Origin: an uncultured Flavobacterium sp.
GTDB taxonomy: Bacteria > Bacteroidota > Bacteroidia > Flavobacteriales > Flavobacteriaceae
NCBI GenBank assembly: GCA_964593435.1
Contig: CAZQGY010000005.1
Coordinates: 92 to 64,091, forward strand
Direction of reading: 5' to 3'
Length of the DNA: 64,000 bases
Shown: positions 1-64,000 of the stretch, piece by piece
Numbering within the stretch: the stretch's first letter is position 1
Layout of the letters: the number at the start of each line of letters is the position of its first letter
Program-made: the position numbers and the translations under genes
The notes under the pieces: generated by a model
What the model saw: the letters and a program-made list of their open reading frames with translations, nothing else
Databases searched by the model: none
What the model was told of the DNA's origin: nothing

Positions 1-1
1 C

Positions 2-835
2 ATTTCGTGTGATAGTCGACAATTTTTTAAAGAAATGAAAATTGGTACAGCTGTGCCTTCGGATGATGAGTTAGCCTCAGCACCTCATCATTTTATTCAA
101 AATAAATCGATTTTAGAACACTATTCTGTGGGTGATTTTGAAAAAGAAGCGCTAAACAAATTAGGCGCACTTTTTACTAAAAATAACATCCAAATTATGG
201 TGGGTGGTTCTGGTTTATATGTAGATGCCGTTTTAAAAGGTTTTGACGAATTTCCAAATATTGAAGAAGGTGTTCGTACAGAAATTAATTCTAAATTTGA
301 TGTATTAGGTATCGAATTTTTACAGGATAAATTACAAGAATTAGATCCCGATTATTATAAAAAACTGAAAATAGAAAATCCGCAAACCTTACAGAATCCG
401 CAACGTATGAAACGTTTTGTAGAAGTTTGTGTTGGAAGTGGTCTGCCCTATTCAGATTTCATTGGTAAAAGAAACATCAAACGTAATTTCACTCCTATTA
501 TCATTGGTTTAGAATCAGATAGAGAAATTATGTACGATCGAATTAACCAACGTGTAGACCTAATGTTCGAAACTGGTTTGATTGATGAGGTAAAACGATT
601 ACTTCCCCATAAAGAGAGAAATGCTTTACAAACAGTAGGTTATAGAGAATTGTTCGATTATTTTGAAGGAAAATGTACATTAGAATTTACCAAAGAACAA
701 ATAAAACAAAACACACGCCGATTTGCAAAACGTCAAATGACTTGGTTTAAGCGTACAGAAAATGCTATTTGGTTTGATTATCTTACAAACAAAGACACTA
801 TTCTAAAGTATATTGAAAAATTAATAGTAGAATAA
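2..835 (+). CDS. miaA: tRNA dimethylallyltransferase, 5'-truncated by window edge
   Basis: Frame is open from base 2 (ISCDSRQFFKEMKIGTA). MiaA motifs DSRQ, IGTA, VGGSGLY, TVGYRELF and TRRFAKRQMTW are present. Confidence 0.95.
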   Translation: MSCDSRQFFKEMKIGTAVPSDDELASAPHHFIQNKSILEHYSVGDFEKEALNKLGALFTKNNIQIMVGGSGLYVDAVLKGFDEFPNIEEGVRTEINSKFDVLGIEFLQDKLQELDPDYYKKLKIENPQTLQNPQRMKRFVEVCVGSGLPYSDFIGKRNIKRNFTPIIIGLESDREIMYDRINQRVDLMFETGLIDEVKRLLPHKERNALQTVGYRELFDYFEGKCTLEFTKEQIKQNTRRFAKRQMTWFKRTENAIWFDYLTNKDTILKYIEKLIVE

Positions 836-877
836 TGTAACGAAATATGATTTTGCTTAATTTTGAAAAAAAACTAA

Positions 878-1510
878 ATGAAAAAAACAGTAATCTTATT
901 GGTTTTGATTTTGTCTTCGTGTGGTATCCCTTATGATGGAGAAAACATAATAAATCTTTCTTTTAAATTTGAAGATAAAAACGCGATACCCACTCCAAAT
1001 ATAGAAACCAGTATTAGCTCTGATTTCAACTCTTATGTTGTGTATAATGTTGATGATAATGTGTATAATAAAAAATCAGATGAAAATGGAAGACTACAAT
1101 TAAAAATGTTTAAACCCGTTTCAACTTTTGCAATACACATAAATAGTTCTTCATATCTATCATATGACATTATTAATATAACCGCTGATACAATTCAAAA
1201 TTATAATTTTGATTTTGGTACAATCACAATGTTTAAATTAGAAGATTTAGCTGATTTTAACATTACTCCAAATCAAATAAATTCTAATAAAATAATTGAT
1301 AAAATTGAAGTTATCGCAGTAAAATACAACAATATAATTGACTTTTCAATACCTGAAGTATATTATCCAACTTTTAACTATTCTTTAAAGAAAAATCAAA
1401 ATTTTACATTAAAATACACAATTAAAGACTTAAATAATAATTCCAAGCAAAATTTTATTGAAAATTTGAGTATCGCTAATAATACATTAAATCATATTAT
1501 AACTTACTAA
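878..1510 (+). CDS. Hypothetical lipoprotein
   Basis: 210-aa ORF with a short signal peptide ending in a lipobox-like LSSC. Asn/Ile-rich, no family recognised. Confidence 0.7.
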   Translation: MKKTVILLVLILSSCGIPYDGENIINLSFKFEDKNAIPTPNIETSISSDFNSYVVYNVDDNVYNKKSDENGRLQLKMFKPVSTFAIHINSSSYLSYDIINITADTIQNYNFDFGTITMFKLEDLADFNITPNQINSNKIIDKIEVIAVKYNNIIDFSIPEVYYPTFNYSLKKNQNFTLKYTIKDLNNNSKQNFIENLSIANNTLNHIITY

Positions 1511-2103
1511 TGAAAAAAATAATTGTACTTGTATTATTTTCAGTTTCATCCTTTTCACAAACTAAAAAAGAAACTAAAATTATTAATTTAGAACCTAGTT
1601 TAAGACTTGGTGTCAACTTACCCATTTATTTTGGAAATAATTTTTTTGCAAAAGATTTTGGTGGTGGCATAGGTTTTAGTTCTAATTTCACATTTATTAA
1701 AGTATATCAAACCAATTTGTCATTTGGATATGAATACAATCAATTCAGCCTAAAAAATAAAAATGTAATTGGTAATTTTGAATACATGAAGAAACATTGT
1801 TATTTTATAGAAGTTTCGCAAAATATAACATTAAATACTAAATTTTCAATAGTTCCATTTATACAATTTGCAGCAGCAAATATTAAATTTAAAAATGAAG
1901 AACGAAAAACTATTGCAAAACAAAACGGTAATGAAATAAAAATTGGATCTTATTTAGATTATAATTTTAATTCGACCTATACTGCTTATTTTGGTATAAA
2001 CTACATAAAATATTTTAATAGTTTAAATGCGAATGATGCTGACCAGAAATATTTTGGAAATTCAAATGCAATTCAACTAACTCTTGGATTTGAATTTAAT
2101 TAA
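1510..2103 (+). CDS. Putative outer-membrane beta-barrel protein
   Basis: Signal peptide, alternating aromatic/Gly strands and C-terminal LTLGFEFN. TAATG overlap with the upstream gene. Confidence 0.65.
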   Translation: MKKIIVLVLFSVSSFSQTKKETKIINLEPSLRLGVNLPIYFGNNFFAKDFGGGIGFSSNFTFIKVYQTNLSFGYEYNQFSLKNKNVIGNFEYMKKHCYFIEVSQNITLNTKFSIVPFIQFAAANIKFKNEERKTIAKQNGNEIKIGSYLDYNFNSTYTAYFGINYIKYFNSLNANDADQKYFGNSNAIQLTLGFEFN

Positions 2104-2105
2104 TT

Positions 2106-2828
2106 ATGCCAATTTCATCTAACTTCACTTCAATTTACACCCTCAATTTTGAAATTGGTTTTCAACATTGCTACTCTAACGGCTTTTTAAAACATACCGA
2201 AATTTGTAATTTATTTCAAATTGTAGCGGGCATTCATGCCGATTTAGGTGGTATTAGTTATTTAGATATGCAGCAACATAACCAAGCTTGGGTGTTGAGT
2301 AGAATGCGAATTGAAATATCAAGATTACCAAAATGGAAAGATGTTATTACCATTAAAACCTGGATTAAAACCTTAGAAAATTCGCGTTCGATACGTTGTT
2401 TAGAAATGTATTTGAATGAAGAAAAACTAATAGGTTGCGAAACTTTTTGGGTAGTAATAAATACAACTACCAGACGACCAGACAATTTAGCATTATCGCA
2501 TACGCATTTTGAAAAATATGATACAGATAGTATTGCACAACCCATACAGAAAATTACTATTTCAGAAGTATTTACACATAAAAACGAAAGAAAAATTCTT
2601 TTATCGGATATTGATATTGTAAATCACGCCAATAATGTCAAATATTTAGAATGGTGTTTGGATGTTGCAAACGTAGAAATGGTATTAAGCAATTCAATTA
2701 AAGCATTAAATTTAAACTACTTACAAGAATTAAATTATAATGACGCGATTGATATTCAACATAATGAAAATTCATTCTTAATTACTAAAGAGGGAAAAAG
2801 CTGTTTTGCTTTGGAACTAGAAATCTAA
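2106..2828 (+). CDS. Acyl-ACP thioesterase family protein (double hot-dog fold)
   Basis: AWVLSRMRIEISRLPKW and DIDIVNHANNVKYLEW motifs. Confidence 0.9.
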   Translation: MPISSNFTSIYTLNFEIGFQHCYSNGFLKHTEICNLFQIVAGIHADLGGISYLDMQQHNQAWVLSRMRIEISRLPKWKDVITIKTWIKTLENSRSIRCLEMYLNEEKLIGCETFWVVINTTTRRPDNLALSHTHFEKYDTDSIAQPIQKITISEVFTHKNERKILLSDIDIVNHANNVKYLEWCLDVANVEMVLSNSIKALNLNYLQELNYNDAIDIQHNENSFLITKEGKSCFALELEI

Positions 2829-2837
2829 AATGATGGC

Positions 2838-2912
2838 AACACCGATTTAATGGATTAAACAGATTTATATATGATAATTTGTGTATATCGACAAAATCTG
2901 TAAAATCTGCGT
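2838..2912. repeat. Nested inverted-repeat element of the (A)ACAGATT...AATCTGT family between convergent genes
   Basis: ACACCGATTT and AACAGATTT on the left face AAATCTGT and AAAATCTGCGT on the right. Confidence 0.55.
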
Positions 2913-2918
2913 ACCCAT

Positions 2919-3944
2919 CTAAAAATTTATTTTACTCAACGTTTCCATTACATAATCGTGCATTACTTGTTTGTAATCCAAATGAGTAACCATTCGTAAT
3001 TTGCCCTGTCCCATATTGCTAATATTGATGTTTTTCTCTTTTAGTTTATCAATAAATTGCGTTTCATTAACATCACTTTTCAGTTTAAAAATAACAATAT
3101 TGGTTTCAATTGGCTCTACTTTATAAATAAAAGGTAGCGTTTCTAAAACAGTCCCTAATTCTTTTGCTTTTTTATGATCTTCTTCTAAGCGAGAGATATT
3201 ATTTTGTAACGCATACATTCCAGCCGCAGCTAAATAACCTGCTTGACGCATACCGCCACCAAATATTTTACGAATTCGAAGCGCGCGTTTCATATCTTCT
3301 TTTGTACCTAACAAAACCGAGCCAACAGGTGCGCCTAAGCCTTTAGATAAACAGACTGAGATGGTATCGAACAATTCACCATACAGTTTTGGATGTTGTT
3401 TTTTGGCAACTAAAGCATTCCAAAGTCGGGCTCCGTCTAAATGAAATTTCAAATTATGTTTCGTGCAAACTTCTTTTATTTTCTTTAATTCTTCTATGTC
3501 ATAACAAGCGCCGCCACCTTTGTTTGTAGTGTTTTCTACACAAACTAATTTCGTCATTGGTGCGTGATAAAACTCAGGATCATTTATAGCGATTTCTACT
3601 TGTTCGGCGGTAATCATACCACGGTTTCCGTCAATTAAATTACACGAAACACCACTATTAAAAGCTACTCCACCCGCTTCGTATAAAAAAACGTGTCCCC
3701 ATTTATCACAAATTAATTCGTCACCCGGATTGGTGTGTAATTTTATAGCGGTTTGATTTGCCATCGTACCGGAAGGAAAAAACAAAGCGGCTTCTTTACC
3801 AAATAAATCAGCTAAAGACGCTTCCAATTCATTAACTGTCGGATCTTGTTTAAAAACATCATCACCCACTTTCGCGTTAAACATATATTGCAACATTTCT
3901 GGAGTAGGCTTGGTAACCGTATCGCTGAATAAATTAATTTCCAT
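2919..3944 (-). CDS. ltaE: Low-specificity L-threonine aldolase (PLP-dependent)
   Basis: FSDTVT, HLDGARLWNA and LSKGLGAPVGS motifs. Start moved from the track's 4019 to ATG 3944 (MEINLF) because the extension overlaps the prfB start. Confidence 0.9.
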   Translation of the reverse strand: MEINLFSDTVTKPTPEMLQYMFNAKVGDDVFKQDPTVNELEASLADLFGKEAALFFPSGTMANQTAIKLHTNPGDELICDKWGHVFLYEAGGVAFNSGVSCNLIDGNRGMITAEQVEIAINDPEFYHAPMTKLVCVENTTNKGGGACYDIEELKKIKEVCTKHNLKFHLDGARLWNALVAKKQHPKLYGELFDTISVCLSKGLGAPVGSVLLGTKEDMKRALRIRKIFGGGMRQAGYLAAAGMYALQNNISRLEEDHKKAKELGTVLETLPFIYKVEPIETNIVIFKLKSDVNETQFIDKLKEKNINISNMGQGKLRMVTHLDYKQVMHDYVMETLSKINF

Positions 3945-3990
3945 AAATCGTATAAATAGTCTATTTTTGTTCTGTAAAATTACAAATAAA

Positions 3991-5086
3991 ATGGTAAATA
4001 CCGAACAAATAAAAGACATTATTAATCGCCTTGGTGCGTTAAGGAGGTATCTTTGACGTTGATGCCAAGCTTGTAGAAATATCTAACGAAGAAGAAAAAA
4101 CATTTGCTCCCGACTTTTGGAACAATGCTAAACAAGCAGAAATTGTAGTTAGAAATTTACGTTCGAAAAAGAAATGGGTAGACGACTACACCAATTGTGA
4201 AGATTTAGCTGAAGAATTGCAACTGACTTATGATTTTTATAAAGAAGAAGCCGTTTCGGAAGAAGAATTAGATGCCATTTTTGAGAAAACAATCAACCAT
4301 ATTGAAGATTTAGAATTTAGAAATATGCTTTCGGAAGAAGGTGATAATTTAAGTGCTGTGCTTCAAATTACAGCAGGTGCAGGTGGAACTGAAAGTTGCG
4401 ATTGGGCCAGTATGATGATGCGAATGTACTTAATGTGGGCTGAAAAACAAGGGTATAAAGTAAAAGAACTGAATTATCAAGAAGGCGATGCTGCTGGAAT
4501 AAAAACCGTAACATTAGAAATTGAAGGCGATTTTGCTTTTGGGTATTTAAAAGGTGAAAACGGCGTACATCGTTTGGTACGAATTTCTCCATTTGACAGT
4601 AATGCCAAGCGTCATACTTCATTTGCTTCAGTATATGTGTATCCTTTGGTTGATGATACCATTGAAATTGAAATTAACCCTGCAGATATTGAAATTACCA
4701 CAGCCCGTTCAAGTGGTGCTGGTGGTCAAAATGTAAATAAAGTAGAGACCAAAGTTCAATTATATCACAAACCTTCTGGAATTCAGATTCAATGTTCTGA
4801 AACGCGTTCGCAACACGACAATAGGTCGCGTGCGTTACAAATGTTAAAATCGCAATTATACGAAATTGAATTGAAGAAACAATTGGCACAGCGTGATGAT
4901 ATTGAAGCCGGTAAGATGAAAATTGAATGGGGTTCGCAAATTAGAAACTACGTTTTACATCCATATAAACTAATTAAAGATGTACGTTCTGGATTTGAAA
5001 CTTCCGATTCTGAAGCCGTCTTAAACGGTGAAATTGATGGGTTTTTAAAGGCCTATTTAATGATGATGGGACAAAAAGAAGACTAA
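3991..5086 (+). CDS. prfB: Peptide chain release factor 2 with programmed +1 frameshift
   Basis: ATG 3991 gives 21 codons ending CTT TGA C (4051-4057). The +1 frame from 4055 is open to 5086 and carries SPF and GGQ motifs. Confidence 0.96.
4042..4057 (+). promoter_or_regulatory. RF2 autoregulatory frameshift signal AGGAGG-TAT-CTT-TGA-C
   Basis: Internal SD 3 nt upstream of the slippery CTT-TGA-C, the canonical prfB geometry. Confidence 0.95.
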
Positions 5087-5103
5087 CAAATTAGATAAGA
5101 AAA

Positions 5104-5184
5104 TTCGACCTGTCGAGTTGTAAAACTTTACAGGTCGAATTAAACAACTTCGACAGGTCGAGTTTAAAAGTTTAACAGGTCGAA
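5104..5184. repeat. Two tandem 36-bp REP-like palindromic units (period 45 bp); probably doubles as a bidirectional terminator
   Basis: TTCGACCTGT-16 nt-ACAGGTCGAA (5104-5139) and TTCGACAGGT-16 nt-ACAGGTCGAA (5149-5184), between convergent stops. Confidence 0.75.
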
Positions 5185-5189
5185 ATTTT

Positions 5190-7730
5190 CTATTGTTTTG
5201 GCTTCATTGCATTTTCAATTCTTGCCACTAAATCATTTAAGTGAAATTTAGTTAAACGATCTGTTGAAATAGCACTAGCTTTTTTCAATTGTGCTTTTAA
5301 TTCTAACAATTGCCCTTTTGCAATAGAAGGAATATCGGTATCTAAAACACTAATTCTTTTTCCATCAAAATTTCCAGTAGCGGTTTTATCAGCTAAGGCA
5401 ACATCAATAACTCTACTTACAAATACTTTTTGAAGGTTTCTTCTATACATATCAATAACAGCATTCGCTTTTAATTCTGAGAAAATACCTCTTCTTAAAT
5501 CTGAAATTAATTCATCAACGGAATAATTTGCTTTATTTAACGATGAAGTTTCTATTAATCGAACCAATCTATCATTTGATAATAAACTTGAAAGTGTAGC
5601 ATCTTGCATACTCTTAATCGCATCCACACCAACATCGCCTTTTATTTTAGAAATGATATTTTGATTTAATAACCAAGTTGGCGTTTTAAACAATTGCTCA
5701 TTTAAGAAGGCTACTGCTTCATTTTGAATTGCAGAAGGCGTAACTTCGTATGCATTTCCTGCCATATCATAGGTTTTTGGGTTTTCATAAACACCACCTA
5801 CGTTTTTAGTTACGTGCCCCATATATCTTCTGAACTGTCCAACTAACGAATTATATAATCCTTCTAATTCAGAATAATCTTCCCCGTTTTCTTTACTCCA
5901 TTCCGTTAAATTAGGTAAAATTCTTTTCAAATTTTTAATTCCATAAGCAGATGCTTTCATAGAATTATCTCCTAAATCTTCTGTTTGATAACGTGGATCG
6001 TATGGATTGGTTTCCGTACCAAACCAAAGTCTTCTGTTTTTATAAGCATCTTTAGTCATTTCATTTAACAATGCTTTTTCCACTTTTTCATCGGCAGCAT
6101 CTTTAAAATAAGAATATCCCCATTTGATTGCCCATTTGTCATAATCTCCAATTCTTGGAAACAAATCTTTAACATTATCTTCAGGTTGTGCTACATAATT
6201 GAAACGTGCATAATCCATAATAGATGAAGTATGTCCGTTTTTCTTTTGGAACTCTGGATCTCTCAACATTTCTACTGGAGTAGCATTACTTGCTCCCATA
6301 TTATGACGCAATCCAAGCGTGTGACCTACTTCATGAGCCGCCACAAAACGAATTAATTCGCCCATTAATTTATCATCTAATTTTTTATGTCTTGCATTTG
6401 GATCTACCGCAGCCGTTTGAATTAAATACCAATCGCGTAATAAACTCATAATATTGTGGTACCAACCAATATGACTTTCCATAATTTCACCTGTTCTTGG
6501 ATCGTGAACATTAGGTCCGTAAGCATTTTGAATTTCTGCAGCAAAATATCTCAATACAGAAAAACGAGCATCTTCTAAACTCATAGTTGGATCGTTTTCT
6601 GGCCAATATTCACCACGAATGGCATTTTTCCAACCTGCAAATTCAAATGCAGCTTGCCAATCGTCAATACCTTGTTTGATGAATGGTTTCCATTTATCTG
6701 GTGTTGCCGGGTCTAAATAATAAACTATTGGTTTCTTAGGCTCAATTAATTCGCCATTTTTTTGTTTTTGAGTATCTTCTTCATTCTTTGGTTCTAAACG
6801 CCATCTAACAGCAAAAACATCTGTATCAGCTTTTTGAGAATCTTCTTCAAAAACATCATATCCGTTGGCAAAATACCCTACTCTTTTATCGAAAGTACGT
6901 TTACGCATTGGATTTTCTGGTAATAAAATAAACGATGTATTTAATTCCATTGTCACTACACCCGCATCAAGAGCTGCTGGGAAATCAACACCAATTTTAG
7001 GCGTAGGCGTTCTTGAAATTTGAGGCGCTACTGTAGAAAATGTTTTTGTGGTTCTAATTTCCGTATTGATTGGAAAAGTTTTAACAAATTGAATAAACGA
7101 TTTGTCTTTTTGAAACGCCTGAATGCTTAACATTTGCTTGTTAATAGAATTCAAAGAAAATGTTTGTACATCAGAATCGAAAGCGGCAGTCATATCAATA
7201 ACACTAGCGATATTATTTTTTTCTGATTCGTCTTTTTTGTAAGCTAAAATATCATAAATACCTATAATTGGATCGGCGCTAGAATTTTTTACTGACTTTG
7301 TAATTGGTTTCTCCTCATCTGGTGTCATAATTACATAGGTAATAGAGCGTAATAAAATAGTATTGTTCATTCCTTTTTCAAAACGAACTACTTGTCTGTT
7401 TATTTCTTCACCACCAAAAATTCCACCACCTGCTGGTGTTTTAGAATATCTAGTAATAGTCATAATTTCTTTACCGATTAATGATTCAGAAATTTCAAAT
7501 AAATATTTATCTGCCACTTTATGAACATCAATTAATCCTTTTTGCGTTATAGCTGTAGAATCAATTACTTTTTTATACGGTTTAGGTTCTTTTTTTGCCT
7601 CGGGTTTTTTTACATCCGCTGCAGTTGGTGTAGGTGCATTTTTACTTTTTGGATTTTTCTTTTGAGCCAGACTTTCAAAGGTGCTTAAAAGCAAAAAACA
7701 AAATAAAATTTGTATTGATTTTTTCAACAT
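5190..7730 (-). CDS. Secreted zinc-dependent metalloprotease (DUF5117/DUF4953 type)
   Basis: Signal peptide, HEVGHTLGLRH zinc motif and Met-turn SSIMDY. Confidence 0.85.
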   Translation of the reverse strand: MLKKSIQILFCFLLLSTFESLAQKKNPKSKNAPTPTAADVKKPEAKKEPKPYKKVIDSTAITQKGLIDVHKVADKYLFEISESLIGKEIMTITRYSKTPAGGGIFGGEEINRQVVRFEKGMNNTILLRSITYVIMTPDEEKPITKSVKNSSADPIIGIYDILAYKKDESEKNNIASVIDMTAAFDSDVQTFSLNSINKQMLSIQAFQKDKSFIQFVKTFPINTEIRTTKTFSTVAPQISRTPTPKIGVDFPAALDAGVVTMELNTSFILLPENPMRKRTFDKRVGYFANGYDVFEEDSQKADTDVFAVRWRLEPKNEEDTQKQKNGELIEPKKPIVYYLDPATPDKWKPFIKQGIDDWQAAFEFAGWKNAIRGEYWPENDPTMSLEDARFSVLRYFAAEIQNAYGPNVHDPRTGEIMESHIGWYHNIMSLLRDWYLIQTAAVDPNARHKKLDDKLMGELIRFVAAHEVGHTLGLRHNMGASNATPVEMLRDPEFQKKNGHTSSIMDYARFNYVAQPEDNVKDLFPRIGDYDKWAIKWGYSYFKDAADEKVEKALLNEMTKDAYKNRRLWFGTETNPYDPRYQTEDLGDNSMKASAYGIKNLKRILPNLTEWSKENGEDYSELEGLYNSLVGQFRRYMGHVTKNVGGVYENPKTYDMAGNAYEVTPSAIQNEAVAFLNEQLFKTPTWLLNQNIISKIKGDVGVDAIKSMQDATLSSLLSNDRLVRLIETSSLNKANYSVDELISDLRRGIFSELKANAVIDMYRRNLQKVFVSRVIDVALADKTATGNFDGKRISVLDTDIPSIAKGQLLELKAQLKKASAISTDRLTKFHLNDLVARIENAMKPKQ

Positions 7731-7828
7731 AATACTATTTTTTTAGTTAGTTTTTATAAGACTCGAAATATACATTTATGTTACTTTAATGCTAAAATTT
7801 TTATGTTAATTTTAACAAATGATGAAAC

Positions 7829-7860
7829 AAAAAAAACCGATTTTCATTGAAAATCGGTTT
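7829..7860 (-). terminator. Rho-independent terminator of the DUF47-pit operon
   Basis: AAACCGATTTT-CATTG-AAAATCGGTTT hairpin followed by a U-run on the minus strand. Confidence 0.8.
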
Positions 7861-7880
7861 CTTACACAAAATACTTATTT

Positions 7881-9512
7881 TTATGAAAAGAATGTAGTTA
7901 CATAATATAATAACGCACCAATAATTGCAGATACTGGAATAGTTAATATCCATGCCCATAATAAACTTATTGTAACACCCCATCTTACCGCACTTAAACG
8001 TTTGGTAGCACCTACTCCAATAATAGAACCTGTAATGGTATGTGTTGTAGAAACTGGAACACCCATTTGAGAAACGGTAAATAAGGTTAATGCACCTGCC
8101 GTTTCAGAACAAACCCCTTCAAGTGGTGTTACTTTGGTAATTTTAGTCCCCATAGTTTTAACAATTTTCCAGCCCCCCATTAATGTACCTGTTCCAATCA
8201 TTAAATAACATCCAAAAGCAATCCATGTTGGCATGGTTTCTTTGGTTACTTTCGTTTCTAATTTGTGGCCTTCCAAAAGGTTTCCGTTTTCATCAATATA
8301 TTTTGAGAAAATTTTCGCATATCTATAGTTAGGGTTTATCTTATTGTCACTAAAAATTATTTCATTAGTTATGACATCTTTAACTTCTTTTTTATCTGAA
8401 TACACTTCAAGTTTTGCCAGTTTTTTCGAAACTTTTTCAAAGTTACTTGTGTTTACTTTTTCGTTTTCCAATGCCATTAAAAATGGATTCGTTTTTGAAA
8501 CTTTAGTATTTAATTTTTCATCAGAATAAATAGTTTCTTTTGAGGAAACATCTACAATTTTCTTACCATCTAAGTAAATCGTATCACTTCCAAAAATACC
8601 AACAGAAGGTTTAAATTTTTTCAAATTTCCTTCTTCATTACTGTATTTTATTTGTAAAATTTCGGTAGTATGTAATAAGTTGTACTCTTTAACAAAATTT
8701 GGCATATCAGTATCTGTTCCACCTCTATAAGAATTTGCATAAACAATACAAGCGGCACAAATAATTCCCATTACTTTTTGAGAATCGGCACCACCATGAC
8801 CTAATGAAAAAGCAGCTGAAGAAAGTAATTGTAATTTTTTATACATATTCCCTTCTTTTGTATGCGAAGGATTTTTACCATGTACAATTTCGTACCAACA
8901 ATAAACTACTATAAACAATCCTAAAAGTACTCCAATTATCCAAATCATAATTGGTTTAATATCTAAAGCATCTTTTAAACTATAGGTAATATATACAGTA
9001 AGTATTGAAAGTAAAATTGAAACGGTAATTTTTATAACAAATTTCCTTTGTATGGTAACCATTGCAATTAAGTAAGAAATTAGTCCACCAATTACAGGGG
9101 CTAAAAATATAAATGCAATTGTTTTTAAAATTTCTGTAGAATTTAACACATCAAAACCAGCGTGAGCCACTGCAGCACCACCAAATCCACCAATAAGTGT
9201 ATGGGAAGAAGAAGACGGAATACCTAATTTCCAAGTTAATAAATTCCAAAGAGTTGCCGCTATAAGTCCAGCTAAAATAACCCAAAGTGTAATTGCAGAA
9301 TTATCTACTGTTTTGGCCACCGTATTTCCTACACTCATATCAAACACCCAATACGCAACTAAATTAAAAAAAGCGGCCCAAACCACGGCTTGAGTTGGTG
9401 TTAATACTTTTGTAGAAACAACAGTTGCAATTGAATTGGCTGCATCGTGAAAACCATTTACCAAATCAAATAACAAAGCAATTATAATAATTACTATTAA
9501 AAGTGTAAACAT
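7881..9512 (-). CDS. Inorganic phosphate transporter, PiT family, with a large hydrophilic insertion
   Basis: NGFHDAANSIAT, GIPSSSSH, HGGADSQKVMG and PVSTTH signatures. Confidence 0.92.
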   Translation of the reverse strand: MFTLLIVIIIIALLFDLVNGFHDAANSIATVVSTKVLTPTQAVVWAAFFNLVAYWVFDMSVGNTVAKTVDNSAITLWVILAGLIAATLWNLLTWKLGIPSSSSHTLIGGFGGAAVAHAGFDVLNSTEILKTIAFIFLAPVIGGLISYLIAMVTIQRKFVIKITVSILLSILTVYITYSLKDALDIKPIMIWIIGVLLGLFIVVYCWYEIVHGKNPSHTKEGNMYKKLQLLSSAAFSLGHGGADSQKVMGIICAACIVYANSYRGGTDTDMPNFVKEYNLLHTTEILQIKYSNEEGNLKKFKPSVGIFGSDTIYLDGKKIVDVSSKETIYSDEKLNTKVSKTNPFLMALENEKVNTSNFEKVSKKLAKLEVYSDKKEVKDVITNEIIFSDNKINPNYRYAKIFSKYIDENGNLLEGHKLETKVTKETMPTWIAFGCYLMIGTGTLMGGWKIVKTMGTKITKVTPLEGVCSETAGALTLFTVSQMGVPVSTTHTITGSIIGVGATKRLSAVRWGVTISLLWAWILTIPVSAIIGALLYYVTTFFS

Positions 9513-9521
9513 AGTACTTAA

Positions 9522-10166
9522 TTAAGAATGTTTAACTGCAACGGCTTCTAAAACTCGTGCCACTGCTTTACATTTGTCTGTAGCTTTATCTAAAGACGCT
9601 AATACTTCTTTATATTTGATAATATTTTTAACATCCGTTTCATTTTCAAAAATATCTGAGATGGCTTTTTCAAAAACAGAATCTGATTTTCTATCTAATT
9701 TATTGATTTTCTTCACGCATTCAAATACATTTTTAAAATCTTTCATTTCTTTCAATTCCTTTACAGATACTGTAATGAGTTGACAAGCTTCTAAATTAAT
9801 TTCTGTAATTTTTCTGATAGATTTACTGATTTTTTCAACCTGATACATTCTAATTCTATTAGAAGCTTCCTGTAAATTACTTGCTACATCTTCTATTGTA
9901 GACATTAAAGCGTGAATATCTTCTCTATCAAATGGAGTAATGAAATTTTTACTCAACTCTAAATTCATTGTATGAGATATTTTTTCAATATTTTCTGCCA
10001 ATTCATCAATTTTAGTAAAATAAATATCACGGTCATTTTTAGTAGCATTTGCTGCTTCATGTAAAAACTCGGAAAGTTTTGTTAATTTATGAGTTGCTTG
10101 ATCAAATAAAGGAAAGAATGTTTTGTCCTTAGGTGAGAAAAAATTTAAAATATCTTTTAAAGCCAT
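9522..10166 (-). CDS. DUF47 family phosphate-transport regulator (PhoU-like)
   Basis: FITPFDREDI motif, helical composition, directly upstream of pit. Confidence 0.88.
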   Translation of the reverse strand: MALKDILNFFSPKDKTFFPLFDQATHKLTKLSEFLHEAANATKNDRDIYFTKIDELAENIEKISHTMNLELSKNFITPFDREDIHALMSTIEDVASNLQEASNRIRMYQVEKISKSIRKITEINLEACQLITVSVKELKEMKDFKNVFECVKKINKLDRKSDSVFEKAISDIFENETDVKNIIKYKEVLASLDKATDKCKAVARVLEAVAVKHS

Positions 10167-10279
10167 TTTTATTATTATTAAAATTTCGTTGCAAAATTAA
10201 CACTCTAATATTAACTTAAAGTTAATTCGAGAAAAGTTATTAAGTAATTAAGATTAATTATTAACAATTTATTAAAAAA

Positions 10280-21021: not shown

Positions 21022-21137
21022 GTTTTCCGGAATTTTATTTGTGAATTCTGTTCAAAGATAAATCATAAATTTATTTTTAACAAATAATATCTTTTTTTTA
21101 ATACCATTTTATTTTCACCTTAAGAAAACAACAGCTA

Positions 21138-21683
21138 TTACCCAATAAAAAACAAAACAAGTAAAGGAATAATAATGCCTGCGAGTGCTAATTTCCATCC
21201 TCTATTTTTAAAACTAAACTTTCCTGCTGGAATCATTATTGCACCAGTAATAGCAATGGTTATTAATGACAAACCAAAAATATCACCATAGTATATCCAC
21301 CAATTTGAAGTAGACTTATGTAGTTTTATCATCTGACTAATTAATGGTGTTTTGTTATAGGTAGTAAGTTCACCCTTTCCTGTTTTTATATCAACTTCTA
21401 CATCGGTATTTTTATAAGAAATTCGTAACGTTTCTCCTTTAACTTTGTGTTTTCTGTAGGTGTCCTCCATATCAAATTGTTTGATGATATTTTTTGCAAA
21501 ATCTTCAGAAATAGCCTCTTTTTTAGGTATTTTAACTTCAATATTTTTGGTTTCTACATTGTATTTTTCAGCGTGAAATTGCTCTCTATGGTTCATTAAG
21601 ATTCCTGATAATGCAAAGGAAATAATTAAACCTATATAAAAATAACCTAAATCGCGGTGGATGTTTCTAGCTCTTAAATTCAT
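21138..21683 (-). CDS. PepSY-associated TM-helix domain protein
   Basis: RNIHRDLGYFY...LSGILMNH and KLHK...WWIYYGD motifs, directly downstream of a TBDR. Confidence 0.85.
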   Translation of the reverse strand: MNLRARNIHRDLGYFYIGLIISFALSGILMNHREQFHAEKYNVETKNIEVKIPKKEAISEDFAKNIIKQFDMEDTYRKHKVKGETLRISYKNTDVEVDIKTGKGELTTYNKTPLISQMIKLHKSTSNWWIYYGDIFGLSLITIAITGAIMIPAGKFSFKNRGWKLALAGIIIPLLVLFFIG

Positions 21684-21697
21684 TTTGCTTATTTGTT

Positions 21698-23929
21698 TTA
21701 AAATTTATACGAAACTGTTGTTGAAATCATTCTTGGGGCTATAGGTGTAACCGTATTATCATCGTAAACATAATAACTTGTTACATTTCCAATATTTGAT
21801 AATTTTGCTCTTATTGAAAAAGTATTGTTTGTGTATCCAATGGAAGCATCAAATTGTAAAAACCCAGCAACTGGAATTGGTTTTCTTGCTAATTCAGCCG
21901 GAGTAGATGCATTATTTGGACGCAATCTTCCACCTAGAATTTTTCCAACATATGAGGATTGAACTCCTATTTCAAACCCTGTTAATTTTGAATTTACAAA
22001 CGAATAAAATAAACTTGCATTTGCCGTGTTTTTTGGTGCGAAACGCAATTGAGTTCCTTTATCAAATATATTACTTTTTGTATATTTTGTTTCGTTAAAA
22101 CTATAGCCAGCCATCGCTCTAAAATTTTTAAAATTTCCAGAAATGTCTATTTCAATTCCTTTACTTGTATATGAACCTGCTAATTCTTTAATATTTGTAT
22201 TTATATTTCCATTTGAAAAATCAGTCTGAGCTAAATTTCCAAAATTGATACTATACCCCGTTACATTGGCATTTAATCGACCTTTAAAAAGCTCGTTTTT
22301 AATACCAATTTCAAATTGATTTATAGTTGAATGAGGTAAAGCTTGAAAATTTTTATCTGTTCCCGTATTTAACACAAATGAATCTGCATAACTGGCAAAG
22401 ATTGAATTGGTTTTTGTAGGTTGAAATACTATTCCCAATTTTGACGAAATAATATTGTCATTAGTTTTAGTTTCAACATTACTACCAGTTGAAAATGTAG
22501 TTGTATTGGTAATACTTTCCAAGTAACTGTATCGTAAACCTGTTAAAACTTTTAATTTGGAGGTTACTTCTATAAAATCTTGTATATAAAATCCAGCGCG
22601 TTTTACTGCTGCATCAGCTAAAGTATTTTTATTTAATATTGGAATAGTTGTAGCACTATAAGTTGGATTTTTATCAATTACCAAACTTGGATTAAAAATA
22701 TTGATTTTATCAAAATAATTTATTGTTAAATAATTTAAAGTTCCTGTGTTTGATTTGTCTGCATCTACACCCAAAAGAATCGTATGTTTAATAGTTCCTG
22801 TTTTAAAATTTCCTGTTAGATCTATTTCCGCAAAAGTGTAGTCTTGTTCTGTGTCTGCTTTTTGTACGCCTCTTACCCAATCTCCATTTGCTTGAACTAA
22901 ATTATTATTAGGTGATGTTGGAGTTAGATTTCCTGAGTTGGGTCTTGAACTGGATAATAAATTAGTGGTAAAACCTTGATACGATAAAATCCCCTTCAAC
23001 TGCCAATTTGAATTAATCTTATGATTTATTGTAGCAGCAATACTTTCTTGTTTACTATCAAATGTAGCCCAATCAAAATTTAAAAAAGTTCTTCGTGGCA
23101 ACGCTACAACTTTATAATCGATTGTAGTTAAACCGAAATCTGGCGTTCTGCTATCTTTTAAATAATCTGCTTCTACTAATAAAGTGGTTTTTTTAGTCAA
23201 ATTAAATTGAAAAGAAGGATTAATATAAAATCGTTCACTAGTTACAACATCTCTAAAACTATTTCCTGTTTCATAACTTGTAACTAATCGATAAGCAGTT
23301 GTTTGACTTTTATCTAAACTTCCGTAAATATCAATAATTGGTTTATAGAAATCATATTCTGATGCTCGAAAACTTATTTCGCCACCTGATTGAAATTTAG
23401 GTTTTTTTGTTTCTAAATTCAAAATTCCACCTGGAGCTACATTTCCGTATAACAAAGCCGAACTACCTTTTAATATTTCAATACTTTCCAAAGAAGCCGT
23501 TTCTGGAATTAGTGAACCATTAAAACGAATGCCGTTTTTAAACGTGTTTCCACCACTAAATGTAAAGCCTCTGGAACCATATTCTTCCTGATTATTTCCA
23601 GAAGCATTACTTGCACCAGACACATATACGCCATTTGTGTTTTTTAGCGCATCCGAAATTCGTAAAATTTGTTGTTGTTCTAGTGTTGTTCTATCTATAA
23701 TTGCTACTGCTTGTGGCAAATCCAATGCTTTAATTGGTAACTTTCCGGCGGTTACAGAACCCTTTTGTATTTTTTTGACAATTACTACTTCTTCAATCGC
23801 TTTGCCTTTTTTCTTAATGGTATCATTCTCAAAATCAAAGGCAAAATCATTAGAAAATCTATTTTCAACTTGTCCAAATACGAATTGAACTCCAACAAAC
23901 ATTACAAAAACTAAAATATATTTCTTCAT
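21698..23929 (-). CDS. TonB-dependent siderophore-type receptor
   Basis: Plug LDLPQAVAII, ESIEILKGSSALLYG, APGGILNLETK and terminal PRMISTTVSYKF. Confidence 0.9.
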   Translation of the reverse strand: MKKYILVFVMFVGVQFVFGQVENRFSNDFAFDFENDTIKKKGKAIEEVVIVKKIQKGSVTAGKLPIKALDLPQAVAIIDRTTLEQQQILRISDALKNTNGVYVSGASNASGNNQEEYGSRGFTFSGGNTFKNGIRFNGSLIPETASLESIEILKGSSALLYGNVAPGGILNLETKKPKFQSGGEISFRASEYDFYKPIIDIYGSLDKSQTTAYRLVTSYETGNSFRDVVTSERFYINPSFQFNLTKKTTLLVEADYLKDSRTPDFGLTTIDYKVVALPRRTFLNFDWATFDSKQESIAATINHKINSNWQLKGILSYQGFTTNLLSSSRPNSGNLTPTSPNNNLVQANGDWVRGVQKADTEQDYTFAEIDLTGNFKTGTIKHTILLGVDADKSNTGTLNYLTINYFDKINIFNPSLVIDKNPTYSATTIPILNKNTLADAAVKRAGFYIQDFIEVTSKLKVLTGLRYSYLESITNTTTFSTGSNVETKTNDNIISSKLGIVFQPTKTNSIFASYADSFVLNTGTDKNFQALPHSTINQFEIGIKNELFKGRLNANVTGYSINFGNLAQTDFSNGNINTNIKELAGSYTSKGIEIDISGNFKNFRAMAGYSFNETKYTKSNIFDKGTQLRFAPKNTANASLFYSFVNSKLTGFEIGVQSSYVGKILGGRLRPNNASTPAELARKPIPVAGFLQFDASIGYTNNTFSIRAKLSNIGNVTSYYVYDDNTVTPIAPRMISTTVSYKF

Positions 23930-23932
23930 TTT

Positions 23933-24016
23933 TTATTTAGAATAAATTAAAATAACACTACAAATGTAAAACGCAAAACAATAAAAAACAAGTTTATTTA
24001 GAATAAATAAAAATAA
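23933..24016 (-). promoter_or_regulatory. TBDR promoter flanked by two near-identical 23-bp Fur-box-like operators
   Basis: TTATTTAGAATAAATTAAAATAA (23933-23955) and TTATTTAGAATAAATAAAAATAA (23994-24016) bracket the -7 TACATTTG (23961-23968) and -33 TTG (23989-23991). Confidence 0.7.
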
Positions 24017-24115
24017 TAATTCTAAGTTATTGAGAATCAAAAAGAAAAAGTTTTGAAAGTAATATTTTAAAACTTTAAACTAAAATTGTAACTTTGTCAA
24101 CCAAAATAAGAAGAC

Positions 24116-25189
24116 ATGTTAGACAGATTACAATACGTAAAACAACGTTTCGACGAAATATCAGATTTGATTATTCAACCTGATGTTATTGCCGATCAGA
24201 AACGTTATGTACAATTAAACCAAGAATATAAAAGTTTAAATGCGTTAGTTCAAAAACGTGAAGAATATATAACTCTGGATGCTAACGTAAAAGAAGCGCA
24301 AGAAATAATTGCAGATGGTTCTGATGCCGAAATGGTTGAAATGGCAAAAATGCAATTAGAAGAAGCCAAAGAACGTTTGCCTTTATTAGAAGAAGAAATC
24401 AAATTTATGTTGATTCCTAAAGATCCAGAAGATGCAAAAAACGTAATGGTTGAAATTCGTGCCGGTACAGGTGGTGATGAAGCTTCTATTTTTGCAGGTG
24501 ATTTATATCGTATGTACACCAAATATTGTGAAGGTCGAGGTTGGAAATGTTCTGTAGTAGATATGAGTGATGGAACATCAGGTGGCTTTAAAGAGGTCAT
24601 TTTTGAAGTAACCGGTGAAGATGTATATGGTGCTTTAAAATACGAAGCTGGAGTACATAGAGTACAACGAGTTCCGCAAACAGAAACGCAAGGTCGTGTA
24701 CACACTTCCGCAGCTACTGTAATGGTTTTACCAGAAGCAGAAGAATTTGACGTTCAAATTGACATGAATGATGTTCGTGTAGATTTCTTCTGTTCTTCAG
24801 GGCCTGGAGGACAATCTGTAAACACTACTAAATCGGCAGTGCGATTGACTCACATTCCTTCAGGATTAGTTGCACAATGTCAGGATCAAAAATCGCAACA
24901 TAAAAATAAAGATAAAGCATTAACTGTTTTACGTTCTCGTTTATACGAACAAGAATTAGCAAAAAAACAAGAGGAAGATGCCAAAACACGTACTTCTCAA
25001 GTTAGTTCAGGTGATCGTTCTGCTAAAATTAGAACTTACAATTACCCTCAAGGTCGTGTAACCGACCATAGAATTGGTGTTGACGTTTTTGATATGGACG
25101 GAGTAATGTCTGGTAAAATTCATAAATTTATTGACGAATTACAATTAGTTGCCAATACTGAAAAATTAAAAGAATCGGAAGTATATTAA
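24116..25189 (+). CDS. prfA: Peptide chain release factor 1
   Basis: GTGGDEA, PQT anticodon-mimic and GGQ motifs. TAACTTTG promoter at 24089-24096. Confidence 0.96.
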
Positions 25190-25213
25190 GAATTTGCGAT
25201 TTCTAAATTTTAT

Positions 25214-25245
25214 AAAGACTCTGGAATATTTTCAGAGTTTTTTTT
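25214..25245 (+). terminator. prfA terminator
   Basis: ACTCTG...CAGAGT stem followed by T8. Confidence 0.7.
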
Positions 25246-25312
25246 ATAAACTTTTCTTAAACAATAGTTTTTTACAATAGAAATTTTTACTTTTATCACA
25301 AATATTGATATC

Positions 25313-26245
25313 ATGACCATTACCCAATTATATTACGTTTTAGCTGTAGCTGAAAACAAAAATTTTACTTTAGCTGCCGAAAAATGTTTTGTTACACAAC
25401 CTACATTAAGCATGCAAATTCAAAAATTAGAAGAAGAATTAGACATTCAAATTTTTGATAGAACAAAAAAACCTATTGGTTTAACAGATGTAGGAAGCAA
25501 AATTGTAACGCAAGCAAAAAACATAGTTAACGAAGCAAATAGAATTAAAGACATTGTAGACCAACAAAAAGGGTTTATTGGTGGCGATTTCCGAATTGGA
25601 ATGATTCCAACTGTAATGCCAACATTGTTACCCATGTTTTTAAATACATTCATTAAAAAGTATCCAAAAGTAAACTTAATTGTAGAAGAATTAAATACTT
25701 CGGATATTATTACTAAACTTAAAAACGGACATTTAGATTGTGCTATTGCCGCTACGCCTTTAGATGAAGAAAAACTTAAGGAAATTGTATTATATTATGA
25801 ACCGTTTGTAGCATATATGCCAGAAAATAGTCTTAATAAAGCAAAAAAAGAAATAGAAGTGGCTGATTTGGATATAGAAAAAATATTGCTTTTACAAGAC
25901 GGCCATTGCTTTAGAAATAGTGTTTTAAATCTTTGTAAAAACAATAATTTTATCGGAGAAAATCATTTTCAACTGGAAAGTGGTAGTTTTGAAACTTTAA
26001 TTAAATTATCCGATGAAGGCTTAGGGACTACGCTACTTCCCTATTTACACACGTTAGATTTAAACGACAAAAACAAAACAAAACTAAAGCAGTTTGTTAA
26101 CCCAAAACCATCCAGAGAAGTGAGTTTAATTTTCTCTAAAAACGAATTAAAAATTCATATTATTGATGCGTTAAAAACCACTATTCAAAGTGTAGTTCGA
26201 GGTGCAATTGCGTTTAGTGATGTGGAAATTGTAAGCCCGAAGTAA
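25313..26245 (+). CDS. oxyR: LysR regulator, OxyR-like peroxide sensor
   Basis: LysR HTH (TQPTLSMQIQKLE) and the DGHCFRNSVLNLC C-x8-C redox motif. Confidence 0.8.
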   Translation: MTITQLYYVLAVAENKNFTLAAEKCFVTQPTLSMQIQKLEEELDIQIFDRTKKPIGLTDVGSKIVTQAKNIVNEANRIKDIVDQQKGFIGGDFRIGMIPTVMPTLLPMFLNTFIKKYPKVNLIVEELNTSDIITKLKNGHLDCAIAATPLDEEKLKEIVLYYEPFVAYMPENSLNKAKKEIEVADLDIEKILLLQDGHCFRNSVLNLCKNNNFIGENHFQLESGSFETLIKLSDEGLGTTLLPYLHTLDLNDKNKTKLKQFVNPKPSREVSLIFSKNELKIHIIDALKTTIQSVVRGAIAFSDVEIVSPK

Positions 26246-26311
26246 TTTACGATTTACGATTTACGATTTACGATTTAAAATATGGAATTTGGAATTTTGG
26301 ATTTGGAATTT
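26245..26311. repeat. Heptamer tandem repeats between convergent genes
   Basis: (ATTTACG)x4 at 26245-26272, then degenerate TGGAATT units at 26283-26311. Confidence 0.85.
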
Positions 26312-26931
26312 TATATGACATTTACATCACCTTTTCCTTCTCTTAAAATAATTGGTTCGTGACCTGTTAAATCGATAATAGTTGATGCTATGTTTTCCCC
26401 GTAACCGCCATCAATAACTAAATCGACTTGGTTTTGCCATTTCTCGAAAATTAATTCCGGATCGGTGGAATATTCAATTACCTCATCTTCATCGTGAATG
26501 GATGTTGAAACAATTGGATTACCCAACATTTCCACAATTTGAATGGCAATATTATTATCTGGTACTCGAATTCCGACTGTTTTTTTCTTACGGAAGTCTT
26601 TTGGTAAGTCGTTATTTCCTGGTAAAATAAACGTATACGCCCCAGGTAACGCTCGTTTTAAAATTTTAAAAGTTGGCGTATCAATTTGCTTTACGTAATC
26701 GGAAATATTGCTTAAACTACTACAAACAAAAGAAAAATTTGCTTTTTCCAGTTTAATTCCTTTCAATTTAGCTAATCTTTCTAAGGCACGAGAATTGGTA
26801 ATATCACAACCCAAACCATAAACGGTATCGGTTGGGTAAATGACCAATCCACCGTTTTTTAAAACTTCCACTACTTTTTTAATGGCTGTTTCATTTGGTT
26901 TGTCTTCGTATATTTTTATGAATTCTGCCAT
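26311..26931 (-). CDS. Sua5/YciO/YrdC family protein (threonylcarbamoyl-AMP synthase-like)
   Basis: YPTDTVYGLGC, PGAYTFIL, VGIRVP and STS motifs. Confidence 0.9.
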   Translation of the reverse strand: MAEFIKIYEDKPNETAIKKVVEVLKNGGLVIYPTDTVYGLGCDITNSRALERLAKLKGIKLEKANFSFVCSSLSNISDYVKQIDTPTFKILKRALPGAYTFILPGNNDLPKDFRKKKTVGIRVPDNNIAIQIVEMLGNPIVSTSIHDEDEVIEYSTDPELIFEKWQNQVDLVIDGGYGENIASTIIDLTGHEPIILREGKGDVNVI

Positions 26932-26972
26932 ATTATTTTTTGCTTTATGCCGTAAGCTTAATGCTTAAAGCG

Positions 26973-29306
26973 TTATCCAATCACATTTAACTTTGCAAAT
27001 CGTAACAACAACTTCTTCAAGCCACCAACATCAAAACGTATTTCCGCTTTTTTGTCGGCTCCTACACCTTCTAATCCTACAATTTCGCCTTTTCCAAAAC
27101 GTTCGTGCATTACAATATTTCCAACAGCTAAATTAGCATCTGTAACATTGCTGTTAGTGCTACCTGCACCACTACTCAATGGTTTTAATCTTCTAATATT
27201 AACAGACGAAACCGGTTCGTTTTTGGTAATATATTCAGGTGGCGTTCCAGCAGTTGGTTTAGCCAATCGCAATTTAGATTTATCCACATCTCCAAATATG
27301 TCAATATCCATAGTTGATTTGTATCGGTAACCCGAATCTATCGGATTCATATATTCCAAATATTCATCATTAATTTCTTCGATAAAACGAGAGGGTTCAC
27401 TATCTACTAATTTTCCCCAACGGTAACGCGATTGCGCATACGTTAAATAAGCCTGATGTTCGGCACGAGTTAAGGCTACATAAAACAATCTTCTTTCTTC
27501 TTCCAATTCGCTTCGTGTATTCATGCTCATCGCGCTTGGAAACAAATCTTCTTCCATTCCTACCACAAAAACGTGTGGAAACTCTAATCCTTTTGCTAAG
27601 TGAATCGTCATTAACGCCACTCTATCATCATCGCCCGTGTCTTTATCTAAATCTGTAGCCAACGCCACATCTTCCATAAATTCTGCTAAAGCACCGCGCG
27701 CACCATCAATTTCTTTTTGACCTTCGGTAAAATCTTTAATACCGTTTAATAATTCTTCAATATTTTCGATTCGAGCAATTCCTTCAGGCGTGCCGTCTTT
27801 TTTTAATTCTTGAACTAAACCAGTTTTCTTCGTTACGTGGTCAGTAAGTGTAAAAGCATCTTGTTGTTCATTGATGACTTGAAAACTTTTTATCATCGTC
27901 ACAAAATCTTGCAACTTGGTTTTCGTACCAGAGTTTAATTTTAAATCGATTTTATCAATATGCTCCATTACTTCAAAAATGGAACGTTTATAATGATTGG
28001 CTGCTACTGTTAATTTCTCAACTGTAGTATCTCCTATTCCACGCGCTGGATAATTAATTACTCGCACTAACGCTTCTTCGTCTTTCGGATTGATTACCAA
28101 TCGTAAATAAGACAATACATCTTTAATTTCTTTACGTTGATAAAACGATAATCCGCCATAAATTCGGTACGGAATATCTCTTTTTCGCAATGCATCTTCC
28201 ATAGCACGAGATTGCGCGTTGGTACGATACAAAATAGCAAAATGCGAATTCGGTAATTGATTTTGCATTTTTTGTTCGAAGATTGTTCCGGCTACAAATC
28301 GCCCTTCTTCTCCATCAGTTACACTTCTATGCACTTTAATTTTAGGGCCGTCATCATTAGCGGTCCAAACAATTTTATCTAGTTTGGTTTTATTCTTATC
28401 GATAACATTATTTGCCGCTTCTACAATGTTTTTAGATGAACGATAATTTTGTTCTAATCGGAACATCTTTACACCATCGTAATCTTTTTGAAAGTTTAAA
28501 ATATTATTGATATTCGCACCACGAAATGCATAAATACTTTGCGCATCATCACCTACCACACAAATATTCTGAAATCTATCTGAAAGTGCTTTTACAATTA
28601 GATATTGAGAATGATTGGTATCTTGGTACTCATCAACTAAAATATATCTAAATCTATCTTGATATTTAGCTAAAACGTCTGGAAAACGATTTAATAACTC
28701 ATTGGTTTTCAACAATAAATCATCAAAATCCATCGCACCCGATTTGAAACAACGTTCTACATAATTATTGTAAATTTCTCCCATTCGAGGCTTTTTGCTC
28801 ATCGCATCGGCTTCTTGTAGTTCGGGATTATTAAAATACGCTCGAACTGTAATTAATGAGTTTTTATATTGTGAAATTCTACCTAAAATTTGTTTGGGTT
28901 TATAAACATCTTTATCCAATTGCATTTCCTTAATAATGCCACCCAAACATCGTAAAGAATCTTGAGAATCGTAAATAGTGAAATTAGAAGGATAACCTAA
29001 TTTTTCAGCTTCACTTCGTAAAATTTTAGCAAAAACAGAGTGAAATGTACCCATCCAAAGGTTTTTAGCTTCATTATTTCCCACAATTTCAGCAATACGT
29101 TTTTTCATTTCACGTGCGGCTTTATTCGTAAATGTTAAGGCTAAAATATTAAACGCATCAACACCTTGATGCATCAAGTTAGCAATTCGAACGGTAAGCA
29201 CACGTGTTTTGCCTGAACCAGCACCCGCAATAACAATCATAGCACCGTCTTTTTGCAAAACTGGCGCACGTTGTGCCTCATTTAATTGATTGATGTATTG
29301 TTGCAT
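26973..29306 (-). CDS. uvrD: ATP-dependent DNA helicase UvrD/PcrA
   Basis: AGAGSGKT, DEYQD, QNYRS, HLAKGLEF and EERRLFYVA motifs, plus a C-terminal Tudor-like HERFG. Confidence 0.93.
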   Translation of the reverse strand: MQQYINQLNEAQRAPVLQKDGAMIVIAGAGSGKTRVLTVRIANLMHQGVDAFNILALTFTNKAAREMKKRIAEIVGNNEAKNLWMGTFHSVFAKILRSEAEKLGYPSNFTIYDSQDSLRCLGGIIKEMQLDKDVYKPKQILGRISQYKNSLITVRAYFNNPELQEADAMSKKPRMGEIYNNYVERCFKSGAMDFDDLLLKTNELLNRFPDVLAKYQDRFRYILVDEYQDTNHSQYLIVKALSDRFQNICVVGDDAQSIYAFRGANINNILNFQKDYDGVKMFRLEQNYRSSKNIVEAANNVIDKNKTKLDKIVWTANDDGPKIKVHRSVTDGEEGRFVAGTIFEQKMQNQLPNSHFAILYRTNAQSRAMEDALRKRDIPYRIYGGLSFYQRKEIKDVLSYLRLVINPKDEEALVRVINYPARGIGDTTVEKLTVAANHYKRSIFEVMEHIDKIDLKLNSGTKTKLQDFVTMIKSFQVINEQQDAFTLTDHVTKKTGLVQELKKDGTPEGIARIENIEELLNGIKDFTEGQKEIDGARGALAEFMEDVALATDLDKDTGDDDRVALMTIHLAKGLEFPHVFVVGMEEDLFPSAMSMNTRSELEEERRLFYVALTRAEHQAYLTYAQSRYRWGKLVDSEPSRFIEEINDEYLEYMNPIDSGYRYKSTMDIDIFGDVDKSKLRLAKPTAGTPPEYITKNEPVSSVNIRRLKPLSSGAGSTNSNVTDANLAVGNIVMHERFGKGEIVGLEGVGADKKAEIRFDVGGLKKLLLRFAKLNVIG

Positions 29307-29366
29307 GGTTGATATTGGATAATTAGGAAAGCAAAAATACAGATTATGAAGTGATTTTACCTGTTT

Positions 29367-30545
29367 TTAATTGTCTTTTAACTGTAAATTATCAACAATT
29401 TTTTTTTCTTCTGAAGTTAACAACAAACCGGAATTGGTTTCCCAATATTCAGTAATTATAGCGTTTTTCTTATTAATTAAAGATTTTTCTTTAAAAACAT
29501 CTTCTTTTTCATAAGGTACAAATTTTCTACTATGTTGTGTGGTGATTAAATAATTGGCTATTTCCACCTTATTTTCCACATCCTTTTTATCTTTTACCAT
29601 CAACCCTATTTCTTCTTTTGTACTGGCTAAAAAATAATCGTCACCATCTAAAATATATAAGGCTTTAAAGATGGAATTGAATACCTTTCCTTTTACAACT
29701 TTTAAATTAGAAACATCTGAATATTCAAATCGATTGGGTTCTACAAAATATTCTAATTCTAAGATAATATTCTTTTTATTATCATAAATTACGGTTACAG
29801 TTGGTAAAAACTCTTCGATTTCTGGTTTTGGAACAATTACCATTTGATAAAAATCCGCTTTTCCTTTCACCGTTTTTATTTCGAAATCGAATTTCTTTTT
29901 AGCTTTTGATTCTGCTAAATTAGAAATGTATTTAAAATCATAATAATTCTGAATGATGTCATACATATTATAACTCAATGTCTTTTTTTCAATTTTTTCG
30001 TTGTTTATTAAATTATACGTTCTGTTTTGTTCAACTAAAATATCAGCGGCAAATTTGTCAGGCTTTTCTTTCAAACAAAAATTAACCAAACCATCAGAAT
30101 AGGAAGTGTATTCATTATTGTATTTAAAAAATTCTCTGGAATATATTTTTAAATTAATAGGTGCGGTAAGTTGTTTCATTGATTTATTAATCAATGTTTT
30201 AAGTATGCTAAAAGATTGACGATTAGTAATCACAACATCTTCAATATTCTGTGAAATATTATCTAAAAAAATAACCGTTTCTGCATCTTTCAAAGTAGCC
30301 GAATTAACACTTAATTCTTTGTATTCATTATGCTTAATATTTATTCTAGATGGTTTATTTAAATTAAACTTCACCAACCCTTCTTTATTGCTTTGAAAAT
30401 TTTCATCTGTTCTTAAAATCGCAACAGCAACATTTTCAATTAAAGCGCCTGACGTTTTATCTTTAAATACTAATATCACCGCTTTTGTCTGAGAAAACGA
30501 CAAAACAGAAAAAAGAATCAAACCGAAAAAAAACAAATTTTTCAT
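29367..30545 (-). CDS. Hypothetical secreted protein with carboxypeptidase-regulatory-like N-domain
   Basis: Signal peptide from MKNLFF (ATG 30545), KDKTSGALIENV...IEDVVI N-domain pattern, ITEYWE C-terminus. Confidence 0.7.
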   Translation of the reverse strand: MKNLFFFGLILFSVLSFSQTKAVILVFKDKTSGALIENVAVAILRTDENFQSNKEGLVKFNLNKPSRINIKHNEYKELSVNSATLKDAETVIFLDNISQNIEDVVITNRQSFSILKTLINKSMKQLTAPINLKIYSREFFKYNNEYTSYSDGLVNFCLKEKPDKFAADILVEQNRTYNLINNEKIEKKTLSYNMYDIIQNYYDFKYISNLAESKAKKKFDFEIKTVKGKADFYQMVIVPKPEIEEFLPTVTVIYDNKKNIILELEYFVEPNRFEYSDVSNLKVVKGKVFNSIFKALYILDGDDYFLASTKEEIGLMVKDKKDVENKVEIANYLITTQHSRKFVPYEKEDVFKEKSLINKKNAIITEYWETNSGLLLTSEEKKIVDNLQLKDN

Positions 30546-30636
30546 ACTAACACTCTGATATACTAACAAATATAAGAAATTATAAATGGATTTATTTTAT
30601 TTAAAAAAATATTTTAGATTTGTAAAAAAACAATCG

Positions 30637-31161
30637 ATGAACATTGAAGTAAAGATATTAGAAATTGCCACATATACATTACCTGCAATTATTACTGGCG
30701 GAGTAGCGTTTGGTTTGTTACATAAATTTTTCAAAAACGAAGAAAATAAACGAAAATTCGAATTACTAAGAGAAAATCAGCGCTTAGGGTTACCCATTAG
30801 ATTGCAAGCTTATGAGCGGATTGTTTTATTTTTGGAACGCATCAATCCAATTAACTTAATGATGCGTGTAGAACCTAACACTTTAGATCCTCAAAGTTAC
30901 GCAACACTTCTAGTCCATACTATTCAAACTGAATACGAACACAATATTGCGCAACAAATATATTTCACTCAAGAAAGTTGGGAAATTATTTTAAAAGCCA
31001 AAAACAGTATTATTACTCAAATTAGAAGATTTTCTATTGAAGGTGAAGTAAAATCTGGAGAAGAATTACGCACGAAACTACTTCAAGAACTCACGCAAAC
31101 AGAAAGCGCAAGTGCCGTAGCGATTGGTTTTATTAAAGAAGAATTGAAACGTATTTTTTAA
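30637..31161 (+). CDS. Conserved-type hypothetical single-TM protein
   Basis: One N-terminal TM followed by RLQAYERIVLFLERI and EYEHNIAQQIY helices. ATG 30637 chosen as start. Confidence 0.7.
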   Translation: MNIEVKILEIATYTLPAIITGGVAFGLLHKFFKNEENKRKFELLRENQRLGLPIRLQAYERIVLFLERINPINLMMRVEPNTLDPQSYATLLVHTIQTEYEHNIAQQIYFTQESWEIILKAKNSIITQIRRFSIEGEVKSGEELRTKLLQELTQTESASAVAIGFIKEELKRIF

Positions 31162-31166
31162 TATTT

Positions 31167-33248
31167 TTACTCTTTTAAAAATTTTAAATACAGAGTTGCT
31201 GTTTTTTCATCTGCAGTTTTAACTAAATTTTCTACTTGATTTCTAAAATCAGGCTGTTTTAACTTGGTTCGAATTTTCTCTCTTGCGAATTTTGTAAATT
31301 GCCATTTATGATGCGTGGTTGCTTGAAACAAAGCTTGAATTACATTAGAATTATTTGGATATAATTCCAATAAAACTTCCAAAGCATTTTCTCTAAGACT
31401 ACTTTCATTATTATTTGAAGCATAATTTAATAATTCTTCAAAATACATTTTTTTATTGTCGTAATATTTATCAGAATTTAACGCCAGTTTTAACCAAATT
31501 ACTCGTAAACTTTTATCGTTATTGCCAGATATGTTTTTTAGTTTTTCTAAATATTCAAATGACTGATTTGGAAAATTATGGCACAAATTTATTAAAGCAA
31601 TTTCTTTAGTTTGATATGAATCATCGTCTAAAAATGTTTCATATTGCGATTGAAATGCTACAGGTATTTCAGGCATCGTTTCGGCAATGGCTTGACGAAC
31701 ATATACGTTTTGTTTCATACCAATTTCAATCAATTCTTTTTTATCATTAAAAGTAGTATTACCTAATTTATAGAAAATATATTGTTTTATAGGAAAATAG
31801 GTATCCGATTGTAAAATTGCTTTATAATTTTCAATATCTTTTTTCTCTTTTGTCAACTGAATATAGTCGGTAACCGATTGGTTTTTCTTTAGATATCTTT
31901 CCGCTAAAACCATATCAAAACCAGCCGTTTCCAACCATTTATTTTTAAAACTTTCTGTATCAAATTTTTTTGAAACTTTTTTTATCTCAGCTAAAAACTC
32001 ATCAGTATTAACATTTTTGTACTGGTATTTTTTCAAGTACCTTTTTACTGCTTTTTGAAAATTTTTCGCACCGATATCCTCACGTAACGTATGCAACGCC
32101 CAGGCTCCTTTTTTGTAAAATGACAAAGAACTCGCTTTTTCATTCATCAAAGGAATTGTGTCGGTTTTGGCCGCACTTCTTAGCTGTAACGCATAATTAT
32201 ATAATTCGTTGTAAAAATAATCGTCTCCAAAAATTTCTTTCTCAGCTAAAAGCGCATAATAAGTAGCAAAACCTTCTTGCAACCAATGATGTTTTCCAGA
32301 TTGTGCCGTGACTAGATCACCAAACCATTGATGCGCCAATTCATGTGCATTTACATTGATGTAATTTTTATCATTAAAACCGATCGAATCCACTACAAAA
32401 TCTTGAGCAAAAATAGTAGAAGTCGTGTTTTCCATACCGGCATATAAAAAATCTCTAACTGGTACTTGACGATAAATTTTCCAAGGATATTCCATGCCAA
32501 TTTCTTGTTCTAAATAATCGAAAATTTGTTTGGAATAACGATACGTGGGTTCGAATTTTGAATAATCATTTTTATCAATATAGAATTCTAAGGACGTTCC
32601 TGATTTGCTTTTGACATCTTCCTTAACAAAATTTCCAAACGCCAGCATTACTAAATATGACGACATTGGTTTTTGCATTTGATAATTTCTTGTAATATCG
32701 TTTACGCCTCTACTCCAACTTATAGTATTTTTCTCAAAATTCAATTTACCATTAGATAATGCAATAGGATCAAATTTAGATTTATCCATATCAACATAAT
32801 AGTTAATAGTTATCCCGAAAATTACTTTCTCATTAACATCGTCAAAACTCGGCAACCAATGACTGGTATATTTTCCTTGACCTTGAGTCCAGATTTGCCT
32901 ATTATCATCTTGTCCTATGAAATAAAGCGTTTGTTTCGGTATTGCATGGTATAGAAACGTTAGTTTGTTTTTGCCTTTAGAAAATCCTTCAAATAAATTC
33001 AATGTTTTTCCTGAATTTTTGAATTTCACCAATTTATCATTAATCATAACATCTGAAAACTCCATGTTTTTAGCATCGATTTTAATAGTATCTATAATTT
33101 GTTTTACTTTAAATTTGTAGGTTACACTTCCAGAAATTGATTTTTCTTCAAAATTCGGATATAAAGAAGCTGTACAACTTATAAAATCGACTTGATTTAT
33201 CTGCTGAGCAAAAGAAATAATTGAAAAAAATAGAAATATATAGCGCAT
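31167..33248 (-). CDS. M1 family aminopeptidase with HEAT-like C-terminus
   Basis: AGMEN, HELAHQWFGD...QEGF and YKKGA motifs. Confidence 0.9.
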   Translation of the reverse strand: MRYIFLFFSIISFAQQINQVDFISCTASLYPNFEEKSISGSVTYKFKVKQIIDTIKIDAKNMEFSDVMINDKLVKFKNSGKTLNLFEGFSKGKNKLTFLYHAIPKQTLYFIGQDDNRQIWTQGQGKYTSHWLPSFDDVNEKVIFGITINYYVDMDKSKFDPIALSNGKLNFEKNTISWSRGVNDITRNYQMQKPMSSYLVMLAFGNFVKEDVKSKSGTSLEFYIDKNDYSKFEPTYRYSKQIFDYLEQEIGMEYPWKIYRQVPVRDFLYAGMENTTSTIFAQDFVVDSIGFNDKNYINVNAHELAHQWFGDLVTAQSGKHHWLQEGFATYYALLAEKEIFGDDYFYNELYNYALQLRSAAKTDTIPLMNEKASSLSFYKKGAWALHTLREDIGAKNFQKAVKRYLKKYQYKNVNTDEFLAEIKKVSKKFDTESFKNKWLETAGFDMVLAERYLKKNQSVTDYIQLTKEKKDIENYKAILQSDTYFPIKQYIFYKLGNTTFNDKKELIEIGMKQNVYVRQAIAETMPEIPVAFQSQYETFLDDDSYQTKEIALINLCHNFPNQSFEYLEKLKNISGNNDKSLRVIWLKLALNSDKYYDNKKMYFEELLNYASNNNESSLRENALEVLLELYPNNSNVIQALFQATTHHKWQFTKFAREKIRTKLKQPDFRNQVENLVKTADEKTATLYLKFLKE

Positions 33249-33389
33249 TTATAATTTTATTTACAACAAAGATACTAATTAACGAAACTCATAAAAGGTT
33301 TTCAAAAGTTTTAATATTGTATAGTTTTAGTATAGGCTACTAATTTACTTTTGTGCTAAATTAAACACTATTTTTGAAAAAAAGATATT

Positions 33390-34988
33390 ATGCGTTACCT
33401 ACTTTCAGTACTACTATTGTTTTCTCAAGTTAGTTTATTTTCTCAAGCACAAATTTCACAAGACAATTTTGAAGGAAACAGCACTATTACTTCGTGGGTT
33501 GGTGATGATTGTTTGATAGATACAAATTTCACTAATCCTTTTCCTACAGGAATAAATTCGTCATCAAAAGTTCTTAAATATTCTGACACTGGTGGGCAAT
33601 ATGCAAACGTTCGTTTTGATGCTGGGTTTAATTTTAATCTATTAACAAGTAGTGAATTTTCATTAAAAATATATGTGCCTTCAACTGGTATTACAGGAAA
33701 TCAAAACAATCAAATTTCATTAAAACTTCAAAATGGAACTTCAGCTACACCTTGGTCTACTCAATGTGAAATTATTAAACCTATCATTTTAAATCAATGG
33801 CAAATCATTACGTTTAATTTTGCAACAGATGCATTTATTAATTTAGATCCAAATTCACAAAACCCATTAAATAGATGGGATTTTAATCGTGTACTAATCC
33901 AAATAAATGGAGAAAACAACAATTCAAACGTAATGGCTTATATTGATGATTTTTTATATTCTGGAGCCGTTTCAACATGTACTAATTTAGTTTGGAGTGA
34001 TGAATTTACTACTAATGGTGTTGTAAATAATTTAAATTGGTTTCATCAAACACAATTACCTAATGGAACAAGCTGGTATAATGGCGAATTACAGCATTAT
34101 ACCAACAGTCAGACCAATTCTTATTGCTCAAACGGAATTTTATCTATTACAGCCAAAAAAGAAGTCCTAACACAACAAAATCAAACCAAACAATTTACTT
34201 CAGCCAGATTAAACTCGAAATTTGCATTTAAATATGGACGAGTTGAAGTTCGTGCCAAATTACCAACTGGCTCAGGAACATGGCCTGCAATATGGATGTT
34301 AGGCAAAAACATTATTGAACCCGGCGGATATTGGACTGCTAGTCACGGAACTACTAATTGGCCTGCATGCGGTGAAATAGATATTATGGAGCACTGGGGA
34401 ACCAATCAAAACATAATTTCAAGTGCGGTTCATCATCCAATAAATGGGAATTTAAGTATTGGCGAATACACTACTAATTCGCAATTCAAAGCAGGTGTTT
34501 CTTCTAATTTTCACATTTACGCAATGGAATGGAATGCGCAAAGTATTACTTTTAGCGTAGATGGCGTTAATCACTTAACTTATAATCCAACAATAAAAAA
34601 CCAATATACCTGGCCTTTTGATGCAGAACAGTATATTTTATTAAATGTAGCTATAGAACCTAGTGTTTCTTCTAATTTTGTTCAATCTACAATGGAAGTA
34701 GATTATGTTAGAGTGTATCAAGAAGCTGCATTAGCAACCACTAATTTTCAAAATCCTGAAAGAATTAAATTATTTCCAAATCCTGTTTCGGATAAATTAA
34801 CCATTTTAAACCTTGAGAACACAAATCCAACAGCTGAAATATATTCATTATTAGGGCAAAAACTACATTCTTGTATTTTATTAAATAATGAAACGAATAT
34901 TGATGTTTCTAATTATCAAAACGGAATTTATTTAGTTAAACTAATTTCTGAAAGTGGTAATAACACCTATAAATTTATAAAGAAATAA
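33390..34988 (+). CDS. GH16 beta-glucanase (laminarinase-like) with T9SS type A C-terminal signal
   Basis: WPAIWML and EIDIMEH catalytic motifs. C-terminal FPNPV...GIYLVKL...KFIKK. Confidence 0.9.
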   Translation: MRYLLSVLLLFSQVSLFSQAQISQDNFEGNSTITSWVGDDCLIDTNFTNPFPTGINSSSKVLKYSDTGGQYANVRFDAGFNFNLLTSSEFSLKIYVPSTGITGNQNNQISLKLQNGTSATPWSTQCEIIKPIILNQWQIITFNFATDAFINLDPNSQNPLNRWDFNRVLIQINGENNNSNVMAYIDDFLYSGAVSTCTNLVWSDEFTTNGVVNNLNWFHQTQLPNGTSWYNGELQHYTNSQTNSYCSNGILSITAKKEVLTQQNQTKQFTSARLNSKFAFKYGRVEVRAKLPTGSGTWPAIWMLGKNIIEPGGYWTASHGTTNWPACGEIDIMEHWGTNQNIISSAVHHPINGNLSIGEYTTNSQFKAGVSSNFHIYAMEWNAQSITFSVDGVNHLTYNPTIKNQYTWPFDAEQYILLNVAIEPSVSSNFVQSTMEVDYVRVYQEAALATTNFQNPERIKLFPNPVSDKLTILNLENTNPTAEIYSLLGQKLHSCILLNNETNIDVSNYQNGIYLVKLISESGNNTYKFIKK

Positions 34989-35038
34989 TAATTTCAAAAT
35001 TTAGAATTTATACCTATCTTCGCTTTTCATGTGTATTT

Positions 35039-35091
35039 AAACACAGATTAGAAAAATTTTAAAAATTCATTTAGTTTCTTTTATCTGTGTT
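35039..35091. repeat. AACACAGAT...ATCTGTGTT inverted-repeat element
   Basis: AACACAGATTAGAAA left arm and TTTCTTTTATCTGTGTT right arm. Confidence 0.65.
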
Positions 35092-35128
35092 CAAAATTCA
35101 ATTTGAATTACAAAAATAGAATTAGACT

Positions 35129-37231
35129 TTGAATCTACTTGATACTCCCATAGAATATTTAAAAGGCGTTGGTCCGCAGCGAGGCGACTTACTTCGCAAA
35201 GAAATGAAGATTCATAAATATGGCGATTTAATCAATTTATATCCCTATCGATATATCGATAGAACTCGCTATTTTAAAATCAACCAACTAATAAACAGCA
35301 ATTCAGAAGTTCAAATTATTGGAAAAGTTGTTCATGTTAAAACTATTGACCAAGGAAAAGGAAAATCAAGATTAGTCGCTACTTTTATAGATGATACAGG
35401 ACAAATGGAATTGGTTTGGTTTCAAGGACAAAAATGGGTAAAAGAAAGTTTGAAACTAAATACTATTTATGTTATTTTTGGAAAAGTCACGCAATTTGGA
35501 TCGGTTTTCAATATGGCCCATCCAGAAATGGAATTGTTGGAAGAGCACAAAACTACATTACGAAGTACGATGCAACCAGTGTACCCAAGTACTGAAAAGC
35601 TAAACAATAAAGGAGTAACCAATAAAGTAATCAATAAAATGATGATGCAATTGTTTTCAGAAACGCATCAATTATTTTCAGAAACGTTATCCGATTCAAT
35701 TATAGAAGAATTAAAACTTATTCCAAAAAAAGAAGCGTTACTAAACATTCATTTTCCAAAAAATCAAGAACTTTTAGCCAAAGCGCAATTTCGATTAAAA
35801 TTTGAGGAGTTATTTTTCATTCAACTGCAATTAATCACTAAAAATTTAATTCGAAAACATAAAATAAAAGGGTTTCCTTTCGAAATTATTGGTGAAAATT
35901 TTAATAATTTTTACAACAATCATTTACCTTTTGATTTGACGAATGCTCAAAAAAGAGTATTGAAAGAAATACGAAACGATTTAGGAAGTCATGCACAAAT
36001 GAATCGTCTACTTCAAGGTGATGTAGGTTCCGGAAAAACCATAGTTGCTTTAATGTGCATGCTTATTGCAAAAGATAACGGCTTTCAAAGCTGTTTAATG
36101 GCGCCTACAGAAATTCTGGCAAATCAGCATTTTAATGGCATTACCGAATTAGCTAAAGATTTAAATATTAACATCAGAATATTAACTGGTTCTACGAAAA
36201 TTGCACAACGAAGAATTATTCATGAAGAATTAGAAAACGGCACGTTAGATATAATCATCGGTACGCATGCTTTATTGGAAGATAAAGTCCAATTTAAAAA
36301 CTTAGGTTTAGCCGTTATAGACGAACAACATCGTTTTGGTGTAGAACAAAGAAGTAAACTTTGGACAAAATCGGAAATCCCACCTCATGTTTTAGTCATG
36401 ACCGCTACTCCTATTCCGCGTACTTTAGCGATGAGCTTGTATGGCGATTTAGATATTTCTGTGATTGACGAATTGCCGCCTGGTAGAAAACCAATTCAAA
36501 CTGTTCATCGATTTGATAGTAAGCGATTGGTAGTTTGGAAATTCTTAAAAGATGAAATTGCCAAAGGCCGACAAATTTATATTGTTTATCCATTAATTCA
36601 AGAATCTGAAAAAATGGATTATAAAGATTTGATGGACGGTTATGAAAGCATTTCTCGTGATTTTCCTTTGCCACACTATTCCATTTCTATTTTACATGGT
36701 AAGATGAAACCCGCAGACAAAGAGGAAGAAATGAAGCGCTTTGCGGAAGGAAAAACCAATATTATGGTAGCCACAACAGTAATTGAGGTAGGTGTAAACG
36801 TTCCAAATGCTTCCGTAATGGTGATTGAAAGTGCTGAGCGTTTTGGTTTGTCACAATTACATCAGTTACGAGGGCGCGTAGGTCGTGGAGCTGAACAAAG
36901 TTATTGTATTTTAATGACGGATTATAAACTTTCCGAAGACAGTAAAACCCGTATGGAAACCATGGTACGAACCAATGATGGATTTGAAATTGCTGAAGTC
37001 GATTTAAAATTACGCGGTCCCGGAGATATTATGGGAAAACAACAAAGCGGTGTGCTAAACCTACAAATTGCTGATTTAGTAAAAGACCGAGACATTTTAC
37101 AGGTAGCAAGACATATTGTGGTAAAACTACTAAAAACAGATCCAAGTATGAATTTACCTGAACATGCCAAATTAAAAGCGGTATTTATGGAAATCAGCAA
37201 GAAAAAAAGCATTTGGAATTATATTTCTTAA
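35129..37231 (+). CDS. recG: ATP-dependent DNA helicase RecG
   Basis: KGVGP, QGDVGSGKT, DEQHRFG, TATPIPRT and QLRGRVGRG motifs. TTG start. Confidence 0.95.
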   Translation: MNLLDTPIEYLKGVGPQRGDLLRKEMKIHKYGDLINLYPYRYIDRTRYFKINQLINSNSEVQIIGKVVHVKTIDQGKGKSRLVATFIDDTGQMELVWFQGQKWVKESLKLNTIYVIFGKVTQFGSVFNMAHPEMELLEEHKTTLRSTMQPVYPSTEKLNNKGVTNKVINKMMMQLFSETHQLFSETLSDSIIEELKLIPKKEALLNIHFPKNQELLAKAQFRLKFEELFFIQLQLITKNLIRKHKIKGFPFEIIGENFNNFYNNHLPFDLTNAQKRVLKEIRNDLGSHAQMNRLLQGDVGSGKTIVALMCMLIAKDNGFQSCLMAPTEILANQHFNGITELAKDLNINIRILTGSTKIAQRRIIHEELENGTLDIIIGTHALLEDKVQFKNLGLAVIDEQHRFGVEQRSKLWTKSEIPPHVLVMTATPIPRTLAMSLYGDLDISVIDELPPGRKPIQTVHRFDSKRLVVWKFLKDEIAKGRQIYIVYPLIQESEKMDYKDLMDGYESISRDFPLPHYSISILHGKMKPADKEEEMKRFAEGKTNIMVATTVIEVGVNVPNASVMVIESAERFGLSQLHQLRGRVGRGAEQSYCILMTDYKLSEDSKTRMETMVRTNDGFEIAEVDLKLRGPGDIMGKQQSGVLNLQIADLVKDRDILQVARHIVVKLLKTDPSMNLPEHAKLKAVFMEISKKKSIWNYIS

Positions 37232-37258
37232 TAGAAAATAGAACATAGAGAATAAAAT

Positions 37259-37465
37259 ATGGAGAATTTTATTGAAGATATTTTAAATTAACTAATTGAA
37301 GAAGCATATGAAGTAAAAGAAAGTGCTTTTAATGATTTTGAAAAAGGGAAATTATTTGGGTATTATCATTCAATATCCTAAATATTAAGTCAATCTGTGG
37401 CTTTTGGAGCATTTGATAAGCTACTCAAGAATTTAAGAGAATTTAATCCGGAAGATTTATTATAA
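37259..37465 (+). pseudogene. Small protein gene (68 codons) broken by two in-frame TAA stops
   Basis: MENFIEDILN*LIEEAYEVKESAFNDFEKGKLFGYYHSIS*ILSQSVAFGAFDKLLKNLREFNPEDLL*. A-rich start context and protein-like composition in a single frame. Confidence 0.55.
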
Positions 37466-37506
37466 AAACATGTAGAAGAAATTTTATAACCGATATCGAC
37501 TAAAAC

Positions 37507-37549
37507 AAAAGTTCCCGTTACGATTAATTTCGTAAAGGGAACTTTTTTT
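37507..37549. terminator. Bidirectional terminator between recG unit and transketolase operon
   Basis: AAAAGTTCCC-G-TTACGA-loop-TCGTAA-A-GGGAACTTTT. Confidence 0.8.
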
Positions 37550-37562
37550 ATTATAAATAATA

Positions 37563-38516
37563 TTATTTTCTAGCGATTACTTTTAATGATTTCTCAATAA
37601 TGGCTGTACTATTTAATCCGTATTTTTCCATTAATTGCTCTGGCGTTCCACTTTCTCCAAAAGTATCATTAGTAGCTACAAATTCTTGTGGAGCTGGTTT
37701 ATTTAAGCTAAACGTTCTAGCTACACTTTCTCCTAAACCTCCTAAGAAATTATGTTCTTCAGCAGTTACTACACAACCCGTTTTAGCCACCGATTTTAAA
37801 ATAGCTTCTTCATCTAAAGGTTTTATGGTATGAATATTAATCACCTCAGCAGAAATGCCTTGTTTTTCAAGTTCTTCTGCAGCAATCAACGCCTCCCAAA
37901 CTAAATGTCCTGTAGCAAGTATGGTAACATCTGTTCCTTCATTTAACAAAATAGCTTTTCCAATTACGAAAGGCTCATCTGCTGGCATAAAATTAGGCAC
38001 TACTGGACGACCAAAACGCAAATATGCAGGTCCGTGATGTTCTGCTAAAGCTAAAGTAGCTGCTTTTGTTTGGTTGTAATCGCATGTGTTGATTACTGTC
38101 ATTCCTGGCAACATTTTCATTAAGCCTATATCTTCTAAAATTTGATGCGTGGCACCATCTTCACCTAAAGTTAAACCGGCGTGAGAAGCACAAATTTTAA
38201 CATTTTTATCTGAGTAAGCTACAGATTGACGAATTTGGTCATATACTCTTCCTGTAGAAAAATTTGCAAAAGTTCCAGTAAAAGGAATTTTTCCTCCAAT
38301 TGTTAAACCTGCGGCAATTCCAATCATATTGGCTTCTGCAATTCCGATTTGAAAAAAACGTTCTGGATGATTTTTCTTAAAATCGTCAAACTTTAACGAA
38401 CCAATTAAATCGGCACAAAGTGCTACTACATTTTCGTTTTTTTGTCCTAATTCGGTCATTCCTGCTCCAAATCCTGAACGGGTATCTTTACTTCCTGTGT
38501 TTTCGTATTTTTTCAT
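37563..38516 (-). CDS. Transketolase C-terminal (pyrimidine-binding) subunit
   Basis: GIAEANM, GEDGATHQ and YLRFGR motifs. Confidence 0.9.
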   Translation of the reverse strand: MKKYENTGSKDTRSGFGAGMTELGQKNENVVALCADLIGSLKFDDFKKNHPERFFQIGIAEANMIGIAAGLTIGGKIPFTGTFANFSTGRVYDQIRQSVAYSDKNVKICASHAGLTLGEDGATHQILEDIGLMKMLPGMTVINTCDYNQTKAATLALAEHHGPAYLRFGRPVVPNFMPADEPFVIGKAILLNEGTDVTILATGHLVWEALIAAEELEKQGISAEVINIHTIKPLDEEAILKSVAKTGCVVTAEEHNFLGGLGESVARTFSLNKPAPQEFVATNDTFGESGTPEQLMEKYGLNSTAIIEKSLKVIARK

Positions 38517-38534
38517 TGTGTGTGTTTTATAAAT

Positions 38535-39209
38535 CTATCTAATTTCTTTAATAACGGTGAAATTAAGTTCATAATTAATTTTTTCGATTTTTTGAGTTAA
38601 AAACTCTGAACTTAATTTTCCATCAATTAAACATAAAGTCTTTTCTAAATCATAATCATTTAGAATCTCTAAATTATATTTATTTATTAATCTTTTTTTA
38701 AAATTAGAATATATTAAAGGTTTAATATCTTTATTTAATGTAAAATAATAAAAATATTCATTAATTATCTTTTTTTTCTTTTTGTTTTTATACTGAGTTA
38801 AATGAACTAAAATCTGTTTATTAATTGTGTCATTTTCAAATTCCATCTCTTCATGAAAATTTTTATATTTTCTTAAAATCAGTTCACGATAAACTGATGA
38901 ATACAATATAGGATTTTCCAATTTTGAAAGGTCTTCTGTTTTTTTAAATTTAAAATCAATATCAAATTCTATTATATCAATTTCTTTGTGATTAAAAATC
39001 CTTGCTACAGTATCTTTATTTGAATATTTTAATTCTAATAAATAAGTTGAATCTTTAGTGTTTTTAAATTGGTAACTTTCCTCAAATCTATTATCTCCAT
39101 AATTTTTTGACTTTATATTAATGTAATGATCAAAATAAAAATTATACTCTTTTTCTTGCGAAAAAGAATGAATTGAAATAAATAAAAATAAAAGAAATAT
39201 CTTTTTCAT
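38535..39209 (-). CDS. Hypothetical secreted protein between the transketolase halves
   Basis: 224-aa ORF with signal peptide (ISIHSFSQ), very AT-rich, TAATG-coupled to the upstream gene. Confidence 0.7.
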   Translation of the reverse strand: MKKIFLLFLFISIHSFSQEKEYNFYFDHYINIKSKNYGDNRFEESYQFKNTKDSTYLLELKYSNKDTVARIFNHKEIDIIEFDIDFKFKKTEDLSKLENPILYSSVYRELILRKYKNFHEEMEFENDTINKQILVHLTQYKNKKKKKIINEYFYYFTLNKDIKPLIYSNFKKRLINKYNLEILNDYDLEKTLCLIDGKLSSEFLTQKIEKINYELNFTVIKEIR

Positions 39210-40057
39210 TAATAATCTCCTAAAGTGGCTGGATTTTGGTTTAACGCATTTTCTAATTGTTCATTACTAGGTGCTTTACCGTGCCAAGCGTGCGTATGCA
39301 TCATAAAATCTACTCCATTGCCCATTTCTGTATGCAATAACACACAAACTGGTTTTCCTTTTCCTGTACGAGATTTTGCATCTGCCATTCCGTTTATTAT
39401 GGCTTCGATGTTATTTCCTTGCGTAATTTCTAACACATCCCAATCAAATGCTTCAAATTTAGCTTTTACATTTCCCATGTTCAACACATCAGTTGTAGAA
39501 CCATCAATTTGTTGCCCATTTAAATCGACTGTTGCAATTAAGTTGTCTACATTTTTTGCAGAGGCATAAATAATGGCTTCCCAATTTTGACCTTCTTGCA
39601 ACTCACCATCACCAGTTAAAACATACACTAAATTCGAATCTTTATTTAGTTTTTTTGCTTGAGCAGCTCCAATTGCAACTGACAAGCCTTGCCCTAATGA
39701 CCCTGAAGCCATACGAATACCTTCTAAACCTTCGTGTGTAGTTGGGTGTCCTTGCAAACGCGTGTTTAATTTTCGGAAAGTAGCCAATTCAGATACTGAA
39801 AAATAACCACTTCGAGCTAAAACACTATAAAATACTGGAGAAATGTGTCCGTTTGATAAAAAGAAAAGATCTTCATTAGCACCATTCATATCAAAACCTT
39901 CGTTTCTTTTCATTACGTGTTGATACAGGGTTACTAAGAACTCTGCACAGCCTAAAGAACCACCTGGATGACCTGAATTAACTGCATGAACCATTCTAAG
40001 AATATCTCTTCGAACTTGTTGTGTAAATTGTTCTAAATTAGAAATTTGTTGTGTCAT
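39209..40057 (-). CDS. Transketolase N-terminal (ThDP-binding) subunit
   Basis: SGHPGGSLG, SNGH, GSLGQG and GDGELQEG motifs. Confidence 0.92.
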   Translation of the reverse strand: MTQQISNLEQFTQQVRRDILRMVHAVNSGHPGGSLGCAEFLVTLYQHVMKRNEGFDMNGANEDLFFLSNGHISPVFYSVLARSGYFSVSELATFRKLNTRLQGHPTTHEGLEGIRMASGSLGQGLSVAIGAAQAKKLNKDSNLVYVLTGDGELQEGQNWEAIIYASAKNVDNLIATVDLNGQQIDGSTTDVLNMGNVKAKFEAFDWDVLEITQGNNIEAIINGMADAKSRTGKGKPVCVLLHTEMGNGVDFMMHTHAWHGKAPSNEQLENALNQNPATLGDY

Positions 40058-40112
40058 TGTAAAAAGTTTTTTGCAAAAATAAATTTAATAATCTGTTTAA
40101 ACTAATGTGATT

Positions 40113-40976
40113 TTATTTTTTTATCAATAAGAATTCAACAATTTTTTGAATTACTTTTGAATCGCCCAATATTTTTCTATGTCCTAAAGTTTTAGTTATT
40201 AAAATTTCTTTATTAGTAAGGTTTTCTGCCAAATGATACGCTTCTGAAACCGGTATATCTTCATCATCTGTATCATGAATAACTAATACTGGAATTTTAA
40301 CTTCTTTAGCTGCTACATATGCCGAAAAACTTTCCATTTCAAAATGGTACTTTTTTTCAAAATTATTTTTCATCAAAACAGCTACATCATTTGGTAAGCC
40401 AATTTTTTCTATAAAAGTATTTACTATATTAATTACGCTATTTCCACTACCAATTACTACAGCTTTTTTTACATGCAATCCTTTTTTTATAGCATTTAAA
40501 ATAGACATCCCTCCTAAAGAATGTCCAACAGCAAATTCAAAAGGACCATATGCTTTTTCTACTTCTAAAATAGATTCTATAAATTCGAGCATTAAAGTGG
40601 TTTTTGTACCCGATTTTCCATGGGCAGGAGCATCAAAGCTAATTATCGAATAGCCGTTTTCTATGAAGGCATCGGCAATTTTAACCAATTGAGTTCCTCT
40701 ACCCGACCAACCGTGAACCAAAAGTATTTTTTTGCTCGAATTTCCATAAGTATAAACCACGATTTGTTTACTTATAGAAGGAACAAATAATTTTGTTTGT
40801 TTCGAAGTAGCTTCCATATGAAACTCTCTTTTCGGAATTTTATGTTTGATAGGTGTGATAAATAATTTTCGAGCAAATTTCTCAGCCAAATTAGGAGAAA
40901 TTCTATACAAAAATCGACCAATTAAAACGATAATTTTAGGAACTTGAGTTGTAGTTGAAGATTTTTTATTCGGCAT
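40113..40976 (-). CDS. Alpha/beta hydrolase
   Basis: VHGWSG, DAPAHG, GHSLGG, HDTDD and LGHRKIL motifs. Confidence 0.88.
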   Translation of the reverse strand: MPNKKSSTTTQVPKIIVLIGRFLYRISPNLAEKFARKLFITPIKHKIPKREFHMEATSKQTKLFVPSISKQIVVYTYGNSSKKILLVHGWSGRGTQLVKIADAFIENGYSIISFDAPAHGKSGTKTTLMLEFIESILEVEKAYGPFEFAVGHSLGGMSILNAIKKGLHVKKAVVIGSGNSVINIVNTFIEKIGLPNDVAVLMKNNFEKKYHFEMESFSAYVAAKEVKIPVLVIHDTDDEDIPVSEAYHLAENLTNKEILITKTLGHRKILGDSKVIQKIVEFLLIKK

Positions 40977-41072
40977 GTGTTATTTTTTATACAAAAGTAA
41001 TCAATTATAGTATGGTATGATTTTTGAATTAAACAAAAAATAGAATAACTTTGTTAGACCAAATTTTACATC

Positions 41073-41888
41073 ATGAAAACACTTCTAAAATCACTTATCG
41101 TAACCGGAATTCTTGTGGTTTCTTGTGCAAAAAACCCGTTCACAGGAAAAAGCACCATGGCATTTGTTCCAAATAGTCAAATTTTTCCATCTGCATTTCA
41201 ACAATACAATCAATTTTTGTCTGAAAACAAAGTAGTAAAAGGAACTTCAGATGCCAAACGAATTGAAACCATAGGAATGAAAATTAAAACAGCTTCTGAA
41301 AGATATTTAACGGCCAATGGAAAATCAGATTATTTAAATGAATACAAATGGGAATACAATTTAGTAGAAAGTAAAGAAATAAATGCTTGGTGTATGCCTG
41401 GTGGTAAAATTGTTTTTTATACCGGAATTTTACCCGTTTGTAAAGATGATGCCGGAATTGCGGCCGTAATGGGACACGAAGTCGCACATGCCTTGGCTAA
41501 TCACGGGCAACAACGTATGAGTGCTGGTTTATTACAGCAAGTAGGTGCTGTTGGAGCCGCATTAGCCGCTGAAAAATATGCTCCAAAATATCAAAATGAA
41601 GCCATGCAAGCCTATGGCGCTGGTTCTCAAGTATTAGGTGTTTTGCCTTTTAGCAGAGCACATGAAAGCGAAGCTGATATGATAGGATTAACACTTATGG
41701 CAATTGCAGGATATGACCCTATTAATGCAGTAAAAGTTTGGGAAAGAATGTCAGCACAATCTGAAGGAAAAGCACCTCCAGAATTTTTAAGCACTCATCC
41801 AAGTAACCAAACCAGAATTGATGAATTAACCGCATTACTTCCACAAGCTAAAGCAGAAGCAGCTAAATTTGGAGTTACTTTTAAATAG
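41073..41888 (+). CDS. M48 family metallopeptidase lipoprotein
   Basis: Lipobox VVSC, NAWCMPGG, HEVAH, ESEAD and STHP motifs. Confidence 0.92.
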   Translation: MKTLLKSLIVTGILVVSCAKNPFTGKSTMAFVPNSQIFPSAFQQYNQFLSENKVVKGTSDAKRIETIGMKIKTASERYLTANGKSDYLNEYKWEYNLVESKEINAWCMPGGKIVFYTGILPVCKDDAGIAAVMGHEVAHALANHGQQRMSAGLLQQVGAVGAALAAEKYAPKYQNEAMQAYGAGSQVLGVLPFSRAHESEADMIGLTLMAIAGYDPINAVKVWERMSAQSEGKAPPEFLSTHPSNQTRIDELTALLPQAKAEAAKFGVTFK

Positions 41889-41910
41889 TAAAAATATTAT
41901 CTTATATTAG

Positions 41911-41938
41911 TCCCGATATTTATCGGGATTTTTATTTT
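41911..41938 (+). terminator. Terminator after M48 gene
   Basis: TCCCGAT-ATTT-ATCGGGA followed by a T-rich tail. Confidence 0.75.
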
Positions 41939-41942
41939 ATAT

Positions 41943-43238
41943 ATGATGCAACAACTAGAAAAAGGGAATAATAAAGTTATGAATGCTTGGGCATTTTATG
42001 ATTGGGCTAATTCAGTTTATTCGTTAGTTATATCTTCTTCAATTTTTCCATTATATTTTGGATTTTTATTTACTAAAGAAAACCCAAATATTGAAGTATT
42101 CGGAACAGCTATTAAAGCTACATCACTAGTTTTCTTTACTACTGCTTTTGCTTTCTTAACAGTTGCCGTATTATCTCCAATTTTATCAGGAATTGCTGAT
42201 TATCTAGGAAACAAAAAACGATTTATGCAGTTTTTTTGTTATTTAGGTGCTGCCTCCTGTATAGGATTATATTGGTTTACCAAAGAAAACATAGTATTTG
42301 GCATGTGTTGTTTCTATTTTGGATTGGTTGGTTTTTGGGGAAGTTTAGTATTCTATAATTCGTATTTATCAGATATCGCTTTTACAGAACAACACGATAA
42401 ATTAAGCGCCAAAGGATTTTCATTAGGATATATTGGAAGTGTTATTTTACTTGTAATTTCCTTGTATTTAATTATTGGAAGAACAGATGAAGAAGCCATT
42501 CATGCTATGAAATTATCATTTGTTTTTACTGGAATTTGGTGGATTGTATTTAGTCAATATACTTTTTATTATTTACCAAAAGGAAAGAAAAATAAGCATC
42601 CGTTAACTTTTTCGATAGTACTTAATGGATATAACGAACTAAAGAAAGTTCAAAAATTGTTTTTTAAAGACGTAACATTAAAACGTTTTTTAATTGCCTT
42701 TTTCATCTATAGTATGGCCGTGCAAACGGTAATGCTTGTAGCTACTTATTTTGGAGAACAAGAAATCAATTGGGGAAATGCAGATGAAAAAAGACAAGGT
42801 TTAATTATTAGTATATTAATGATTCAATTAGTTGCGGTTTTGGGAGCTGTTTTAACCTCAAAATTAGCTCTAAAATTCGGAAACATTAAAACATTAATTG
42901 GCATTAATTCTGTTTGGATATTTATTTGTATAGGCGCTTTTTTTGTTACAGAACCCATTGAATTTTACTTGGTTGCAGGGATTGTGGGTTTAGTAATGGG
43001 GGGCATACAATCCCTTTCACGCTCCACTTTTTCAAAATTAATGCCTGAAACAAATGACACTACCTCATTTTTTAGTTTCTATGATGTAGCTGAAAAAATT
43101 GGTATCGTAATAGGAATGATTCTTTATGGAAGCATCAACCAAATCACAGGAAGTATGCGAAATGCCATATTATTTCTTGTGCTGTTTTTTGTGATTGGTG
43201 TTATTTTACTTTTTAGAACACTAAAAATTCAGAAATAA
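41943..43238 (+). CDS. MFS transporter (UMF1/Atg22-like)
   Basis: WAFYDWANS, YNSYL, QSLSRS and FFSFY motifs, about 12 TM. Confidence 0.88.
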   Translation: MMQQLEKGNNKVMNAWAFYDWANSVYSLVISSSIFPLYFGFLFTKENPNIEVFGTAIKATSLVFFTTAFAFLTVAVLSPILSGIADYLGNKKRFMQFFCYLGAASCIGLYWFTKENIVFGMCCFYFGLVGFWGSLVFYNSYLSDIAFTEQHDKLSAKGFSLGYIGSVILLVISLYLIIGRTDEEAIHAMKLSFVFTGIWWIVFSQYTFYYLPKGKKNKHPLTFSIVLNGYNELKKVQKLFFKDVTLKRFLIAFFIYSMAVQTVMLVATYFGEQEINWGNADEKRQGLIISILMIQLVAVLGAVLTSKLALKFGNIKTLIGINSVWIFICIGAFFVTEPIEFYLVAGIVGLVMGGIQSLSRSTFSKLMPETNDTTSFFSFYDVAEKIGIVIGMILYGSINQITGSMRNAILFLVLFFVIGVILLFRTLKIQK

Positions 43239-43401
43239 TTTAAAAATCTAAATATTGTATTCCCATTTATGGCATACATCTTGACTACTACAAGTGTAAA
43301 TTAAACTTCATAACTTGTTTTTATTGAGACTTGCGTCGAATAAAAAAAATAGTTGTAAATTTACTTTCCTTTTTTAATGACAAAATGACTTATAAATAGA
43401 T

Positions 43402-45870
43402 ATGCCAAACCATAAAATAGTAGCGATTGACAATTTGTCGCTTCAAGAACTAGATTCAGAAGCAGAATTAATTCCATTAATGACTCCGGAAGATGAGGAG
43501 GAAATGAATAATGAGGAATTACCTGCAGATTTACCCATTTTACCTTTAAGAAATACTGTTTTATTTCCTGGAGTGGTTATTCCTATTACTGCTGGAAGAG
43601 ATAAATCGATAAAATTAATAAACGATGCGAATGCAGCTGGTAAAATTATTGGTGTAGTAGCGCAAAAAAATGAAGCTGACGAAGATCCTACTTCAGATGA
43701 AATTCATCATGTAGGAACTGTTGCCCGCATTATGCGTGTTTTGAAAATGCCTGACGGAAATACAACTATCATTCTTCAAGGAAAAAAGCGTTTCGAAATT
43801 AATGAATTTACTCAAAATGAGCCTTACTTTAAAGCCACAATAAAGGAAGTAAATGAAGTGCGTCCAAATAAAAAAGATGAAGAATTTTCAACTATTATTG
43901 AATCTATTAAAGATTTAGCAATTGAAATCATAAAAGAGAGTCCAAATATTCCTTCAGAAGCTACTTTTGCAATTAAAAACATCGAGAGTAATCCGTTTTT
44001 AATCAATTTTGTATCTTCAAATATGAACTTAAATGTTTCGGATAAGCAATACTTATTAGGAATTGTAGATTTAAAAGAACGTGCGTTAGAAACCTTAAGA
44101 TATATGAATTTAGAACTTCAGAAATTGGAGTTAAAAAATGATATTCAATCTAAAGTTCGATTTGATTTAGACCAACAACAACGTGAATATTTCTTACAGC
44201 AACAAATGAAAACCATTCAGGAAGAATTGGGTGGCGTTTCGCACGATGCTGAAATTGAAGAAATGCGTAACAAAGGAAAAAGTAAAAAATGGGATGCAAA
44301 AACGGCGGAACATTTTGATAAAGAAATTTATAAATTACAACGTACCAATCCAAATTCACCAGATTTTGGAATACAACGAAATTACTTAGATTTATTTTTA
44401 GAATTGCCTTGGAACGAATTTTCTAAAGATAAATTTGATCTTAAAAAAGCACAACAAATTTTAGATAGAGATCATTTTGGTTTAGAGGATGTAAAAAAAC
44501 GAATTATAGAACATTTGGCCGTTTTGAAACTGCGAAACGATATGAAATCGCCAATTTTATGCTTATACGGACCTCCAGGTGTAGGTAAAACATCAATTGG
44601 GAAATCGGTTGCTGAAGCTTTAGGAAGAGAATATGTGCGGATTTCTTTAGGAGGCTTACGTGATGAAGCAGAAATTCGCGGGCACAGAAAAACTTATATT
44701 GGTGCGATGCCGGGAAGAATTATTCAATCTATCAAAAAAGCAAAAACCTCAAATCCAGTTTTCGTTTTAGATGAAATTGACAAATTATCTTCAAGTCATA
44801 ATGGCGATCCATCTTCTGCGCTATTAGAAGTTTTAGATCCAGAACAAAACAGCGATTTTCATGATAATTTCTTAGAACTTGGTTACGACCTATCTAAAGT
44901 AATGTTCATCGCTACATCTAATAGTTTATCAACCATTCAACCTGCGTTAAGAGATAGAATGGAAATTATAAACATGTCGGGTTATACCATTGAAGAAAAA
45001 ATTGAAATTGCGAAAAACTTCTTGTTACCAAAACAATTAAAGGAACACGGATTAACTACAAAAGATTTGCAAATTGGTAAAAAACAATTAGAGAAAATCG
45101 TGACGGGTTATACACGTGAATCTGGAGTTCGTAGTTTAGATAAAACGATTGCTCAAATGGTGCGTCATGCTGCAAAATCTGTAGCTATGGAAGAAGATTA
45201 TAATAAAAAAGTAACAGATACTGATATTCTTGAAGTACTAAAATCACCAAGAATGGAACGAGATAAATATGAAAATAACGATACCGCTGGTGTAGTTACT
45301 GGGTTAGCTTGGACATCTGTTGGAGGTGATATTTTATTTATTGAATCGTTAGTTTCAAAAGGAAAAGGCGCGATGACTATGACAGGAAATTTAGGAACTG
45401 TTATGAAAGAATCGGTAACAATAGCTTTAGAATACATAAAAGCCAATTCCAAACAATTGAATATCGAGCCAGAAATTTTAAATCAATATAACATTCACAT
45501 TCACGTACCAGAAGGCGCTACTCCAAAAGACGGTCCAAGTGCAGGAATTGCTATGTTAACCTCAATGGTTTCTAGTTTTACACAAAATAGAATTAAGAAA
45601 AATATTGCTATGACTGGAGAAATTACTTTACGTGGAAAAGTGTTACCTGTTGGTGGAATTAAAGAAAAAATATTAGCCGCAAAACGTGCCAATATTAAAG
45701 AAATTATTTTATGTAAAGAAAACAAACGCGATATTGAAGAAATTAATGCCGATTATTTAACTGGTTTAACTTTTCATTATGTTGATACTATGAAAGAAGT
45801 AATTGACATAGCTATTTTGAAAGAAAAAGTAAAAAACACAATAACTTTTGACATAAAAAAGTCAAATTAA
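43402..45870 (+). CDS. lon: Lon ATP-dependent protease
   Basis: LPLRNTVLFPG, GPPGVGKTS, DEIDK and PKDGPSAG motifs. Confidence 0.96.
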   Translation: MPNHKIVAIDNLSLQELDSEAELIPLMTPEDEEEMNNEELPADLPILPLRNTVLFPGVVIPITAGRDKSIKLINDANAAGKIIGVVAQKNEADEDPTSDEIHHVGTVARIMRVLKMPDGNTTIILQGKKRFEINEFTQNEPYFKATIKEVNEVRPNKKDEEFSTIIESIKDLAIEIIKESPNIPSEATFAIKNIESNPFLINFVSSNMNLNVSDKQYLLGIVDLKERALETLRYMNLELQKLELKNDIQSKVRFDLDQQQREYFLQQQMKTIQEELGGVSHDAEIEEMRNKGKSKKWDAKTAEHFDKEIYKLQRTNPNSPDFGIQRNYLDLFLELPWNEFSKDKFDLKKAQQILDRDHFGLEDVKKRIIEHLAVLKLRNDMKSPILCLYGPPGVGKTSIGKSVAEALGREYVRISLGGLRDEAEIRGHRKTYIGAMPGRIIQSIKKAKTSNPVFVLDEIDKLSSSHNGDPSSALLEVLDPEQNSDFHDNFLELGYDLSKVMFIATSNSLSTIQPALRDRMEIINMSGYTIEEKIEIAKNFLLPKQLKEHGLTTKDLQIGKKQLEKIVTGYTRESGVRSLDKTIAQMVRHAAKSVAMEEDYNKKVTDTDILEVLKSPRMERDKYENNDTAGVVTGLAWTSVGGDILFIESLVSKGKGAMTMTGNLGTVMKESVTIALEYIKANSKQLNIEPEILNQYNIHIHVPEGATPKDGPSAGIAMLTSMVSSFTQNRIKKNIAMTGEITLRGKVLPVGGIKEKILAAKRANIKEIILCKENKRDIEEINADYLTGLTFHYVDTMKEVIDIAILKEKVKNTITFDIKKSN

Positions 45871-45896
45871 ATTTTCGGATATTCAGAAAAAAGACT

Positions 45897-45932
45897 AAAA
45901 CCTATATGAAATAAAACATATAGGTTTTTTCT
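45897..45932 (+). terminator. lon terminator
   Basis: AAAACCTATATG / CATATAGGTTTT arms. Confidence 0.8.
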
Positions 45933-45959
45933 TTATATTTGAAATATTAAAATAAAATA

Positions 45960-47105
45960 ATGAAAATACTACTTGTTGGAGAATTTAGTCGGTTACACAA
46001 TTCATTAAAGGAAGGACTTTTGGCATTAGGCCATGAAGTTGTTTTGGTGAATAATGGCGATGGATTTAAAAATTTTCCGGCAGATATAAGTATTCGAGCT
46101 GCTTTATTTAAATCGAAATTAGGGAATATTCCAAGACAAATTTGGTTTAGAATGTTTAAATTCGATTTGGCTTTATTAGAACATGGCATTCGATTTTGGA
46201 GAATTTCTAAAAAATTAAACAACTTTGATGTAGTTCAGTTAATTAATGAAAGACCAATTCAAACTGTTTCAAAATTAGAATTGTTTTTACTGAAACGTAT
46301 TTTCAAGCAAAATAAAAAAGTGTTCTTAATGTGTTGCGGTATAGATTATATGACCGTAACTCATATGCTTCAACAAAAAGATAGATATTCTGTTATGAAT
46401 CCCTACTTTGAAGGTATTCCAGAAGCTAAAAAACAATATGACTACTATTTTGATTTTTTAACCAAATCACATCAAAAAATTCATCAATTTTTATACAAAA
46501 ATAGTTCAGGTGTCATTGCGTCTGATTTAGATTATGTAACACCTCTTATTGGAAATGAAAAGTATTTAGGTATGATTGCAAATCCTATAAATATTGATAA
46601 AATTGGAAGTAATGAAACAACAATTTCTGGAAAAATTTCTATTTTCTTAGGTATAAATTCAGGAAATTCTTTCACAAAGGGAACTTCATTTTTTGAAAAA
46701 GCGCTAGTAATTATTCAAGAAAAATACCCTAATTTGATTGAAGTCGTAATTACTAAAGATATACCTTATATAAAATATCAAAAACATTTTGAACAAGCAC
46801 ATATCATTTTAGACCAAGTGTATGGTTTTGACCAAGGATTTAATGCTTTAGAAGCTATGGCCAAAGGTAAAGTAGTGTTTACTGGTATGGAAACTGAATT
46901 TTTAAATCATTATAATTTACAAGAAGATGAAGTAGCAATAAATGCTCTGCCTGATGTAAATTATTTAGTTGAGAAATTATCCTATTTGATTGAAAATCCT
47001 TCAGAAATTAATCGAATTGGTAAAAATGCCATTCAATTCATACAAAAAGAGCACCATTATATTACTCAAGCTGAGAAGTATGTGACACTTTGGAAGACCA
47101 ATTAA
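45960..47105 (+). CDS. Glycosyltransferase (GT-B, GT4-like)
   Basis: MKILLVGEFSRLH, DQVYGFDQGFNALEAMAKGKVV and EHHY motifs. Confidence 0.8.
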   Translation: MKILLVGEFSRLHNSLKEGLLALGHEVVLVNNGDGFKNFPADISIRAALFKSKLGNIPRQIWFRMFKFDLALLEHGIRFWRISKKLNNFDVVQLINERPIQTVSKLELFLLKRIFKQNKKVFLMCCGIDYMTVTHMLQQKDRYSVMNPYFEGIPEAKKQYDYYFDFLTKSHQKIHQFLYKNSSGVIASDLDYVTPLIGNEKYLGMIANPINIDKIGSNETTISGKISIFLGINSGNSFTKGTSFFEKALVIIQEKYPNLIEVVITKDIPYIKYQKHFEQAHIILDQVYGFDQGFNALEAMAKGKVVFTGMETEFLNHYNLQEDEVAINALPDVNYLVEKLSYLIENPSEINRIGKNAIQFIQKEHHYITQAEKYVTLWKTN

Positions 47106-48387
47106 GTTTTTCTTTCAAGAACAACACAACCACAACTAACATAAAAAACTCATAAGGAAAAGCATATTTTGCATTGGTTCCATACACTACTAGTGCTTGT
47201 AAAATGGCTGCCGCATGAATAAATACTAAAAGAATCATCACATTAGTAACTTTTCTGTTTTTTATAAAGAGAAACGTATAATAAAAACTTAAAAAGAAAA
47301 AAACAAATTTCAAAATTAGAACTGCTATCATTTGAATAGCATTAACAACTGAAACCACTGAATTAAACGTATTGTCTTTAAAATTCATATACGGTTTCAT
47401 ATCAAAAACCTTCCAAAAATCAAACCACGAATGGGTAATAGAATAATATAGATAATCACCGAAATTTGTAGCGATTGTGGCCTTTGCATAATCACCAAAT
47501 TGATGTGTAACATCAGCAAATTTCGTGTATTTCGGTGCCAAATGTTGTCCACCCCATACTTTCCAAATGGCCATAGAAGCATCTTCGCCGTTATGTAGCA
47601 TTTCCTCTCTATATTTCACATACGGTTTTGCTATATAATCGTATTCTTTTGGGCCTTTTTCAGCAAAAAATAAGCAGTTTTGAGCTAAATTTAAACCAAA
47701 ATAAGCAGTTGGTTCAAAGTAACCAATTTTTTCTTCTACAAAACTACACCAAGAAAAATAAGCGTACGCTGGTAAAATAAAAATAATTAATTTGACAGAA
47801 ATTACTTTTTTAAAAGAAGGATTTTTTATTAGATATAATACGAAAATTAAAAACGGATAAAAAAGAAAAAAGGGCTTTACTAAAATTAATACAGCAAGTA
47901 GTACGCTCATAATAATTTCAACAATAATTTGTTTTTTTTCAAAATAATTGTTCAATAAAACATATAGTATTAACGAATTTAGTAACAACATAAATGTTTC
48001 CGCTAAAATAAACGTTTCATAGAAAAAATTTTGAAGGTATAAAGCAAAAAATAACGTGCAATTAAAAGAGATTTTTTCAGCTATGTTAAGATTTAATAAA
48101 GTTTTAAACCATAAAATACTGGTAATAATTCCCATTAGCATTTGTACTAAAACTACTAACATTTTATCATGATTTAATATATAAACTAAGTAAGGATAAC
48201 CAGGTGTTCTTTCTCCTAAATAATCGTTAAAATTATCGTTTAGCAATTCTGTTACAAAATGATTGAACGCCCAACTATCAGGAGCTTCAGAAAAAAAATT
48301 GTATCCAAAATAGAAAATTGATTTTGCCGTAAAAAGGAAAAAAATCAACAAGTAAATATATTTGTTATTTAGTAAATGTTGCTTCAT
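47062..48387 (-). CDS. Polytopic membrane protein, probable GT-C (ArnT/PMT-like) glycosyltransferase
   Basis: About 11 TM. PDSWAF, RTPGYP, LAETF, VKP and terminal KYAFP pattern. ATG 48387 chosen as start. Confidence 0.6.
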   Translation of the reverse strand: MKQHLLNNKYIYLLIFFLFTAKSIFYFGYNFFSEAPDSWAFNHFVTELLNDNFNDYLGERTPGYPYLVYILNHDKMLVVLVQMLMGIITSILWFKTLLNLNIAEKISFNCTLFFALYLQNFFYETFILAETFMLLLNSLILYVLLNNYFEKKQIIVEIIMSVLLAVLILVKPFFLFYPFLIFVLYLIKNPSFKKVISVKLIIFILPAYAYFSWCSFVEEKIGYFEPTAYFGLNLAQNCLFFAEKGPKEYDYIAKPYVKYREEMLHNGEDASMAIWKVWGGQHLAPKYTKFADVTHQFGDYAKATIATNFGDYLYYSITHSWFDFWKVFDMKPYMNFKDNTFNSVVSVVNAIQMIAVLILKFVFFFLSFYYTFLFIKNRKVTNVMILLVFIHAAAILQALVVYGTNAKYAFPYEFFMLVVVVLFLKEKLNWSSKVSHTSQLE

Positions 48388-48388
48388 T

Positions 48389-49096
48389 TTATGTTCTATA
48401 AATTTTAAGAAGTTCAAATGGTATTTTAAAAAAATCGATAACTTTAATTTTTGAATTTCCTATTTCTTCCCATTTTTCTAATGGAATTTCTTTGACCACT
48501 TCTTTTAAATTATGAATCTTTTGCAAACGTTTCAATAATTCCACATCAAATAACCATTTTGAAAGAAAAGGTTTCGAAAAAATATGCTTAGCTGTTTCAA
48601 AATCAATGACTTTAGCACCACATTGTGTGTCATAAACTGCAACTTTCAATACAAACTGACTGACAATTGTAGCGAAAATTCGACCAAAATAATGTCTTTT
48701 TAAAGATCTTTTTACTTGATTTCCAATTAATTTTATTCGAGCACCCATAACCAATAAATAGTTTGGATTTTGAATTGAAAACTGGATTAATTTTTCTAAT
48801 TCCGAAAATGGTGTAGCTAAATCAGCATCGTAATACACAATAAAATCGGCAGTAGAAATCGATAAAACAGCCGAACGAATGGCTTCGGCCTTTCCAATAT
48901 TTTTATCTAATTTTAAAATAGTTAAGTTCGGAAATTTGTTTTTGAATTCGTCTAAAATAATACTTGTATTGTCAGTACTTCCATCATCAACTAAAATAAA
49001 ATTATATTGTAAATAGTTATTGAAAATCTGGTAAAAACAATCAAAATCGATTCGTTTTTCTTCGTTATAAAACGGAATAATTATCGTAATTTTCAT
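48389..49096 (-). CDS. GT2 glycosyltransferase (polyprenol-phosphate glycosyltransferase-like)
   Basis: IPFYNEE, VDDGSTD, GKAEA, DADLAT, DTQCGAK and WLFDVE motifs. Confidence 0.88.
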   Translation of the reverse strand: MKITIIIPFYNEEKRIDFDCFYQIFNNYLQYNFILVDDGSTDNTSIILDEFKNKFPNLTILKLDKNIGKAEAIRSAVLSISTADFIVYYDADLATPFSELEKLIQFSIQNPNYLLVMGARIKLIGNQVKRSLKRHYFGRIFATIVSQFVLKVAVYDTQCGAKVIDFETAKHIFSKPFLSKWLFDVELLKRLQKIHNLKEVVKEIPLEKWEEIGNSKIKVIDFFKIPFELLKIYRT

Positions 49097-50361
49097 CTTA
49101 ATTCTTTTCTAAAATAAATTACTAAAACTAACAAATACATAAAATAAGTAAAGGTGTGAGCCATTACTATTCCGTTTATTCCAATGGTATGCAACATCCA
49201 ATTTGATGAAAAATATAGTATACTTAAAGAAATTATTTCTGTAATAATAAATACCTTTGTTTTTTTATTTGCAATTAATATTGTTCCAAAAATTAAAGAA
49301 ATCGCTTTTAATAAATCACCCAATAATTGCCAAAGAAATAACGATTCCATAGTTTCAAATTCAGAAGAAAACAAAACTTGAATAATAAATTTTCTAAAAA
49401 TATAAATTAGAACCAATGCAAAGGTAAAAATAGGAATAATCGTTTTTAAATAATTAAAAATAATCGCATTTAAATTTGAATTTTTTGCCGCTATTTTTGG
49501 GTAAAAATAAATTGTCATTATCGAAGAAACGAACAATAAATAATACGATGAAATCCGTTGTAAACCTTCATAAATTCCGGCATTTTGTAATCCCGTTATA
49601 GTAACAATATTGGTTCGAATTTCCAACAATACGAAAGAACCAATTACACCAGAAACCAATGCCATCAACACATATTCAGACAAATTTTTTACAACTGAAA
49701 AATTGAAGTTTTGAAAGGAAAAAACATCAGAAATTGAAATAAGATTTTTAAGATAGAATAAGCAAACAAAAAAGACAAAAACTGGTGCTAAAGCTAAGGA
49801 AACCAAAGCGCCAAATGTGGAATAATAATAGATTAAAAACAACGAAAATATTAACGCAATACCACTTGAAATAATCTGAATATAAATAACCTTTTTATAT
49901 TCCTGAAAACCGTTAATTACAGATATACAAAACGTTGAAAAAACATATAATGGAAATACGATAGCTATACAATAAAACACAAAACTATATTTTTCTGACT
50001 GATTAAAAATTTGATTAGACCAATATTTAGCTCCTAAAATTAATAATATACTAATTGCAATTGAAGAAGATAAAAGCAACAAACCAAAAGTTGCTAAAAC
50101 CGATTTTAATTTAGTTTTATCATGCTGATTTTCAGAGACATATTTTATTATCGCATTCTGAATTCCGAGTAAAGAAAAATTTTCAACTACATTTAAAAAA
50201 GCTCTAAAATTTCCTACATATGCCATTCCGTTTGCACCAACAAAAAGGGCTAACGCTTTGGATGTAATGAACCCGAAAATTAATTTTAACAAAATATGAA
50301 TACTATTCAAAGAAGTAATTTTGAATAAAGGTTGTTGAATTATTTTCTTAATTTCAGACAA
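49093..50361 (-). CDS. wzx: O-antigen/lipid-linked glycan flippase, WzxE-like
   Basis: About 12 TM. ALFVGANGMAYVGNF, AGIYEGLQRISS and WQLLGDLLK motifs. Confidence 0.85.
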   Translation of the reverse strand: MSEIKKIIQQPLFKITSLNSIHILLKLIFGFITSKALALFVGANGMAYVGNFRAFLNVVENFSLLGIQNAIIKYVSENQHDKTKLKSVLATFGLLLLSSSIAISILLILGAKYWSNQIFNQSEKYSFVFYCIAIVFPLYVFSTFCISVINGFQEYKKVIYIQIISSGIALIFSLFLIYYYSTFGALVSLALAPVFVFFVCLFYLKNLISISDVFSFQNFNFSVVKNLSEYVLMALVSGVIGSFVLLEIRTNIVTITGLQNAGIYEGLQRISSYYLLFVSSIMTIYFYPKIAAKNSNLNAIIFNYLKTIIPIFTFALVLIYIFRKFIIQVLFSSEFETMESLFLWQLLGDLLKAISLIFGTILIANKKTKVFIITEIISLSILYFSSNWMLHTIGINGIVMAHTFTYFMYLLVLVIYFRKELR

Positions 50362-51441
50362 TTAATACGAATTTAAAGTAGTAATAATATGGGTAATTTC
50401 AGTTTCAAGCAAGACAGAACTCATTGGTAAACTTAATACTTCACGATGAATTTTTTCTGTTATTGGCAAATTCAAATGATTATAATCTTGTAATGCTTTT
50501 TGTTTATGAGGCGGAATTGGGTAATGAATAACGGTTTCAATTCCGTTAGAATTTAAATATTCTTGTAAGTCATTTCTGTTTTCAGTACGAATTACAAATA
50601 AATGAAATACATGTTCATTGAAGTTGTTGCAAATTGGTAATTCAATTTTTTTGTTATTAATTTCAGATAAATAACGTTTTGCTATTTTTTTTCGCGTCTC
50701 ATTTTCAGTATTTAAATGTGGCAACTTAATGTTTAAAAACGCCGCTTGTAATTCATCTAAACGAGAATTTATTCCAATAAAATCGTTATTATATTTTTTA
50801 CTTGAACCATAATTTCTTAGAGAAAATAAAACTTCTGCTAATGTATTATCGTTGGTTGTTATTGCACCACCATCGCCTAAAGCACCTAAATTTTTTCCAG
50901 GATAAAAGCTAAAAGCTCTCGTGTGATTTCCTTTAAAAGTTAATCCGTGAGCTTGAGCAGCATCTTCAATAATAAGTAAATTATTTGACTCACAAATAGC
51001 ATTTATTTTATCCATTTCGGCTAATTGTCCATATAAATGAACCACTAAAATAGCCTTAGTTTTTAAAGTGATTTTTTCTTCAATTAAATTGGGATCAATA
51101 TTGTACGTTTCAATAGTTGGTTCTACAAAAACAGGAAGTAAATCGGCTTGTAAAATTGCCAAAACAGAAGCTATATATGTATTGGCTGGAACAAGTATTT
51201 CATCTCCCTTTTTTAGTGTACCTAATTGTATATTTGCTTTTAAAATTAATACTAAAGCATCTAATCCATTTCCAACACCAATACAATGCTTCGATTTAGA
51301 AAATGTAGCAAAACTTTGTTCAAATTGTTTCACTTCATCACCTAAAACATACCAACCTTTATCTAAAAATGCTGCGGTTTTAGCTAAAAACTGAGCCTCA
51401 AATGGTTTATTTAATTTATGTAAATCTAAAAATTTTATCAT
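50362..51441 (-). CDS. DegT/DnrJ/EryC1/StrS sugar aminotransferase
   Basis: [30 protein letters not shown] and [10 protein letters not shown] motifs. Confidence 0.92.
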
Positions 51442-52421
51442 ATCAAAACCTGCTTTAATTTTACGAAATTCTTAGGTTCAATTTCATAAAAATTTTGAAC
51501 GATTGTTCTTGCTCCAAAAGATTCTTTCCAATAATGTAAACTTTCGTTTAATTGTAAACCATTATTTTCGTTAGAAATACCAAAATCAAAAAACTTATAA
51601 TTACTAAAAACAGTGTTAATTAAGTGATAATATAAAAAATCTAAACCACCATATTTAGTATTGAATGCTATATTCCCTGAAATATATTGCGGATGAATTA
51701 CATTTTTAGTAACAAAAACGGTTACGCCGCCAACAATTTTATTTTCAAAATACACATTAAATTGTCTGATTAATTCTGGAAATTTTGACTTTAAATATGT
51801 TATTTCTTCTAAAGTATGAATGGGTTTTGTTTGATATTTTTGTGCTAAATTTGGAAGTAATAATTCTTTCCAAAACAAATCAAAAGAAGTTTCTTCAACA
51901 ATTTTTAACTGATGCTTTTCGCCAGTTTGAATACCTCGTTTTCTAACTCTAGAAGGAGTAATTTTATTTCCTAATTCCACAATTGCTATTGCGTCTCTTC
52001 TGGTTAGTTTGGCTTGTAACAAAAAAGAAATGTATTCCATTTCATCTGAAGGAAATAAATTATAAATAATTGGAATTATCTTTAGATGAAGTTTAATAAT
52101 TTCAGCATCAAATAAATACTGCATTAGCTGATAATTTAACTGTATTACTTCTGAAAGTTTGCAATTTGAATCTAAAACTAAACCGCCATAGGTTAAACCT
52201 TGATGTGAAAAAATTTCATTACCTACTCTATTGGCGGGCAAAAGTGCTATTAAATTATCTTTTTCATCAAAAATAAGTAATGAATAATCTTCAAATCTAT
52301 CGGAATGATATTCCATAAAATCTCTATGAAACAAAAATGTAGCATTTTTTGCATTTGCCACAAAATGATTCCACACTTGATAATAATCTGAAGTATATGT
52401 TATTATTTTATAAGTATTCAT
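51438..52421 (-). CDS. GNAT/FemAB-like acyltransferase
   Basis: [30 protein letters not shown] and WKESFGAR motifs. ATG 52421 chosen as start. Confidence 0.75.
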
Positions 52422-52544
52422 TATTGATTTTAAGTATTCTAATTTTGAAAAATAGTAATTTCGCATCTTAAATCTTTGGGGAAATTAGTAAAATTTATTA
52501 CTTTGGTAAAATTATTCAGCATAAATATTAAATTTTAAAACCTA

Positions 52545-54341
52545 TTGATGAAAAAATCACTTGTGTTTTTTGTATTTATTTTACAATTTTCATTTTCTCA
52601 AAATATTGGTTTATACAGCCAATTTAATGGGAGATATGACTTTACATTTGTAGGAAACACACTAAATCCTGTTGAGAATTCATTTCAAAATACTCCAGCA
52701 GTATTAACAACATCTTCCGCTACATTAGCATTAAACACCAATGATAGTATTGAAAGTGCCTATTTATATTGGGCAGGTTGTGGAACTGGCGATTTTAATG
52801 TTAAATTAAACGGAGCAGATGTACTTGCTACCAGAACCTTTTCAAATACGTTAACACAAGGCCAAACGTTTAATTTTTTTAGTGCCTTTGCCAATGTAAC
52901 CTCACAAGTACAAGCCATCGGAAATGGTACCTACACGCTTTCAGACTTAGATGTAAGTTCTTTCTTACCGCTTCATGCACAAAACAGTACCAATTTTGCA
53001 GGATGGGCTTTAATTGTAGTCTATAAAAATCCTTCTTTACCATTAAATCAGTTGAACGTATACGATGGTATGCAAGTGGTTTCTATATTTCAAAATTTTT
53101 TAGACGTGCCTTTAAATGCCTTAAATGTTATAGATAATGTAGATGCAAAAATTGGCTTTTTAGCTTGGGAAGGTGACTCCGGAATTCAAGTAAACGAAAC
53201 CTTGCGAATTAATGGAAATATTATTAGCAATCCGCCTTTAAACCCTGCAAATAATGCTTTTAATGGTACTAACTCTAGTACCAATTCCAATCAATTATAC
53301 AATATGGATTTGGATATTTATAACATACAAAACAATATAAATATTGGTGATACTTCTGCATTAATTCAACTAACTTCAGGACAAGATTATGTTATGATAA
53401 ACGCAATTGTAACCAAATTAAACAGTCAGTTACCCGATGCACGAATTACTTTTACCGAACCTGCTTTAAGTTGTAACGTAAGACAACTTCAAATTAATTA
53501 TACTGTAACAAATAATAATTCTACAGCCAATTTACCAGCTAATACTCCTATTACTTTTTACGCTGATAATGTGGTTGTTGGTTCAGCGTTTACGCAAAAT
53601 ACCATTCCAATCGATGAATCTGAAACCGGAACTATTATGGTAACAATTCCTGTAAACATTCCTTTACTATTTAATTTTATTGCAAAAGTAGACGATACGG
53701 GTAATGGGACCGGAATTGTAAATGAAATATCGGAAACTAATAATACATTTAATTTACCATTACAACTTAAAGTTTCTCCAAATTTTAATCCACTTGATAA
53801 TCTTGTAAGTTGTAATTTAGGATTAACAAAAGGTGTTTTCGATTTTTCTGAGTATGAAGGTTCCGTAAAAACAAATCCTGGACATTTGAGTACGTTTTAT
53901 TCTTCTGAAGCAGACGCTTTAAATTTCACGAATCAAATACTATTTTTAAATAATTTTGAAGCATTACAAACTCCAAAAACTATTTGGGTTAGAATTGACG
54001 ATGAACAAATTGGTTGTTACAGCTTAACTTCGTTTGAATTACTTACAAAAAATTGCGAACCTATAGTATATAATGCTGTTTCACCTGATAATGATGGTCT
54101 AAATGATTACTTTTTTATTGAAGGATTACGAGATATTTTTATAAATTTTAAGTTAGAAATTTATAACCGCTGGGGAAGATTATTATGGACAGGAAATAAC
54201 AATAAACCTGATTGGAATGGGTATTCAGAAAATACAATGGGAAATAATGAAGCGCCAAGTGGAACGTATTACTACATTTTGTATCTTAATCATCCAGATT
54301 ATCCAAAACCAATAAATGGTTATTTATATTTAAGAAGATAG
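52545..54341 (+). CDS. Surface protein with T9SS type B (gliding-motility-associated) C-terminal domain
   Basis: Signal peptide, CARDB-like region and C-terminal NAVSPDNDGLND...IYNRWG...W.G...GTYYYIL...GYLYLRR. Confidence 0.85.
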   Translation: MMKKSLVFFVFILQFSFSQNIGLYSQFNGRYDFTFVGNTLNPVENSFQNTPAVLTTSSATLALNTNDSIESAYLYWAGCGTGDFNVKLNGADVLATRTFSNTLTQGQTFNFFSAFANVTSQVQAIGNGTYTLSDLDVSSFLPLHAQNSTNFAGWALIVVYKNPSLPLNQLNVYDGMQVVSIFQNFLDVPLNALNVIDNVDAKIGFLAWEGDSGIQVNETLRINGNIISNPPLNPANNAFNGTNSSTNSNQLYNMDLDIYNIQNNINIGDTSALIQLTSGQDYVMINAIVTKLNSQLPDARITFTEPALSCNVRQLQINYTVTNNNSTANLPANTPITFYADNVVVGSAFTQNTIPIDESETGTIMVTIPVNIPLLFNFIAKVDDTGNGTGIVNEISETNNTFNLPLQLKVSPNFNPLDNLVSCNLGLTKGVFDFSEYEGSVKTNPGHLSTFYSSEADALNFTNQILFLNNFEALQTPKTIWVRIDDEQIGCYSLTSFELLTKNCEPIVYNAVSPDNDGLNDYFFIEGLRDIFINFKLEIYNRWGRLLWTGNNNKPDWNGYSENTMGNNEAPSGTYYYILYLNHPDYPKPINGYLYLRR

Positions 54342-54435
54342 CATATGAATACAAAACTTAAAATTATAACTATAATTTTAAAAAGTAACTTCTCTCAAAT
54401 AAATTTTATACTTTTAGCCAACAAAAAACAAAACT

Positions 54436-57400
54436 ATGCGAATATTTAATGTCCTGCTAGCAATATTAGCTATCAATTTAGGTTTTAGCCAAAATTATTT
54501 TCCAAAAAATGATGGGGTCAAACAAACCTATAAAAATCCAGTTGCCATTACTAATGCAACAATTTACTCCTCTTCAACAGTTAAAATTGAAAATGCAACG
54601 CTTTTATTTGATGGCGATAAAATTTTAGAAATCGGAACACAAATTTCAATTCCTAAAAACGCAACAATAATTGATGCTACAGGAAAAACCATTTATCCTT
54701 CATTTATTGATTTATATACTGAATTTGGAATTCAAAAGCCACAAAGAAAATCGGGAAATTCAAGATCGCCACAATACGATTCTGAAAGAAATGGGTACTA
54801 TTGGAATGACCACATTAGAGCCGATTTTAATGCGTATGAAAACTTAAATTATGATGAAAAAGCCGCAAAAGATTTAAGAGAAACTGGATTTGGAACGGTT
54901 TTAAGTTTTAATAACGATGGAATTGTAGCCGGAACAGGATTACTTTGGACATTAAATGACATCGAAAATAATGGCGTTAGAATTTTAAATAATAAAATAT
55001 CACAACACTTAACTTTTAAAAGAAGTTCGCTTTCTGGTCAATCCTACCCCTCTTCTTTAATGGGAAGTATGGCATTAATTCGTCAATTATATCATGATGT
55101 AAAATGGTATGCTGCTGGAGGTTCAAAAACGAAAGATATTTCATTAGATATATTTAATCAAAATAAAAATTTGGTGCAAATATTTAATGCAGGCGATAAA
55201 CTAAATATTTTAAGAGCAGATAAAATTGGTGACGAATTTGGAATAAATTATGTTATTAAAGGAAGTGGGAACGAATTAGAACGTATTGATGAAATTAAAA
55301 AAACAAATGCAACACTAATTGTTCCAATAAATTTCCCTGATGCCTATGACGTTTCAGACTCGTTTCTTGCAGAACAAGTAGTATTGTCTGATATGAAATT
55401 TTGGAATCAAGCGCCATATAATTTAAAAGTTTTAGCAGAAAACAATGTGAATTTTGCTTTAACTACAGCTGATTTAAAAAATCCAAAAGACTTTTTAACC
55501 AATTTAAGAAAAGCAGTAGAATATGGATTTCCAAAAGAAAAAGCCTTAGCGTCTTTAACTGAAATACCTGCTAAAATTGCCAATCAAAACAATATTGGAT
55601 CTTTAAAGAAAGGAAATTTAGCTAATTTTATAATTGTAAGTGGTGATATTTTCGAATCAAAAAGTAGCATTCAAGAAAATTGGGTTCAAGGAAATAGAAA
55701 CATTATTGAAAAAATACAACCTTCTGACATTAGAGGAAAATATGAATTGAATATCGATTCAAATAAATACGACTTATCAATTGAAGGTGAAATTGGTAAA
55801 ATCGAAGCAAAAATTTCGCAAAACAAAACAGAATTTGGAACTAAAGCAACATATAATGATCCTTGGATTACCTTAATTATTAAAAGTAGAGATACTATTG
55901 ATTCGAAATTTATTAGAATATCTGGATTAAAATCCGACACCGAATTATCTGGAAAAGCCATTTTAGAAAACGGTAATGAAGTAAGTTGGTCTGCAGTTAA
56001 AAAAACAGAAACAACTGAAGTAAAAAAAGATAATTCAACTGACAAAAAAGAAGATAAGAAAACGCCGATTTTTTATCCAATTACTTTCCCAAATATCGCT
56101 TTTGGAAATAGCACAAAACCAAAACAAGAAACTATTTTATTTAAAAACGCCACAGTTTGGACTGGAGAAAAAGAAGGTATATTAAAAGAAACGGATGTTT
56201 TAATTGAAAACGGAAAAATTATTAAAATTGGCAAAAACTTACCTCAAAAAGGAAAAGTAATTGATGCAACTGGTAAACACCTAACCGCTGGAATTATTGA
56301 TGAACATTCGCATATTGCCATTTCAAATGGGGTAAATGAAGGAGGTCAAAATTCATCTGCTGAAGTTACTATTGAAGACGTTGTAAATTCTGAAGATATA
56401 AACATTTACAGAAATTTAGCTGGTGGTGTAACTTCTGCTAATTTACTTCACGGATCTGCTAATCCGATTGGTGGTAGAGCTGCATTTATAAAATTAAAAT
56501 GGGGATACAATCCAGATGAAATGTTAGTTAAAGACGCTCCTAAATACATCAAATTTGCCTTAGGAGAAAATGTAAAGCAATCCAATTGGGGCGATATTGA
56601 AAGACTACGTTTCCCTCAATCCAGAATGGGTGTAGAACAAGTATATGAAGATTATTTTTCAAGAGCACTTGCTTATAAAAAAGAATGGGACGCTTACAAT
56701 GCAAGCAAAGGCAAAACAATGCCAAGATTTGATATTGAATTAGAAACATTAAGTCAAATTTTAAACAAAAAACGTTTCATTACTTGTCATTCCTATGTGC
56801 AATCTGAAATAAATATGTTATTGAAAGTAGCCGAAAAATACAACTTCAAAATTCAAACCTTTACACATATTTTAGAAGGCTATAAAGTGGCCGATAAAAT
56901 GGCTAAACATGGTGTTGGTGGTTCTACTTTCGCAGATTGGTGGGGTTATAAATATGAAGTAAATGATGCTATACCTTATAATGCAGCACTTATGAATAAT
57001 GTAGGTGTAACAGTTTCTATTAATTCTGATGACGCTGAAATGTCAAGAAGATTGAATCAAGAAGCGGCAAAAACATTAAAATATGGTGGTGTAACGGAAG
57101 AAGCGGCTTGGAATTTTGTGACATTAAATCCTGCGAAATTATTGCAAGTTGATGACAAAGTTGGAAGTATTAAAATCGGTAAAGATGCCGATGTGGTGCT
57201 TTGGTCAGACAATCCATTAACCATTTATGCTACAGTTGAAAAAACAGTTGTAGATGGAATTATTTTCTTTGATTTAGACCAAGAAAAAGCAAAAAACGAA
57301 ACGGTTCAAAAAGAAAGAAACGAGTTAATCAATTTAATGTTAGATGCCAAAAATAAAGGCTTAAAAACACAAGAACCTAAGAAAAAATCGAGCGGACATT

Positions 57401-57459
57401 ACCACTGTGATACCCTTGGTGAAAAATGCAGACAATTTCACTCTAAATACAACAACTAA
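54436..57459 (+). CDS. Two-domain secreted amidohydrolase
   Basis: Two amidohydrolase repeats. The C-terminal one has IIDEHSHI, TLNPAK and GSIKIGKDADVV. Confidence 0.85.
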   Translation: MRIFNVLLAILAINLGFSQNYFPKNDGVKQTYKNPVAITNATIYSSSTVKIENATLLFDGDKILEIGTQISIPKNATIIDATGKTIYPSFIDLYTEFGIQKPQRKSGNSRSPQYDSERNGYYWNDHIRADFNAYENLNYDEKAAKDLRETGFGTVLSFNNDGIVAGTGLLWTLNDIENNGVRILNNKISQHLTFKRSSLSGQSYPSSLMGSMALIRQLYHDVKWYAAGGSKTKDISLDIFNQNKNLVQIFNAGDKLNILRADKIGDEFGINYVIKGSGNELERIDEIKKTNATLIVPINFPDAYDVSDSFLAEQVVLSDMKFWNQAPYNLKVLAENNVNFALTTADLKNPKDFLTNLRKAVEYGFPKEKALASLTEIPAKIANQNNIGSLKKGNLANFIIVSGDIFESKSSIQENWVQGNRNIIEKIQPSDIRGKYELNIDSNKYDLSIEGEIGKIEAKISQNKTEFGTKATYNDPWITLIIKSRDTIDSKFIRISGLKSDTELSGKAILENGNEVSWSAVKKTETTEVKKDNSTDKKEDKKTPIFYPITFPNIAFGNSTKPKQETILFKNATVWTGEKEGILKETDVLIENGKIIKIGKNLPQKGKVIDATGKHLTAGIIDEHSHIAISNGVNEGGQNSSAEVTIEDVVNSEDINIYRNLAGGVTSANLLHGSANPIGGRAAFIKLKWGYNPDEMLVKDAPKYIKFALGENVKQSNWGDIERLRFPQSRMGVEQVYEDYFSRALAYKKEWDAYNASKGKTMPRFDIELETLSQILNKKRFITCHSYVQSEINMLLKVAEKYNFKIQTFTHILEGYKVADKMAKHGVGGSTFADWWGYKYEVNDAIPYNAALMNNVGVTVSINSDDAEMSRRLNQEAAKTLKYGGVTEEAAWNFVTLNPAKLLQVDDKVGSIKIGKDADVVLWSDNPLTIYATVEKTVVDGIIFFDLDQEKAKNETVQKERNELINLMLDAKNKGLKTQEPKKKSSGHYHCDTLGEKCRQFHSKYNN

Positions 57460-58772
57460 TGAAAAAACTAACATACATTTTAGCACTAACTACTTTAATT
57501 AGTTTTGCACAACAAACACCAGCGCCTAAGCAAACAAAATCGATTTTAATAATGGGTGGAACGGCGCATTTAGGCAATGGGAAAATTCAAGAAAACAGTT
57601 TAATTTCAATTGTAGATGGAAAAATTGCTTCTGTTTCAGATGCAACGGTAACTAAAATTGCCAAACACGATATTGTGATTCAAGCAAATGGAAAGCATAT
57701 ATATCCTGGGTTCATCGCGCCAAATTCTACTTTAGGATTAGTAGAAATTGATGCCGTTCGTGCTTCAGATGACGAAAGTGAAATTGGCGAATTCAATCCA
57801 CACATTAGAAGTTTAATTGCTTATAATGCAGAATCGAAACTAACCGAATCAGCTCGACCAAATGGTGTACTTTTAGCGCAAATTACACCACGTGGTGGAA
57901 GAATTTCTGGAACTTCTTCTGTGGTTCAATTTGATGCTTGGAATTGGGAAGATGCTGTGATAAAAGAAAATGACGGAATTCATATGCGATGGCCAAATAG
58001 TTATGCACGATTAGGATGGTGGGCTGAACCAGGCGGCATTGAATCGAACAAAAAATATGACGAGCAAACCAAAAGCATTCAACAGTTTTTTGACAATGCG
58101 TTTAATTATTTAAAATCAGATAAAAAAACAAAAGACATTCCTTATGATGCAATGAATGGGTTACAAAGCGGAGATAAAACGTTGTTTGTAAACGCAAATG
58201 GAGAAAAAGAAATTACAGATATTATCTTATTCAAAAAGAAAAACAATATTAAAAAATTAGTAATTATTGGTGGCTATAATGCACATAAAATTGCCGATGT
58301 ATTAAAAGAAAATAATGTTTCTGTTTTATTGAGAAGAGTGCACGACGTACCCAATTCTGAAGATGAAGATGTGAATTTACCGTACAAAATTGCGAACCTA
58401 CTAAATGAAAAAGGAATCGTAGTTGGATTAGAAAATGCGGGCGATATGGAACGTATGCAAACAAGAAACATACCGTTTTATGCCGGTACTTGTGCAGCTT
58501 GGGGAATGAATAAAGAAGAAGCGCTAAAATTAATTACATCAAACACTGCTAAAATTTTAGGAATTGAAGCCAAATACGGAACCTTAGAAGCCGGAAAAAG
58601 CGCTACACTATTTATTTCAGAAGGTGATGCATTAGATATGAAAACCAATAAATTGTCTCACGCTTTTATTGATGGAAGACAAATTAGTTTAGAAAGTCAT
58701 CAAACTGAATTATACGAAAGATATAAAGATAAGTTTGAAAGTGAAGGTTCTAAATCGGAAGTAAAAAACTAA
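57459..58772 (+). CDS. Secreted amidohydrolase-family protein (metal motif degenerate)
   Basis: IYPGFIAPNSTLG, ITSNTAKILG and GTLEAGKSATL motifs. TAATG-coupled to the upstream gene. Confidence 0.82.
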   Translation: MKKLTYILALTTLISFAQQTPAPKQTKSILIMGGTAHLGNGKIQENSLISIVDGKIASVSDATVTKIAKHDIVIQANGKHIYPGFIAPNSTLGLVEIDAVRASDDESEIGEFNPHIRSLIAYNAESKLTESARPNGVLLAQITPRGGRISGTSSVVQFDAWNWEDAVIKENDGIHMRWPNSYARLGWWAEPGGIESNKKYDEQTKSIQQFFDNAFNYLKSDKKTKDIPYDAMNGLQSGDKTLFVNANGEKEITDIILFKKKNNIKKLVIIGGYNAHKIADVLKENNVSVLLRRVHDVPNSEDEDVNLPYKIANLLNEKGIVVGLENAGDMERMQTRNIPFYAGTCAAWGMNKEEALKLITSNTAKILGIEAKYGTLEAGKSATLFISEGDALDMKTNKLSHAFIDGRQISLESHQTELYERYKDKFESEGSKSEVKN

Positions 58773-58791
58773 ATCACAAATTAATAATTTT

Positions 58792-58827
58792 AAAGTCGCA
58801 AAGCCTATCGTTTTGCGACTTTGTTTT
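58792..58827 (+). terminator. Terminator of the amidohydrolase operon; its 3' arm also contains a -33 TTG
   Basis: AAAGTCGCAAA / TTTGCGACTTT arms followed by GTTTTT. Confidence 0.8.
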
Positions 58828-58845
58828 TATTCCTAAAAAGGATAA

Positions 58846-58952
58846 CTTTGTAACTTAGGTACTCAGCAACTTAGTCACTCAAAATTAAACAAATCACGTC
58901 CATTCAAAATCCGTTTGTAAAAAACTTAGTTGTATTGCAAGACAAAGCCAAA
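58846..58952 (+). pseudogene. Dead duplicate of the trmH leader and first ~23 codons
   Basis: 102/107 identical to 59669-59775, with the ATG changed to ATT at 58884-58886. Confidence 0.9.
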
Positions 58953-59004
58953 ACCCATCGTTTTGCGACTTTGTTTTAATAAATAAAAATGCTAAATTTG
59001 TACT

Positions 59005-59304
59005 ATGAGAATCATTGATAACAATATTGAAAATGTAAAGAAACTTTGTACTTTGTATAATGTGGAAACTATGTATCTATTTGGTTCTGCCTTAAATTCA
59101 AATTTTAATAGCGAAAGCGATATCGATTTATTAGTCAAATTCAAGCCAATTGAATTAGCATATTATTTTGACAATTACATTAATTTTAAAGAAAATTTAA
59201 AAATAGTATTAGGTAGAGATATAGATTTAGTTGAAGAACAAAGCTTAAGAAACCCAATACTTATTGAATCAATAGAAAAATCCAAAGAACTAATTTATGG
59301 ATGA
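59005..59304 (+). CDS. Minimal nucleotidyltransferase (MNT/MntA-type antitoxin)
   Basis: LFGSALNSNFNSESDIDLLV (GS-x10-DxD) and VLGRDIDLV. Confidence 0.9.
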   Translation: MRIIDNNIENVKKLCTLYNVETMYLFGSALNSNFNSESDIDLLVKFKPIELAYYFDNYINFKENLKIVLGRDIDLVEEQSLRNPILIESIEKSKELIYG

Positions 59305-59635
59305 AAGAATACTTAAATGGTTATATGATATAAAAATTTCAATTGATGAAATTGATGATTATTTTATAAATGAAGAAAAAGATTTTTTTAGATATCAAAA
59401 TAACATAATGTTAAAGCGAGCAATTGAAAGAAATCTTGAAATTATTGGTGAAGCAATTAACAGAATAATAACTCGTGATGCAATTTATATTGAAAAGATA
59501 AGCAATGCAAAATCTATAATTGGGTTACGAAATCAAGTTATTCACGCTTATGACAACATTTCCGATGAAAATATTTGGTCTATCTTAATTAATCATTTAC
59601 CAAGATTAAAAATAGAAATTGAAAATTTGATTTAA
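59297..59635 (+). CDS. HEPN (DUF86/HepT-like) RNase toxin
   Basis: AIERNLEIIGEA and RNQVIHAY (R-x4-H-x-Y). 8-bp overlap with the MNT gene. Confidence 0.9.
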   Translation: MDERILKWLYDIKISIDEIDDYFINEEKDFFRYQNNIMLKRAIERNLEIIGEAINRIITRDAIYIEKISNAKSIIGLRNQVIHAYDNISDENIWSILINHLPRLKIEIENLI

Positions 59636-59706
59636 CATTCAAAATAACTTCAATAACCTTTTAATTTTCTTTGTAACTTAAATACTCAGCAACTTAGTCA
59701 CTCAAA

Positions 59707-60495
59707 ATGAAACAAATCACGTCCATTCAAAATCCGTTTGTCAAAAACTTAGTTTTATTGCAAGACAAAGCCAAAGCACGAAAACAATCGGGAACGTTTA
59801 TTATTGAAGGACAACGAGAAATTGAATTGGCTTTAAAAGGCGGCTATGAAATAGAAACATTACTTTTTTGTCCAGAATTATCTGGAAAATCTGAAAATCT
59901 GAAAATTCAAATTGCAGAACATCTCAAAATAGAAATTTCTAAAGAAGTCTATCAAAAACTGGCTTATCGCGATACAACAGAAGGAATTATTGCCATTGCT
60001 AAATCGAAATCATTACAATTATCCGATTTAAAATTATCTAAAAACCCTTTAATTTTAGTCGCAGAAGGATTAGAAAAACCAGGAAATTTAGGTGCTTTAT
60101 TACGAACTGCAGATGCGGCAAACATTGATGCTGTGATTATTGCCAATCCAAAATCGGATATGTATAATCCAAACATTGTACGTTCGAGTGTGGGTTGCTT
60201 GTTTACAAGACAAATTGCTGTAGCGACTTCAGAAGAAGCAATTGCCTTTTTAAAAGAACATAACATTAATATTTACTGTGCGACTTTACAAGATTCAACC
60301 ACTTATCACACACAAAATTACAACGAACCTACCGCTTTAGTAGTTGGTACAGAAGCCACCGGAATTACTGAAATTTGGCGAAAAAATTCAACTAAAAATA
60401 TAATTATACCAATGCAGGGCAGCATAGATTCTATGAATGTTTCTGTAGCGGCAGCTATTTTACTTTTCGAAGCCAAAAGACAACGTGGATTTTAA
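59707..60495 (+). CDS. TrmH/SpoU family RNA 2'-O-methyltransferase
   Basis: EKPGNLGALLRTADAA, VGTEATG and IPMQGSIDSMNVSVAA motifs. Confidence 0.92.
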   Translation: MKQITSIQNPFVKNLVLLQDKAKARKQSGTFIIEGQREIELALKGGYEIETLLFCPELSGKSENLKIQIAEHLKIEISKEVYQKLAYRDTTEGIIAIAKSKSLQLSDLKLSKNPLILVAEGLEKPGNLGALLRTADAANIDAVIIANPKSDMYNPNIVRSSVGCLFTRQIAVATSEEAIAFLKEHNINIYCATLQDSTTYHTQNYNEPTALVVGTEATGITEIWRKNSTKNIIIPMQGSIDSMNVSVAAAILLFEAKRQRGF

Positions 60496-60553
60496 TAACA
60501 ATTACAATGTCAAAAATCAAACGCAATAATTCAATATCAACAGTACAAAAAAC

Positions 60554-62083
60554 ATGAAAAAACTATTCTTTATCTCATTACTTACCACATTCACTTCTTT
60601 TTCTCAAATAACCGAAAAGCAAATTGATGAAGTGGCTGAAAACACACTAAAAGTATTTAACGTTCCAGGAATTGCAGTTGCGGTGGTAAAAGACGGAAAA
60701 ATAATTCACAGTAAAGGGTACGGAGTAAAATCCATACTTAAAAAAGATAAAGTAGATGGAAACACGCTTTTCGGTGTAGCTTCAAATAGTAAAGCATTTA
60801 CAACAGCTGCGATTGCGATGTTAGTTGACGAAGGAAAAATGAATTGGGATGACAAAGTCGTAAAATACTTACCTAATTTTAAAATGTATAACGAGTATGT
60901 TACGAATGAATTCACAGTTCGTGACTTAGTAACTCATAGAAGTGGATTGGGATTAGGAGCCGGCGATTTAATGATTTGGCCTGACGGAAGTAATTTTAAA
61001 CCAAAAGATATTGTTGAAAATTTACAATTTTTAAAACCTGTTTCGGCTTTTAGAACCAAATATGATTATGATAATTTATTATATATTGTTGCAGGTGTGG
61101 TAATTGAAAAAGTAAGCGGGTTATCTTGGTGCTATTTTATTGAAAACAAAATTATGAAACCTCTTGAAATGAATAATAGTGCCGGATCTTTTTTACGATT
61201 AAAAGACACTACAAATATCATTGATCCACACGTGCCAACAGATGGAAAATTAAAAGTGATTTCGCGTTACAAGAATCAAAGTTTTGATGCAGCTGCAGGG
61301 ATTTATTCTTCTGTAAACGATATGAGTAAATGGATGATTATGCAATTGCAACAAGGAAAATATGGTACAGAAAAACAATATAAATTATTCTCGGAAGCAC
61401 AACATAACGAAATGTGGCAATTACAAACCATCATTCCAGCAAGAACAAGAGAACCTTATTTTACTCATTTTTCTGGCTATGGATTAGGTTGGTTTTTAAG
61501 CGATGTAAAGGGTTACAAACAAGTGACTCATACTGGTGGATTAGAAGGAATTGTTACGCAAGTTACGCTTATTCCAGAATTAAATTTAGGAATTATTGTG
61601 CTTACAAATCAACAATCGGGAGCGGCGTTTAATGCTATTACAAACACTATAAAAGATGCTTATCTAAAAATTGAGTACAAAGATTATGTGAAAATTTTTA
61701 GTGACCGAGAAAAAAACAATATTGCAGAAGCAGACAAAGTAACCACTGAAGTTTGGGCAAAAATAGCCGAAAACCAAAAGAATAAAGTCAAAGTTGAAGC
61801 GAAAAACTATATTGGAACTTATACCGACAATTGGTTTGGAAACATCACCATTTCTGAGAAAAAAGGGAAAATGTATTTCAATTCAGAACGTTCGCCACAA
61901 TTGGCTGGTGAAATTTTCTTCTACAAAGACAATACTTTTGCCGTAAAATGGTTCAATCGCAGCTTTAATGCCGATGCTTTAATTACATTTTCGGAAAATA
62001 ATACAAATATCAAAATGGCAGCTATTTCAGAATTAACTGATTTTAGCTACGATTTTCAAGATTTAGATTTTAATAAGAAATAA
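60554..62083 (+). CDS. Serine hydrolase (beta-lactamase/AmpC-like) with DUF3471-type C-domain
   Basis: ASNSKAF (SxxK), YDYDN and HTGG motifs, signal peptide. Confidence 0.88.
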   Translation: MKKLFFISLLTTFTSFSQITEKQIDEVAENTLKVFNVPGIAVAVVKDGKIIHSKGYGVKSILKKDKVDGNTLFGVASNSKAFTTAAIAMLVDEGKMNWDDKVVKYLPNFKMYNEYVTNEFTVRDLVTHRSGLGLGAGDLMIWPDGSNFKPKDIVENLQFLKPVSAFRTKYDYDNLLYIVAGVVIEKVSGLSWCYFIENKIMKPLEMNNSAGSFLRLKDTTNIIDPHVPTDGKLKVISRYKNQSFDAAAGIYSSVNDMSKWMIMQLQQGKYGTEKQYKLFSEAQHNEMWQLQTIIPARTREPYFTHFSGYGLGWFLSDVKGYKQVTHTGGLEGIVTQVTLIPELNLGIIVLTNQQSGAAFNAITNTIKDAYLKIEYKDYVKIFSDREKNNIAEADKVTTEVWAKIAENQKNKVKVEAKNYIGTYTDNWFGNITISEKKGKMYFNSERSPQLAGEIFFYKDNTFAVKWFNRSFNADALITFSENNTNIKMAAISELTDFSYDFQDLDFNKK

Positions 62084-62089
62084 TTAAGT

Positions 62090-62138
62090 AACACAGATTT
62101 AAGGAGTTATTATTTTTTTAATCACTTCAATCTGTGTT
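62090..62138. repeat. AACACAGATT...AATCTGTGTT inverted-repeat element
   Basis: Perfect 10-bp terminal arms at 62090-62099 and 62129-62138. Confidence 0.7.
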
Positions 62139-62231
62139 TACTAACTTTTAATCCACCAAACATAATTTTTTAAAAATCTTTTTTGATATCTAAATTTTAA
62201 ACACTATTTTTATGTTCTACAAAAATTGAAT

Positions 62232-64000
62232 ATGTCAGAGATAGATTTAGAGGCCGAAAACAAAGCTATTGCCCAAGAATATAAAGAGTTATTACGCATT
62301 AGTTATCAAAGCTTAACAGCCGATGATAAAAAAATAATTCGTAAGGCTTTTGATGTGGCAGTTGAAGCCCATAAAGATCAAAGAAGAAAATCTGGCGAAG
62401 CGTATATTTTTCATCCAATTGCTGTAGCAAAAATTGTAGCCTCACAAATTGGTCTAGGTTCTACAGGTATAGCCTCTGCCCTACTTCACGATGTGGTAGA
62501 AGATACGGACATAACTATTTCTGACATTGAAAAAATGTTTAATCCAAAAATTGCTAAAATTGTTGAAGGATTAACCAAAATTCCAAAAGTAAAAAACGAC
62601 CAAGAGATTTCACTTCAAGCTGAAAATTTCAGAAAAATGCTACTTACGCTTAATGATGACGTTAGGGTAATTTTAATAAAACTTGCCGATAGATTGCACA
62701 ATATGCAAACTATGGACGGAATGTCGGACTACAAACAAGCAAAAATTGCATCGGAAACCTTATATATTTATGCGCCATTAGCACATCGCTTAGGGCTTTA
62801 TAATATTAAAACGCAATTAGAAGATTTAGGATTAAAGTACACAGAACCAGAAGTTTATGCAGATATTGTTAGTAAAATTAAAGAAACCAAAGAAGAGCAA
62901 GACTCGTATATAAAATCTATTTCAGATATTTTAAGTCAATCCATGACTACGGAAGGGATTGATTTTGTTATTAAAGGTCGACCAAAATCGATTTACTCAA
63001 TCCGTAGAAAAATGAAAGTGCAAGGGGTAACTTTTGATGAAGTATACGATAAATTTGCGCTAAGAATTATTTACAAATCCAATCTTCACGATGAAAAATT
63101 CTTAGCTTGGAAAATTTATTCTGTAGTAACAGACCATTACAGACCAAGTCCAAGTCGTTTACGCGATTGGATTTCTTCACCAAAATCTACAGGATACGAA
63201 GCGTTACACATTACTGTAATGGGGCCTTTAGGCCGGTGGGTAGAAATTCAAGTTCGAAGTGAACGAATGGATGAGATTGCAGAAAAAGGTTACGCAGCAC
63301 ACTATAAATATAAAAATAATACAACAGAAGAAAATAGCTTAGAAATTTGGCTAAATCAACTAAAAGAAGCACTTGAAAATTCGAATAATAATGCTGTTGA
63401 TTTTGTAGAAGATTTCAAACTGAATTTATATGCTAAAGAAATATACATTTTTACACCAAAAGGAGAAATAAAATCATTACCCAAAGGGGCTACTACTCTC
63501 GACTTTGCATTTAGTATTCACTCGGAAATTGGTGTAAAAACACGAGGAACAAAAGTAAATGGTAAATTAGTACCGCTAAATCACATATTAAATAGTGGGG
63601 ATCAAGTAGAAATTATTACTTCGCAAAATCAGAAACCTACGATTCAATGGCTTGATTATGTTTCAACTTCTCGTGCCAAAACTAAAATCAAGAATGTTTT
63701 AAATGAAGATATTAAAAAAATTGGCGAAGAAGGTCGAGAAATTTTAACACGAAAATTACGCCACTTAAAAATAACACTAAACGAAAATTCAATTAATGAA
63801 TTGGTCAATTATTTCAAATTAAAAACCAGTTTAGATTTATTTTACAGAGTAGGTGTTGGCGCTATTGAAAATCAGCAATTACGTGATTATGCTGCACAAA
63901 AAAGCAATACTTTAGTTAACTTTTTAAAGAAAACCATTAAAAGAAACGCTAGTTCATCTGAGGAAAAAAATCAGAAAAATAAGGCCAATGAAAAACTCGA
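62232..64000 (+). CDS. relA: Bifunctional (p)ppGpp synthetase/hydrolase (long RSH), 3'-truncated by window edge
   Basis: RRKSGEAYIFHP, LLHDVVEDT, KLADRLHNM, GRPKSIYSI, YEALH, EIQVRS and TGS FTPKGE motifs. Absent from the ORF track because no stop falls within the window. Confidence 0.95.
   Translation, partial: MSEIDLEAENKAIAQEYKELLRISYQSLTADDKKIIRKAFDVAVEAHKDQRRKSGEAYIFHPIAVAKIVASQIGLGSTGIASALLHDVVEDTDITISDIEKMFNPKIAKIVEGLTKIPKVKNDQEISLQAENFRKMLLTLNDDVRVILIKLADRLHNMQTMDGMSDYKQAKIASETLYIYAPLAHRLGLYNIKTQLEDLGLKYTEPEVYADIVSKIKETKEEQDSYIKSISDILSQSMTTEGIDFVIKGRPKSIYSIRRKMKVQGVTFDEVYDKFALRIIYKSNLHDEKFLAWKIYSVVTDHYRPSPSRLRDWISSPKSTGYEALHITVMGPLGRWVEIQVRSERMDEIAEKGYAAHYKYKNNTTEENSLEIWLNQLKEALENSNNNAVDFVEDFKLNLYAKEIYIFTPKGEIKSLPKGATTLDFAFSIHSEIGVKTRGTKVNGKLVPLNHILNSGDQVEIITSQNQKPTIQWLDYVSTSRAKTKIKNVLNEDIKKIGEEGREILTRKLRHLKITLNENSINELVNYFKLKTSLDLFYRVGVGAIENQQLRDYAAQKSNTLVNFLKKTIKRNASSSEEKNQKNKANEKL

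What the first reader, a model, noticed from the sequence alone, without database searches (positions are those of the whole stretch)
58807..59775. MNT-HEPN toxin-antitoxin module embedded in a duplication scar that recycles the trmH promoter
The order is X1-Y1-X2-[MNT-HEPN]-Y2-trmH. X is an exact 21-bp repeat (58807-58827 = 58957-58977), the 3' arm of the upstream terminator. Y is 107 bp with 5 mismatches (58846-58952 versus 59669-59775) covering the trmH leader and first codons, and Y1 has ATG changed to ATT. Each X supplies a -33 TTG exactly 19 nt before a TAnnTTTG: TAACTTTG at 58843 and TAAATTTG at 58993, the latter only 4 nt before the MNT ATG, so the mRNA is near-leaderless. The real trmH copy lacks a canonical -7 box, so it may now be transcribed through the TA operon. 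No transposase or integrase is present. The simplest model is recombinational capture of a TA-bearing allele next to the empty allele (inference). The result links a HEPN RNase of the type known to cut tRNA or mRNA to an RNA methyltransferase.
Basis: partly seen in the sequence, partly recalled or inferred. Interest (0 to 1): 0.62.

Follow-up and report, generated by a model that had tools for sequence, protein, structure and literature searches.

The report
Toxin-antitoxin pair inside a recombination scar
A Flavobacterium genome carries an ordinary MntA/HepT toxin-antitoxin gene pair in front of an RNA methyltransferase gene, and a 150-base duplicate shows that a version of this site without the pair was joined to a version with it by one imprecise recombination event; this is tidy and instructive but not a new kind of system.

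Summary
X (21 nt, exact) and Y (107 nt, 5 mismatches) are real and lie in the order X1-P1-Y1-X2-P2-mntA-hepT-Y2-methyltransferase.

The genes are a canonical class I MntA/HepT (type VII) pair: GSX10DXD and RX4HXY motifs, and an 8-nt overlap.

Close relatives supply both parental forms:
- Empty alleles, X-P1-Y-methyltransferase: L035-L037, L070, L039.
- Unduplicated filled alleles, X-P2-mntA-hepT-Y-methyltransferase: L115-L125.

The window is an empty-allele fragment joined to a filled allele. The joint lies in a 6-nt microhomology (CAAAGC) between codon 22-23 of the methyltransferase and the terminator loop.

An independent 872-bp metagenome contig matches the window exactly across the junction, so an assembly artefact is unlikely.

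P2 is a consensus Bacteroidota sigma-A promoter. Its predicted start is the A of the mntA ATG (leaderless). No terminator or promoter separates hepT from the methyltransferase, so co-transcription is likely (inferred).

A functional HepT-methyltransferase link is not supported.

The closest known rearrangement is "insertion with long target duplication", described for restriction-modification systems. A survey found at least two more gene-end duplications around homologous TA pairs.

Verdict: real, well explained, modest novelty.

The parts
57459..58772 (+). Amidohydrolase-family gene (437 aa), the upstream core neighbour
   Evidence: Pfam Amidohydro_1/3. Collinear with all relatives.
58791..58830 (+). 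Intrinsic terminator of the amidohydrolase gene. Its 3' arm plus T-tract is X1 (58807-58827) and also supplies the -33 TTTG of P1.
   Evidence: Only terminator-like site in 58600-60700. Fold -19.7 kcal/mol, z -7.9.
58820..58850 (+). P1, the empty-allele-type methyltransferase promoter: TTTG-N19-TAACTTTG, predicted start 58855
   Evidence: 32/33 identical to the empty alleles L035/L036, 26/33 to P2. Position of the -7 box from PMC9723704.
58846..58952 (+). Y1: a remnant copy of the methyltransferase leader and first 23 codons. The start codon is mutated to ATT (58884-58886). The frame runs into X2 and stops at 58977-58979.
   Evidence: 98.1% identical to the single Y of empty allele L036.
58949..58954 (+). 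Illegitimate joint Y1/X2. It reads CAAAAC where both parents read CAAAGC (Y: GCCAAAGCAC; X loop of filled allele L124: CGCAAAGCCC). The A at 58953 matches neither parent.
   Evidence: Sequences.
58957..58977 (+). X2: the 3' arm of the terminator without its 5' arm. With the end of Y1 it forms only a weaker hairpin.
   Evidence: Fold -12.8 kcal/mol, z -3.0. Not called a terminator.
58970..59000 (+). P2, the filled-allele-type promoter: TTTG-N19-TAAATTTG. Predicted start 59005, the A of the mntA ATG (leaderless).
   Evidence: 33/33 identical to filled alleles L115/L123. PMC9723704.
59005..59304 (+). mntA: minimal nucleotidyltransferase antitoxin (99 aa), GSX10DXD at residues 27-41
   Evidence: Pfam Polbeta 2.8e-14 and NTP_transf_2 2.9e-11. 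Motif. PADLOC candidate PDC-S09 2.7e-27.
59297..59635 (+). hepT: HEPN RNase toxin (112 aa), RX4HXY at residues 78-85. It overlaps mntA by 8 nt. It is 4 codons shorter than in relatives because of CAA>TAA at 59633-59635.
   Evidence: Pfam HepT-like 5.9e-18..
59636..59706 (+). hepT-to-methyltransferase spacer with no hairpin and no consensus promoter. TTTCTTTG at 59666-59673 is the truncated -7 box.
   Evidence: Fold -2.3 kcal/mol, z +1.1..
59669..59775 (+). Y2: the functional copy of the leader and first 23 codons
   Evidence: 98.1% identical to empty allele L035.
59707..60495 (+).
   Evidence: Pfam SpoU_methylase 1.3e-36 plus MRM3-like_sub_bind 2.9e-22. Best NCBIfam hit RlmB TIGR00186, 140.8 bits, below the 160 cut-off.

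Best explanation
The locus is a polymorphic accessory-gene slot between the amidohydrolase terminator and a SpoU-family methyltransferase gene in a Flavobacterium lineage.

Two allele types circulate. The empty allele is X-P1-Y-methyltransferase. The filled allele is X-P2-mntA-hepT-Y-methyltransferase. In the filled allele a canonical class I MntA/HepT (type VII) toxin-antitoxin pair sits directly behind the methyltransferase promoter's -7 box.

In this genome one recombination event between an empty and a filled allele joined the two. One exchange was homologous, in a flanking gene or in Y. The other was illegitimate, at a CAAAGC microhomology between codon 22-23 of the methyltransferase and the terminator loop. 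This is homology-facilitated illegitimate recombination, or equivalently Campbell-type integration of a circularised fragment. It placed an empty-allele fragment (X1-P1-Y1) in front of a filled allele that lacks the 5' terminator arm (X2-P2-TA-Y2). The result is a 150-bp duplication. Y1 has since lost its ATG.

Expression is inferred. P2 fires at the A of the mntA ATG, giving a leaderless mntA-hepT-methyltransferase transcript. P1 gives a short transcript that is partly stopped at the weakened X2 hairpin or reads on into the operon. MntA is expected to neutralise the HepT RNase by AMPylating Tyr85.
For: Shown
- Repeats and order.
- TA identity and motifs. Family definition: PMC7641770.
- Empty alleles in relatives at 84-96% DNA identity: L035, L036, L037, L070, L039. 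More distant empty alleles: G022, G019.
- Nine unduplicated filled alleles at the same locus. The spacer from the amidohydrolase stop to the mntA ATG is 82-83 nt (89 nt after an extra ORF in L125), against 232 nt here, a difference of 150 (L115-L125).
- P1 is 32/33 identical to empty alleles. P2 is 33/33 identical to filled alleles L115/L123.
- The X2 loop differs by one base from that of filled allele L124. The joint lies in CAAAGC, which both parents share.
- Two of the five Y1/Y2 differences are standing polymorphisms that separate lineages.
- The nearest relative switches across the locus. Upstream: L036 95.9% versus L035 93.7%. Methyltransferase: L035 95.6/93.8% versus L036 93.7/88.4%.
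- The junction is seen in a second assembly: ENA ERZ15610084 NODE_93099, 872/872 identical.
- The MAG holds only one copy of the region.
- TA G+C is 23.5% against 34% in the flanks.
- Promoter, terminator and fold data: with PMC9723704.

Mechanism class: HFIR as defined in PMC3240628 (abstract).
Against: - Support for the assembly therefore rests on one low-coverage (2.9x) contig of unknown independence from the MAG's sample.
- The A at 58953 matches neither parent, so a later mutation or an error-prone joint must be assumed.
- Only two informative SNPs separate the Y lineages. Mosaic flanks are common in recombining populations.
- A linear-fragment HFIR that duplicates rather than deletes needs a sister chromosome or a circular intermediate.
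- Competence of this organism is unknown.
- Transcription starts, co-transcription and TA activity are all inferred.
Confidence: 0.75

Rival explanations
1. The duplication is the primary product of the original TA insertion ('insertion with long target duplication'). The unduplicated filled alleles then arose later by deletion between X1 and X2.
For: - The structure meets the published criteria for long target duplication (PMC2853133).
- X1/X2 recombination would yield exactly X-P2-TA-Y.
- Other loci of this TA family show gene-end duplications (L154, L191).
Against: - The filled allele is shared by lineages only about 85% identical (L122, L124, L125), so the insertion is old. Yet Y1 is 98% identical to living empty alleles and differs from Y2 at only 5/107. 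A non-functional remnant of that age should have decayed.
- The duplication is seen only in this strain (window and L034).
- P1 is empty-type across 33 nt.
Confidence: 0.1
2. The arrangement is an assembly artefact: a metagenome assembler concatenated co-occurring empty and filled strain alleles.
For: - The genome is MAG-like (75 contigs, 90.8% complete, 3.7% contamination).
- Both allele types exist in nature.
- Y1 and Y2 carry different lineage SNPs.
Against: - The parents share only 6 nt at the joint, far below any assembler k.
- The joint contains a base found in neither parent.
- The identical junction and both Y variants occur on an independent 872-bp contig from another assembly.
- The MAG has no second contig for the locus.
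Confidence: 0.05
3. An in-situ 150-bp tandem duplication (replication slippage at CAAAGC) occurred within one genome. The differences between the copies came from later mutation or gene conversion, with no inter-allelic event.
For: - The microhomology at the joint is typical of slippage duplications.
- X1 and X2 are identical over 21 nt.
Against: - A duplication inside a filled genome would copy P2, not P1.
- A duplication inside an empty genome would need a second, site-identical TA insertion that reproduces the P2 sequence of other filled alleles at 33/33.
- Two Y differences coincide with existing lineage polymorphisms.
Confidence: 0.05
4. The TA-methyltransferase linkage is functional. For example, 2'-O-methylation by the SpoU enzyme would protect a HepT target RNA, and the scar would be selected to tune co-expression.
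For: - The TA pair lies directly upstream of, and probably co-transcribed with, the methyltransferase in at least 10 related genomes.
- From established knowledge: HEPN RNases are metal-independent and need the 2'-OH, so 2'-O-methylation blocks cleavage.
Against: - The methyltransferase is a core gene present without the TA pair in most relatives (0/80 loci).
- Homologous TA pairs (72-85% aa) lie at unrelated loci in many genera.
- The conserved linkage within the clade is explained by descent plus flanking homologous recombination.
Confidence: 0.05

Closest known systems
Class I HepT/MntA type VII toxin-antitoxin system (Shewanella oneidensis SO_3166/SO_3165; Yao et al. 2020, PMC7641770)
   Same: - Adjacent PF01909-type NTase and PF01934 HepT genes, NTase first.
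- GSX10DXD and RX4HXY motifs.
- Overlapping reading frames.
   Different: - Sequence is distant. Scores are below the NCBIfam equivalog cut-offs (45.8 and 36.6 versus 60), and a single-sequence search finds no PDB relative.
- The mRNA is predicted to be leaderless, which is conserved in Flavobacterium homologues.
- HepT lacks its last 4 residues here.
[quoted passage not shown] 2000, PMID 11163967; Furuta et al. 2010, PMC2853133)
   Same: - An addiction-type gene pair with no mobility gene.
- It is bracketed by direct repeats longer than 30 bp, and each repeat aligns with the single copy at the empty site of a relative.
   Different: - The cargo is a TA pair, not an RM system.
- 52 nt between Y1 and mntA are themselves a copy of the target's upstream region (X-P).
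- Unduplicated filled alleles exist, so here the duplication is separable from the insertion and looks secondary.
Homology-facilitated illegitimate recombination (PMC3240628 abstract; described in naturally competent bacteria)
   Same: One joint at a short microhomology. The other side is collinear with homologous DNA of a different lineage.
   Different: - The outcome is a duplication rather than the usual replacement or deletion.
- Neither the uptake route nor competence is known for this organism.
Resistance of chromosomal addiction modules to allelic replacement (Handa et al. 2001, PMID 11401700, as summarised in PMC3874152)
   Same: The genome ends up holding both the module and the competing allele's sequence (compared with the anatomy here).
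   Different: That result was shown experimentally for an RM complex and involved large rearrangements. Here it is only an inference from a 150-bp scar next to a TA pair.

Membership tests
Class I HepT/MntA (type VII TA) | Toxin carries a PF01934 (HepT-like/DUF86) HEPN domain | tested here: met
   Pfam HepT-like, 5.9e-18, 65.2 bits versus cut-off 23.5.
Class I HepT/MntA (type VII TA) | Antitoxin carries a PF01909-type minimal nucleotidyltransferase domain and is encoded next to the toxin, upstream of it | tested here: met
   NTP_transf_2 2.9e-11 and Polbeta 2.8e-14. mntA 59005-59304 overlaps hepT 59297-59635 by 8 nt.
Class I HepT/MntA (type VII TA) | RX4HXY motif in the toxin (RNase site plus the AMPylated Tyr) | tested here: met
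   RNQVIHAY, residues 78-85. Motif definition from PMC7641770.
Class I HepT/MntA (type VII TA) | GSX10DXD motif in the antitoxin | tested here: met
   GSALNSNFNSESDID, residues 27-41.
Class I HepT/MntA (type VII TA) | Scores above NCBIfam equivalog cut-offs (NF047751 HepT_toxin, NF047752 MntA_antitoxin) | tested here: inconclusive
   36.6 and 45.8 bits versus cut-off 60. These were the best hits but fell below the equivalog threshold. This is a curation threshold, not a defining trait.
Class I HepT/MntA (type VII TA) | HepT is toxic as an RNase, and MntA neutralises it by oligo-AMPylation | not testable with these tools
   Needs expression and mass spectrometry.
Insertion with long target duplication (Furuta 2010 criteria) | Direct repeats longer than 30 bp flank the module, and each aligns with one copy in a genome lacking the insert | tested here: met
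   Y1-Y2 102/107. Y1 is 98.1% identical to L036 and Y2 98.1% to L035.
Insertion with long target duplication (Furuta 2010 criteria) | No other mobile-element gene in the insert, and the insert is shorter than 20 kb | tested here: met
   The 716 extra nt hold only X2-P2, mntA and hepT.
Insertion with long target duplication (Furuta 2010 criteria) | The duplication was produced by the insertion event itself | tested here: not met
   Nine filled alleles at the same site lack the duplication. P1 is empty-type and P2 filled-type. The rearrangement resembles this class but is filed as a secondary inter-allelic event.
Homology-facilitated illegitimate recombination | One illegitimate joint at a microhomology of a few bases | tested here: met
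   CAAAGC is shared by Y and the X loop. The joint is at 58949-58954.
Homology-facilitated illegitimate recombination | A homologous crossover on the other side, with donor and recipient of different lineages | tested here: inconclusive
   The nearest relative switches from L036 (upstream) to L035 (downstream), and there are two lineage SNPs in Y. No crossover point could be mapped.
Homology-facilitated illegitimate recombination | DNA uptake by transformation or another route in this organism | not tested
   No competence data were sought.

The most novel reading that the evidence does not exclude
The scar may be a natural footprint of 'resistance to replacement' by a toxin-antitoxin module. 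When an empty allele enters a cell that carries MntA/HepT (or the reverse), clean replacement loses the antitoxin gene and is counter-selected. The recombinants that survive are then the rare illegitimate ones that keep the module beside the incoming allele.

If this is general, it would explain the 'long target duplications' seen around addiction modules, both RM systems and this TA family. The same route would account for L154 (the last 104 codons of 6-phosphogluconate dehydrogenase duplicated) and L191.
Probability: 0.25. Interest if true: 0.65.

Novelty: new member of a known kind. Interest (0 to 1): 0.38.

Why it matters
- It is a rare case where both parental alleles and the recombinant are available. 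The joint of a 'long target duplication' around an addiction module can therefore be read base by base.
- It shows a TA pair that has taken over the promoter of a housekeeping RNA methyltransferase, with a predicted leaderless start. Imprecise loss of the pair would silence the neighbouring gene.
- It marks a small slot that has collected at least four kinds of cargo in one Flavobacterium clade.
- The scar is metastable. Recombination between Y1 and Y2 would restore an empty allele. Recombination between X1 and X2 would restore a clean filled allele. This gives a simple PCR-testable system for asking whether TA addiction biases allele replacement.

Tried and rejected
2. Were the 95-130-nt repeats bracketing the homologous TA pair in G009 a TA-specific target duplication? 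Rejected: they belong to a multi-copy element (5 copies in G009, 4 in this genome).
3. Was the 394-nt repeat in L130 a target duplication? Rejected: a third copy lies in the same genome and pieces occur in others.
4. Integron or attC-type cassette, or transposon. No integrase or transposase lies in or beside the insert. X occurs only twice in the window, and the region occurs once in the genome. The bracketing repeats of different loci are unrelated, apart from one family.
5. Rfam families for the leader, Y1 transcript or repeat element: no match at E <= 0.1.
6. Single-sequence PDB searches gave no informative relative.
7. Functional TA-methyltransferase coupling: not supported by distribution.
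Empty-site relatives of L154 and L191 were therefore not fetched.
Full report
**Observation**

- X (ATCGTTTTGCGACTTTGTTTT) stands at 58807-58827 and 58957-58977. It occurs nowhere else in the window, even with 3 mismatches allowed (0.02 expected).
- Y is 107 nt, 58846-58952 versus 59669-59775, at 95% identity.
- The X homology extends to 54 nt at 83% (58799-58852 versus 58949-59002), so it includes the promoter.
- The order is X1-P1-Y1-X2-P2-mntA-hepT-Y2-methyltransferase.
- Y1 reads ATT where Y2 and every relative read ATG.

**Genes**

- 59005-59304 encodes a 99-aa minimal nucleotidyltransferase (Pfam Polbeta 2.8e-14, NTP_transf_2 2.9e-11).
- 59297-59635 encodes a 112-aa HepT-like HEPN protein (5.9e-18).
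- The two genes overlap by 8 nt.
- They carry GSX10DXD (residues 27-41) and RX4HXY (78-85). These are the two motifs that define class I HepT/MntA type VII TA pairs (PMC7641770).
- NCBIfam's equivalog models are the best hits but fall below cut-off.
- MntA matches the PADLOC defence candidate PDC-S09.
- HepT is four residues shorter than in all close relatives, because of CAA>TAA at 59633.
- The downstream gene (59707-60495) is a SpoU-family 2'-O-methyltransferase with an L30e-like N-domain. It is closest to RlmB, below cut-off, and is one of six SpoU paralogues in the genome. 'trmH' is therefore too specific a name.
- Source names of homologues place the organism in Flavobacterium.

**Signals**

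- X1 is the 3' arm of a strong terminator (-19.7 kcal/mol, z -7.9). It is the only terminator-like site in 58600-60700.
- Both X copies supply a TTTG exactly 19 nt before a TAnnTTTG box. That strict motif occurs 7 times in 64 kb, against 3.1 expected.
- In Flavobacterium the sigma-A box TAnnTTTG occupies -12 to -5, and 5.5% of mRNAs are leaderless (PMC9723704).
- This puts the P1 start at 58855 and the P2 start at 59005, the A of the mntA ATG.
- The same 4-5-nt spacing between box and ATG is seen in the homologous pairs of G009 and G006.
- X2 lacks the 5' arm. With the end of Y1 it folds only to -12.8 kcal/mol.
- Between hepT and the methyltransferase there is no hairpin (-2.3 kcal/mol, z +1.1) and no consensus promoter. 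The sequence reads TTTCTTTG with no -33.
- Co-transcription of the methyltransferase with the TA pair is therefore likely, but it is inferred.

**Relatives**

Empty alleles:
- Distant congeners G022 and G019 have amidohydrolase-terminator-methyltransferase with no TA pair.
- Close relatives from metagenomes (TrmH 89-97% aa) are also empty: X-P1-Y-methyltransferase (L035, L036, L037, L070, L039).

Filled alleles:
- Nine other contigs from relatives carry the TA pair at the same site without the duplication. HepT is 88-96% identical. The loci are L115/L116 (GCA_040402955.1), L117 (GCA_020047555.1), L118-L121 and L122-L125.
- In these, the spacer from the amidohydrolase stop to the mntA ATG is 82-83 nt (89 nt after an extra ORF in L125). 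Here it is 232 nt. The difference is the 150-nt X1-to-X2 period.

Allele typing:
- P1 is 32/33 identical to empty alleles and 26/33 to P2.
- P2 is 33/33 identical to filled alleles L115/L123.

**Junctions**

- Y runs to GCCAAA (58952).
- X2 resumes in the terminator loop. The window reads GCCAAAACCCATCG.
- Y in all alleles reads GCCAAAGCACG. The X loop of filled allele L124 reads CGCAAAGCCCATCG.
- Both parents thus share CAAAGC at 58949-58954. The A at 58953 matches neither parent.
- The TA pair itself is bracketed by TTTGTA (58997 and 59670) in all filled alleles.

Of the five Y1/Y2 differences:
- two (58919, 58932) are standing polymorphisms that separate L036/L037 from L035;
- two are private to Y1, including ATG>ATT;
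- one is private to Y2.

The nearest relative switches across the locus. Upstream, L036 is 95.9% and L035 93.7%. In the methyltransferase, L035 is 95.6/93.8% and L036 93.7/88.4%.

**Reality of the structure**

- The MAG (75 contigs) has one copy of the region.
- An independent contig (ENA ERZ15610084 NODE_93099, 872 bp, 2.9x coverage) is 872/872 identical to 58901-59772. It starts with the Y1 variants, crosses the Y1/X2 joint and ends with the Y2 variants.
- The parents share only 6 nt at the joint, so no assembler could create it.

**Mechanism**

The simplest account is a single event between an empty and a filled allele, with one homologous exchange and one illegitimate joint at CAAAGC. That is homology-facilitated illegitimate recombination (definition: PMC3240628) acting on replicating DNA. 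An equivalent route is circularisation of an X-P2-TA-Y fragment at the microhomology, followed by a single crossover in Y.

The main rival is that the duplication dates from the original insertion and was later lost elsewhere. This is unlikely. The filled allele is shared by lineages only about 85% identical, yet Y1 is 98% identical to living empty alleles.

In-situ slippage cannot explain why P1 is empty-type while P2 matches other filled alleles at 33/33.

**Wider pattern**

An earlier unchecked note (e1-3622429) reported a 106-nt duplication of a neighbour's 5' end around another MntA/HepT pair. I surveyed 80 loci with 72-96% identical HepT from Flavobacterium, Pedobacter, Chitinophaga, Aquiflexum, Arenibacter and others.

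Frequency of bracketing direct repeats:
- 28 of 79 loci overall.
- 15 of the 59 loci with full flanks.
- 0 of 59 with shuffled partners.
- 0-1 of 35 around a control gene.

Caveats on this enrichment:
- These neighbourhoods are repeat-rich in general (5-7 of 59 for brackets not spanning the pair).
- Several of the repeats are multi-copy elements: L152/L153/L157, L130 and L135.

At least two are true gene-end duplications:
- In Arenibacter L154, the last 104 codons of 6-phosphogluconate dehydrogenase recur after the pair (308 nt, 97.4%), followed by the native terminator.
- In L191, the last 56 codons of a T9SS-sorted protein recur in frame.

**Known relatives of the phenomenon**

[quoted passage not shown] A review of RM and TA systems mentions it for RM only.

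The window meets those criteria except one. Here the duplication is separable from the insertion.

Chromosomal RM complexes resist replacement by an allelic DNA (PMC3874152, citing Handa 2001). The same logic could select duplication-bearing recombinants around a TA pair. This is my most novel reading, and it is untested.

**Functional link to the methyltransferase**

This is not supported.
- The methyltransferase is a core gene, present without the TA pair in most relatives (0 of 80 loci).
- Homologous pairs sit at unrelated loci elsewhere.

**Verdict**

This is a real, canonical TA pair in a well-resolved inter-allelic recombination scar. Novelty is modest. The value lies in the clean anatomy and in a testable idea about how addiction modules leave long target duplications.

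Noticed in passing
L038 1409-1945 (Ga0208718_1003519), same slot as window 58810: A different cargo is inserted inside the loop of the X terminator hairpin. It is a 124-aa lipoprotein-like ORF with an NTF2-fold immunity domain (Imm-NTF2-2, 1e-23). A diverged partial copy of the hairpin lies on its right side.
   Followed up: partly
L115 3353-3826, L117 3395-3826, L123 802-1233: Some filled alleles carry a third gene between hepT and the methyltransferase: a 143-aa multi-pass membrane protein with no Pfam or PADLOC match. Its stop overlaps the methyltransferase ATG. It is bracketed by an imperfect 10-nt repeat (ATTATATTCT / ATTAAATTCT) that corresponds to the single CTTAGATACT of empty alleles. 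The window and L122/L124 lack it.
   Followed up: partly
L125 1200-1619: Another cargo in the same slot: a 139-aa multi-pass membrane ORF between the amidohydrolase gene and the X terminator, upstream of the TA pair.
   Followed up: no
L024 1317-1444 and 2178-2306 (G009); own genome C18:4445-4528, C26:10-93, C10:27164-27244, C18:46830-46874: A multi-copy intergenic repeat of about 85-135 nt is shared by several Flavobacterium genomes and brackets the TA pair in G009. Related copies flank the pairs in L152 and L157. It has no Rfam match.
   Followed up: partly
window 59633-59635: hepT ends at TAA where all close relatives read CAA and continue for four more codons (QHSK). The tail varies in more distant homologues, so the effect is probably small.
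   Followed up: partly
window 60554-62083: The beta-lactamase-family/DUF3471 gene downstream of the methyltransferase is missing from L036/L037/L070 but present in L039, L117 and L122. This is a second presence/absence polymorphism next to the slot. In L115 a RelA/SpoT gene follows instead.
   Followed up: no
L154 887-1194 and 2202-2509 (Arenibacter sp. GZD-96); L191 1280-1448 and 2173-2342: Homologous MntA/HepT pairs are bracketed by duplications of the 3' end of the upstream gene: 6-phosphogluconate dehydrogenase (308 nt, 97.4%) and a Por_Secre_tail protein (169 nt, 91%). In L154 the last Ser codon differs (TCA versus AGT), which suggests the two copies come from different alleles.
   Followed up: partly
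own genome C2:33784-34068 (-): A second HepT-like gene (82.8 bits) lies elsewhere in the genome.
   Followed up: no
window 59005-59635: The TA pair has 23.5% G+C, against about 34% in both flanking genes. HepT is 72-85% identical across distant Bacteroidota genera. Both observations fit horizontal spread.
   Followed up: partly
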